A DNA stretch of 56,440 nt, filler included, from Sphacelaria rigidula (GCA_964200075.2; 7 parts of 7 records of this genome joined end to end with filler, not necessarily neighbours in it), one strand, 5' to 3'; shown: positions 1 to 56,440, counted from the first letter of the whole stretch. A program made the numbers and translations. The notes: generated from the letters alone by a model not told the origin.

Positions 1-123
1 AAGATTTTAATCCTCCGGGTTCTCATCCTCAATCAATAGCACCATCCTCAATATAGATGATTGGCTGTTTAAACTGGGTGCCGTTCAAAATTCCTGTTCA
101 AAACTGCCTTCTTGGCCCTTCTC

Positions 124-474
124 CGTCGTTTTCCGCCTGAAAAGAGGGCTAGGCGGATGTTGACGCCTCGGAATGACTTGCTCTACTCATTGAGGCCATT
201 TCAGGGCAACCTTGCATTTCCCGCTGGCCGCACTTTCATTTTTGGCCAAACACGAATTTCCAACAAAAAACTGTCAATCGATCAGAAAACAGGGGGAAAT
301 TCTGATCACCTGACTGTTTTTCACTGAAAATCCGTGCCTCGCTTCATTTGGTCAGAAACAAAAGTGCGGCCAGCGGGAAATTCAAAGTTGCCCTAGAACG
401 GCCTCAACAAGTAGAGCAAGTCATTCCAAGGCGTCAATATCCGCCTAGCCCTCTTTTCCGGCGTAAATCGACGG
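124..474. mobile_element. Fold-back (long inverted-repeat) non-autonomous element
   Basis: Arms at ~124-240 and ~360-474 are near reverse complements (ccgtcg..gaaaagagggctaggcggatgttgacgcctcggaatgacttgctctact / agtagagcaagtcattccaaggcgtcaatatccgcctagccctcttttcc..cgacgg). The right arm recurs at ~27927-28040. Confidence 0.75.
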
Positions 475-640
475 GTGCCATTAGAGTTGGCCTTATGGAA
501 CACGCTTTTGAACAAAAATGACCCAACAGTTTTGAAATTTAGTCACCGGGCGATCGGTAACGCTCACGTGACCCGAAGGGTTGCCCGACGCGTAGCACCT
601 GGCCTTCCTGAGCATACTGAAGGGCCGCAAGAGCCGTAAA

Positions 641-1068
641 CACGGGATTTTACAAATCGGAAATGGATCTTTTATTGGAGATGAAAACCCTTAGGATTGA
701 AATCTCCGTATCCACACCAAATCTCCGAAGTGTGCTTTCATTTCTCTACTTGCTGGTAGCTATTGACAACGACTACGCGCCATACAAAATTTAGATTTCA
801 ATAACCGAAATGTCGGGGTCCTAGGTGAAAACACAATTTGAGGGGTTTTGGATGTCCGATCGGACGCCAAAATTGTTTTTTCACCCAGGGCGCCGACATC
901 TCGTTTATCGGAATCCAAATTTGTATGGCATGTAGTCGTTGTCAAAAGCTACCAGCAAGTGAAGAAATGGAATCATACTTCGAAGATTTGGTGTAGATAC
1001 AAAGATCATAATCCTCCGGGCTTTCATCCCCAATAGAAAAATCCATCCTCAATCTGTGAAATCCCGTG
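641..1068. mobile_element. Palindromic MITE with CACGGGATTT...AAATCCCGTG termini (CAC..GTG, CMC/Chapaev-like ends)
   Basis: Imperfect inverted arms of ~200 bp. A homologous full copy lies at 32818-33257, a short relative at 21819-21967, and a fragment at 1-52. Confidence 0.8.
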
Positions 1069-1249
1069 TTCGTAGGTGATGGCCAGGCGATCCATGGTGG
1101 CGTTGTATTTGGTGAAGGATTCACGATAGGCAGGCTTGAAGTTTGAAGTGTGGATCGTGAGGTGGCACATGCCATCCCTGGCGGGTTCTTATTTGATCAA
1201 GCATATACGGCAGATTCCGGCTGAAAACGCAAAGTCAGTTTCATCAGGA

Positions 1250-1830
1250 GACGATAGCTGCTCGAAAGGCATGGGGGAGCTCACAAAATCATTTTATCTT
1301 GCCTACACAGAGATGCTATCAAGGTGCGCGAGGTTCGCACCGTGAGCTGAGATCCTCCTTCGGGAATCGATCGATCGAGGTGCGCCTCATCAGTGTTTTT
1401 ATGTAACTGGATCGCACTCAATTCAAGATCTGAGACAGTTTCTCCCGTTGTCTGCAAGCGTAACTGTTCACGATCGATTTTCGCATGTCGCTGGAGACGA
1501 TTGCTGCTCAAGATGCAGGAGAGCTTACAAAATCGTCTTGCGTCCACTCATCTATGGGTCGAGTTACGTGACATTTGAACTGTGAGTTAGGTCGACATCA
1601 AGATGACCGTGACAGGATCGTGTTCACGCTAGTATCTGCGGTAGGTTCTTCGTTTCTCCCGTCGCCCGTCGTTTGAAGACGCAACATCGACTTTCGCGTA
1701 ACGCAGAATACGATAGCTCCTCAAGAAGCATAGAAGAGCTCACGAAACCTTCTCGCCTGCACAGAGATGCATCGAGTGGCGCGAGTTTCGCAGTGTGAGC
1801 TGAGATCAGCTTCTGAGAGTCAATCAACTG
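1250..1830. repeat. Degenerate direct repeats (about three copies)
   Basis: The block gatagct..gagctcac(a/g)aaa..gcct(a/g)cacagagatgc..gcgcgag..ttcgca..gtgagctgagatc occurs at ~1253-1360 and ~1712-1815, with a weaker copy near 1498-1545. Confidence 0.6.
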
Positions 1831-2752
1831 AGGGTACCCGAGTTGGAAAAAACTGCACCTTTCTTCTATTTTGGTCGACATAAACCCAATTTCCTATTGA
1901 GCTCAGGAACAAAATGATCAGATGTGGTGGGTATCGTTCGACCAAAGCGTCGTTCGTTATTCGTCAACACACGTAACACAGGATAAACAAGATACTGCTG
2001 TAAATTGGTGTGCCATAATACGGGGGCACGACTCTACTCCGTGCGTAGAGAGATCATCCCGCCCACGAGAGTCTCGACCTCGTCAGACCAACCGCAACCG
2101 TACATTCAACGGGGTACTGAATCTACCACTGCAACTTTGGCTCTACAGACAAGTACAGAATAAATAAAAGTACAGGGCAGATGTTGCTGACCAACATGAA
2201 ATAAACAGAACACACCCTTGCAGATACAACATCCCCAACAACGGGATGACACTCCAGTCGGACCAAACGCGCGATTCACAAGCTTGCGCGGGTTCATGAG
2301 CGTTACCTTCCCCGCGACAAGAGAAAAGACTGAGCTGAGCGACGACAGACAGACCATGCCCCTTTTATTTTTCTCCGAGGAAGTAAATCATCGTGGGCGA
2401 GACATACGGCAAAATTTGAGAGTCCAATCGAAGTAAAGGCAGACAGTCACGAAGTCATTCCAGTACCCCCGTCAACTACGACCGCCGCGCCCTCATCCCC
2501 GCCCCTCCGCTGTTGCGTCGATTGCTGAGTACTTACTTCACAAGCGCGAACCACCATCGTAGTCTACCAACAACCGAGATGTTGTGAAGATACAGGAACC
2601 AATGCATACGCAAGGCAAAACACGAGCCTAGAAGACGGGTTCTGCACAAAGATGTGCTGCAGCACCCACGGCACAGACTCTAGTCAAGAGCCAACGAACT
2701 ATAGATTCAGTTAAGTACATGAGCGCTGCTCAGCAGCCAAGGCTCTACTGCG

Positions 2753-3142
2753 CTACGGCAGCCGGGTAGCCACAGAGGTCAGCGGTATCACCACTGCCCT
2801 GCTGTACCCGCGTCGGCCGCCCAAGGCATCCAAAACTGGGCGTGTGATGATAACACATGGTGGCATATCACAAACGACACCGTCGCCGCTGTCCTCAGCG
2901 AATCCTCTTTCTGGCAGCTTTGGCGCTTGCAGCGCGACGCGTCCGCATCGCCAGCAAACCGTCATCGGTGCCCCAATGGTACTTGACCTTGCTCTTCCAT
3001 GTGTTTTTTTCCGACTTCGGAATTGGTCCCGTACGCTGTGGGGGGACAGCGAGACACGACGGGGTCGTGGGCGGGAATCAACAAATGGATCATGACCACG
3101 TTTTTTACCCGATAAATAGAGGACTGGATATATTATCATCAC
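2753..3142 (-). mobile_element. Possible degenerate LTR-retrotransposon gag (broken zinc knuckle)
   Basis: The ORF contains VCWRCGR after a basic R/G-rich stretch, like a CCHC knuckle that has lost its distal H and C. Confidence 0.3.
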
Positions 3143-3569
3143 GGCGCGTTTAATCGCTCAAAGTAGGTACTGTGGATGAAGGGAGGAAGAATATCTATGG
3201 CGGAAATTTGACTTCAAAGTCGGCTGTTGGTCAACATCAGGTAGAATAATGCACGGGGCACGATCAAGACGCACTGTAACATCTGCCAGGGGTGCTCAAA
3301 CGTGTTGTAGCCTTAGCTCTCAGCCTCACTTGGGCGGCCGTTTCCTCTATTGTGTCATTAATGCAAAATTACCCAATTGTGCTGTGTCCTCAGCTTTTCA
3401 CGACTCGCCCCCTGACGCTCACCTTGCCCGAATCATTCCTTGGCCTCTTCGTATCGTCAGAGTTGTCAATCTTTGGAGGAAGTGTCATGCCCACACCTGT
3501 GAGCGGGGTCACAAGTAGACATACAAGAACCAAGGAGGTGAATGCGAAGCGTATGCTTGAAAAGTAGGA

Positions 3570-4160
3570 GGTTTATGGCATAGGAGGCCGTATAGAACAC
3601 AGGCCATGACCTCGTGCGCACCGTCATCGGCCAGGGAAGCGAGTGATGCACACGTTGAAGCAAGATCATATGATATGCAAAATGTACTCTCAAGTTTCGC
3701 GTGTTAGAAAGAATTGATGGTGAGTAACCAAGAAGTACACCGTAGGAGAATATACGGATAACAAGCAAGAGCCAAAACATACTCAGACACGCAATAAAAA
3801 AAGAAAGCAGCAAAGATGGCAGACGTTCTACCGAGCTCACGACGTGTTGGGCCACGTATTACGTTTCGGCGACCTTCAACAGACTGAAAATAAACTTCAT
3901 TACTAGTGGTAACACAGCAAAACGTCCCCTTGAATGGCGCGCTTTGATCGTGTTCACATGCGTGGTGGTCCAGTCTGTCATTCACCTCTTTGCCCCTTTC
4001 TTCACGACCCGATACCACACGCACGTGTTCGGTGATCCGCATCCAGGGTGTCGCGTCTATTCCGAAGGCGGAACAGTATTCAGTGCACGTCTTTCGAGAA
4101 TTGGGACGATTGTACGCTCCGAAGCGGATCGAACAAGAGAAGCTTGGGAGAGGACACAAG
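3570..4160 (+). mobile_element. Highly decayed Ty1/Copia RT-RNase H remnant
   Basis: Frameshifted translations give TGHDLVRTV..KII*YAKCTLKF (cf. TRPDIAYAV..KRILRYLKGT) and QGVASIPKAEQYS-ARLSRI (cf. DNQGAI..S.RTKHID). Confidence 0.35.
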
Positions 4161-4319
4161 CCTAGACCTCCTTTCAGTCAGATATGGTTGTGCCGCTCAG
4201 TACCCGAGAATCGTGAATAAATAGTCTCGACCTCATGAATACAACATACACAGTAACGTGTACGTACGTGAAAATCATCACGTCCTCCCCCTTCCCCCTT
4301 CTCCCCCTCTCTGTCTCAC

Positions 4320-4797
4320 CATCACACACGATCATATCCTTGAGAATGTCGACCCTCATATTTGGATCTTCCGCAAGGATCCCGTTCACCGTTACCCGTC
4401 CGAGAGCGATCAAAATCTCGCAGGTGGTCTTCGTCGACACCCGACAATAGCTCATAGCCGCCCCAAGCTTTTTAGGATAGCCTCCGCCTGGCACAATCTC
4501 AGCACTTATATCGTCATCATCCACATCATCATCCGCGTCCCCGTCTTCCCTATTGTCATCACCATCCCGGGGCTGTCCTTCAGCAGCTGTGGATAATGGG
4601 GGTACCGCTCTCGGATCCGGTAATTTCGATGGTCGCCTAGGAAGGGCAAGCTTCAATCCGTCCCTCGTGTACATGGGTTCGGGTTCCACATCTTCTACAG
4701 GGCGAGGCGCTGCTTCTGGCTGCTCCCCCTGTGACTCCGCGTACTGATGTCGTTGCTGCTGCTGGGGTCTTGTCTTCCACTCCGATCCAGCTGGACC
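4320..4797 (-). CDS. Exon of an S4-domain protein (N-terminal S4 domain of the RsuA/RluB/RluF-type pseudouridine synthase family); partial gene
   Basis: KLGAAMSYCRVSTKTTCEILIALGRVTVNGILAEDPNMRVDILKDMIVCDG fits the S4 pattern (GRVTVNG..D.I.VDG) and ends at a GTGAG donor at 4319. The acceptor position is uncertain and no other exons were found. Confidence 0.7.
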
Positions 4798-6159
4798 TTC
4801 GATCAGGAAGGAGCCAGTAAGCAGCACGGACGAAGGCATGTGAAGAATGGCAGGCGATACAGAGGGGGACAGAGGGGGGGGAGGGGGGCAAAAATTCAGC
4901 AGGATTGTGTGCCTACAGGGAGAGCAGAGCTGCCATCTCAGAGCTTATACAACGGAGAAGACGAACGCGTTGGTGAAGCGTGTGATTCCCTTTGTGCTCC
5001 TATACTATACGAGTTGTAAGTGAGTGAATGTTGAAATTGATATAATGCGTGAGACCTTTTGGCGAAAGATCTCACGAATACTAAAACAGGACAACGCAAA
5101 AACAAATTAGTGAAAAAATCGAGTTGTATCACACGAAGTGAAATTTCGCAAAAACTCAACTTGCCTACAACAACCGCATGCACCTGAGAGAATTTACCTC
5201 CAATGAAAATTATGGGCTGGGCACTGAACCGCAACTTCACTCATCTATATTCTTGAAACGGGGGAAGCGCTCGTCTGCGTACAAATAGTAGCCCCGTTCT
5301 TCAACGTGTATATCGTTGACAAAAAATAGTCAGCTGCTAGCCTTGTTAATACACTTGACCGATGTAGCATCGGGCTTCATTTATGCACGAGCCATGCTTC
5401 GTGACTTTGTCAACCCGCAGTGCTCTGCACATAATGCTTCGTTTCTGAATCTTGAAAGTCTCAATCGCCTTCGCAATTTCTTAGATGATGACGAATGTTG
5501 AGGATGTTTGGGACTGGAAGCTGGACACATGACATCAATTTCGCCAGGATAACCTGAAGCACACAGCGAGTATGACCGCTGCGATAACGATTGCAATATC
5601 CCGAATGGGAAAAAGGCTGTGCATAAACGAAATGTCGGAGTAGCATAGCAACATGGCGCGAAGGGAGACCAGAAAGTGGAGTTTGCCGCTGCTTCGGTGT
5701 TCACCACCTCCTCTCTAGCTGAACATCCTGACGATGTTGGGAAAAAGTGCTGCTCTCTTACTACTGCTGTACATCGTACGTCACCTAGACTACAGCCACT
5801 ATCTTGGATCATCAGCGTTCTCTCGCAAAAGGTGTGGCGGATTGACATCAACATCTTACGCATCTTTTCTCTGGATACAGTCCGATAATGGGGAAAATAA
5901 CTTGGCTACAAGACCTCACTTTGTTTGCCTTCCATACAACCTCATCTTACGCATCTACTCTCTGGTTACGCGCTGTGCTGGCATCAGCGGCAGAGATCTC
6001 CGCTGTGTAGGGTATATTGGGAGGATGAAAGGCAGGGATGTGATCGATAGATCGGGTGCAGTCCACTACAGAAGATTCGACGGGATTACATGTTGAGCAC
6101 GTGGCAATTTGACTTACGGGAAACAGGGTGAGATGCAAGAGCGTAAGGTCCAGAATATA

Positions 6160-6220
6160 TATACCGAAAGGTGTAGACTGGTGCCCACAATAAATGGGAC
6201 GACAACACACCACGCACACT
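6160..6220 (+). repeat. 3' tail fragment of a SINE/LINE family
   Basis: ataccgaaagg.gtagactgg.g.ccc..aata.atgggacgacaacacac is shared with 10090-10188 and 47260-47346. Confidence 0.7.
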
Positions 6221-6663
6221 ATTCCGAGGCCGTTGGTAACAAATGCGGCGGATTACCCGTTGCGAAACGATACTGTACGGATTGACCTTCAAAACGATGA
6301 CAAGTGACAGGAAAAGTGACAAGGAACAAACGTAGAGTTGTCTTGAGGTGTGATGTGCGTTCTCGATTGGAGGAAATTAGATACATGTGCCATAGCTTAC
6401 GGAGGAGCTGCTGGAGGTGCACGTCCGCACCCTTCGCCCCTCTGAGATCAGTGTGTCGGTTTTGCTCTCTATTATACCAGTGGTATTCAACGACATGATA
6501 TATCTGCATATCTTCGTTTTATTGACTTCCATCTCGACAACTGGAGTTGTGCGAGCTGTCTTTTCCTTTCTGGTTAGGCAGTCGGTGCTGCTTGAACCAG
6601 TGTGTGCTCGAAGTATATCGTCACGCTAGCGTGCAGTACTTACGATAGACTTGGAGTAGTAGA

Positions 6664-7760
6664 TTGGCTTGTGCCATGAGTAGTACAGGAAGCGAGCAAC
6701 AAGCAAATAGGAATGTAGTAGCGGAGCAGGAGGCCTCCGTTCAAGAGCTCTTCGTGACGCCGGAAGATTACCATAGTTTCAACGAAGGGCAAGCTAGTAG
6801 GGCTAGAGAGGCTTCCGCAGCAGTGGGGACAGAAAGCCCGCCACATCAGGAAGCTGATCCGATGGACTTCGGAGCAAGGGGTACACCACTCAGCAGCTGG
6901 ACCGGTGCTCGATCCGCGAGAGCTGCAGGTACTCAAGTCGGTAGCACGGCGTTGGGTAGGATGCCCAGTCTTGGATTCGCAAATGCAGTCGATTTCAGTG
7001 CCGGTGTTGATGTACAGAGACAAAGTAACACCCAAGGTACGTCGATTCTCCCGAGTGTCGATTCTCGAACATTGGAGGCTCGACTAATTCGTCCATTCAA
7101 CAGCAACAAGGGTCATGCGTGGATGAATTTCAAGCAAGAAGTTCAGCGGTATGCTTTTCTTTACGGTTTCGGAGAGGCATTGTTCAGACACCCTGCGCTG
7201 TGTGTTGATCCTGTGAACGAGCAGCAGCTGCCAGGACTGGGTGTGAGTTCGGAAGACATTAAACGAGCACGATTTGCGCATATTTTGTTGCCCAACACTG
7301 TCAAGGATGGGGTCGGTAGACACATACTTTTCGAGTCGCGATCACCTTCTATAGAACGGCATGCTTTGGATGTACAGTTCTCTCCGAAACATCAAGCTCA
7401 AATATGGACGTTTTGGCCGAGGCTCAACTACCAAGACTACAGCGAGGGTCAAGACACTGATGGATCCTGGATTCGACTACAGCCATTGCAGTCGCGTGCT
7501 AGGTCGCTGGGATAGGAGAGTGCTCAAGAGATTCGTGAACGACTTTTTCAATTATTTTCTCTATGAGTACACCACTGTACGAGATCAATACGTCTTGAGC
7601 CGACTCTAGAGACGGATAACACGACAAGTTGTCAAAGACAAATATCTATCGCTCTAGAAAATAGGCGGTTCGCGCAGTACAGAGCACAACCATGCCCTTT
7701 ACATGGGCAACAAAGGTTCCACCCCTAAGGGTAAGAGCGAAGGGGGTAGGAATACGAGCT
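6664..7760 (+). mobile_element. Ty1/Copia gag pseudogene
   Basis: The 283-aa ORF has gag-like motifs (FKQEVQRYAFLYG..ARFAHILL..ILFESRSPS..ALDVQFSP..EGQD..WIRL..ARSLG). Similarity appears to continue past the in-frame stop at 7513. Confidence 0.65.
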
Positions 7761-7874
7761 GGTTCAGATTGAACACCTAAAACTCATTCCCCGGGATTTC
7801 CTCACGCCGTTTTTTAGAGTTAGACCACGAAAATTTGCGCACATGTTCTTGAGGGCACTGTCTAAAACTCGAAG

Positions 7875-7932
<58 letters not shown>

Positions 7933-7978
7933 GGGGAAGAGAACACCGAGAACCACCGGCCCCGAGAACCTGGCAGCT

Positions 7979-8078
7979 NNNNNNNNNNNNNNNNNNNNNN
8001 NNNNNNNNNNNNNNNNNNNNNNTTAATTAATTAANNNNNNNNNNNNNNNNNNNNNNNNNNNNNNNNNNNNNNNNNNNN
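7979..8078. other. Artificial scaffold linker (N44-TTAATTAATTAA-N44)
   Basis: A six-frame-stop linker inside an N run, recurring every 8077 nt. Confidence 0.97.
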
Positions 8079-8206
8079 AGAATCGTTAGGAGTCCCTGAA
8101 CTAGACATAATTTCGCGAAAAAAGTGCACCCCTACCGTAGCATTGCTCCCAACTTCGGCCTAAAGACGGTTGGTTGTCGTTGGTGGCGGTTTGGTACAAG
8201 AGTCAA

Positions 8207-8469
8207 GAATGATGTCACGATAGGAGGGGTGTGTGTTTGCTGCCACGAAAAACAGGGGCTCACAGATGGGTCAGATGATGCAGCTGCTCGCGGTGCGTTT
8301 GTGCTCTGATGAAAACGGTGTCATGTGGTATGAATTGAGTGTGTGTTATTGGTGACAAGCGCGTTTCAACAAACAAACGTTGCTGCGTTTAACGATGTTT
8401 TTGAGGTGGAGTTCCGTTGAAGAGAATGCCCAAAATCCCCCCCCCTCCCCCCCTGTCGTAGCATCACTC
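8207..8469. mobile_element. MITE of the GAG..CTC-terminus family with 4-bp TSD (TCAA), Sola2-like; internal type B
   Basis: TIR gaatgatgtcacgatagg / cctgtcgtagcatcactc with TCAA on both sides. The interior is homologous to 21988-22245 and 56386-56440. Confidence 0.8.
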
Positions 8470-10089
8470 TCAAGACACTCTAACCCTTGCTCGATTGTGC
8501 TGAAAACTGGTGGGCGTGTAGTTGACATCAATCTCATCATGCCATAGGAGGGTTGCACAAAATATTTCTTAGGTATGAATTGTTAGGAGCTCTTTATCTC
8601 AATACAAGAAAAAAAATGTATATAGAGCTATGTGAGAGCACGCCACGATTAGAATTCCAATGTGCTATTATAGAGATTTCTCGAACGAATTTTAACCCTT
8701 TGGGAACCCTCCCCTCCCGTGCCCGGGCTAGACGCCTCATTATATCGAGCCCTGACAAGGAAGAATCTCTGTTGACAGAGAAAATACCAACGTCAACCGT
8801 CGTACTGTGGAAGACTCCAGAAGAATCCACCAGCATGTGCCACGGGTGCAGGAAAAACGTCCATCCCGGAGAGGTCGATTGAGCTTTATCCAATCATACC
8901 ACGCAACGGGCGGTGTGTGTCTAAGTAGTATATACATCGACAATAATCCACAAACACGCTACCTATGAAACTCGCTATTAAAAAAACAGCAAGGGGTTCC
9001 GGGCTCCGACTCGGCACGTCCGTATATCAGCAATTGTATAGACTATAAGTGAAGCAGCGTTTTGGTGGGCTGCATCATCGGTTGGCGGGTATGCTGTGAG
9101 AATGCTGTGAATAATCAACCATATATATTTGGTTTTGAAACCATCAATCGCAAATCATCAATCTTCCATTACTAGTTCCAAAAGCGTCAAGACGGGAATG
9201 TAATGACCCATAATCTTGTGTAGCTCTTAAGTTTAGGAGCCACTCAGGACAAACCTGGGTCCGAATGTGCAACCCCTACTGTGGCGTGGACACAACCATG
9301 ATGCCTGTTCCGGATTTTACAATAGCCCGTCACCGTTCGAAACGCATGGCCAACGCAAACACTGAGGAGGACATGCCTATAATACTATACTGAGAATGTA
9401 CCTAAGAGATTGCCCTGGGCCCAGGGCGCTTCCAATTTCAATTTATTTCGATGTTTGTGACGTCGCGGTCTTGGATTGCGGCGGTGAAACCGGAGTGGGG
9501 TCTCGGCTGGGCCCTTCTTAGAAGTGCCTCTACAATGAAGGTCTGCCGCACGCACCCGGGGTATGGTGATGTGTCGTTGCACGGAAGCGTAAAGTTATAT
9601 TGAAGCATAAATCATGTTCGTGTTATCGCCGTCGCCCTACATTCGCAAGGGTCCGCAGCAAGCCGGCGCTGAGACGCGAGCCGTTTCCCGGAAAATGCCC
9701 GCTAGGTCGTCCCCCACTAATCCCAGCCACTACAATGCATGTCTTCAAGTACACGTACAGGACTTACTTCCCGGTATGTCATAGACTGAAACTTGCGAAC
9801 TGCTGTTTCTCGGGCAGACAGGAGACAGCGCCAAGCGTCAAGCAGCTGCACACTGGGCCGAGGGGCCCCATGTCGGAAAATAACGGCACGACCCCCCCCC
9901 CCAGGTCGCTCAAACCTCATTCTGGGGCCGTGGGAGGGGAGGGGGGGATGTACTCATGATCATGCATGCCATAGGCATCAGACCANNNNNNNNNCAGCTA
10001 CAGCGTGCGTTTGCCCCAGGTGACGCACGCAGGAGTGGAAGGCTGCCTCCGCCGCTGTAATAGCTGCCTACCTAGATTTCTATTTGTGT

Positions 10090-10188
10090 TGGCCTTCCTC
10101 CGGTGTGACCCTTGCTGGTGCGCCCAAATATACCGAAAGGCGGAGACCGGCGTCCCGAATAGATGGGACGACAACACACACAACACAC
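10090..10188 (+). repeat. 3' portion of SINE/LINE family with stem-loop and CA-rich tail
   Basis: Aligns by eye to 47260-47346. A GTCCC-gaatagat-GGGAC hairpin is followed by acaacacacacaacacac. Confidence 0.7.
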
Positions 10189-11023
10189 TGTTCGCAGTAC
10201 ATTTTTAACATCGTGTTCGTGCTGACTGTAGCAATCTTTGTCCAGGATGTGGTACATTTCTACATGTATGTAATATTCATCAGTTAGATCGTGAAAAAAT
10301 CCGCAACATCTGGGCTAACTGCAGGTGAGGCCATCGCCAAAATATTCACCTGCAAACTTTGCTCCAGTGCACTGTAAGTTAATATCGCTAGAAGGAAACT
10401 ACTATAACCACGTTGCCAGCTGACAGGCTGTCAGGACGTAGGATGTGCTAGCATTGCCACTGTCTGTACGGGGATGTTGCCCCCTTGTTGGGTACGTGGG
10501 AAAGGGTCCGTGGCAGAACGCAGTGGTCGCGTCAAGCAGCCGCACGCTGGGCGTTCTCACTCAAAACTTCGATTTGGAGGATGATACTAGGTAGCAGGTA
10601 GCAGCAACTGTTGTGTGTCCAGGCGCCCCTTGGAGCAGGATGCATTTGATTTCTGTTTGACAAAGTTTTCCCCCTAAAACCGAAATCAATAGGGGTTTGA
10701 AAGTGGGAAATCTAGCAAAAAAACTCGCTAAAGAAAGGTTAGTCGTTTTTTTTTCCCGGAGCACAAACCAAAGTCACCAAGTGAAATTGGAATATCTCGA
10801 CGTTTTTGTCTGAGGCTTGAGAGAAGGGCCCTGGGAGTTTCAAGACAGGTACCCGATAATTTCAAGGCCACCATCGATATTTCAGTTTTCCTTCCTTTTC
10901 TTTTCTTCCGAAAAATAAGGGCGAATCTCTTTCCCGGAAATAGTCTAATGGAGCTAACTATAAAACAAAAGAAGTGAAAACTGTTTCATGATGGCCTTCG
11001 TATGGCTGATGCGCACCTCTCTC

Positions 11024-11700
11024 CTAATAAAATTCAGGTCCCAACTCTGAAACTTCGGGTGAAAATTCCAGGGTTGCACGTTCTTGTCTCAATTCGTGGG
11101 ACCAGTCTGCAACCGTGTAGTGCGGAGTCCGTCGCCTGGTCCGTGCATGCGTGAGGATGCTCGTTTCCACCTCTTCTCCTTCTGATGATAAGGGGGAAGG
11201 GGTGGCGGCCGCCAATGTGTATGCTGAGGCCGGGTTGCTCGCAGGATCTATCCTGGGGATCCCTTTGGCAGGGAGACGGTTCCGACAGGCCGGCACTTCT
11301 ACGTTCGGGTAGAGGCGACCGGCAAAGACCTCGCCATCTTTCGCCAATAGGGGCCTACAGAGGCGAGCAGAGGGGGAGGATCGCTGCTGGCCCCACGGCG
11401 CTGCTGTCCCTGAGTGGATTCATGTACAATAAAGCTTTTGTCGGCGGGGACGAAGTCAAGCCATGAGGCATGGTACCATGCATGACTGCTGGGCGTTGAC
11501 ATGCAAGCGAAGCAAAAGCTGAGCACTTATCTTGGGTTTTATGTGACTTGCTCGAGCTGTAGCTCGCATGGGAGAACGCATGTACGTTCCCACTGTATCG
11601 TGAAAAAAAGTATATGGATGACGTGATGTCCCAACACATAATCGCGAGGACACTCTAGATGCCCTCGTCAGCTTTGTTCGCCAAGCAGTCATGAGTTTGT
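11024..11700 (-). mobile_element. Decayed Ty3/Gypsy pol remnant (RNase H to pre-integrase linker)
   Basis: Frameshifted pieces AIMCWDI..YFF (cf. AIVWAIK..YL), WLDFVPA (cf. RWLDFLSAY) and TVADWSHELRQE (cf. DW..AQ..D). Confidence 0.35.
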
Positions 11701-11929
11701 CCTGCTCACCAAGTGTCCTCGTCCACGATTAGTGTTGGCTATGGGTAAACACACAAGAGTGCCTGGCATACCTTCAAGTATACTGCAAAGGTGCTTACGG
11801 TGGGGTAGAGTACAAAGTATGATGATGGTTTTCGACACAAACAAATACTGAGTATTTTCATCTGTCGACACCCTGTGTGTTGTGACACCCTGTACACCCC
11901 GAAATACTGGATTATTTCCACAGTCGATG

Positions 11930-12220
11930 CCCTAGGTACCTACAGCACCGATTACTTGTACTCGGTACTCTGGGTGCCACACCGAGTAATTAGAGGGAGG
12001 GCGAATGGGTGCCCGTAGAACCCGAAGGACTCAGTACTTGACGTTAGCACCCCCGGGTACCAAGGGTGGGGGGTACCTTTCCCGTATTCAGCGGTTCCAG
12101 CAGACGATACGTTGCGTACCCTGGAGCATAGGGTACCCTCGAGTACCGGGTATTCTTGAGCAGTGGGCACTCCATAAACCTCGAAAATTCACGGTACCCC
12201 AGAGTAAGTAAGTACCCTAG
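11930..12220. repeat. GGTACC/GTAC-motif-rich repeat
   Basis: About 10 (g)gtacc/gtact motifs within ~290 bp. Confidence 0.5.
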
Positions 12221-12429
12221 CCGAAGCACCTGCGGGATGTTGTTCAATCGAGATTGGTCTGACGATCCTGCGTTCCGCAGTGTAGGCGGCGTTCTGCTGA
12301 GAAAATACATGATCACACCAAATATCTCCCCGCGCAATTTCCACGTGTGCCACAGCATATAACCAGCCAGAATTCTCAGAAGGCCACAGCTATACCCCTG
12401 CTCTTGCTTTTTGTGGGCTCGAACTCCCT

Positions 12430-13514
12430 TCATCGACCTTTGCCTACCCAAGCTCCACCTGCGAAGACACCCTCCCCGGCTACCACCCCCCGCAGCGTCC
12501 CCGCCCGCCCGACGCTATCGGTGGCAAGAGGTGCTAATCTTGATTTCGCCGCCGCCGCTGCCGCTGCCTCCTTCATGTTGCGCTCCACCGAGACGACGTC
12601 CTCTCGGGGGGCCAATTTCAGGAAGTCATCTATGCCTTGTAACACCGAACGGCCCGCTTCGCGCAGATCCTCGACATCCTCCGGGAGAATATCGCCACCC
12701 TTTTTTTTCTCCGAGCTCAAGTAGGCTAGGAGCTCCAAGACCGCCTGTGGTTTGATTGCGAATTGACCACACGATGCGAGAGAGACGGTGGGCGAGAACG
12801 GGGCGCGGGGGGCCAGAAGGCGGGTGGTTATGTTGCTTTTCTCGATCCGTACTTTAAGTTGTTCATGTCGTCGTGTGTTAGGAGAGCATGTTATTGGTCG
12901 AATGAATCGGTTTCATTCCAGCTCTATCTTGTCTTCGTGTGCACTGTGCATGTTTCTATGGACCCGCATGTCTACCGCGAACGGAATAACCCACACCCCG
13001 AGCGCGTCAAACCAAACGGATTTCGCGTAGATATTCTCCCTTGTTCTAGGACACTTCAAATATCGTGGCTATCCTTTGGCAAACTGCAAACTACAGTACA
13101 CTGTCTGATTCAAGACATACATGGCCTGTACGCGCAGAACGATGCCACTGAGTCGTGCAAGACGAACAGATGGCGCTTCGATTCCCAATGCGAAGAACGC
13201 ATGCTTCTAGATCACAGTAGAGACGCAACATGTGCGACCGATCGGAGACCGACTAGAGAAGGCAAATTTGACTGGTAACCGCACTGTCTCAACCGCACGG
13301 CGCTGTTGCTTAATGCGGACTGTACCTGGAGCGCGTCTTGCGCCTGTATCCGGTAGAGATCAAACTGAAGATGTTGCTCGGGGTCGGCGTCGCTGTATGT
13401 TCGGAAGCAGGCCTTGAAGTCTGCGGCTGCAAGCGGGGGCGACTTTAGCAGCGCGGTTGCCTCGTCCCACCGTTTGGGATCTTCCAGGAGCTTGCATAGG
13501 TTCTGCACCGCGAG
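12430..13514 (-). CDS. Uncharacterised alpha-helical protein, last two exons (13326-13514, 12430-12744); possibly a PsbQ-like helical bundle
   Basis: CAG acceptors and a GTACA donor give a phase-0 join: ..QFDLYRIQAQDALQ|AVLELLAYLSSE..LREAGRSVLQGIDDFLKLAPREDV..KGR*. The 5' exons were not found. Confidence 0.75.
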
Positions 13515-15333
13515 CTGGCCGGGTGGGAGAGGGTACGGAGGTAGAGGTCGGATACGAGTTCAATATTGGGGCAAACCATATGCGCCCGCGTATGATGGAT
13601 TCTAGGCCGAGTGCCCATTGTGCTATACTATGGTGGACAGTAGGGTACCCTTCGTGGTATCCACAATGGGAAACAATGGACGGTGCTGTTTGAACTCTTT
13701 TGGGACTTGACACCTCTAGGCTGACAGTGCCGAACTGAAGTATTTCCCATGCAGATAAGGTTGATGCGCTCCTAGTTTTCATCTGATACTTGCGCCAGAA
13801 TGCGGGGTCGTCAGACCTGTACACCCTCCAAAGGTTCGGAAATGGCACGTATGGGAATAGACAGCTACACACGCAAAATAGTTAGTAGTATACCGTCACT
13901 CAGTAGCCTCCTCCGAGCGAACACCCATCATTATCAGCACCCAGCCATATCGGGTTGAACGGATGGTACAGTACGATGGCAATGGATGCGACCGACAAGT
14001 GGTACTGTGGTGAAGTAGTGATACTGCTCTGGTGCTTTGCGGTACCCTTGCACGTGCTGCAGCCGTGCGCTGGGTTATATACAACACTACTTTCAAATGC
14101 ACATCCCTTGCTTCAGGTTTACTTGCTGTCGGCATGCCGTTGATAGTTCCTCCTTCTCCGTACGAAGGATGCAATAGAAGACACAACCAAACATCATGTG
14201 TGTGCGTGCCTACGGAATGTATGTGGCTTTGCATTGCTCTTCTCGCCGTTAAAACCCAATGGCACCTCCATGCGGAGCTTGATGTGCAAGTACCCACGTG
14301 ACTCGCAGCACGAGCAGCATATATCTGGCAATCGAAGGAAACATGCCCGGTCTACGCTGAATCATGGCTTTTGACTTAGCCGGTGGTGCTACAGGTGGGG
14401 GAAGTACACAACGTGGCCCTTTGCGACTCATTTACATGAAACAAGAGGCCGCAGCATGTACAACAGAGCGTGCTTGGGGCGTTTCGCAAGGCCGGAAAGA
14501 CGGGCGCTTGTGCACGTGGTCAATTTTATCGTCTATCGTGCATAGTGGTACAGTACAGTGCAGTAGAGCATCGAGTTTGCAATTTCGCATGCCATGGGAA
14601 TGACGTGATCGCGTTAACGCGGTCATCCACAAACGTGACATGTTATAATAGGGGACTGGCGTCATTGTAACTGAAATTTTGAAGATTAGGACGATCGACG
14701 ATTTTTCTACACGAATACGACCGGCACACTACACGCGTGCTGCATACTACTGGGCGACACTGACACGACCACAACGGGGTGCCTGCTTTGTGTGCGCATC
14801 TCACATGGTCGTAGATGTGTTTTGTGTTCTTCTTACGAAACTGTGGGCACCTGTGAATCATCGGGCGGTGACCCTGATATGAGAGGGGGGAGTTCCGAAA
14901 GGGCTGAGCGTGGAACCCCCATTTGTTGTGTACGGACCAGACACTGACGCCACAACACGCAGAACCGATCGAGAGACCCCTTGTGGCACAGTAAAGACCG
15001 TTCCAGGAGTGACATTAGGCGTACCAACCCGAGCGGGTCCGTCCTGTGTATATTTGTAGGATCTCGTCATCCTTAACAATAGCCGGCGTTCTTCTATCAA
15101 CCGCGACATCACGAGCCGAGAGAACTGCCGGTTGGCGCAACAAGTCTGACCCTCTTCTCGCCTAAACCTACCAGAGAAAAAATCTAGCCTAGTGCAATAC
15201 GGAACACGGACGACCCTAGCCGCCATCCGCACAGGACGCTGGAGACACCCTTCTTCAGCTGCCACTCATCATCCGACCGCAAGTGCATTATGGTAAGCTG
15301 TTTATATCTGGCGACGCCACTGACATAGGTCTG

Positions 15334-15381
15334 TACGCTTTATGAGCAGAAGGTCCCGGGTTCAAACCCCGGATCCCACCA
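15334..15381 (+). pseudogene. tRNA 3' half (anticodon loop TAT, Ile-like); pseudogene or SINE head
   Basis: TT-TAT-GA GCAGA AGGTC CCGGG-TTCAAAC-CCCGG ATCCCACCA has a perfect T arm and variable loop. No matching 5' acceptor strand or D arm is present. Confidence 0.55.
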
Positions 15382-15624
15382 GTGCGACGGAAGACAAAAA
15401 ACCAAGGAGTTAATAGGGAAACAATAGTTGTGAAATTGATGGGGGATGAGAAAAACCGGCGCTCTACGGAGTAATAAGCAGAGTTCATAAAATTGCGGAG
15501 GAATCCTCTACGGAGACTGTTGGCTTGGGAACCCAAAACACGCAAGAGACATGGAAAGATGTGTGTGCAAACATTTTCACCGCCAGCCGGCGCAAAAATG
15601 TTACCTCTACAAACCTCAATCTAC

Positions 15625-16030
15625 CACACCCTGGACAATAGACGGCATCTATTGCGGTAGCAATAGAATCTGCTGCAGTAGATGCTAATACTATCGTCCG
15701 TAATGGCCATCGATTGTCAAGTTTATCTTTCTATTGTCGTCGGCGATGTCTATCGATATATCAGTTTCTCACACTCTTGTCTGGGCAGCAGTCTGCTATG
15801 GCCCTACATCGAAATCTATTGCGGCCGACCAAATGCATCGATCGATAGCTTTCCAAATCTATTGGTGACGGCAATGGCTATCGATAGACCGCATGCCAAA
15901 CCTACTCATGACGACAATGGCTATTGACAGATTTTATGCCAAATCTTTTGCCCTACACCGAAATCTATTGACGGATTGCATATAAATCTATGCATGGCGG
16001 CAATGAATATCGATAGATACATACCATAAT
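15625..16030. repeat. Degenerate 43-bp minisatellite (AAATCTAT..GCAATGGCTATCGATAGA), probably transposon subterminal repeats
   Basis: Units start at 15812, 15855, 15898, 15941 and 15984, an exact 43-nt period. Related motifs extend back to ~15630. Confidence 0.75.
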
Positions 16031-16055
16031 CAACCGTGGTATATAATGCCTACCG

Positions 16056-16155
16056 NNNNNNNNNNNNNNNNNNNNNNNNNNNNNNNNNNNNNNNNNNNNT
16101 TAATTAATTAANNNNNNNNNNNNNNNNNNNNNNNNNNNNNNNNNNNNNNNNNNNN
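16056..16155. other. Artificial scaffold linker
   Basis: N run containing TTAATTAATTAA. Confidence 0.97.
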
Positions 16156-17067
16156 TCGCGTGTAAGTGTATGGGGACCAGTGGCGGCGCGGAGAGAGGTC
16201 GGAGGGAGGGGAGGGGGAGGGATGTGGGGAAGGGGAAAATCGAGGGAACAAGAAACGAAAGACTGGGCGGAAAGAAAAAAAAAGCGAAGAAGACGCCAGT
16301 GATATGAATACATGACGGTAAAATGCTCATGCGATCGCCACTTAGGTAATCGCCGAAAGCATGCCGTTTTGAGACAAACTCCTCATGCTTCATTATGGAG
16401 AGTGACCGAAAGCTAGGTTGTAGACGACGCGGGTACATCTCCTACGGTGCACCCGTAAATGTCTCTTTCCGCCCGTGCCGAACCGTTCTGAGAGTGCGGC
16501 ATCAAACCCTTTGACTGCGAATCCTTCGACTTGGTACCAACAGCCAAAATTGCTCCTGCGCTCGACATCTCTTTGCGGATATATTTTTCATGAGTATCTC
16601 TACGAGCTGGGCCAGCCTAAGAACGGATTTACACCATCACAGCCACATCGCATCGACACAGACGGTTTGAACCGTGGTCCGCATTTCTTATTATTCCCCT
16701 TGGCGGAGAGGCCAATTTACTCAAAAGCCTGGTCCATTATTTTTCCTCCTTGATTAAGCCCCATATCCATCCAGTAGTTCATATACCGTACGGAGGTAGG
16801 GCTCATACTGAAGTCTGCGTGAAACACCGAACGACAGATGCGGCGACTGATGGCGTGTTTTGGTGCGAATAATTTCTGGAGCACGGGGAAACGATCGATA
16901 CCCTCGTCTTCACCTAAGTAGTTTCTTAGCTATAGATTATGAGCAATGACACTAAATGCACCAAATCTGTAGTTCGCGTCTCAGTTTCGAGAGTTGTGCT
17001 TTGCAATTAAAAAGAATCGCAATAATTTTTTTCGTTCTTCCATTTTTTTCGTTCTTCCATTTTTTTC

Positions 17068-17313
17068 AGGGGTTTATACGTTACACGTTCATGTTACGTT
17101 CATCACCCAAAAACAAACTAACGTTCACGTTACGTCACGTATGTCTTAACGTTATACGTACAAATTTCCTTTACATTAACGTTTCATATGAAAATTAAAC
17201 GTTACGTTCACGTTACGTTCATCACGTAAAAAAAAACAACGTTTTACGTTTCGGCCAAAACGTAACGTGAGCGTAACGTGTAACGCTGTGGCACGTGTAA
17301 CGTGTATATCCCA
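17068..17313. mobile_element. Small TIR element rich in ACGTT/AACGT motifs, inserted in the TA-TSD element
   Basis: Inverted ends ggggtttatacgttacacgt ... acgtgtaacgtgtatatccc, with many internal acgtt/aacgt repeats. Confidence 0.65.
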
Positions 17314-17440
17314 AATTCGTTCCATGTTTTGCGGGAGTTTTAGTGAAGCGTGAACATTGTTTCTGACCTTAACCTCAGTTTTTCAGCTCAATTTATAGAA
17401 TTGTGATTCGAAATTAAGCGTAGAATGTCGAAAGGGCATA

Positions 17441-18627
17441 CGAGCTGGGCCAGCCGAGAAGCGAATTCGTAGTTTGCAGGCCCATTCACCAGCCAATATT
17501 CAAATTTTGGTATGGACAATGAATAGGGGATAATAAAAACAAATACCAGTGCACACAGGGTTTTTTGGAATTTTTCAATGCGTGAAGGGCATTTTACTGG
17601 TACCTGAAAACTGATTATTGCCCTTAACTCGTGCAAAAAGAGGAAAACCCTTGTGAGCACCTGTATTTGTTTTTATTATGCCCTGTCCATTGCCCATACT
17701 AAATTTCAGGGTTCAACTTTAAATATTGACCGGTGAATGGGACGTTTTGTGACGGGGTCAGAAGAAATTCGGAACAGTATTTTGCAGGCCACTTACCGGC
17801 CCACGTTTGGTGTTTGGGTATTGAAACTTTGTGTGGGCCGTTGCTAGGGCATAATTGACAAAACAAAATGGGTCAGGTGATTCATTTATTTTTTCACTGG
17901 TTTAGGGCGTTTTAGAATGGAAACGACCATTATTTTCACGAGCACGCCCAAACCTTTCTAAAAAACAATTGAGGGCCGAATTATTTTTTTGTCAATTCAG
18001 CATACCTCTGTGGTTCTTTATCCCGAGTTTCAAATCACAATTCTCAGCATTGAGCTAAAAATTGAGATGAGGCCCGAGAGCAGTGTAAATTTCTCCTCAA
18101 AACTGCCCTAAAAATGGGGGGGGGGGACAAAAAGCTGTTTCTTTTGGCTGTATTATGTACCATCGGTTCTCCATACGAAATTTCATAGCATAACTCTCAA
18201 AAACTGATACGCGGTATATCCAAATTTAGTTCATCTAGTGCCTCTGCTCGTAATATATTGATTTTAGAATAAATATTATGTTCGCCATATCTCGAGATAG
18301 ATAACGAATTAGGTGACGATAAGGGCATCTATCGTCTCTCCGTGCTCCCGGGAATGTCCACACCAAAAATCGTCGTCATCCGCTGAATGCATCGATCGGG
18401 GGTTTCATATAGAGTTTGGTGTGCACGCTATCTCCGTTAGGTATAGGAATTACTAGACATGGTGTTTCATCAACCAGAAAATAATGGCCCAGACTTTTGA
18501 GCAGATGGGCGGGCACCTTCCCCATAATTAGACGATTAATACGACATGCGGATCATGGCCCAACTCGTTTGTGTCGATGAGATATTGCTTAGAGAGCTTA
18601 AATCCATATCTGGGCTGGCCCAGCTCG
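17441..18627. mobile_element. Complete non-autonomous TA-TSD element nested in a same-family copy
   Basis: Perfect 15-bp TIR CGAGCTGGGCCAGCC / GGCTGGCCCAGCTCG, with TA at 17439-17440 and 18628-18629. Confidence 0.85.
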
Positions 18628-19531
18628 TACCGAAAAAAAAATAAGTAGGCCTCCATTATTTTCTGTCATTTGGTGAGTTGAGGACGTTCTCATGAAAAAT
18701 GGTGTCGACTAGTATTTAATATTTCAAAACGCTCTTCACTCACGAAAGAAAAAACAACGTGTCCCATTCTTTCATTTCATTATGGGATAGCGATTCCTCA
18801 CATAAAATTCCAACGCACAAGTACCAAAACTGAGCTGGTGAATAACCTTTAAAATAATGTATCTGAATTCGACCTGCCCGGTTTCTAAATCGCCTATTCC
18901 CACCTCAATTTCGAGAATTGAACTTCGAACTTTAGTATGGAGAATGAACAGAGCATAATGAAAATATACATCTTGGGGCGATTGCTTTTTTTTTCATTTT
19001 TTTCATGACTTACGGATATTTCACTGAAAAAAATGAATCTTGACTTTTGTCTCCAACTCATGAAAACGAGAAGGAAAAAAACGTCTCGAGATACGTGTTT
19101 TTCATTGCGACCTGTTTGTTCTCTACGCCAAACCTCACATTCCAACCCTCAAACTTGAGGTGACAGTGCGCCTGCACTCTAGAGATCCGCTCCTAGGCGG
19201 GCCCAGCACGTATAGCGCTAGCGTTCATTCGTGAAGTCAAGGTGATGTGTTTTTTACAGATGAAAACACTCGTGAGAAGTTGAGCGTGTCATGTATTCTG
19301 CATGAAGCGAAGACAACGCTGGACTCAACAATAATAGATGAAAATGTACCGGAGCGTATACGTACAGCTGAAGTTTTTTTCATCCCCATGGAGTCATGAT
19401 GGTGGACTTGATAGATTAAAACTCCCCTGGGAATACTAGTGGAGGTTCACGAATTTCTATCTTTCTTCTCGTGCTCGTTTCTGTGTGTGCGGCTCCGATG
19501 AACGACTTTGCTCAATGTTCCACAACACAAG

Positions 19532-19711
19532 GAAACAACAGCGGGGGCCAGCTGGGCTACGAAGATACGGTGGGGCGAGGCGGAAGTGCGGGTACAATGG
19601 GAGCCAACCTATCGTATGTGCCTCTCGGTCGAGACCAAACAGCGTTAGCGATCGCGGCCGGGGCGTTCCACTCGTGTGCGCTCCTCAATACGGGTAGCGT
19701 TAAATGCTGGG
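19532..19711 (+). CDS. Single 180-nt exon encoding one RCC1 repeat of an RCC1-repeat protein (partial gene)
   Basis: (G)NNSGGQLGYEDT..MGANLSYVPLG..AIAAGAFHSCALLNTGSVKCW(G), bounded by an AAG acceptor and a GTAAGT donor, phase 1-1. Confidence 0.85.
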
Positions 19712-19993
19712 GTAAGTGTTCTGTGATCTCCTCCCCCCACCCCCTCCCCTTGTCCGTCTCGAAAGGGATGCGTGGTCAATCGTCAAACGACCAAGGGGAG
19801 CAATAAATGAGATTCCCCCCCCCCACCCCTCCCCTTGATTTGAATGATTGGTTGTAACACATTAAATGATCCCCGAGGAACCCAGCCGTGGTCACAAAAT
19901 AGACTCAATCGAGGTAAAAAAAATACATGTTCGCTGAAGAAAAACAAAGTTGGAGCGGGGGAGATAGAACAACAAACGGGCTGAACTGAACGA

Positions 19994-20249
19994 GAGCGAT
20001 GCCACAGTAGGGGTACACGTGTTGCGCAAAATCTTGTGTGGTATAGGGGCTCCTAACGATTCTAGATGCACAAGAATATGGGTTAGGACATCCCCGTTTG
20101 CAGCTTCATTTGAGATATCCCTAACACGTTGGAATAGTACTCCTGAGGTACTCTCACGTATACCCCAAGTCGTGTTGTGGATGAGATAAAGAGCTCCTGA
20201 TAGTTCTAACCTCAGAAACTATTGGCGCACCCCTATCGTAGCATCACTC
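19994..20249. mobile_element. MITE with GAG..CTC termini (internal type A)
   Basis: gagcgatgccacagtagggg / cccctatcgtagcatcactc, with flanks ACGA/ACAA. Homologous to 21098-21354 and 33502-33754. Confidence 0.8.
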
Positions 20250-20918
20250 ACAAAAAAAAAACAGACAAAAGCACGAACAAGACCAAGCAGGAAAGGGGCA
20301 GGAAAAGGAAAAAAAAGGAAGGGACAGGAAAGGAAAGAAACGGAGCAGAAGTAGAAATATAAGAGCGATAATAATTAACGCCAGCAATAATGATGTTGGG
20401 AATGAAAACAGTATCGAAAAAACCTGGAAGAAGCCGGCCTCCTGCAGCACGGGTGTCGGGTGGAATCGGCCGTGCACGAAAAACAAAAACAAAAAAGCAC
20501 ATGCACCCATACTGTACACGAAGTAAAACGACTAGGCTGTGGGTGCCGACTGCGACTCAGCTATTTCGGACCAAACGATTCGAGCATGATGAGCTGTCAT
20601 GCATCCATCAGCCTCACGGGAAGCGAGGCACCAAACTGCTACTGCGTAACACTGAGAAGGGAAAAGCAGCAAGACGGAGGGAGAGGGAGAGCGAGCAGAG
20701 GGAGAGAACAGGGAAGAAGGACAAAGCGGTGAAACCCAAGAACACTAGAGAGCATGTACAGGAACACAGCGAGGGGACACCGCATGGCCACAACCACAAG
20801 CCAAGGAAATGAGCACCAACGACGGATGAGAAAAGACAGGGGTTTATCAGTTTCCGTGTTCACCCAGCTTTCTCTACTCCTCGCTAGTTGAACATAACGC
20901 GTCGCACTCTCTCTGTCA

Positions 20919-21080
20919 CGCGTGAGAGGACCGCGTGCTTAAGGGACCGCGTCGTAGTTTGAAACACCTGCAGGGACCACGGCCCTGACCCTAACCCCAA
21001 CACTAACCCTAAGCCCAACCCTAACCATAAGGATGTTCAAATTCCGATGCGGTCCTCTAAGCACGCGATCCTCTCGCACA
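20919..21080. mobile_element. Hairpin MITE with internal telomere-like (CCCTAA) repeats
   Basis: Inverted arms of ~45 bp (gagaggaccgcgtgcttaagggaccgcgtcgtagtttgaa / ttcaaattccgatgcggtcctctaagcacgcgatcctctc) enclose ccctgaccctaaccccaacactaaccctaagcccaaccctaacc. Confidence 0.75.
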
Positions 21081-21097
21081 TTACACTTTCGACCATT

Positions 21098-21354
21098 GAG
21101 CAATGCTACGGTAGAGCTGCACTTTTTTCGCGAAATTTTGTCTGCTTCAGGGGCTCCTAACGTTTCTAGACGCACAGGAATGTGGGTCTGGGCATCCCCG
21201 TTTGCAGGTTTATTCGGGATATTCCCAGCACATCGGAATTGTAATCCTGGCATACTCTCGCATATTTTCATAGGTCGTGTTTTGGATGAGATAAAGGGCT
21301 CCCAACAATTCTAACCTCGGAAAATATTTGTGTACCCCTACCGTAGCATCACTC
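21098..21354. mobile_element. MITE with GAG..CTC termini and perfect 4-bp TSD (CATT), Sola2-like; type A
   Basis: CATT|gagcaatgctacggtag ... ctaccgtagcatcactc|CATT. Confidence 0.85.
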
Positions 21355-21364
21355 CATTTCAATC

Positions 21365-21790
21365 CTAGATTCCTCGTGAGCTGTTGCCGTTGTTGTGGTA
21401 GCGGTAGCGGCTCTCCGGTTGGCCTTTCTCGATGCAGGAGCCTCTCGTTTCGTCGAAAGTCCGATTCGAGCTTGTCTTCGCGTCGCAATGTTTCCCCGAG
21501 CTCTTCCGCCCCTTTCTTGACTCCAACACCCCATTTGCTCATGTCCTTCGCTGCCATGACTCAATCGCGTGCATCTACGACGTCCATACCGTAGACGAAC
21601 CATTTCTACCGTGCTACATTGCGTGAAAGAGCCCCTAGTGCACGGAGATTCTCCCGGAGGCGTTCCCCCCCAGTGTGTGGGGCGGTGGCCAGTCTCCTTG
21701 GGCCCTTGCACGGCTAGCCGTCTGAGCATGATGCGCTTTGGAAGGCGTTTTACGGCCTACCGGACAAGACCAGTTCATTGTAGGGGAATG
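21365..21790 (-). mobile_element. 3' end of ORF2 of a non-LTR (RTE-like) retrotransposon, degenerate
   Basis: RLPKRIMLRRLAVQGPKETGHRPTHW.. followed by ..WVMAAKDMSKWGVGVKKGAEE, the pattern of RTE C-termini (RLPK.....G.R..GRP...W..A.DR..W). Confidence 0.65.
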
Positions 21791-21818
21791 GACGGAGGTC
21801 GAAGTAAATAGGTAAAAA

Positions 21819-21967
21819 CACGAGATTTAACCATTTTCGGATGGATTACACCTCACAGCCGGAGAGTGCATTCGCATTCTAGTTCCCAAAATATTTCGAT
21901 GCGTATGAAAAGGTTCCCAAGGTTCATCCCAAGTAAAATGTCCATCCGCGATTTGTAAAATCCCGTG
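21819..21967. mobile_element. Short MITE of the CACG(G/A)GATTT family
   Basis: cacgagatttaacc..cggatgga / tccatccgcgatttgtaaaatcccgtg. Confidence 0.7.
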
Positions 21968-21987
21968 TTACTTGGCAATCCTTTCAC

Positions 21988-22245
21988 GAGTCATGCTACG
22001 ATAGGAGGAAGGCTATTTGATTCGACGAAAACAGGGGCTCATGGATATGTCAGACGATCCAACCTATCTCGCAGTGCGCTCGTATTTGGGTGAAAGCGAT
22101 GTCAAGCAGTATGAATGAGCGTCATTTATCGCCAACACGTGCGTTCGATTGGCTCTTGCTGTTTTCAATGACGACTTGAGGTGGAATTTCGCGGGGAAAA
22201 TGGCCCAAAATACCCGCCACCCCCCCCCCTATCGTAGCATCCCTG
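21988..22245. mobile_element. MITE, type B, 4-bp TSD (TCAC)
   Basis: TCAC|gagtcatgctacgatagg ... cctatcgtagcatccctg|TCAC. Confidence 0.8.
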
Positions 22246-22349
22246 TCACGGGGCTCGGGGCAGCGTAACTAGTATTGTCGAGTTCTAAATTTTGCACCTA
22301 CGGCGCGTCCTTCCGTACGTGAAGCCGCGCTACACGTTAGACTTGTCAG

Positions 22350-22750
22350 ATTTTGGACGTCAAGAAATCATCATTCGTGGGGGCTATTTGCAGAGAGGTG
22401 GTGAACAACAGACCCCGACACAGTAGCCTAGTCATGCCGGGCATTGCCCAAAAAAATAGCCGAGGGGAAAAAAAGGCAGATATAGATACATGAAGGCGAA
22501 TGTAAATGAATGTATCCAGGTGGAATAATGTTTTCGTGATATTGAGAATAGATGGTACCATCAATAGTGAATAGCGGTCAATGAGTGAATGATTCGGTTC
22601 AGTCCCGAAATGCCCCGCCACGAGGCCAGATGTGCTTTCTGTAGTAGCTTGACACTGAGGCGCTTCATACCCCCGAGTAGGATATCGACGTGTAAGCTGT
22701 AAGCACCCGCCGGTGATTGATACAAAGAAAAGCGCACACGGAATGAAAAC
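22350..22750 (-). mobile_element. Decayed Gypsy integrase zinc-binding (HHCC) region
   Basis: KLLQKAHLASW / AGHFGTE..SL.DRY (frameshifted) resembles L..AH...AGHFG..RT...RY.W. Confidence 0.45.
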
Positions 22751-23139
22751 TTCGCTAAGTTGAAGCGAATGATCAAAACCACTCTCAATCAGCGCTCTAC
22801 TCTCAATCTCACGAATACGTTGTTATGAGTTGTTATATAAAAGTGCCACTGCTATTCACCACAGTGCGCGACGGGTTTTAAGAGTTTCGTCGCTAAGGAT
22901 CTCAGGCTATTTTTTGTTATGATGAAGAAATTAAGGGTCAGCGTTTGTGGTGAACTCAAGGGGAAGAGAAGAATTAGAAATCGGAAAGTGCAAAGGGATC
23001 GGCGGGGAAGAATCTGCAAGAATGGTAAGAGAATGCCTCCACAACCACCATGGCTACATCAGGGTCCCAAGCAAGCTGCCTCCTCTCTTAAACTGGCGAA
23101 CAACATTGATCTCTACTGGGACACCCAATGGATAATGAC

Positions 23140-23780
23140 AATCTGTACAAAATTCGTACAGTACTGTACTGCGTTTTGTTCTGATCTTGTCTTTCGGAAC
23201 AAGACTCGTTTACGTACTGCTTACTGCTGGTGCAAGGTACGGTACTGTACCTGCAGTCCCTTTTGGCAGAGGATAGGAGTAGGGGGTACCTTGGCGTGCA
23301 TATCTGCATGGCATCGCTCTCCTGGTACCCTTATTCATATGCTCTCGTCGATTTTCGTGTCGTCGTTCAGTTCTATATTGTCGCATAGATATAACTTGAC
23401 TAGGAATCCTTCCCCCCCCGCTCCCCTGTTCTTGGACTTCTGTTCCTTCCGCCTTTTCCCTATCCATACGTACTCTTCAACTTTGCATCCTATTTCCGCC
23501 CTCTCTTTCTCCCATGATTCTTGGATTCCTACTAAGTCTATGTCGTGTTTACTCACTTGTTGCGCTGTCTCTTCTCTTTTGCGCTTGTCTGCGACGAACC
23601 CACACACGTTCCACGATCCTATTCTTAACTTCCTCTCCGAATCATTATCTGCTCTCGTGTTGTCTACTGTTCTCTCTCCGTCGCTTTGACTTTTAATTTC
23701 CCTTGCTTGGTTGTTCTTCCCGTTTCTGCGTTGGTCTTTGCCTATTTTCTGTGGGCCGCTATGTCTCGCCCTTCCCCTTC
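23140..23780 (-). mobile_element. LINE apurinic-like endonuclease (EEP) domain remnant
   Basis: NVCGFVADKRKREE..DIDLVGIQESWE..YVWIGKRR..RGAGGEGFLVK..ESI carries the EN motifs N.G, QE.W and GG.G.LV. Confidence 0.8.
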
Positions 23781-24132
23781 CGACAAAACGGTAAAATGGT
23801 CAGTAGTTCGAAGGGGAAAAGAAAGGTGTTAGTCGAGCATTACCGTAAACTAGGAACACCAGAGACAATCACGGAGTTCGACAAGGAGTTCGAAAACAAA
23901 ATCAACGCGTGTACAGAAGAAAATGTACAAAAGTCAAAACGGGGGGATAGAGGCTCGAAATTATTGCAGAGAGAGTGTACTGAAGCACAGATAGGCAGCA
24001 TGGGCAGACGTCGTGAAACTGTCTCAAGTACAGGGGAGAAGGAATGATTTCCATGATGGTTATGCTGTACAACTGCATCTGGGAGAACGAGTACACACCC
24101 AAGAGGTGGAGAGAAGGAGTAGTCGTCAATCT
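23781..24132 (+). mobile_element. LINE ORF2 linker and start of reverse transcriptase (truncated by scaffold end)
   Basis: NGKMVSSSKGKRKVLVEHYRKLG.., then a frameshift to ..GEGMISMMVMLYNCIWENEYTPKRWREGVVVNL (RT domain 0-1, P..W....V..L). Confidence 0.8.
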
Positions 24133-24232
24133 NNNNNNNNNNNNNNNNNNNNNNNNNNNNNNNNNNNNNNNNNNNNTTAATTAATTAANNNNNNNNNNNN
24201 NNNNNNNNNNNNNNNNNNNNNNNNNNNNNNNN
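24133..24232. other. Artificial scaffold linker
   Basis: N run containing TTAATTAATTAA. Confidence 0.97.
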
Positions 24233-24479
24233 TAACTCAATTCATTGTTAATTGCCCTTATTAGGGACCCCCTCCTCCTCCCCGACCCCCTTTATTTTTT
24301 TTAGGGGGTTGGGGGGGGGGGGGGGGCGCACTCATTTGTTGCTTGCCTTAGTCATTTCAGGGGGGTCGGGAGGGATGAGGTCGTCCAAATGAAATCCCGT
24401 TGTCATGAATTTAGGTCAGGGAAAGCACGGCTTTTGAGTTGAACCTCAAATATTTTATTCAACCCCATTTTCGAAAATC

Positions 24480-25623
24480 CACTGTTAATATCTCATCAAC
24501 ATTAACGAGTTGGGTCGTCATCTGCATGTCGTACTAATCGTTTACTCAAGATGACGGTGCCGATCTGCTCAAACGTAAAGGTCAGTATTTCCTCGTTGAT
24601 TCAACCCCATGTCTAGCAATCATTTTTCCGTACCGAGATCGTGTCTATACTACATTAAACCACGAACGATATATTTAGTCAGCGGACGATGACGATTTTT
24701 TATGTGGATATTTCCTGGAGCACGGGGAGACGATATATACCCTCACCCCCACCTGATTCGTTACCTGTCTCGAGTTATGGCGCACGTGAGCTTCAATACC
24801 ATAGTCAATATATTACGAGTAGAGGCACCAGATGCACTAAGTTTGGATATCGCGTCTCAGGTTTTGAAAATTATGCCTTGAAATTTCGTATGGAGAACCG
24901 CTAGGGCATGAAAAAAATATCTGCATTTTTTTCATTTTTTTAAAATATATTCTGGGGAGTTTGAGGAGAAGTGAACGCTGCTCTCGGGTCTTATCTCCGT
25001 TTTCCAACTCAATTTATACAAATATTATTCGAAATTCAGCACGGAGAACCACAGGGGTATGCTAAATGCAGCACGAAAAAATCCATCAACAATTTTGTTT
25101 TTCAAGGTTCGGGCGTTCTCGTACGAAATTGGCCGATAACATACTAAAACGCCTTAAACTAGTAAAAAAACAAATGAATACGAACCTGACCTAGCTATTA
25201 TAGTTCATTTATGTCCTGACGAGGTCCCACATTGAATTTCAATATACAAGCATCGACCGTGGGCCGGTGAGTGACCTGCGTAAAACAGGTGCGATTCTCT
25301 ATCGGCCCAGTTACTAAACGGCCCATTATCACCTGAGTTTTAGAGTTGGACCCTGAAATTTGATACGAACAATGCACAGGGGAAGAAAAGAATAACTGTT
25401 CGACTCGAATATTTAAACATATTAATGAGTTAGAGGCCATGATCACTTGTCAGGTCTCCGCAATACGCCGGTAAACCATGAAAAAACAGAAGACTTTGGA
25501 TCGGAGCATTATTGTTCAAGTAGGCCCTATTCATTGTCCATACCAATTTCAGAGACCGACGCTCGAAATTGAGGTGAGAATAGGCCTGCAGACTACAAAT
25601 CCGCTTCTAGGCTGGCCCAGCCC
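24480..25623. mobile_element. TA-TSD family element, reverse-oriented copy with one degenerate end
   Basis: Ends aaatccgcttctaggctggcccagc. The interior is reverse-complement homologous to 17441-18627. Confidence 0.7.
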
Positions 25624-25699
25624 ACAGTTGTTCAACATTGCGAGGGTGATCAAAATCGCTGGCGCACGGCCTTCCCTCGCCTGACCATTTTTGCTGCGC

Positions 25700-27150
25700 A
25701 GCTCACAGGTCGTGTGGACTCCGTTGATTCGTGCCATATCTTGCGGCATACCCTGGACAACGTGTAGGGTTGGTTCAACCATGAGAAAAAAACGTGATTG
25801 GATATCACCAAGTATCGCAATAATGCGACGTGCTCTAGATCGACATGCAGAACTGGCCCTTCGTCGGCATTTATAGCGTGAACAGGAAGACACGTAAATG
25901 GCGCCACCTCACACAGACTGTCTTCAGTGCTTGAGAGGCCAGCCGACTCTTGGCAACTTCTCGTAGCGAAGAGGGACTTTTGGTGGCCAAACAAGGCCGA
26001 AGACGTGCAAGATCGTACACGTTTTTTCACATTCACCGAAGTGCCTGTACTTTTTCATGCACTCTGGCGAATGGGGGAGGCGCGCTTGATCTTGCTCGTC
26101 TTGTTTTTGTTCTAAAACCCGACGATTAGTGCTAGCGCCGAAAATCTTCGCAATGTACCGAAAGCTGGAAAGGTAGTGGGAGTGAGTGATCCCAAGGTGG
26201 CAAGACGTGCTTCGCGTCTTTCAAGGCGAAACACAGTGCCGGGGGTCGAAATATGCCTCGTTTGTCCAATAAGGAACGGTTTCGAGATAATCGGGGGATA
26301 ACTACTAGCCGTCCATGCACCAGTTCCGCATGACAAGAGCAGCACAGTCCCGTTATCGTGTGTGTAGCGTACTTGGGAACCACTCCGCAAGTCTGGTGTT
26401 CACCCATCATGAGCCACGTCGAAGAGTTGCACAGCTTAGTATCTGCCAGAACGATTGCGCAGCGAAAACCGCGCAACACAGTTCGATGCTCGAAGTCGAG
26501 AGAGCTAGAGACGAATGTATCTCCACCATACTCCTGTGCGAAGATGACCTGTACCAACATCTCGCATTTATGTTGTGCATCTACTGGATTGTCGTCTAAT
26601 CTCACGAAGGCTATACCTTGAATCCCTACCCCTTCGGAACAATGGTGAGATTCCCAGATGGTTCGGGCGGTGCCGGCAGAACTTATAGGCCTTGGCAGGG
26701 AAACCTTACGTAATACGGCTGCTAGGAGGGGAAGGGTTCGGTCGCCACACGTGGCAGGCCTTACCATCGTCTTTTCCGACATATCGGTGCGCGCATGCGC
26801 GAAGATTGCACATGGTGTGAACCTAACACTTGTTCGGTGAGAAAGCTAGTCTTACCACAGTAAAGTACACAGGTTCTCCATCCGAGGATACTTACAAGCA
26901 ACAAGTCGTGCGAATGGGTAGACTGGAAGTTGTCTGCGGCCAACTAGTTGCGCATGTTTTTCCGGTAGTACTTGTTCACAGCCTACCCCCAATCCCTCGA
27001 CTAGAGATATGCTCTCTACACGTAACTGGTTGCGTAAAGGGCTCACTCAGTTCTCGCTTACAGGTGACTATAATATTTGCGCACGCTATAATCGTTGCTC
27101 ACGTGTTTTATCCAGTAGAGATTTGGACTACTATTTGGTGACTCCTGATC
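25700..27150 (-). mobile_element. Decayed Ty1/Copia pol (RT and RNase H)
   Basis: Motifs appear in the expected order: KHAQLVGR (KARLVAR), SEKTMVRPATCGD..LRKVSL (DEDVYMRLPPGCG..LNKSL), FVRLDD (VHVDD), NADEG (EDNEG), SACRSR (SARSKH). Confidence 0.5.
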
Positions 27151-27926
27151 TGAGCCCATGAATTTCGGAACCCAAACTCTCTCCTGCACCGATTGCTGTT
27201 GGCTGCGTGATACCCGTTGGTACGGTCACGCGGAGGCCCTCTCACCTCTTGTTGTTCCAACCCTGTCTTCATGCTCGTCGCCCACCGCCGGTTTGGATTC
27301 GCTAGTAGCGTTCATGATGACGCGAGGAAACCCCGCACTTGGCGTTTCACCCTTGAGGTGTGTGATGCGACTGATTGATTGATTGATGGAACCTTAGATC
27401 GGGAACCAACTTCAATTCGCGAGCTGCGGCGTTTTACCCGGCGTTGAGACACTGTCACGAAAAGCACGTTAATGGAGATGAGGAACGTGTGAGTAAGTAC
27501 CAGAGTCGGCGGAATGAGGATAGCAGCCGACGCGGGATGGGAAGGCTGTAACCTCCCTGCGAGACCAACAAGCGAGGCGAATACCGTGACAGACATGCCA
27601 AAGAAAAAAATCAGATGCGAAGAGCCTAAAATACTCGTCGTCGGTGGACGCTCTGTTGCGACCCTTTCACTTCATGCACCTTACAGCAGCAGACGGTGAA
27701 CAGGGTGCGTCGTCCAGCCCAGGTCAGTACAACACGAAATGACGGACATGTCACAGCGTACATGGCCTGGCATACTGCTCAGGTACACAGCAACAAGGCT
27801 CATGCAAGTTTACGGCAACCTAGTGATGAATAAAACAAATGGCGACCACGGAAGGCGCAGGCTGCGAGCAGGAACGTACGGTGCCAACAACCGGTAATTG
27901 ATCATCAGTTCAGCCAAAAACAATCC

Positions 27927-28040
27927 TGCGGCCAGCGGGAAATGCAAAGTTGCCCTGTAACGGCCTCAACGAGTAGAGCAAGTCATTCCAAGGCGTCGAC
28001 ATACTTCAGCTCTCTTCTCGAGCGTAAATCGATGGAGAAG
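27927..28040. repeat. Arm of the fold-back family seen at 124-474
   Basis: tgcggccagcgggaaatgcaaagttgccct..cggcctcaacgagtagagcaagtcattccaaggcgtc matches 365-437. Confidence 0.75.
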
Positions 28041-29039
28041 GACCCAAAAGGTGGTTTTCAGTAGGGATTTTACCCGGCTTCCATCAGAGTTGACCTAAGG
28101 CCGTGCCTTACGCCACCTTACCATTTTGCTTTCGACTCGAACGAGTCCGTGCGGCGGAATTGATGTGTTGTAGTTCGCTTTGCCGTGTATGGGTCCGAGC
28201 GAATTCGCACGCTTTGGATCGAAAAAGCTAAGCGAATTTCGTGAAGCGGTACCTGTTCATTTTCATCGAATATAGACAACAGAACGGACAGTACTGCCTG
28301 TACTGCCTGCAAAGTGTGTGTGTTTCGTACAGCATGCAGGCGCTACGCAGAAAAAAAGTGGGCAGTGTGATACCTGCGTACAGGAGTATTGTAATGAAGG
28401 TTTGAACTGCGTCCAGTTTTGCACTGCCTCTACTGTCCATGGGCGTGTTCGCAATTCGTTCGCCCACCCCACCACGCAAAGTGGACCCCACCACAAAATT
28501 AGATGCCCACGTTTTTGCCTACAAAAAACAAAGATATCATGCTAAAAGGGTGCTTGTGTCGGTTCCCAATCACTACAGTGTACGTTTCCCTACGCTCAAT
28601 TCGTGACGTATGCTGCAGGGTTGAGTTGGTAGCTCCGAATGAGCCATTTGGGTTTGGTTTTGCAAGGTTCTGTGTAAGAGCGGTATCCGGCAGGGTTGTC
28701 TGCAAGATAGCAGTCACATGCCCCTTCGTTCGTTTCCGTCGCTCATTTCGCTCAAAAAAGCTACGAGTTTCTGTTTTTCACCGTGCCCGTCGCGCGGAAA
28801 TAACTACACAATGGGCTTGAAGCAATCTGAGAACATAAATGCGGTGGGCGTATCAGTAACGAGCTAACTACGACTGACTCAATTCGACAGCATGATTCGA
28901 GTCGAAATAAAAATATTGATACACGGCCCTAGACCATCTCTTATGGCAACGAAACTCGATTTTTTGGAGAAGTCGGGGGGATTCAAACACGCGAACTCAA
29001 AATTGGGGGACCACTTTATGGCATCATCAGGACGGTTCT

Positions 29040-30590
29040 GTACTGTCATTTTCTGCATGAGTGTGGTATGCGTGCATGAAGCCGAAGAGCAAGCAGGCGG
29101 TGAAAAATCCTCCGAGTGCAGTGTCGTACCGTGGTACCCTAGGGCAATACGGTGCAGGACACTCCATCAGTACAGTACATGATAATGCCGTGTGGTAATA
29201 CATGATGGCACGGTCGGTATTGCGAGAACAGGGAACAGGGTGCGAAAAGAGTTCAGCAGTGCAGTGCCATACATCACCCTGCAAGTACAACGACAACAGA
29301 CTAGGATACTGTAGCACAGTGCCGTTTGGTAAAGTGATACATATGGCAGCGCAGTATAGCATAAAATATTACCATCGCCGCAGGGTACGGCGTCAACACT
29401 TATTTTCCGCTCATCAAACCCCGTGCAAAGCTGCCTCAGCAGCTGGCGCGGGCAGGCACGCCCTGCGTTGCCACGAGACGGTCTCGTGCTGCGGTTGTGA
29501 AAATACCAAACGCCTCATACTCTTCCATTGTACGTCAAGGCACACACGTCACCTCAAAATCGGGGGGACCTCAGCTTTCCCCCATTGAAAAAGAGTCGGA
29601 GGAAATCGTTCTGAGATCGTGACACCCCGATTTGGTCCAAATCGGGGTCCATAAAATGCGTTCCCCCATTTTGTTTTCCCTGATGCTCGGAAAAATCGCG
29701 ATTGGTGAGTGCCGTAAAAGATCGTCGATTATTCGTGGCAACGAATCTCGAGTTTTTCTTGCCTCAATTTCTTCAAAACCGGAGGACCGTTTTATGGTAC
29801 AAGCAGTATCACATATTTGTGAAAAGGTTCTGTGACTGATTTCGATTGATTGTCGCACTTTCACTGACCACCCAGAAGTCATGATCCAGCCGTGGTCACA
29901 TGATAGACGTACCCAAGATAAAAAAAAAATTAAATTGTACAAAGTTATTTTCTGCATCGGTGTGGTATTGGGAACTCGTGCATGAAGCTGAAGAGCAGGC
30001 AGGCGGTGAAGAATCCACCGAGTACAGTTTCGTACCCTTGTGCCCTAGGGTAATTCAGTGCAGGACACTCCCACCATTACAGTACACTATAATGGCGTGT
30101 AGTTGTACATGATGGCACGGTCAGTATTGCGAGGAGAGTGAACAAACAGTGCGCGAGCGGAGTTCAGTAGTGCAGTGCCATACATCACCCTGCAAATACA
30201 GCGACGTCAGACTAGGATAGTACAGTACCGTTTGTCATAGTGATACATATGGCGGCGCCATGCAGCAAAAAATATCACCATCGCCGCAGAATACGGCGTC
30301 AACATTTATTTATGATCCGCTTGTCAAACCCCGTGTAAAGCTGCCTCAGCAGCTGGCGCGGGCATGCACCCATGAGCTGTCATGAGACTGCCTTCTGCTA
30401 CGGTTGCAAAACATTTCAACGCCTCGTACCCTACCACTACTGTACGTCAAGGCACGTACGTCTCCTCTTGAGAGTCGTTCGTGACACCCTGATTTTATCA
30501 CTCCCGATTTGGTTGGAATCGGGGCCCATAAAATGCGTTCCCCGATTTTTTTTCGTCGATGTTGAAAAAATAGAGATTGGCGACTGCCAT
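29040..30590. repeat. Diverged tandem duplication of ~650-700 bp (29040-29720 vs 29940-30590)
   Basis: Both copies share gtgcatgaagc(c/t)gaagagca.gcaggcggtgaa, gtgcagtgccatacatcaccctgcaa, aaagctgcctcagcagctggcgcgggca and ccataaaatgcgttcccc. Confidence 0.85.
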
Positions 30591-30617
30591 ATAAGATGGA
30601 CTCAGCCCGTGTCTTAG

Positions 30618-30780
30618 CGCATTAATTTTTGATCGAAATTGTGCGGTGGGAAACAAAAATCCCCACCTGATAAGTCGTGATTTCAACTATCTTCAAAATG
30701 TTCGACGATGGTTGGTATCACGACCCAGAAGATCTAGATTTTTGTTTTCCACCGCACATTTTCGATCGAAAACTAATGCG
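30618..30780. repeat. Inverted repeat with ~45-bp arms
   Basis: cgcattaatttttgatcgaaattgtgcggtgggaaacaaaaatc / gatttttgttttccaccgcacattttcgatcgaaaactaatgcg. Confidence 0.8.
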
Positions 30781-31733
30781 GCAAGGGCGTGTCTTAAGCC
30801 TTTTTTTTCGATCGAAAAATGGGGCGGTGGAATCGATTCGAGCGAAATTTCTCGTTTAATGCAGTTAGGTCCAGATGGATTTTCTAGCTTTCGGTCGAAA
30901 AAATGCAGAGAAAGTCGTGACACGGTACACGGTCACTCGTGAACAGTACAGACAGTCTGTGCTGTCTGCACTGCTTGCAAACATTGTCTTGAGTGCGTGA
31001 GTGCGTGTTTCGTACAGGAGGATATCATAGGGAAGTGGGCAACGTGCAGTGCAGACAGCCCAGGATTATCAGTTCTCTCTGCTTGCAATGCGACGTGAAA
31101 AGGACTTCAGCAACGTGCAGCTTTGTACTGCCTGCAGTGTCCATGACCGTGTACGCAACTCGGTTGCCCACCGTACCACGCAGTTCCGTCGCTAATCCTG
31201 ACCATGAGAGAAGATGCGCAAGTTCTCGTCAACAAATAATATACAAAGCACACCCGACTGCTGCAGTGCATCTATCCCTAGGCTCAACTCGTGCTCTATG
31301 CTGCAGGGTTGCGGTGGTACAGTAGTCAGCGTCAGAAGTGTGCAGGATCCGTAATTTCTTAGTATCTCAAAGACTGTCCAAATTTGTTTTGCTTGCCACC
31401 GCTCATCACAGTGACTGTTGGATGCCAAAAAACGGGCATCCGCAGATATTTTGTATCTCTCGACAAATATTGAAATAAAAGTTATCTTCGATTAATAATG
31501 AGTGACTTACGGGCTTGACCGATCTTCGGGGGTCCTGCAAAAATACGACCCCAGGCTCTAGCTTTTCGGTATTTCCGGAGGATCGACTGGATCCAGATTG
31601 TATAAGGGAAGACTCAAAAAGAATTTTGTTTTTGAAATGCCACCTAGGTACTGCCCTAAAGCAGGGAAACTATGTTTCTTGGACCATTTACGGTCAATAG
31701 CACCCCCTTGATAAACGGGGTCTTCAACCGGTA

Positions 31734-32014
31734 GACACTTTCTACGATACCCCCCCCAAAAAACCAGCTAAAAGTGTCACGAAAAAAATAGCCATACAGC
31801 GCCTGATGTTCGGGTTCAGGCATGCATGCATATGGGCGACATTGGCTAGAACGAACCAAAGCGTGGGAATTCCCAGCTTCTCGTTGTGCTCGGCCTTTCC
31901 CATTTCGANNNNNNNNNNTTGTGCTGGGGCTTTCCCCGTTGGATTTTCGAGGAGGTTTTTCCCCCCCAAAGTTGGGCTTTTTTTTTTGGGGGGGGGGCTA
32001 TCGTAGACAGTGTC
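31734..32014. mobile_element. MITE with GAC..GTC termini and 4-bp TSD (GGTA)
   Basis: GGTA|gacactttctacgataccccccccaaaaaa ... ttttttggggggggggctatcgtagacagtgtc|GGTA. Confidence 0.8.
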
Positions 32015-32209
32015 GGTATCGCCCCCACAACACCAACTTGGGCGATTGTGATTTGAGCACGGTTTGCTCATTTTGCCAAAACTATCGACGCTAGCACTTA
32101 CTTTCGAGTGCTCATGGAAAATGCTATGCGAAAGAAAACGAAAATAGGCCATCTGCAGAAAATGCTAGATAGAGCAAGGGGCCCTACAGACTGGAAAACG
32201 GTTTATACC

Positions 32210-32309
32210 NNNNNNNNNNNNNNNNNNNNNNNNNNNNNNNNNNNNNNNNNNNNTTAATTAATTAANNNNNNNNNNNNNNNNNNNNNNNNNNNNNNNNNNN
32301 NNNNNNNNN
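32210..32309. other. Artificial scaffold linker
   Basis: N run containing TTAATTAATTAA. Confidence 0.97.
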
Positions 32310-32462
32310 TGTCCGGGCTGTGTTATAGTAGGTTGAACAAATAGGAGGGTTAGCTTCTCTATTTCATGTCTTTGTTCGGGCTGTGTTATAGTAGGCTACA
32401 TAAAAAGGAGGGTTAGCTTCTGTATTCCATGTCTATGTCCGGGCTGTGTTATAGTAGGTTAC
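32310..32462. repeat. 63-bp tandem repeat (~2.4 copies, runs into the scaffold end)
   Basis: tgt(c/t)cgggctgtgttatagtagg starts at 32310, 32373 and 32436. Confidence 0.9.
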
Positions 32463-32817
32463 AAAAAATGTGTTCCCGGGGGACACCATGGGGTTGTTTG
32501 ATTGTTTTCATGTTGTGTTCGTAGGTCCGGAACGTTTTCTAGTGGCGGTCCCCGGTATATGTAAGGTGACAGTCTGTACATTTGTCTAGGTTTTGGTGAC
32601 TTGTTTTTAGCGCCGTTCGTTGCCACTCGACGCCAACCCAAGAGTCTAGAGTGAGGAGTTGGGTGGTGGGGGGGGGAGGGGGGCACGTGTCCAATTTTTT
32701 TCTCCCGACAGACCCCTGGTACGTTGACAATTAGTCGTGAGAAAGAGAGTCTAGCGTTGATAGAGAGTGAGTTATGTTATTCGCTCTAACTTGACCAGTT
32801 TTTCATTTCATGTTTAC

Positions 32818-33257
32818 CACGGAATCTCACAAATCGGGCGTGGATCTTTTATTGGGGATGAGAAACCCCGGGAGTCAAAATCTTCATATCCACACCAAAT
32901 CTTCGAAATATGATGCCATTTCTTCACCTACTGATAGCTAGTGACAACTACTACACGCCGTAGAAATGTGGATTTCGATCACCGAAATCTTGTGGTCGTA
33001 GTTGAAAAACCAATTCTGGGGAGTTATGGGTGTCCGAACGGACGCCAAAATGGTTCCGAAATTGGTTTTTCAACTAGGACCCCGACATTTCGGTGATCGA
33101 AATCCAAATTTCTGCGCTGTGTAGCAGTTTTCAATAGCTATCAGTAGGTGAAGAAATGGCACAATGTTTCGAAGATTTGGTGTGGATACGAAGATTTTAG
33201 TTCTCCGGGTTTCTCATCCCCAATGAAAGATCCATCCCCAATTTGTAATATCCCGTG
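32818..33257. mobile_element. Palindromic CACGG..CCGTG MITE (same family as 641-1068)
   Basis: Long inverted arms, with end-to-end similarity to 641-1068. Confidence 0.8.
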
Positions 33258-33501
33258 TTTTTTCTTCGCCTGTACAACTGTCGTGTGCTGACAGAATCAC
33301 ACCGATATCCTTCTCGGGGATATCGAAGGCTTCAGCGGCAATCCACGGAAGACTATGTGCATCGGGCCTCGTACAAGACCTGGAGGAACATTTCGGACCT
33401 GAAAGTCCTCAACTCATTGATTGACCGCTTCTCACTCTCATCGTATCATGAACTCTCATTATTCCAGCGTTCTCGTATACTATAAATCGCGCACTACTCT
33501 T

Positions 33502-33754
33502 GTGTCATACCACGGTAGGGGTGCACCTCTTTGGTACGAACCTTCTCTTATCGAGGCTCCTAAACTTGGAGCCGCCGGGAGTATGGGCCAGGGCGTGTCC
33601 GTTTCAAGATGACTGTCGGGATATCCCTAGCCCATAGTAGTATGATTAATCGTGCGGCGTTCTCTCTCTGTAATTTTTTTTTGGATGAGATACAAGGCTC
33701 CTCACAAAATGTTTTGCAAGGAATCTTTTGTACATTCCTGTCGTGGCATCACTC
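33502..33754. mobile_element. Diverged MITE, type A
   Basis: gtgtcataccacggtagggg ... cctgtcgtggcatcactc. Internal ttggatgagata..ggctcc is shared with the copies at 19994 and 21098. Confidence 0.65.
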
Positions 33755-33912
33755 TACTCCTGATCACGAGAGCATTCGCTGATGCAATAGCGTCACCATC
33801 TAAAACAATTCAGGAGACGGTTACTATTTTATAAAAACGCAATACCTTTCGGTTACTGTCATGCTACAGAAGAATCAGAATTGCCAGGTACAGCAACCTG
33901 CAAATATTTTGT

Positions 33913-34730
33913 TCATCCGGTGTTGCCATACTTTTTCTTCCTATCATCACCAACTGGGGGTTCAACCCTCCCGTCGGCAACTGCTTCTTGGTTTCTCCTT
34001 TTCACGCAGTTCTGGTGAGGTACACCTGGATTGACGTAATAAACAGCCAGAAGGCACGCACATGGACAACTGCCATTTGACATGCATCTCTCCTGTGGAA
34101 AACTTTCATGTGGATTCAACAGGTGAACACACCTGGCCATATTGGTCGATCAGTTTGTGTTGGAATCTTTGCGCGTGAGATCACCTTTCAGAAGAAGACA
34201 ATCCAATAAAATATGACGACTTGACGAGTGCAGTGAACTGTAGCTGAATGTAATGCAATGAAACGGCATATTATTGTGAAATGCGTTGAGCAGAACTACA
34301 TCAGTAACGAAATGTACCTGAAACATTGAGTTTGAAAAACATGTTTGATTGACATTGACAAACAATATGCTGAGGCGCATTCAACCAACATGATGAACGC
34401 AAAATGGCCGTGAGTGCTAAGAAGGAGTTGGTCGGAGGGAACGAATAAATGACAAAGTACGCTCGAGTATAGTGCCTTGGGGTTCACTTAGGGTCAAATG
34501 CGTCGGCTGACCTTCAAGAGTCAACCCTACATGATAGTCAAGCACTCTCTCGCTCCGTTAACGCCATCCTCAATTAGTCGACACGACATACCGCGTATTT
34601 CGTTATCCCAGCATCCCGGGGAAGGAGAGGGGTTGAAAATGTGACAAAAAATGAATATAAAATCGAGGATCGGATATTTCGTGCTGTTCAACCGTACCAA
34701 TCGTTTCCACGCACATACATTTTCAGGCAT
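33913..34730 (-). mobile_element. Possible Mutator (MULE/SWIM) transposase remnant
   Basis: Overlapping frames give KWQLSMCLP and SCPCACLLAVY, reminiscent of SWIM C.C..WQL.G.PC.H.LAV. Very decayed. Confidence 0.25.
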
Positions 34731-36227
34731 CCTTTTGGGGGTTTAATCATGGTCATGAGTCGCGCTTAAAAAGGTTGAAACGCAATACATCATGAACTAA
34801 CTCAGACCATCCTCAAAATGCCACGTGAGGAGAACACACAAAACGTACAAGATGCGGTATATAATATGTAAAGGTATAAAATTAGTATATTAACAGTACT
34901 CGTAGCGGGCCGCTACCTACCACAGTAAAAGAGAACAGACACTGAGTTGTGGTCCCAGCCTCAAGCCTTTTACCGTAGCCTTACCAGAACGTCAATACCG
35001 CATGGCAATACCCAACATGTAGGAATGAGGTTTGGGCAAATCCTTGAGCCCGATCCTCCAGACCCTTCTCCTAACCAAACCCCGAAAGGTCAGCTCGAGT
35101 CTCAAGTATGTTAGGTACCGGCGGGCGGCTACCGTGTTGCAAATAAAATCTCAAGCCGAGTGGACTGAACTAAACGGCGGGGAAAAAGAGGAGCAGCAGC
35201 AGATTCGATGCAGTTCCGAATAATACACGTCACCAAATACAAAATTGCATTTCTTCCCTATTCCGACAGAATAGGCAACGCTGGCAGCAGTAGCATACAT
35301 CATGTATACAATTCCCATAGGCGTGATCCTTCAAATAACCAACATACAGCAGAGCACAGTAGAGGCTAGCGCACAGCAACGCAACACGGAGGACATCAAT
35401 GAATTTGAAAAGGAAAAAACAAATGCGACATACCACCGTGCATCTATCTCATCGAAAGAACAATCGAACACGAGATGAGGTGAAGTCACAAGAAATGACG
35501 GAAACGATGAACACCAACAAACACTCAACACAGAAACACCGCGTGGGATCGATGTCTCACAGACACAGGTCATCTTGACAGTAACGACCTTCATTGATAC
35601 TGTACAAAGTCCCCCCCCCTCCCCTTCCCCCACCCGCGGAAATAACAAGGCAGAATGACACACGATCACGGCCAGCGCCCGTATGCAACGTTTCATTCGC
35701 GGATACTATTATGCCTCACTGCCACGCAAGTGCGAAATTCAAATCCGGGCGTGAAAATTGCCATTTCGGAGCTTTTACCCACTGTCGGGAGGCCTTCTTT
35801 TCCATCGGGGCAAAACAAAATGATGAAAAAACATCGACCGCTTGCCCATCTACCCCACAACCAAACTCCAGCGCGTGGTACTTCAATAAAAAATGAACAC
35901 TATTAAGCGAAAAAAAAGCTTCACACCATTGGACCACACCGCTAATTTCATCATTGGGGAATCCATTACCCAGCTGTCTCGGGCGGTTTCTCACCAATCA
36001 CACGTCCGCTTTAAAATATGTTGACCAATTAGAGAAGACGAACAATAAACTGTTACCCTCCTCCCTCCGCCCCCGCCCCCCTCTCCAACTGCTGCGACAT
36101 AATACCCCCGGTGTGCATGTCGATACGCCTCCATCGGTGCTCCAATCCCTGTCGGAAGGAAGAGGAAAGCGGCATCTTTCTGGAAACTTGTCGCAGGCTA
36201 AACCGCGAGCAACGGAAGTGACATACA

Positions 36228-39200
36228 TCACATCACGCGGACGTAGTTGGACGGGAATAAAGCCTTTGTTCCTCCCTTTTCTCCAGTCCACCAGCCGCTG
36301 GGGTCCTGGGTCACCACCGTCAGCACCTGTTCCGAAAAAATATATGGTGTGATAATCCTTCATTAATCACATTGTTGATTTTACGCGTTCGACGGGAAAA
36401 TACAGCGTATCTTCATCTCCAAGATACAAAAAGGTCGATTCATCAATCGGCGCTCTACACTACACAGAGAAGGTCACACACCCGCGTTCAAAACATGGTC
36501 AAATGACAAAATTGCTGGGGGAAGAACAAAAAACGCTCAGTAAACGCTCGAGGCAGAGCATTTGAAGCTATACAACTCATTCCAGCAGCTCCACCGCACC
36601 GAAGAGAGCGTGGAAGCCACCAAGACCATTCACTCGGCTCGCAGCTACTTTCGTGAGCGCGGCGGGCACCATATACGTACATACGGAGCAAAACTCGCAC
36701 AAAATCAAAGTTCCAAATGCACCCCAGCTCAAACGAAGCAGAAGCAAATAAAGAAGCACCTCACCTCGCCCTCCACAAGCGAAAGCTCCGTGTTGTCAGA
36801 CGCGGTGTAATTGTAAAGCACCTTAGCTCGCACTTCTTCAGGTGCTTTCTGCGTACACAAGGTCGGGGAGGGGAGCGGGGGGCGGGGGAGGTGAGTTGTA
36901 TCGACCACATGGATGTACTCATGATCATGCATGCCATAGTCATAAGACCATTGACCACATTGGACAGGTATTTGGCATACTGGCGACATGATGCTCGCGC
37001 TGAAGGTTGTACTCATGACACCTCGAGCCGTATTCGATCGACCTCACCTCGCATCCTTCCCACGTAGGTCCGGAGCGATGCGCCGTTTTTTTCTTCTGCC
37101 AGCCCAGCAGTTGAATTTTCACAAATTGATCTAGATACATTTCTTCATTTCTCTGAACTTAAATTATTCCGGACAAAGTAAGCCATTTCCCACAAGATAA
37201 ACGTACCCAAGGTTGAAAAAACGCAAACATTTTGTGAAGAAAACCCGCAAAAAAGGGACGAAAACAAAGATGGTGAATAAAATTCACAAAAAACTAACGA
37301 GAGACCAACCCCAAAGTGAGGACGACACTACGCGAACTCCCAACTGGCCCCAGGGAGGGCTCAAGATAGGAGGCCGTACACCGACGGCAAACAGTAATCT
37401 CGAGGGGAAGTTGCCGCCTCTTCCATGGGCTACGCACGGCTGCAAATGTCTTATCACCAGCCGCGTGCTGCCTGCTGCCCTTCCTTTTCCTTTTTTTCAC
37501 ACACTTTGAACCCCTGGCCTTCCTCGGGACGAGTCCGTGGTCTCTAGGAATCAGTCCATCTCTTTCCGGTACTCATCTTCATCAATATCTCCTCCCGAAG
37601 CGCTCCCACAAAACACACACACACACACACACACAGAACATCCTAGCATCCCGGCCCTTTTGCCTCGGCAAACCAGGTCCTCCAAGGGTCAGTACACATA
37701 AACATGTTTCACAACGAACACACACGCTTTTTTCGTGTGTAAACAAAGCACTCAGACTCCATTCATCGAAATTCCTCCACGTGAGTGCAAAACATACTTC
37801 GGGGCGATAAACCCTCCTCATTTCTTCATCTCTCTCGCCACCTAAAAGCCCTCTTCCATGCTTTACATACGAACTGCAGGGCCGTTAACTCACCGCCCCC
37901 TGCAACCCCACACCCCCCGGTTTAGAATCCGCTCTTGCGTGCTTGTCCCACCAGCTACCCCCGCTTACGGAGGGAGTCTTGGACGAGCTCAACCCGCCGC
38001 CGCCTCCCCCCGGCGTGCCCGTTCCTCCCGTCAACCACGGAGCGGACGAGGAAGGTTTATACGCCGATGATGGTTTTCGGTCGGGTGAGTCATCCCTGGA
38101 GATGTCGCGCGACAGATCGCGCATTGATGAGCCAAGGGCGCCCATGTCGGACAGGCTGGATCCAATTTTGGCCGGTGTGCAGTGTAGAGTGGATGAGATG
38201 GCGGGTCGGGTAAGGTCGAGCGTATACGGAGCGTTGGGGAGACAAGGATACGGACGACGCGGGGGGTGAGGGAACGGAGGAGACGGGGGACGGAGGACGG
38301 GGTGGCATGCACATTAGCGTACTGGCATGTACAACTCAAAAGCTGAATGCAGGTGTAGGTACGTGTGAGAGAAACGCGTCGACGTGCGAGTGAGATTTGT
38401 GTGTTCGAATATTGATGCCTAGACGGAAACCTTTGTACAGACCTATACAGCTTACCCCTTTCGGAACCCACTGACGATTTTTGTTTTCGTGTATCGGCAT
38501 CATTTTGACTCGAAAATGACTGAAAATGGTGCCGTTTCGTAAGAATAAAAATCGCCAATGAGTTTCAAAAGGGTTAAACAAACATACTGAACGAGGAGTA
38601 TTTGTGAGTGTGTACGCGTGTGTGTATGTGTGTGATGCGTTATTGTTCAACGTCCAAGTCCCTGCCCTTCGATTCGAACCCTTGCCGTACGTGTGCCATG
38701 AATCGTATAATCGTAAAACCAGGCTCTTCTCTTTGTAAACACCACACCTTATACTCGCACGTGATAGAAAAACAAGTGTATTCTATGCACACACCAAACA
38801 TCTCCAGGTAAACTATTTTTTAAAATGAAAACACACTATTAGAGTTCCTCATTTCACACGAACTACACAGCACGTGCACCGCACTCAAGTCAACCGAAAC
38901 CCTAGCAAGCAACTGCCACAAAACAGCACGTAACCCAGCTGCAATACACACAACAAAACAACCTCACCTGCCCTCGCTGGCTGGCAGCGTGAACGGGGTG
39001 TTCATCCCGTCCTTTCCTGCCGCCTCCACCTCGGCCGCGACTTGCTTCGGGTCACGAGCCGTCATCACCTTCACCTGCGCATCATGGGTGGGGTTGTGCA
39101 TAAAACCCCAGAGTGTTCATTCATGCGGGAGAGCAGGAGGAGAAAGATGGATAAGGTGTAAGAGGGAGTCGCGTCCTGTCCGAGGTGGCCGCGTGGAATG

Positions 39201-39626
39201 CGGGCAACAAAATGCGAAGCGTGCAACAAAGAACAGTCACAGCAGCAAAACACCGTAGCATGCGGGCGCCCCTCGGTCCACGATACAAGAGGGTGAGGTA
39301 ACACATAGGGAGACGTGACAAAAACAAAAACGCGTGAAGGAAGGAAGGAGGAAGGAAGGAAAAATAGTATAGACGAGTCATTCGCATGTCGGCATGAAAA
39401 AAAAACGCACCGCGCTCAGCGCAGCGGCAAAGAATTCTTGCTGCGCCTTCTTGAACATCTCGATCTCCGGCTGACACAGGGTTCCCCCGACCGCGTCGTA
39501 GTACCCGAAGCCCTTGTACAGGCGACCCGTTGCCTCCTGCAGCCGCTGCCGCGCCGCATTAAGCTTTGCCTCGTTGTTGGACAACTTGGCAGGATCCGAC
39601 CCCGGCCTCTCCTTGAGATCTCGCAC
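36228..39626 (-). CDS. BAR-domain plus C-terminal SH3 protein (endophilin/amphiphysin/SH3P-like), last five exons
   Basis: Exons 39411-39626, 38968-39074, 37894-38155, 36765-36848 and 36228-36326 are all GT-AG and phase-compatible. BAR-like helix: VRDLKERPGSDPAKLSNNEAKL..FKKAQQEFF. SH3: AKVLYNYTASDNTELSLVEGE|VLTVVTQDPSGWWTGEKGGTKALFPSNYV. Confidence 0.9.
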
Positions 39627-40286
39627 CTGATATCCACAGCGGGGCACGGAATAATGAACGTAGAAACTGACTGAGGAAGGGTGAAACTCGCGCACAATAG
39701 ACGGCCTGCAAAAACATCGATCGTCCACGTTCTTTGGCTTGTGAAGAGATCGCAAAAGACACGAAGGGGGGCTGATTTACAAGGTCTAGAGACTGTGCAC
39801 AGTTGCCGCGGCTCAAGTTTGGTGCGACCGGGTGCGCGCGGTGTGTCACTTGAGCCGAGGTTCTGCAGCTGGTCCAATGTCTGCTGCTCGAACTACACCC
39901 ACACTGCTGCTAACCATTAGGTCGGAGGAAACCCAAAACAAGCGGACAAGTGTTCTTTCTTGTCTCAGCGAAAAAGTCTCAGGTGACCGCGAGTAGCTTT
40001 TTCATCAACCGTGGAACCTACAGTACCGCACGACTATTATAGCAGGAAATAGCGAACACGCCCCTGCAGATACCGCCATCAACGGAACATTTTCTGCAGC
40101 GTGGTTCATCAATCTCAACAGATGAATGAGTGCTCGACTGTGAAAGCTGTGCGGATCTCCGACCCACTCGAAGTTGTAGTTCGAAACGCGAAACTAGAAC
40201 GTGGAGAAAAAAAAAAAAAAAAACACGTATCATCCATCCTTCCCCCCGCCCGGAAAAACACAAAAGAGAGAAACGGCGGCGCGGCG

Positions 40287-40386
40287 NNNNNNNNNNNNNN
40301 NNNNNNNNNNNNNNNNNNNNNNNNNNNNNNTTAATTAATTAANNNNNNNNNNNNNNNNNNNNNNNNNNNNNNNNNNNNNNNNNNNN
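40287..40386. other. Artificial scaffold linker
   Basis: N run containing TTAATTAATTAA. Confidence 0.97.
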
Positions 40387-40699
40387 TTTGACGTTTCTCC
40401 CTTCCAACAGCCGCAGTCCCCCCCCCCCCCCCCCAAGAAAAATAACAATAATAATGTCAGCACCTGCTTCGAGTTCCGCCAGCGCACAGTCGCTGCGCGT
40501 GCTTTTTTGCCTACACCACCACTTGCGCTCCCGCGCTATTTACCACACAGTGCGTTCACTCCCGACTGGAGGAGAACCGTCACCCCACGCACACAACACC
40601 GCACCAAACGCTTCCCCACGCATCTCTTTCATCTCCCCGACAGTTGTAAAAGTCGGCGGTCATCATTCTCGCGAGATTGGGCAGGGTCTACGACCATCG

Positions 40700-43600
40700 T
40701 CATTCGGCTAGGGTGAAGACGTTGCGTTCAGGGGTGCCGGCATGGCAGAAGCTGGGGTGTCGTGTGAGTGTTCGCCTGACGCCGGCCCTCCACGCGGGGG
40801 TTCGGCGAACGCTCGAGTCGCTTTTCCAGTCAAGCCGATCGTGGAAATTTTCCTGCAGGGGGCAAAATGGTGCGGCCACACGCCATGAGTGCCAGGTCAT
40901 TCCCATCTTCATCACGCCCACACACGTGTCGGGATAGATACCGTCTCCCTTCCTCCGCATGGGTTCGGGAACGTTCCTCGAAAGCAGATACCCATCACCT
41001 CGACTGATTATCCACATATAACGGAATATCATCATCCTCCGGGGGGAGGGTCGACCTACAACCCGTCCCGGCTGCCACACTATCAACTATTTTACGGCAC
41101 CCGTTTCACCGTGGCGCATGACCGTCGCTTACCACCATTGATTGCCCCACGCTCAAAAGGGTTGTCAGCGTTGATAGTTCAGAATCAAGCATCAAACCGT
41201 GCGAATACCAAATGACACGGTGGGGGTGGGAAGTAGGATATCGAGAGAGAACTAGCCTGATTTTACGATAGGGTGGGGGTTCACGAGCGTACGCAACCTC
41301 ACACTCCAGTATTGGGACTCTTGTATAGGTGCAGACGATGTCTAGTATTTTGAAAAAAGTAACTTGATACGGATGAAAGAGCGTTCACATGGATACTCAT
41401 TTTATGATGCGGTCGTCCTGACTGCGGGTACCGCGTTGAGCTACGGACGCCTGCAACACGCACCTCGATGTAGGAGTAGACCATGGGAATAGTCCCCTGC
41501 CGGTGGGGAAGCTTGAGTAGAGCTGCACGGATCATATAGACATACTCATCTTCTCCGTCTTCTTCATCTGCCACCATTAACGCCGCGGGTGCATTTCGGA
41601 AGGGAACCGAATTTCGAGTGATGGTCAAATTTCGGGGATACCAAGTGTATTTTTGGAGGATAGTGCTATCGTAAGTCGGTCTTGTTGCAAGGTAAACATT
41701 TTCAACGGTTCGATTCGGAAGGCAACGGAATTACCCAACGACTTTTCTTGAAGAAATCGTTGTCGGGACGCCATCATTCCAACAAAACAAAACAAACATC
41801 CATGTCGACTCTTCGGTTCTCCAACACGACATGACCATGTATTTCGCGTTCGCAGAGCACACTTGACACACGGTGCCTTGATTGAGCACATGAGGTTGGT
41901 GAGTTGCGAAGCTCGCCCGATATACAAGCATAGCTAACAACGAGTGACACATCAACCGCCAAAAGTATGCATACCGTATCCCAGTCTCAAGATCATGATA
42001 TTACTCACACACGAATGCGCGCGCGTAAGCTTGAAATGAACATGAAGCTCACCCATTGCATCTCCAAAATCTTCGTCCCTCGGATCATTCTCGCCTCTAC
42101 TCGCCCCCCTGCTGCCAGCGCCTCCCGCCGCCCTGCTCCCTGTCCCCGCATCCGGCGCCAGAGACTCCTCCCCCGCATCCCCTTCTTCCGCTTCTGGTTT
42201 GGCCTCGCCTGCTTCCTCGTCATAGCCATCGGGCACGAGCACGACATACCGTGCAGGCATGGGTCTAGCGGGCGTTCGCCCGGTGGCATCTTCGTCGTCC
42301 TTAAATTTAATTTCGATGCGTTTTTCCGCTGTGGCGGCCACCTTGGGCACCTGGAGGAGCGAGGCGGATCATGACACACGAGCAAAATAATTAGAGATGT
42401 AATACACCAACGAGGAAATGATAGAACGGGGACACGTTCGGCGCACGACACGCACGACTCAAAAAGAGTGCGACACGTGAAACCACAGCGAGAAGTGACG
42501 AGTGGCGGATGACACAATACGCACGACATTTGGATTACGGAAAAAACATCGGTTTTTGGTGCACAGGGCAACACGCACACAAGTATGACGAGTTAGAAAT
42601 TCATCTTGTCAGCAAGACTTTCGATTGCTAGATCATGACGATAGCACGGGTGTAATTATACCGAAGGGGCAGTCATCGATGGCCTTTCACACTCCAGAAG
42701 ACAACCAAAGAGAGAAACACCGCCTCATCACCATGATTTCTGCCATACAAGGGACACCAATCGGAATCTATATGTATGAAGCCTCACCCTGTGCACGGTG
42801 CCCAGGTAGAAGCTGGTCGTATCCGGGAAAACGGCCAGCACTCGGTCACCCTTTCCAAGCCCCTTGGTTGTATCTTCCAGTCGGATCACCGAAGACCGAG
42901 GAGCTGTTAGCCCGCCCAAGCCTTCCTTGTCATCATCATCCCTCAACTGGAGAATGACCAGAAGCAAGGGACAAACGGACGGGCACGTCACGTCAGTCAG
43001 CAGTCGAGGAAGCACTCGGCAATGCGCGTGGCATCGCGGGTAGCCGGAAGGAAAGAGTATAGCTCCGCTTGAGCAGGCTGGCCTTTTCGAGGGTGAACAA
43101 ACTCGACAGGGCAACCGATCGGCACAAGAGGAACAAACAAAACGCGGAAAAATGAAGTACTGGACCGCCAGCAACACAGATGGGGGCGTACCTCATACTG
43201 GTGCGTCTCTGGGGTGTACTTGATGACTCTTGCCAAGATCCAGTTACCGGGATCGCCTCGGTCATCCTTCACGGCAACCTGCTCCCCGTTCTTGGCTGTC
43301 CATGCGGGAGAATGAAGTAAAAATGACTGTCAGCAAGCACGACTTACTGATCCATGATGTCCCATTCAAAGATACACTCGACAATTCAGCGGTGGCCGCT
43401 GGAGAAACTTCAACAGGGTTAGAGAATGGTGAGGGATAATACGCCCCGGAAACCAACGCGAACATACGCGACACCACCTGTTGTAACAGATAAGCTGGAA
43501 AACGACCCCCATATAACTGCTCAGACTACACAAGAGACATCGAATACCTCGGGCACGATGCAAGGTGCATCGCGCTCAACAAATCATGCGCCCCGAGGAA

Positions 43601-46600
43601 GTATGACGCAAGCATCAACTCCTCCCTTAGCGAGATATTCCTCATCACATGTCCCCCGGAGAGATATCCACACAACACAACGTTTTTAATGCCTTTCCTC
43701 TTCCCTCCTTGCCGTCCTCACCTCGCCAACCTCCACCCCCCTTCCTCTTCTTCCCAGGGGGAGACTTCACCGACGCATCTCCAGCGCCGCCACCACCTGC
43801 TCCCGAACCACCACTACCGCTACCTCCAGCCCCACCGCTTCTGTCCTGCTTCTGCTTTCGAGACTTGCTCTCCTCCCCCCCATCGCCACCACTCCCTCCT
43901 CTGCTTGAGGCAGTCCCTCGATCTGTAATGGCGGCGCCTCCGCCGTGTGTAGGGGCGTTTGTCGCGCTTGACCCACTAGATGATGGACCTCTACTGCTAT
44001 TGCTGCCACTACTGTTGAATCTCGACCTGCCCACTGGTGACTTCTTGCTCGACGCCTACGTAAGGTTGTGTTCGCATGTATGAGATGCACGCGGGGGAGA
44101 GGCGACGGGGGAGGATCGAAAGGTTTGTGGTGCGTAGCACACATATTATCGCCGCCGACGCCTACTGTACTGCCAGCAACAATAATATAGTTCATTTGGG
44201 GATAATGACGAACGCTACATTTGTCCCAGGTGAAATACGCTGAGCCAACGCTGCCACGCCAGCGAGGGCGTGTAGGGCCAGTGCTCTGGTCGGTGGCAGC
44301 GCTATAATTGCGACCCACCGCGCTCGAGGAAAAACAGCGCTTCCAGGCCATCACAAGCAGTGTGATGTATCTCGCTCGAGTGACCCGCCACGACATTGGA
44401 TACGGCGTGAATCAACTGGCGCGGGCGATGTCCAAACCGTCGAAGGCGCATGTGGCAGCTGCAAAACTCTCACTCCGATATTTGGCCGACATTACGGACC
44501 ATGATGCCTGACGCAGGTAAAATACGCTGAGCCAACGCTGCCACGCCAGCGAGGGCGTGGAGGGCCAGTGCTCTGGTCGGTGGCAGCGCTATAGTTGCGA
44601 CCCACCGCGCTCATTACGAGAATCCGGTCGACCGGTGCATGACGCGGGTAAAATACGCTGAGCCAACGCTGCCACGCCAGCGAGGGCGTGGAGGGCTAGT
44701 GCTCTGGTCGGTGGCAGCGCTGTGGTTGCGACCCACCGAGCTCATTACAAGAATCCAGTCGACCGGTACCTGACGCAGATGCCATCTCTCAGCGGGAACT
44801 TTTGGCAGCAATGATGTCGCGCCGCTGACTGGGGTTGAACAAAAATGCGCCAGCTTCCACCCGCCAACACGGCGCCGGGTGCGGTAGCACACACGTCGGC
44901 GGTAACTATACGGACAGCTGAGGACGAGAAGCACTCTAGCAACGCCCGTCAGCGCCGCGTAGTCGGCACCAATACTGTCACGAACAAGCCTGTCAGCTCT
45001 CAGAAATTACGAGCTGGGCCAGCCTAGAGGCGGATTTAAAGTTTGCAGGTCCATGCTCTTCTTCTTACATTCAGAGTTGGACCCTGAAATTTGGTATGGA
45101 CGATGCATAGGGCATGAAAAAAAAATTACAGCGGCACCAAAAGCTTCAAAATATTTTTTCATGAGTTGAAGGCATGTTACTGATACCTGAAAAGTGATTA
45201 TTGCCCTCAACTCAAGAAAAAATAAAAAAAAAACTTTTGGTGCCAATGTAAATTTTTTTCATGCCCTATGCATTGTCCATACCAAATTTCAGGGTCCAAC
45301 TCTAAATATTGGCGGGAGCATGGGTCTAACAAAAACCGGGTCGGTAGAAATTCGGAACAGTATTTCACAGGCCACTCACCGGCCCATGTTTGGTTTTCGT
45401 GTATTGAAATTTGATGTCGGCGCTCTTTAAGGCATAATTAACGAAACAAAGTGGGTCAGGTTAATTTTTTTTGTATCTTCATCACTGGTATAGGGCGTTC
45501 TACCATGGTAACTACTTCTTCACGAGAAAGCCATAACCTCTTTGAAAATAAAAAAATGAAGGTCCATTTTTTTTTCGGCACTCTTTTGTGGTTCTCCACA
45601 CCAAAATTCGTCGCCATCCGCCAAATGCATCGATCGGGAGTTTCATAGAGATTTTAGTATTGGCTTTATCTCCCTTAGGTATAGGAATTACGAGACATGG
45701 GGTTTAATTAACGAGAAAATATGGGCCCAAACTTTCGAGCAGATGGGCACCTTCCCGTTGATAAGATGATTAATACGATATGAGGATCACGGCCCAACTC
45801 GTCTGTGTCGATGAGATATTGCTTTGAGAGCTTAAATCCGTTTTTAGGCTGGCCCAGCTTGTATGAAGTATCTTTTAATATGAGACGTCTTGAGTCGTCA
45901 CCATGACACCCCCGTCCGCCAGGCCGCTAACGGTACCGCTACCGAGGACATACTAGCGTGTCACCAACCCGCGCACTTGGTGCCTGAACCCCCCTCCGTC
46001 CAGGCCAAGAATACCTTCAGGGAACATCGGTCGGTCCGATTGGGACCAACAAGCAGCCTCTTGACCTGGAGTGCACCTCCCTCAAGCTCGGTCTCGGACA
46101 CTTCCAACCCACACAACACAGTTTTCTTGGCCATGTTCATCCGGAACAAAACACAAAATAATGATTCAGTACCGGTCATGTCACAGACCTTCTCGGAATT
46201 CGACATTGATCCTCAACGACGTCTGGCAAAATGCAACACACGCACACACACACACTACCCCCAGACTTCATTTGGAGTTTAAACAAGAACGAGCGGAAGT
46301 ATCTCACCTTCGACGGCATTGTGTCTCCTCCGTGGCTCTCCGTCTCCCACGACGGCGACATCTGAGGCGCAGCCCTGTCTCTACTGTTGCTGGTCCCGTA
46401 ATCATAATCGTGGGGTTCGTACCTACCGTTGCTTCCTCCTCGCCCCCCATCTCCTCTCCTACCCCCCCCGTCACCCATCATCCCCTTAATCATGCCGCCG
46501 CCCCTCCTCGAGTACCCATCCATTCTCCCGCCATCGTCGTAGCCCTGCATCATCCTCGGGTGATCGGGGACGTCAAGTGGCGCTTGGAAATGACCGCCCG

Positions 46601-48062
46601 CGCTTCCAACCAAGTCGCCGCGCGCCTCACCACCTCCCCCGCCGCCGTCGCCGTCTACGGGACTGCTACTCACGCCCGTTACGGGACCCGCATCGCTTGA
46701 GATGACCGTCGGCAGGCCGTGTCTTCCTCGTTCTTTGTCTCCCGAATTGCCGAGGGCCGCGAGTGCGAGATCAATTGCAGGGCGGTAAGGTCGCTCGGGA
46801 TCTACGACTTTCTGGAGGAATGATGTCATCACTCCCTCCTCGTCCACCGAGGGTGCTTCCTGTATTTGGATGGGGGGGGGGGGGGGGGGGGGGGTGTATA
46901 CCCCATGGCACGTTGTTGGGTAAGAGCGGTTTGTGGAGATGACAACAGATACCTGTTTTTTTCTGGACTCGTTTCTTGTTCTTGTTCAATGGCCAAAACC
47001 GCCTGTTGACTGGGACAACAGATATACGCAAGCGAGGTGGTCATGTACAATAGTGGCATATTTTGGCAGGAAAAAACTTCTGTAATATGCCGGCCGCCCC
47101 GGTGGCTCAGTTGGAAACCTCGAAACCTGCTGAGGGTGGGGTGATGGGTTCGAATCTCGATGCAGTCACACGATCTGGGAGTTTTGTTCGCACCATGCCC
47201 AACAGTGGAGAGCGATAATGTCATGGGTACAAAAGGAAAACTGAAAAAAAAACGTGTCTCGGCCTTCCTCCTGTGAAACCCCGGCTGATGCGCGCACATA
47301 TACCGAAAGGCGTAGACTGGCGTCCAGAATAGATGGGATGACAAATCACAAAATATTGTCCACCTTCGCAACCAGGATTCACTTTACACTTTCCCTACAG
47401 TAGTAACCAGAGGTCGTTCAAGCAGACAGCAGCCATCTCTAACTTGCCATCATTTGTGGCCACTACTGCTTCATCGAACGGATTTGGCACATAATACAAT
47501 CGCACTTCCCGCAGTGCCCTACCATAGCGCCATCGCCATGCGGAAAAAAAAGGGGGGCAACGGGGTAGGACAACTGAATAAACTGCGGCTCCTTTTGACC
47601 TGCGGCCGGATGGCTGAAACGTTCCAGAGTGACTGAATCGAGATAGATTTGCTCATACAGTCAATCGTAAAATACTGAGGATAAAAGACAAGTTCACAAC
47701 GGTTGGGAGGCGCGGGGAGACGTGCTACGGGCACACAAACATGTGTCACGTACCCTGTGGGCGAACAAAAACATAAGATGGACGTACAATGACATGATCT
47801 CTGGAGGTGCCAACATGCTTCATTTATCAAGTGCGGGCAGACAAAATCTCCGCAAAAAAACTAAGAATGCCAGTGCACCGTGCTGTGTTGTCATCCGAAT
47901 ACTTTCGACGTTAAAGCTCGAGACAGATCTGCAACACACGATGTACTCCGGATTCAGGATTACCTGGAAGTGACGGGCAGCCGCCACCGCCAGCTCGGAC
48001 TGCGTGCAGTCGGGACGGACATTGATGCCGTGGAGCTTGCAATATCTTTGAAGAGTGCGGTA
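40700..48062 (-). CDS. SGF29: Chromatin protein: SAP30 Sin3-binding domain + SGF29-type tandem Tudor + C-terminal forkhead-like winged helix (at least 600 aa; 5' end possibly missing)
   Basis: Eight GT-AG exons (47964-48062, 46308-46859, 43722-44055, 43192-43295, 42788-42946, 42053-42350, 41464-41567, 40700-40852) total 1803 nt in one open frame. SAP30-like: YRTLQRYCKLHGINVRPDCTQSELAVAAARHFQ|EAPSVDEEGVMTSF. Tudor: GEQVAVK..NWILARVIKY..HQYE|LRDDD..VLAVFPDTTSFY..IKFKDDED..RYVV. Confidence 0.88.
44233..44775. repeat. Three copies of a ~131-bp structured repeat, the first interrupted by a Copia fragment
   Basis: aaatacgctgagccaacgctgccacgccagcgagggcgtg.agggc.agtgctctggtcggtggcagcgct..ttgcgacccaccg.gctc at 44233, 44520 and 44651. 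Confidence 0.9.
44325..44500 (+). mobile_element. Ty1/Copia reverse transcriptase fragment
   Basis: EEKQRFQAITSSVMYLARVTRHDIGYGVNQLARAMSKPSKAHVAAAKLSLRYLA is a clear Copia RT C-terminal motif. Confidence 0.9.
45010..45861. mobile_element. TA-TSD family element (internally deleted, ~850 bp), intronic
   Basis: TA|CGAGCTGGGCCAGCCTAGAGGCGGATTTAA ... TTAAATCCGTTTTTAGGCTGGCCCAGCTTG|TA. Confidence 0.85.
47092..47350 (+). mobile_element. tRNA-derived SINE (intronic)
   Basis: Pol III A box TGGCTCAGTTGG (47103-47114) and B box GGTTCGAATC (47147-47156). The 3' tail is shared with the repeats at 6160 and 10090. Confidence 0.7.
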
Positions 48063-48363
48063 CTGCATTCGAATTCACGTACGTAAAAAGCATAGTGGAG
48101 ACGAGGTAGGGGACACGTTAGAGCTTGCGTCACAAGACATTCGCGAAAGTGCACAAAGGAAGTCTGGAGTGGGTCGCACTTCACAGCCACCGGCTGAGAG
48201 CAACAATTGCACCTTGAAGTCATTTCTTCACAAACTTAGAACGTCCATGTCATATTTGTGATGTTGGATTCATGTTGGGATGAGGGGAGGGGGGGGGGGG
48301 GGGGCTTGGCCGCCCACCGTTATTAGATGGAGTGGGGGATCGTGCCCGCGGCATCCGATCGGA

Positions 48364-48463
48364 NNNNNNNNNNNNNNNNNNNNNNNNNNNNNNNNNNNNN
48401 NNNNNNNTTAATTAATTAANNNNNNNNNNNNNNNNNNNNNNNNNNNNNNNNNNNNNNNNNNNN
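48364..48463. other. Artificial scaffold linker
   Basis: N run containing TTAATTAATTAA. Confidence 0.97.
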
Positions 48464-48859
48464 AAGAGGCTCCCTTCCGTGGGTGTAGAAGGCTGCTGCG
48501 CTTCAGTAACAGCCTCGTCAACCCTAATTAACAAATGCCGGCTGTACATCGGCTATACATCGGAAGAAACATTGTCCCCGTTTTCCGATTCCGATATCGA
48601 TTCAATCGGTCCGAGTGAATCAGGTGAATCGGCTCCGATTCACAACCCTACAAATTTTTGTTCAGCGGCCAATCTCGAAACCTCGGAGTCAAGCGAATCT
48701 GAAAAGCAGACGAGGCTCCTCTCTGTGGGGTGATGTAAAGTGTCCGAGACGTGTGTTGGCGGTTTTCTGGGCTTGGGGGTCAAAAGGTGGGTCAAACGTC
48801 CCACAGGTGAACAATCCGTGGGCCAAAAATCCGTTTGTCTTAACATCCGGCCTTAACTC

Positions 48860-49856
48860 ACGAGAAGAAAAAACTTTTGGGTTCTGCGCGACAACGTTTG
48901 GGCATGCCCTATTCTTCTTCCTCACCAAATTTCGAAGTCTAACTCGCGAAATTGAGGTGAGAAACGGCGATTTAGAAACCGGGCCAGGCGAAAATCGGAA
49001 CAATATTTTCGAGGCCGTTTACCGGCCCAGGTCTGGTACTTGTGCCTTGGATCTTTGTGTGGGACCTCGCTAGACCATAGTCGACCAAAAAAAGTGGGAA
49101 ATATTGATACATATTTATATATTCACTTGCTCACGATGCTTTAGTATAGTGAAGACCATAATCTCACGAGAAGGCCCGTACGCCTCCAAAAAAAAATGAA
49201 GGATCCATTTCTTTTTCTTCGGCATGTGTTTACAATCCATGATGAGTTTCAAATTCTAATTGTCAAGATTAAGCTGAAAAACTGAGATCAGGTCCGAGAG
49301 CACTGTCCAGTTTTCCTTGAAACTTCCCTGATAAAAAATTTAAAAAAGACGAAGGGAAACGAAAAACGATAATTATTTTCATCGTTATGCAGTGGCGATT
49401 TTCCAAACGAAATTTCAAAGCACAACTCTCAAAAACTGATACGGAATATCCAGATTTAGTGCAGTAAGTGCCTCTGCCCGAAATATATTGACTTTAGTAT
49501 GGAAAATTACGTGCGCCATATCTCGCGACAGATGAAGAATTAGGCAAAAGTGGATGTAGTGATCGTTTCCCCATTCTCCAGGGAATATCCACACCAAAAA
49601 TCGTAATCATCTGCTGTATATATCGTGCGGGGTTTCATGTAGACTTTATTTAGTATTGACGCCATCTCCGTAAGGTATAGGAATTACTAGACATGGGATT
49701 TAATCAACGAGAAAAAAATGACAGCACATCCGAGCACATGATCATCTTCCCCATAGTCAGACGATCAATACAATATGCAGATCACGACCCAACTCGTTTG
49801 TGTCGATGATACATTGCTTTGAGAGCTTAAATCCGCGTCTAGACCGGCCCAGCTCG
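48860..49856. mobile_element. TA-TSD family element, left end truncated
   Basis: Ends gagagcttaaatccgcgtctagaccggcccagctcg. The interior is homologous to ~17650-18627. Confidence 0.75.
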
Positions 49857-50579
49857 TGGTACTGAAGTCAACAATCTCAAATCTCCGCAGTCAACGAGTT
49901 ACTGGACCCACAGAGTATTAGGTATGTCGCACGTCATGGAATTCAACTGCCATCCCGCTACCCAGTGAGGGTCGACAACGGAGATCGTTTGTCATGCTAG
50001 GTCCTTCCGAGTCATCCCGAAAAGTGTTACCGCAAACGCTGTGTTACAACCCCTCCCCATTATCATTATCATGCTTACATAGAGCCAGTGTCAGCTCACT
50101 CTGAAGGGAACGCATGTAGCATGTGGTAGGTATGGAACGCCAACTTGCGCGTTACTCGTGAACGCCGATTGGACACAACATACACGAGAGGCTCTTTGAC
50201 ATACCCTACGATAACATCGATCCACCACAAACGCTAGAAAAATGTCAAAGCATGGTAAGCCTGTTCAGGAGTTGCTGCCTGACGCTCAAGACACAAGAGG
50301 ATCAAGATAAAACGGTGGGCTTATGTAGTGGTCTTCCAAGAAGTACAAAGTCCTCGTACTAGGCTCCTCTCCAACTCCCTCCCTCGCTTCGTCAGACTCC
50401 TTTTCCTTGTACTCCCCCGCTGGAGCACTCGGTGATTCCGATTCGGGTGCTTGACACGATACTCGCGACCGCAAGTCCACGAGGCCGGCACAACACATAT
50501 CTCTCAGTTGCGGGGTAACGCTACGCTCACAGTATAGGCAAGCATGCCGCATACATTGTCATACAAGTGCTGCCCGGCC

Positions 50580-54461
<3,882 letters not shown>

Positions 54462-54735
54462 GGTTGCAGCACACCACGTCCCCTCCAAGAAAGGAGCACC
54501 AGATGTCCTGTTGTGCCACGAGTCAGGTCTGCTATCCGGCTTCGAGAGGAGCATGGCTATATGCTGTTAGATTTGGAAAATGGTTAGAGTACACACACAT
54601 ATAATTTTAGAACATGGCTGTTTTGGGTTGCATTGCAAAGAGCGGTGACGTTTCGTGCGCATCCTCGCTCACGATCGCACATACGCGTCTTTCTCATCAC
54701 ACAGCGCCGCTACCTTATCCACAGAGGACGAAACG
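54462..54735. promoter_or_regulatory. Putative bidirectional promoter and 5' UTRs between NKAP and SBPase
   Basis: The divergent start codons are separated by only 274 bp, with no recognisable repeats between them. Confidence 0.5.
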
Positions 54736-56088
54736 ATGAAATCTGCAGCTGTTGCCGTGTTCCTATCAGCTACTGCTGCGGTGGATGGGTTCGTCGTAAA
54801 TCCAGCCCCTGCGTCGATGTCGAGGGCGTCCGCCACCCGCGCAACCTCGTCTTTCATGACTCCTCGCGTCGCGACCGCCCCAACATCGACGTCGGCACTC
54901 AAGATGACCTCTTCCATGAACGATGCGCAACAGCCGACTCTGGAGCAGGTGAACATGGCCGCATTATTGCGGTGAAGTAGCGTAATGTCGTAGTAGAAGA
55001 ATATGGCGTTGCCGATATCTAGAGCTGTGCGCGCTGGACTCTTGGAATATGTCTCCAGCTGCAACATGTCATGTTTGACGATCCGGAGAATATATATGCG
55101 CAACACGGAGTACAGTGTATCAGTGTATGACAATATTGAAAATCATGTTGGGCTCGCTGAGTGCAGTCGCTTCCCTCAGTGCCTCGGACTGAATTAATTC
55201 ACTGTCGATCGAAACTGTTTGTCGTCTCCCTGTGTATCTTTCTGACTGCGCTGTGCGTAGTGGCTCTCGTTCGCGGAGCCCAAGCTCCAGTCGACCATGA
55301 TCGCCATGTTCGCGGCTTGTAAAGAAATCGCCTACAAGATCCGAACGGCCTCGTGTGACAAAATGGCGTGTTTCAACGAGTTCGGTGACGAGCAGCTGGC
55401 CATTGACGTGCTGGCCAACAACGTTATCTTCGAGAACCTTAAGGCGTGCGGCTGCTGCGCTACCGCATCATCGGAGGAGACTCCGGTTGAAGACCCCATG
55501 GGTGGCGAGGTGAGTACGACTTTATGGGCAGCGGCGGTGGAGTACAGCATACTTCGTCATGTACAGTTTAAAACAGTACAAGGCGAGACCATTACCCTGT
55601 ATTTCCTGCATATTTTTTCACTGTGCACGTCACTTCGAGGCATCGAATAGTGTACCGTGAGCAGATAACGACGAATCGCGTCTACTTCTCGAATTGCCCG
55701 GCCTGGCTTTGAACACTTGCGACCAGTTCGATTGCCATAGTAGCTCCCCGAGCTCTTACCAAATATTTTTTCGGAGAAGTGGAAGGCTCATGAACTCTTC
55801 ATACCGAGTTACAAACGGCTGCTCACCCTCTGCCACATGGTTGTCCCACTATTCCACCTGAATTATTTGGACTGTCCGGTACCATCACCGTTGTGCCGCA
55901 CGTGCCACACCAGGGGTACTCGGTTGCATTCGACCCACTGGACGGATCGTCCATCATCGACACAAACTTCGCAGTGGGTACTATTTTTGGCGTTTGGCCT
56001 GGCAGCAAGCTAGTCGGCGTCACGGGGCGGCAGCTCGCAGGGGCTGGGATGGCTGTGTACGGCCCCCGAACCACAATGACCGTCGCAG
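54736..56088 (+). CDS. SBP: Sedoheptulose-1,7-bisphosphatase, plastid-targeted (first three exons; continues beyond the window)
   Basis: Exons 54736-54948, 55261-55509 and 55914-56088. Signal peptide MKSAAVAVFLSATAAVDG|FVV is followed by an S/T/A/R-rich transit peptide. IRTASCDKMACFNEFGDEQLAIDVLA and GYSVAFDPLDGSSIIDTNFAVGTIFGVWPG are SBPase signatures. Confidence 0.95.
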
Positions 56089-56385
56089 GTGAAGCTCTCG
56101 TGCCATGATACACGCTATACAGTGTTATCCCTTTTCGATAATATGGAAGCTTTTATCACGGTGAGATGTACGTTCCACTCGTTGAAGTCATGTTCCACAG
56201 TTTCAATTATCTCGAGCTCAGAAAGGAGGTCATCGTGGGAAGAGGGTTGGGCACTGTTAGCTTCAACAGCGCGAATCACGGGCGATGCCGCACATGGGAG
56301 AAAGCTGCATGACGCATGACATTCATCACAGCACACGTTGCAAGCGTTGTTTGCTGGAAATATTCAGGTATCCACTAGAACAGGG

Positions 56386-56440
56386 GAGTCATCCTACGAT
56401 AGGGGGGGGGTATTTGGTCGCACGAAAAAAGAGGCTCATA
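56386..56440. mobile_element. Start of a type-B MITE in an SBPase intron
   Basis: gagtcatcctacgatagggggggggtatttggtcgcacgaaaaaagaggctcat matches the element starting at 21988. Confidence 0.7.

Follow-up and report, generated by a model that had tools for sequence, protein, structure and literature searches.

In animals and yeast, the SAP30 domain clamps the PAH3 domain of Sin3 within the Sin3L/Rpd3L deacetylase complex. SGF29, the reader of SAGA/ATAC, is to our knowledge otherwise known solely from acetyltransferase complexes, and its N-terminal helical region is presumably needed for entry into the HAT module. In a study of yeast Rpd3L, three helices of Sap30 grip Sin3 PAH3 and the complex reads H3K4me3 via the flexibly tethered PHD domains of Pho23 and Cti6; Pho23/ING1b/2 are described there as the H3K4me3-reading PHD subunits of Rpd3L/Sin3L (PMC10224958). 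A locus from Sphacelaria rigidula brings a SAP30 domain, an SGF29-type tandem Tudor and a forkhead-like winged helix together and, judged from its sequence, is one real nuclear gene with three modules and no merged gene model; its best named homologs place it in a brown alga or a very close relative.

The window, i.e. the whole analysed stretch of 56,440 nt (GCA_964200075.2; seven parts of seven records joined end to end with filler), carries this gene on its minus strand. When the model was rebuilt from coordinates, eight exons running from 48068 or 48062 to 40700 formed a single open frame, with GT...AG borders at all seven introns and phases 0,0,1,0,0,1,0. The spliced frame comprises 1809 nt, corresponding to 602 codons plus TGA, and has no internal stops; the alternative start at 48062, just past an AG at 48064-48063, gives 600 codons. 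The exons, phases and 600-codon frame of the original prediction were thus reproduced. All eight exons can be aligned to independent proteins, at identities of 41-87%.

Exon 1 (47964..48068; ATG at 48066-48068) covers the start of the SAP30 Sin3-binding domain, its first 35 residues, and is 83-86% identical to its counterparts in Undaria and Scytosiphon. The original prediction had named a profile search for SAP30 as a check, and exon 1 alone matches Pfam SAP30_Sin3_bdg well above cut-off (profile 2-35 of 53, E=1e-10, 42.1 bits, cut-off 22.2); the Undaria ortholog P0001 and the Scytosiphon ortholog P0002 score 56.8 and 57.4 bits. Intron 1 (46860..47963, GT..AG, 1104 nt) interrupts the domain, the final ~18 residues of which (46859-46806) open exon 2. 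The Sin3-binding motif had been proposed to be divided at this first junction, and it is genuinely split by the intron, since the domain of the Undaria ortholog (residues 36-88) is continuous across the junction RHFQ/EAPSVDEEGVM (here and below, a slash marks the junction).

The family profile retrieves human SAP30 with Sin3 PAH3 (2ld7, E=1.1e-7) and also yeast Sap30 in Rpd3L structures, the matched SAP30 chains being those of 2ld7, 9v2w and 8ga8, and in the AlphaFold model of the relative P0008 the domain consists of three helices. The family thus shares with yeast Sap30 the PF13867 Sin3-binding domain and three predicted helices, like those of the Sap30-PAH3 contact (PMC10224958). It differs in that the domain stands at the N-terminus of a far longer protein, with a histone reader and a winged helix covalently attached behind it, and in that a SAP30 zinc finger is not detected: zf-SAP30 (PF13866) gave no match at E<=0.01 in 47 scanned proteins, full-length orthologs included, the N-terminus of the window's own protein being incomplete.

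This incompleteness concerns the 5' end. The orthologs have ~34 further conserved N-terminal residues ahead of the window model, which were searched for across the window and not found, and 9 nt before the ATG at 48068 the frame is closed by a TGA (48077-48075); the window must therefore lack one upstream exon or more. Possibly it is hidden by the artificial joint N44-TTAATTAATTAA-N44 at 48364-48463, upstream of exon 1. The missing first exon, the TGA shortly upstream of exon 1 and the repeats in introns might also speak for a pseudogene, i.e. a copy that is decaying or not expressed. However, nothing interrupts the 602-codon frame, its splice sites are canonical and the missing exon coincides with the artificial joint. 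Conservation peaks in the functional domains, with 79-87% identity in Tudor exons 4-5 versus 41-59% in exons 2, 3 and 6, which carry linkers; we regard a pseudogene as extremely improbable.

Downstream of the SAP30 domain, exon 2 (46308..46859) continues with a Gly/Arg/Met-rich linker and ends in a conserved tail (..PQMSPSWETESHGGDTMPSK). It is 51% identical to Undaria and 41% to Scytosiphon; used as a query, it finds P0001 at 99% coverage, with a tblastn alignment across the entire exon (E=1.4e-35). Intron 2 (44056..46307, GT..AG, 2252 nt) is the longest of the gene and contains a 131-bp tandem repeat at 44505-44778 as well as a hairpin at 45068-45308, where matches to MIR8562/MIR530 stay below threshold. 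Exon 3 (43722..44055) lacks Met and encodes a linker rich in Ser and Gly, in which a basic patch is conserved (..PPGKKRKGGGGW); its identity to three brown-alga proteins is 52-59%.

The junction across intron 2 decides between one gene and two. Two neighbouring genes would comprise a SAP30-like one (exons 1-2) and an SGF29-Tudor/winged-helix one (exons 3-8), with the Undaria and Scytosiphon models wrongly merged over a 2.25-kb intron that is the longest and bears repeats. Annotation of Ectocarpus sp. CCAP 1310/34 has such a division, in that P0003 is a 357-aa SGF29 plus winged-helix model whose Met start ('MAKRS') falls exactly at the exon-3 equivalent. There is also a 231-aa model with SAP30 only, P0004; moreover, a phase-0 match by itself would arise by chance in one case out of three. 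Against this, exons 3-5 of the window are free of Met (none occurs between model residues 217 and 448) and a TAG stands directly 5' of exon 3, overlapping the acceptor, so that the Tudors are untranslatable without an upstream coding exon; Undaria and Scytosiphon likewise lack a Met at the start of exon 3. The conserved tail of exon 2, which reaches the donor site, is missing from both P0004 and P0003, and the split models thus lose conserved coding sequence. Furthermore, dozens of compact relatives, as well as transcriptome ORFs, have SAP30 and Tudor domains separated by 30-100 residues, and gene annotation also gives a fused protein for a second brown-alga paralog (Ectocarpus siliculosus P0158, Pylaiella P0011). 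The window product aligns end to end with P0001 (619 aa, 62.5% identity) and P0002 (612 aa, 58%), both of which carry PF13867 and PF07039. Taken with the in-phase junctions, these alignments uphold the proposal of a single protein with SAP30, SGF29 Tudor and winged helix, and two genes are very unlikely. We judge the Ectocarpus sp. split to be a mis-annotation; because of the P0003 start and the SAP30-only P0004, it is nonetheless conceivable that some species have a downstream promoter, separate or alternative.

The tandem Tudor begins with its first Tudor in exon 4 (43192..43295; 79-82% identity to orthologs). Exon 5 (42788..42946; 83-87%, ungapped 85% versus P0001) provides the acidic H3-A1 pocket (YE/LRDDDDK) and the first cage aromatics (VFPDTTSFY), and in exon 6 (42053..42350) the second Tudor ends (IKFKDDED..ARYVV, to ~42231, according to Pfam and ortholog alignments), followed by an acidic/Gly-rich linker. 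Pfam SGF29_Tudor matches exons 4, 5 and 6 collinearly (profile 2-36, 39-98 and 101-131; E=5.7e-5, 1.1e-8 and 0.17), with 35.7 bits for exon 5 against a cut-off of 23.8 and 83.6 bits for P0001. A sequence search of the PDB with single exons gave no SGF29 match, and residues were therefore mapped via the ortholog, which matches PDB SGF29 at E=1.9e-9, and the family profile, which finds human SGF29 at E=1.4e-27 and yeast Sgf29 at E=1.6e-8. Three domains are confidently predicted in the AlphaFold model of P0008, and its best Foldseek matches are crystal structures of SGF29 with H3K4me3.

Human D194 and D196, which we take to be the acids of the H3-A1 pocket, in agreement with the numbering from the 3me9 alignment, correspond to D and D in the family; Y238 is F, Y245 is Y, F264 is F and D266 is D. 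According to the work from which the SGF29 cage residues are taken, a Y238F variant binds like wild type in vitro (PMC4589357). The claim that the SGF29 binding residues are kept is borne out by these alignments: both the acidic pocket for H3-Ala1 and the cage for H3K4me2/3 are retained, which suggests H3K4me binding. The protein differs from SGF29 in being joined to a deacetylase-complex anchor and not to an acetyltransferase module, and in having no SGF29-type N-terminal helical region upstream of the Tudors, where only the SAP30 domain and low-complexity linker are found.

The C-terminal domain is encoded by exon 7 (41464..41567; 56-68% identity to orthologs), with helices 1-2 of a forkhead-like winged helix from ~41547, and exon 8 (40700..40852; 72-78%), with helix 3, the wing (..PAWRAGVRRTLTRHPSF..) and the stop TGA at 40702-40700. 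Their junction, YSYIE/ENFHDRL, resembles YAYIE/EHFHDRL of P0001. A longer in-frame start for the exon 8 region at 41086 was rejected, as it is without ortholog support. On exon 7 alone, Pfam Forkhead (PF00250) reaches E=0.13 and 12.8 bits against a cut-off of 27, and the window's own orthologs also stay below it (P0001 24.0 bits, E=4.4e-5; P0002 20.5; P0003 21.5); more distant members pass (P0007 29.3, P0158 29.4, P0154 28.3 and P0168 28.0 bits). A sequence search of the PDB with the domain found no FOX protein. For the family representative P0122, which is not the window sequence, the winged-helix model has a pLDDT of 90.7, and all 34 Foldseek matches listed are forkhead domains, with query-normalised TM scores of 0.53-0.71 and a best E-value of 3.6e-3 (none at E<=0.001). 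In this predicted structure the C-terminal domain adopts the forkhead fold and topology of FOX domains; the window family differs from them by an insert of 6-7 residues ahead of helix 3 and by a shorter wing 1.

For the DNA-contacting positions we assumed a register relative to the conserved Trp. In FOXC2, the helix-3 contacts are made by Asn118, Arg121, His122 and Ser125 (PMC6468292). In this register, the window has A/R/R/T and the family consensus is S/R/K/F-Y, such that Arg alone is kept of the four and sequence-specific DNA binding is not implied. Of the 'own DNA-binding domain' originally proposed, the forkhead fold stands on the Foldseek matches, but specific binding does not follow.

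As far as sequence comparison reaches, the fusion is real and old and is widespread in ochrophytes. Of 47 distant relatives scanned (HMMER matches), 29 combine SAP30 with SGF29 Tudor, many of them being merely 244-380 aa long, and the family HMMs assign 73 of 189 stored proteins, or 74 of 190 with the window model, to SAP-TUD(-WH). Carriers include brown algae, Chrysoparadoxa, a pelagophyte, raphidophytes, a dictyochophyte and a diatom, and the fusion is also found on MMETSP transcript ORFs of raphidophytes and a dictyochophyte. Oomycetes have SAP30, PHD and forkhead-like domains instead: these proteins (P0167-P0189 and P0058, automatically named 'YNG2/png1/ING family') share the N-terminal SAP30 and C-terminal forkhead-like modules, with 55-63% identity to P0008 along the shared stretch, but have a PHD finger where the window family has the tandem Tudor. 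The survey suggested alongside the original prediction has thus located the fusion in brown algae and a diatom, and a PHD in the Tudor slot in oomycetes. The architecture is not private to the Sphacelaria lineage and is already annotated automatically in public protein databases, as in an Ectocarpus siliculosus 'conserved unknown protein' with PF13867, PF07039 and PF00250; our literature search found no paper describing the SAP30-SGF29 Tudor-forkhead combination. Proteins joining ING-N and SGF29-Tudor also exist.

Most likely, these modules act together in the following manner: The SAP30 module would anchor the protein within the Sin3-HDAC complex of the lineage. It is separated from the Tudors by long linkers, disordered and rich in Gly and Ser, that include a basic NLS-like patch; the Tudors, being flexibly tethered, would dock the complex onto H3K4me2/3-marked promoter nucleosomes. 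The winged helix may supply a DNA or nucleosome contact, non-specific or of altered specificity, and the outcome would be deacetylation of promoters that are, or have recently been, active. The role likely resembles that of ING1b/ING2/Pho23 (and Cti6), tethered H3K4me3 readers that bring Sin3-HDAC to marked promoters (PMC10224958). The window protein is no member of that family: it has a tandem Tudor and not a PHD, and a SAP30 anchor in place of the ING N-terminal coiled coil. Neither an ING N-terminal domain nor a PHD finger was found by Pfam in the window exons or orthologs, and the likeness is functional only.

Could the protein instead be the SGF29 of its lineage, acting in or bridging to SAGA/ATAC, with an added SAP30-like domain through which Sin3-HDAC reaches the same sites? 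Its Tudor is unambiguously of the SGF29 family and has intact pockets. But residues 99-123 of P0008, between SAP30 and Tudor, have pLDDT below 50 and are predicted to be disordered, and low-complexity linkers occupy this stretch in the window; the N-terminal part that holds SGF29 in the HAT module thus appears to be absent. That oomycetes have a PHD in place of the Tudor while keeping SAP30 and winged helix suggests a SAP30 scaffold whose slot takes H3K4me readers generically, and not a link to SAGA. The HAT-HDAC bridge entertained in the original prediction is accordingly quite unlikely.

Likewise, the SAP30-like helices might now serve a different partner or self-association, in a stand-alone chromatin reader or transcription factor without Sin3-HDAC. 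Sin3 binding is predicted from homology, the metazoan SAP30 zinc finger is missing (PF13866 in none of the 47 proteins) and a forkhead-fold domain could make the protein a DNA-bound factor itself. The SAP30 domain, however, matches SAP30 chains solved with Sin3 and is the best-conserved anchor across SAP-TUD-WH, SAP-TUD and SAP-PHD-WH, and three of the four canonical DNA-contact residues are replaced in the winged helix; we consider this explanation unlikely.

An SGF29-type reader wired to a Sin3-HDAC anchor, as originally proposed, is the best reading of the evidence and is strengthened by the oomycete relatives, because these have another type of H3K4me3 reader in the same slot. It is probable, we think, that the gene encodes a Sin3-HDAC targeting subunit in a single polypeptide that would read H3K4me2/3 in an ING2/Pho23-like role, with Sin3, H3K4me and DNA binding and repression all predicted. 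A more tentative and rather doubtful extension is that stramenopiles rebuilt the targeting end of Sin3-HDAC as one polypeptide of SAP30 anchor, H3K4me reader and forkhead-like nucleosome/DNA module, with an interchangeable reader slot that ochrophytes fill with an SGF29 Tudor and oomycetes with a PHD. If true, the SGF29-type Tudor in stramenopile lineages would be mainly a deacetylase-recruiting reader and not a SAGA reader, the 'activating' meaning that SGF29-H3K4me3 coupling has in animals and fungi would, at the same nucleosomes, be reversed or balanced, and the history of the forkhead fold would include a pre-opisthokont phase as a chromatin-complex module outside transcription factors.

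The minus-strand gene at 48068-40700 is very probably a single gene, and its product very probably combines the domains first proposed for it: a Sin3-binding module of SAP30, an SGF29-type tandem Tudor and a winged helix (WH). Rebuilding the exon chain from the raw sequence and stop-to-stop ORFs, followed by splicing by coordinates, yields eight exons and an open frame of 602 codons, which ends with the TGA at 40702-40700; the introns are of the GT..AG type in seven of seven cases, with phases 0,0,1,0,0,1,0. The frame of the original prediction is thereby recovered, its 600 codons corresponding to a start at 48062, directly after the AG at 48064-63. Both the SAP30 and the SGF29 assignment reappear in a Pfam scan of the single exons, all on the minus strand. 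Exon 1 (48068-47964) matches SAP30_Sin3_bdg (E=1e-10) over profile positions 2-35 of 53, the motif being split by intron 1 as first noted. Exons 2 (46859-46308) and 3 (44055-43722) have no Pfam match on their own; exons 4 (43295-43192), 5 (42946-42788) and 6 (42350-42053) match SGF29_Tudor collinearly, at profile positions 2-36, 39-98 and 101-131; exon 7 (41567-41464) gives a weak Forkhead match (E=0.13), and exon 8 (40852-40700) gives none when scanned alone. A longer last exon with an in-frame start (41086-40700, 681 codons) was rejected, as ..YIE is followed immediately by E(N/H)FHDRL in the orthologs. The brown-alga-like sequences P0023 and P0024 share this intron position, between ..YIE and EHFHDRL.., and P0081, from public protein sets, has the same sequence, letter for letter, as the window ORF that ends at 40703; these three and P0075 are products of ORF calling in public sets, fragments in which the last intron is translated rather than spliced out.

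As judged from sequence, exon 1 is an incomplete gene start. The ATG at 48068 is preceded by a TGA 9 nt upstream, and the orthologs carry ~34 further conserved N-terminal residues, including the stretch ..PGPYFPFHRDETYPRTLCVNFK... An upstream exon was not found in the whole window by tblastn with ortholog N-termini of 42 and 40 residues, where the best match reached only 21 bits, or by six-frame motif scans; a weak match, 'NGGRPSPPPPP' at 48321-48289, sits in a homopolymer tract. The window contains artificial joints of the form N44-TTAATTAATTAA-N44, in which TTAATTAATTAA provides stops in all six frames, at an exact spacing of 8077 nt (7979-8078, 16056-16155, 24133-24232, 32210-32309, 40287-40386 and 48364-48463). 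Given this regular spacing, the window consists of seven pieces of ~7977 nt and is not continuous natural sequence. A single 7977-nt piece (40387-48363) contains the entire gene, whose missing first exon may be concealed by the adjoining joint (48364-48463). Long C homopolymer runs are present on the minus strand at 46871-46896, just upstream of the exon 2 acceptor, and at 48290-48311, upstream of exon 1; they may reflect low-quality assembly or polypyrimidine tracts.

Whether the locus holds one gene or two can be addressed with its closest relatives. In a search for longer proteins, exon 2 has a sole match, a 619-aa model from Undaria pinnatifida that carries PF13867 (SAP30_Sin3_bdg) and PF07039 (SGF29_Tudor). 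A search with the Undaria protein gave two further matches: a 612-aa protein from Scytosiphon promiscuus with the same domain pair, and a 357-aa protein from Ectocarpus sp. CCAP 1310/34 (P0003) with SGF29_Tudor only, the 'MAKRS' start of which coincides exactly with the start of window exon 3. Aligned end to end, the window model is 62.5% identical to the Undaria, 58% to the Scytosiphon and 61% to the Ectocarpus sp. protein. All exons are matched, with identities of 83-86% in exon 1, 79-87% in the Tudor exons 4-5, 56-78% in the WH exons and 41-59% in the predominantly linker-coding exons 2, 3 and 6. Residues 217-448 of the window model contain no Met, exons 3, 4 and 5 hold none, and an in-frame TAG overlaps the acceptor immediately before exon 3; where the Ectocarpus model has Met, the residue is A in Undaria and L in Scytosiphon. 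Exon 2 ends in a conserved tail (..PQMS..W.....HG...MP.K), which reaches the donor and which neither P0003 nor P0004, a SAP30-only model, contains. The lack of Met in exons 3-5, the loss of the exon 2 tail and the widespread occurrence of fused relatives together suggest that the split brown-alga annotation (P0004, 231 aa, plus P0003, 357 aa) is probably a mis-annotation, rather than the fusion being the error.

The introns contain several repeat-like elements. A hairpin or inverted repeat in intron 2 (45068-45308, minus strand) scores below threshold for two Rfam families, MIR8562 (83.5 bits, gathering cut-off 211, E=2.6e-14) and MIR530 (47.7 bits versus 85), and has the appearance of a MITE-type foldback, not of a curated miRNA. 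The same intron holds a tandem repeat at 44505-44778 (131-bp unit, 2.1 copies, 92% identity) and a further similar copy near 44240-44330. An overlapping plus-strand ORF at 44308-44511 has no Pfam match but looks retrotransposon-like, similar to the part of copia-type Pol that follows its RT domain. In intron 1, a stretch at ~47085-47160 (plus strand) resembles a tRNA by eye, having boxes like those of the D-arm and T-arm, and may derive from a SINE; neither ARAGORN on the window nor an Rfam E-value scan reported a tRNA there. A scan of ten neighbouring ORFs gave no useful Pfam match, just a sub-threshold S4.

The fusion extends well beyond brown algae. A HMMER search of 1.84 billion representatives, using a profile built from the three brown-alga proteins, gave 672 matches at E<=1e-3; among 47 chosen for a Pfam scan, 29 combine SAP30_Sin3_bdg and SGF29_Tudor. 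Many fused relatives are just 244-380 aa long, with the two domains 30-100 residues apart. Module HMMs for SAP30, Tudor and WH, built from alignment A2 and run on 189 collected proteins and the window model, identify, among the 190, SAP30-Tudor-WH (21, including the window), SAP30-Tudor (52, one with its Tudor match in two pieces), SAP30-WH (28), Tudor-WH (6) and Tudor-only (61, mostly fragments). In a second, name-returning profile search, 19 of the 48 matches at E<=1e-10 carry precomputed PF13867 and PF07039, the named sources being Chrysophaeum taylorii, Chrysoparadoxa australica, Pylaiella littoralis, Ectocarpus siliculosus, Heterosigma akashiwo, Octactis speculum, Chattonella and Thalassiosira profunda. 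Several fused matches are MMETSP transcriptome ORFs, one of them flagged 'type:complete'; being single transcripts, they indicate that the architecture is not a gene-prediction artefact. Brown algae also possess a second, divergent fused paralog (P0011 in P. littoralis and P0158 in E. siliculosus, the latter 519 aa and auto-named 'conserved unknown protein'), which shares 33-36% identity with the window model and has a forkhead domain above the Pfam cut-off. A Tudor tree (77 rows, 130 columns) was computed without short or partial Tudor matches and without Tudor-only and Tudor-WH rows in which the Tudor starts within the first 100 residues. This tree, which is poorly resolved and has no animal, fungal or plant SGF29 root, does not show a single origin of the fusion: unrooted, it requires 4 changes for the SAP30-fused rows, and its starred branches allow 1.

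At the level of the individual modules, the family profile matches human SAP30 from the Sin3A PAH3 complex (2ld7, E=1.1e-7) and yeast Sap30 chains of the Rpd3L cryo-EM entries 9v2w, 9v2v and 8ga8/8hpo. In an AlphaFold2 model of the 380-aa relative P0008 (26-sequence alignment, mean pLDDT 77.7), the SAP30 module comprises three predicted helices, with mean pLDDT values of 87-95 for the blocks in 31-70 and 63-75 for the third helix. The SAP30 zinc finger was not detected in a Pfam scan of 47 relatives. For the Tudor module, phmmer of single exons against the PDB returned chance matches alone for exon 5 and none for exon 6, and residues were mapped through an ortholog and the family profile instead: the Undaria protein alone matches SGF29 (E=1.9e-9), and the profile matches human SGF29 (3me9, E=1.4e-27) and yeast Sgf29 (1.6e-8). 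Foldseek with the P0008 model places SGF29-H3K4me3 and H3K4me2 crystal structures at the top (target-normalised TM 0.60-0.69 for the human entries). With human numbering derived from the 3me9 construct, D194 and D196 fall on Asp residues in window YE/LRDDDDK under either alignment, Y238 and Y245 on F and Y in VFPDTTSFY, and F264 and D266 on F and D in IKFKDDED. PMC4589357 describes Y238, Y245, F264 and D266 as the SGF29 cage, and a Y238F variant as binding H3K4me3 and H3K4me2 like the wild type. With D, D, F, Y, F and D aligned and the one substitution tolerated in that source, the suggested retention of the binding residues holds. The linkers are Gly/Ser/Arg-rich and disordered in the P0008 model (pLDDT <50); immediately N-terminal to the Tudors they carry a conserved basic patch (KKRK in the window) that may be NLS-like.

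The third module is less canonical. In the window's orthologs, Pfam Forkhead remains below its 27-bit cut-off (20.5-24.0 bits), which is passed by more distant members (P0007, 29.3; P0158, 29.4; P0154, 28.3; the oomycete P0168, 28.0 bits). Since whole-protein Foldseek gave Tudor matches alone and none for the WH, a separate model was made of P0122, a 73-aa domain-only representative (29-sequence alignment, pLDDT 90.7). The 34 PDB matches that Foldseek lists for it are without exception forkhead domains, e.g. of FOXA2, FOXM1, FOXN1 and yeast Fkh1, with query-normalised TM of 0.53-0.71 and a best E-value of 3.6e-3, none among the matches listed being <=0.001. The P0122 sequence itself finds no FOX protein in the PDB, the weak chance matches including LIN9 (E=0.021). 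In an alignment that includes the eight P0018 forkhead repeats, the WH family has 6-7 extra residues ahead of helix 3, and its wing 1 is short. P0018 (1153 aa, eight tandem Forkhead domains, Pfam E=3.8e-151) had surfaced through repeats matching the family WH. At the positions of the FOXC2 contacts, the family has S, R, K and F/Y and the window A, R, R and T, in an assumed register after the conserved Trp. In FOXC2, the helix-3 residues contacting DNA are Asn118, Arg121, His122 and Ser125, according to PMC6468292. The WH domain is thus, in the predicted model, a forkhead fold with its canonical base-reading residues largely replaced, so that specific DNA recognition cannot be assumed. Of the DNA-binding domain originally attributed to the protein, the fold stands in the P0122 model, whereas three of the four contact residues do not.

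A survey across lineages retrieves the fusion in brown algae and a diatom, whereas oomycetes carry a PHD finger in the Tudor slot, flanked by SAP30 and forkhead-like modules (P0058, P0167-P0189). This arrangement accounts for 23 of the 48 matches of the name-returning search (Phytophthora, Pythium, Peronospora, Plasmopara and Globisporangium), was checked by domain scan in P0058 and P0168, and is auto-annotated as 'YNG2/png1/ING family'. P0111 has the SAP30/forkhead-like scaffold without a Pfam Tudor or PHD match. A second swap concerns ING proteins: P0087, P0108, P0115, P0116, P0119, P0150 and P0152 join an ING N-terminal domain (PF12998, above cut-off) to an SGF29 tandem Tudor and lack the usual PHD, and P0148 is a weak eighth case. 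All of these but P0150 (7 of 8) form one clade in the unrooted Tudor tree (SH-aLRT 97), weakly nested among the SAP30-fused proteins. In both swaps, the SGF29-type Tudor and the PHD finger can be read as exchangeable H3K4me readers carried by scaffolds that anchor a complex.

Readers of H3K4me3 determine which enzyme works at an active promoter; in model organisms, acetyltransferases are recruited by SGF29 Tudors, and Sin3-HDAC by the PHD fingers of ING/Pho23. The fusion had also been considered as a bridge between HAT and HDAC complexes; nothing like the N-terminal part of SGF29 was found in the protein, which makes such a bridge the less likely reading. Somewhat better than even is the case for a Sin3-HDAC/H3K4me mechanism, in which a long flexible tether would connect the SAP30 anchor to an H3K4me2/3 reader and the WH would add affinity for DNA or the nucleosome. 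As described in PMC10224958, Rpd3L contacts chromatin via flexible modules, including the PHD domains of Pho23 and Cti6, which read H3K4me3 from long tethers, and Pho23 is equated to ING1b/2. By likeness to this flexibly tethered reader, the stramenopile fusion protein would most likely be a Sin3-HDAC targeting subunit that works in the manner of ING2/Pho23.

Automatic domain annotation already reveals the architecture in public databases. No paper on a SAP30-SGF29 Tudor fusion was found in the literature on SAP30 and SGF29 in stramenopiles, brown algae and diatoms, sources represented in part by titles and the first lines of abstracts, and none on a Phytophthora SAP30/Sin3/forkhead/PHD protein among the matches listed. 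The main text of a chromatin-evolution survey (10.1101/2021.11.30.470311) has zero mentions of SGF29, SAP30 or Sin3; its supplements may list such architectures.

The fusion is thus best rated as a putative H3K4me-reading Sin3-HDAC subunit assembled from unexpected parts. It calls for caution in naming every PF07039 protein a 'SAGA-associated factor', and points to a probable split-gene annotation in Ectocarpus sp. as well as to a non-canonical forkhead-fold domain outside opisthokonts. In a major eukaryotic group (brown algae, diatoms, raphidophytes and pelagophytes), an SGF29-type reader would be hard-wired to an HDAC anchor, and the oomycete PHD finger in the same slot would amount to a natural domain-swap experiment, with reader and effector being modular. 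For algae whose chromatin is being mapped, the protein provides a concrete candidate for the reset of promoter acetylation.
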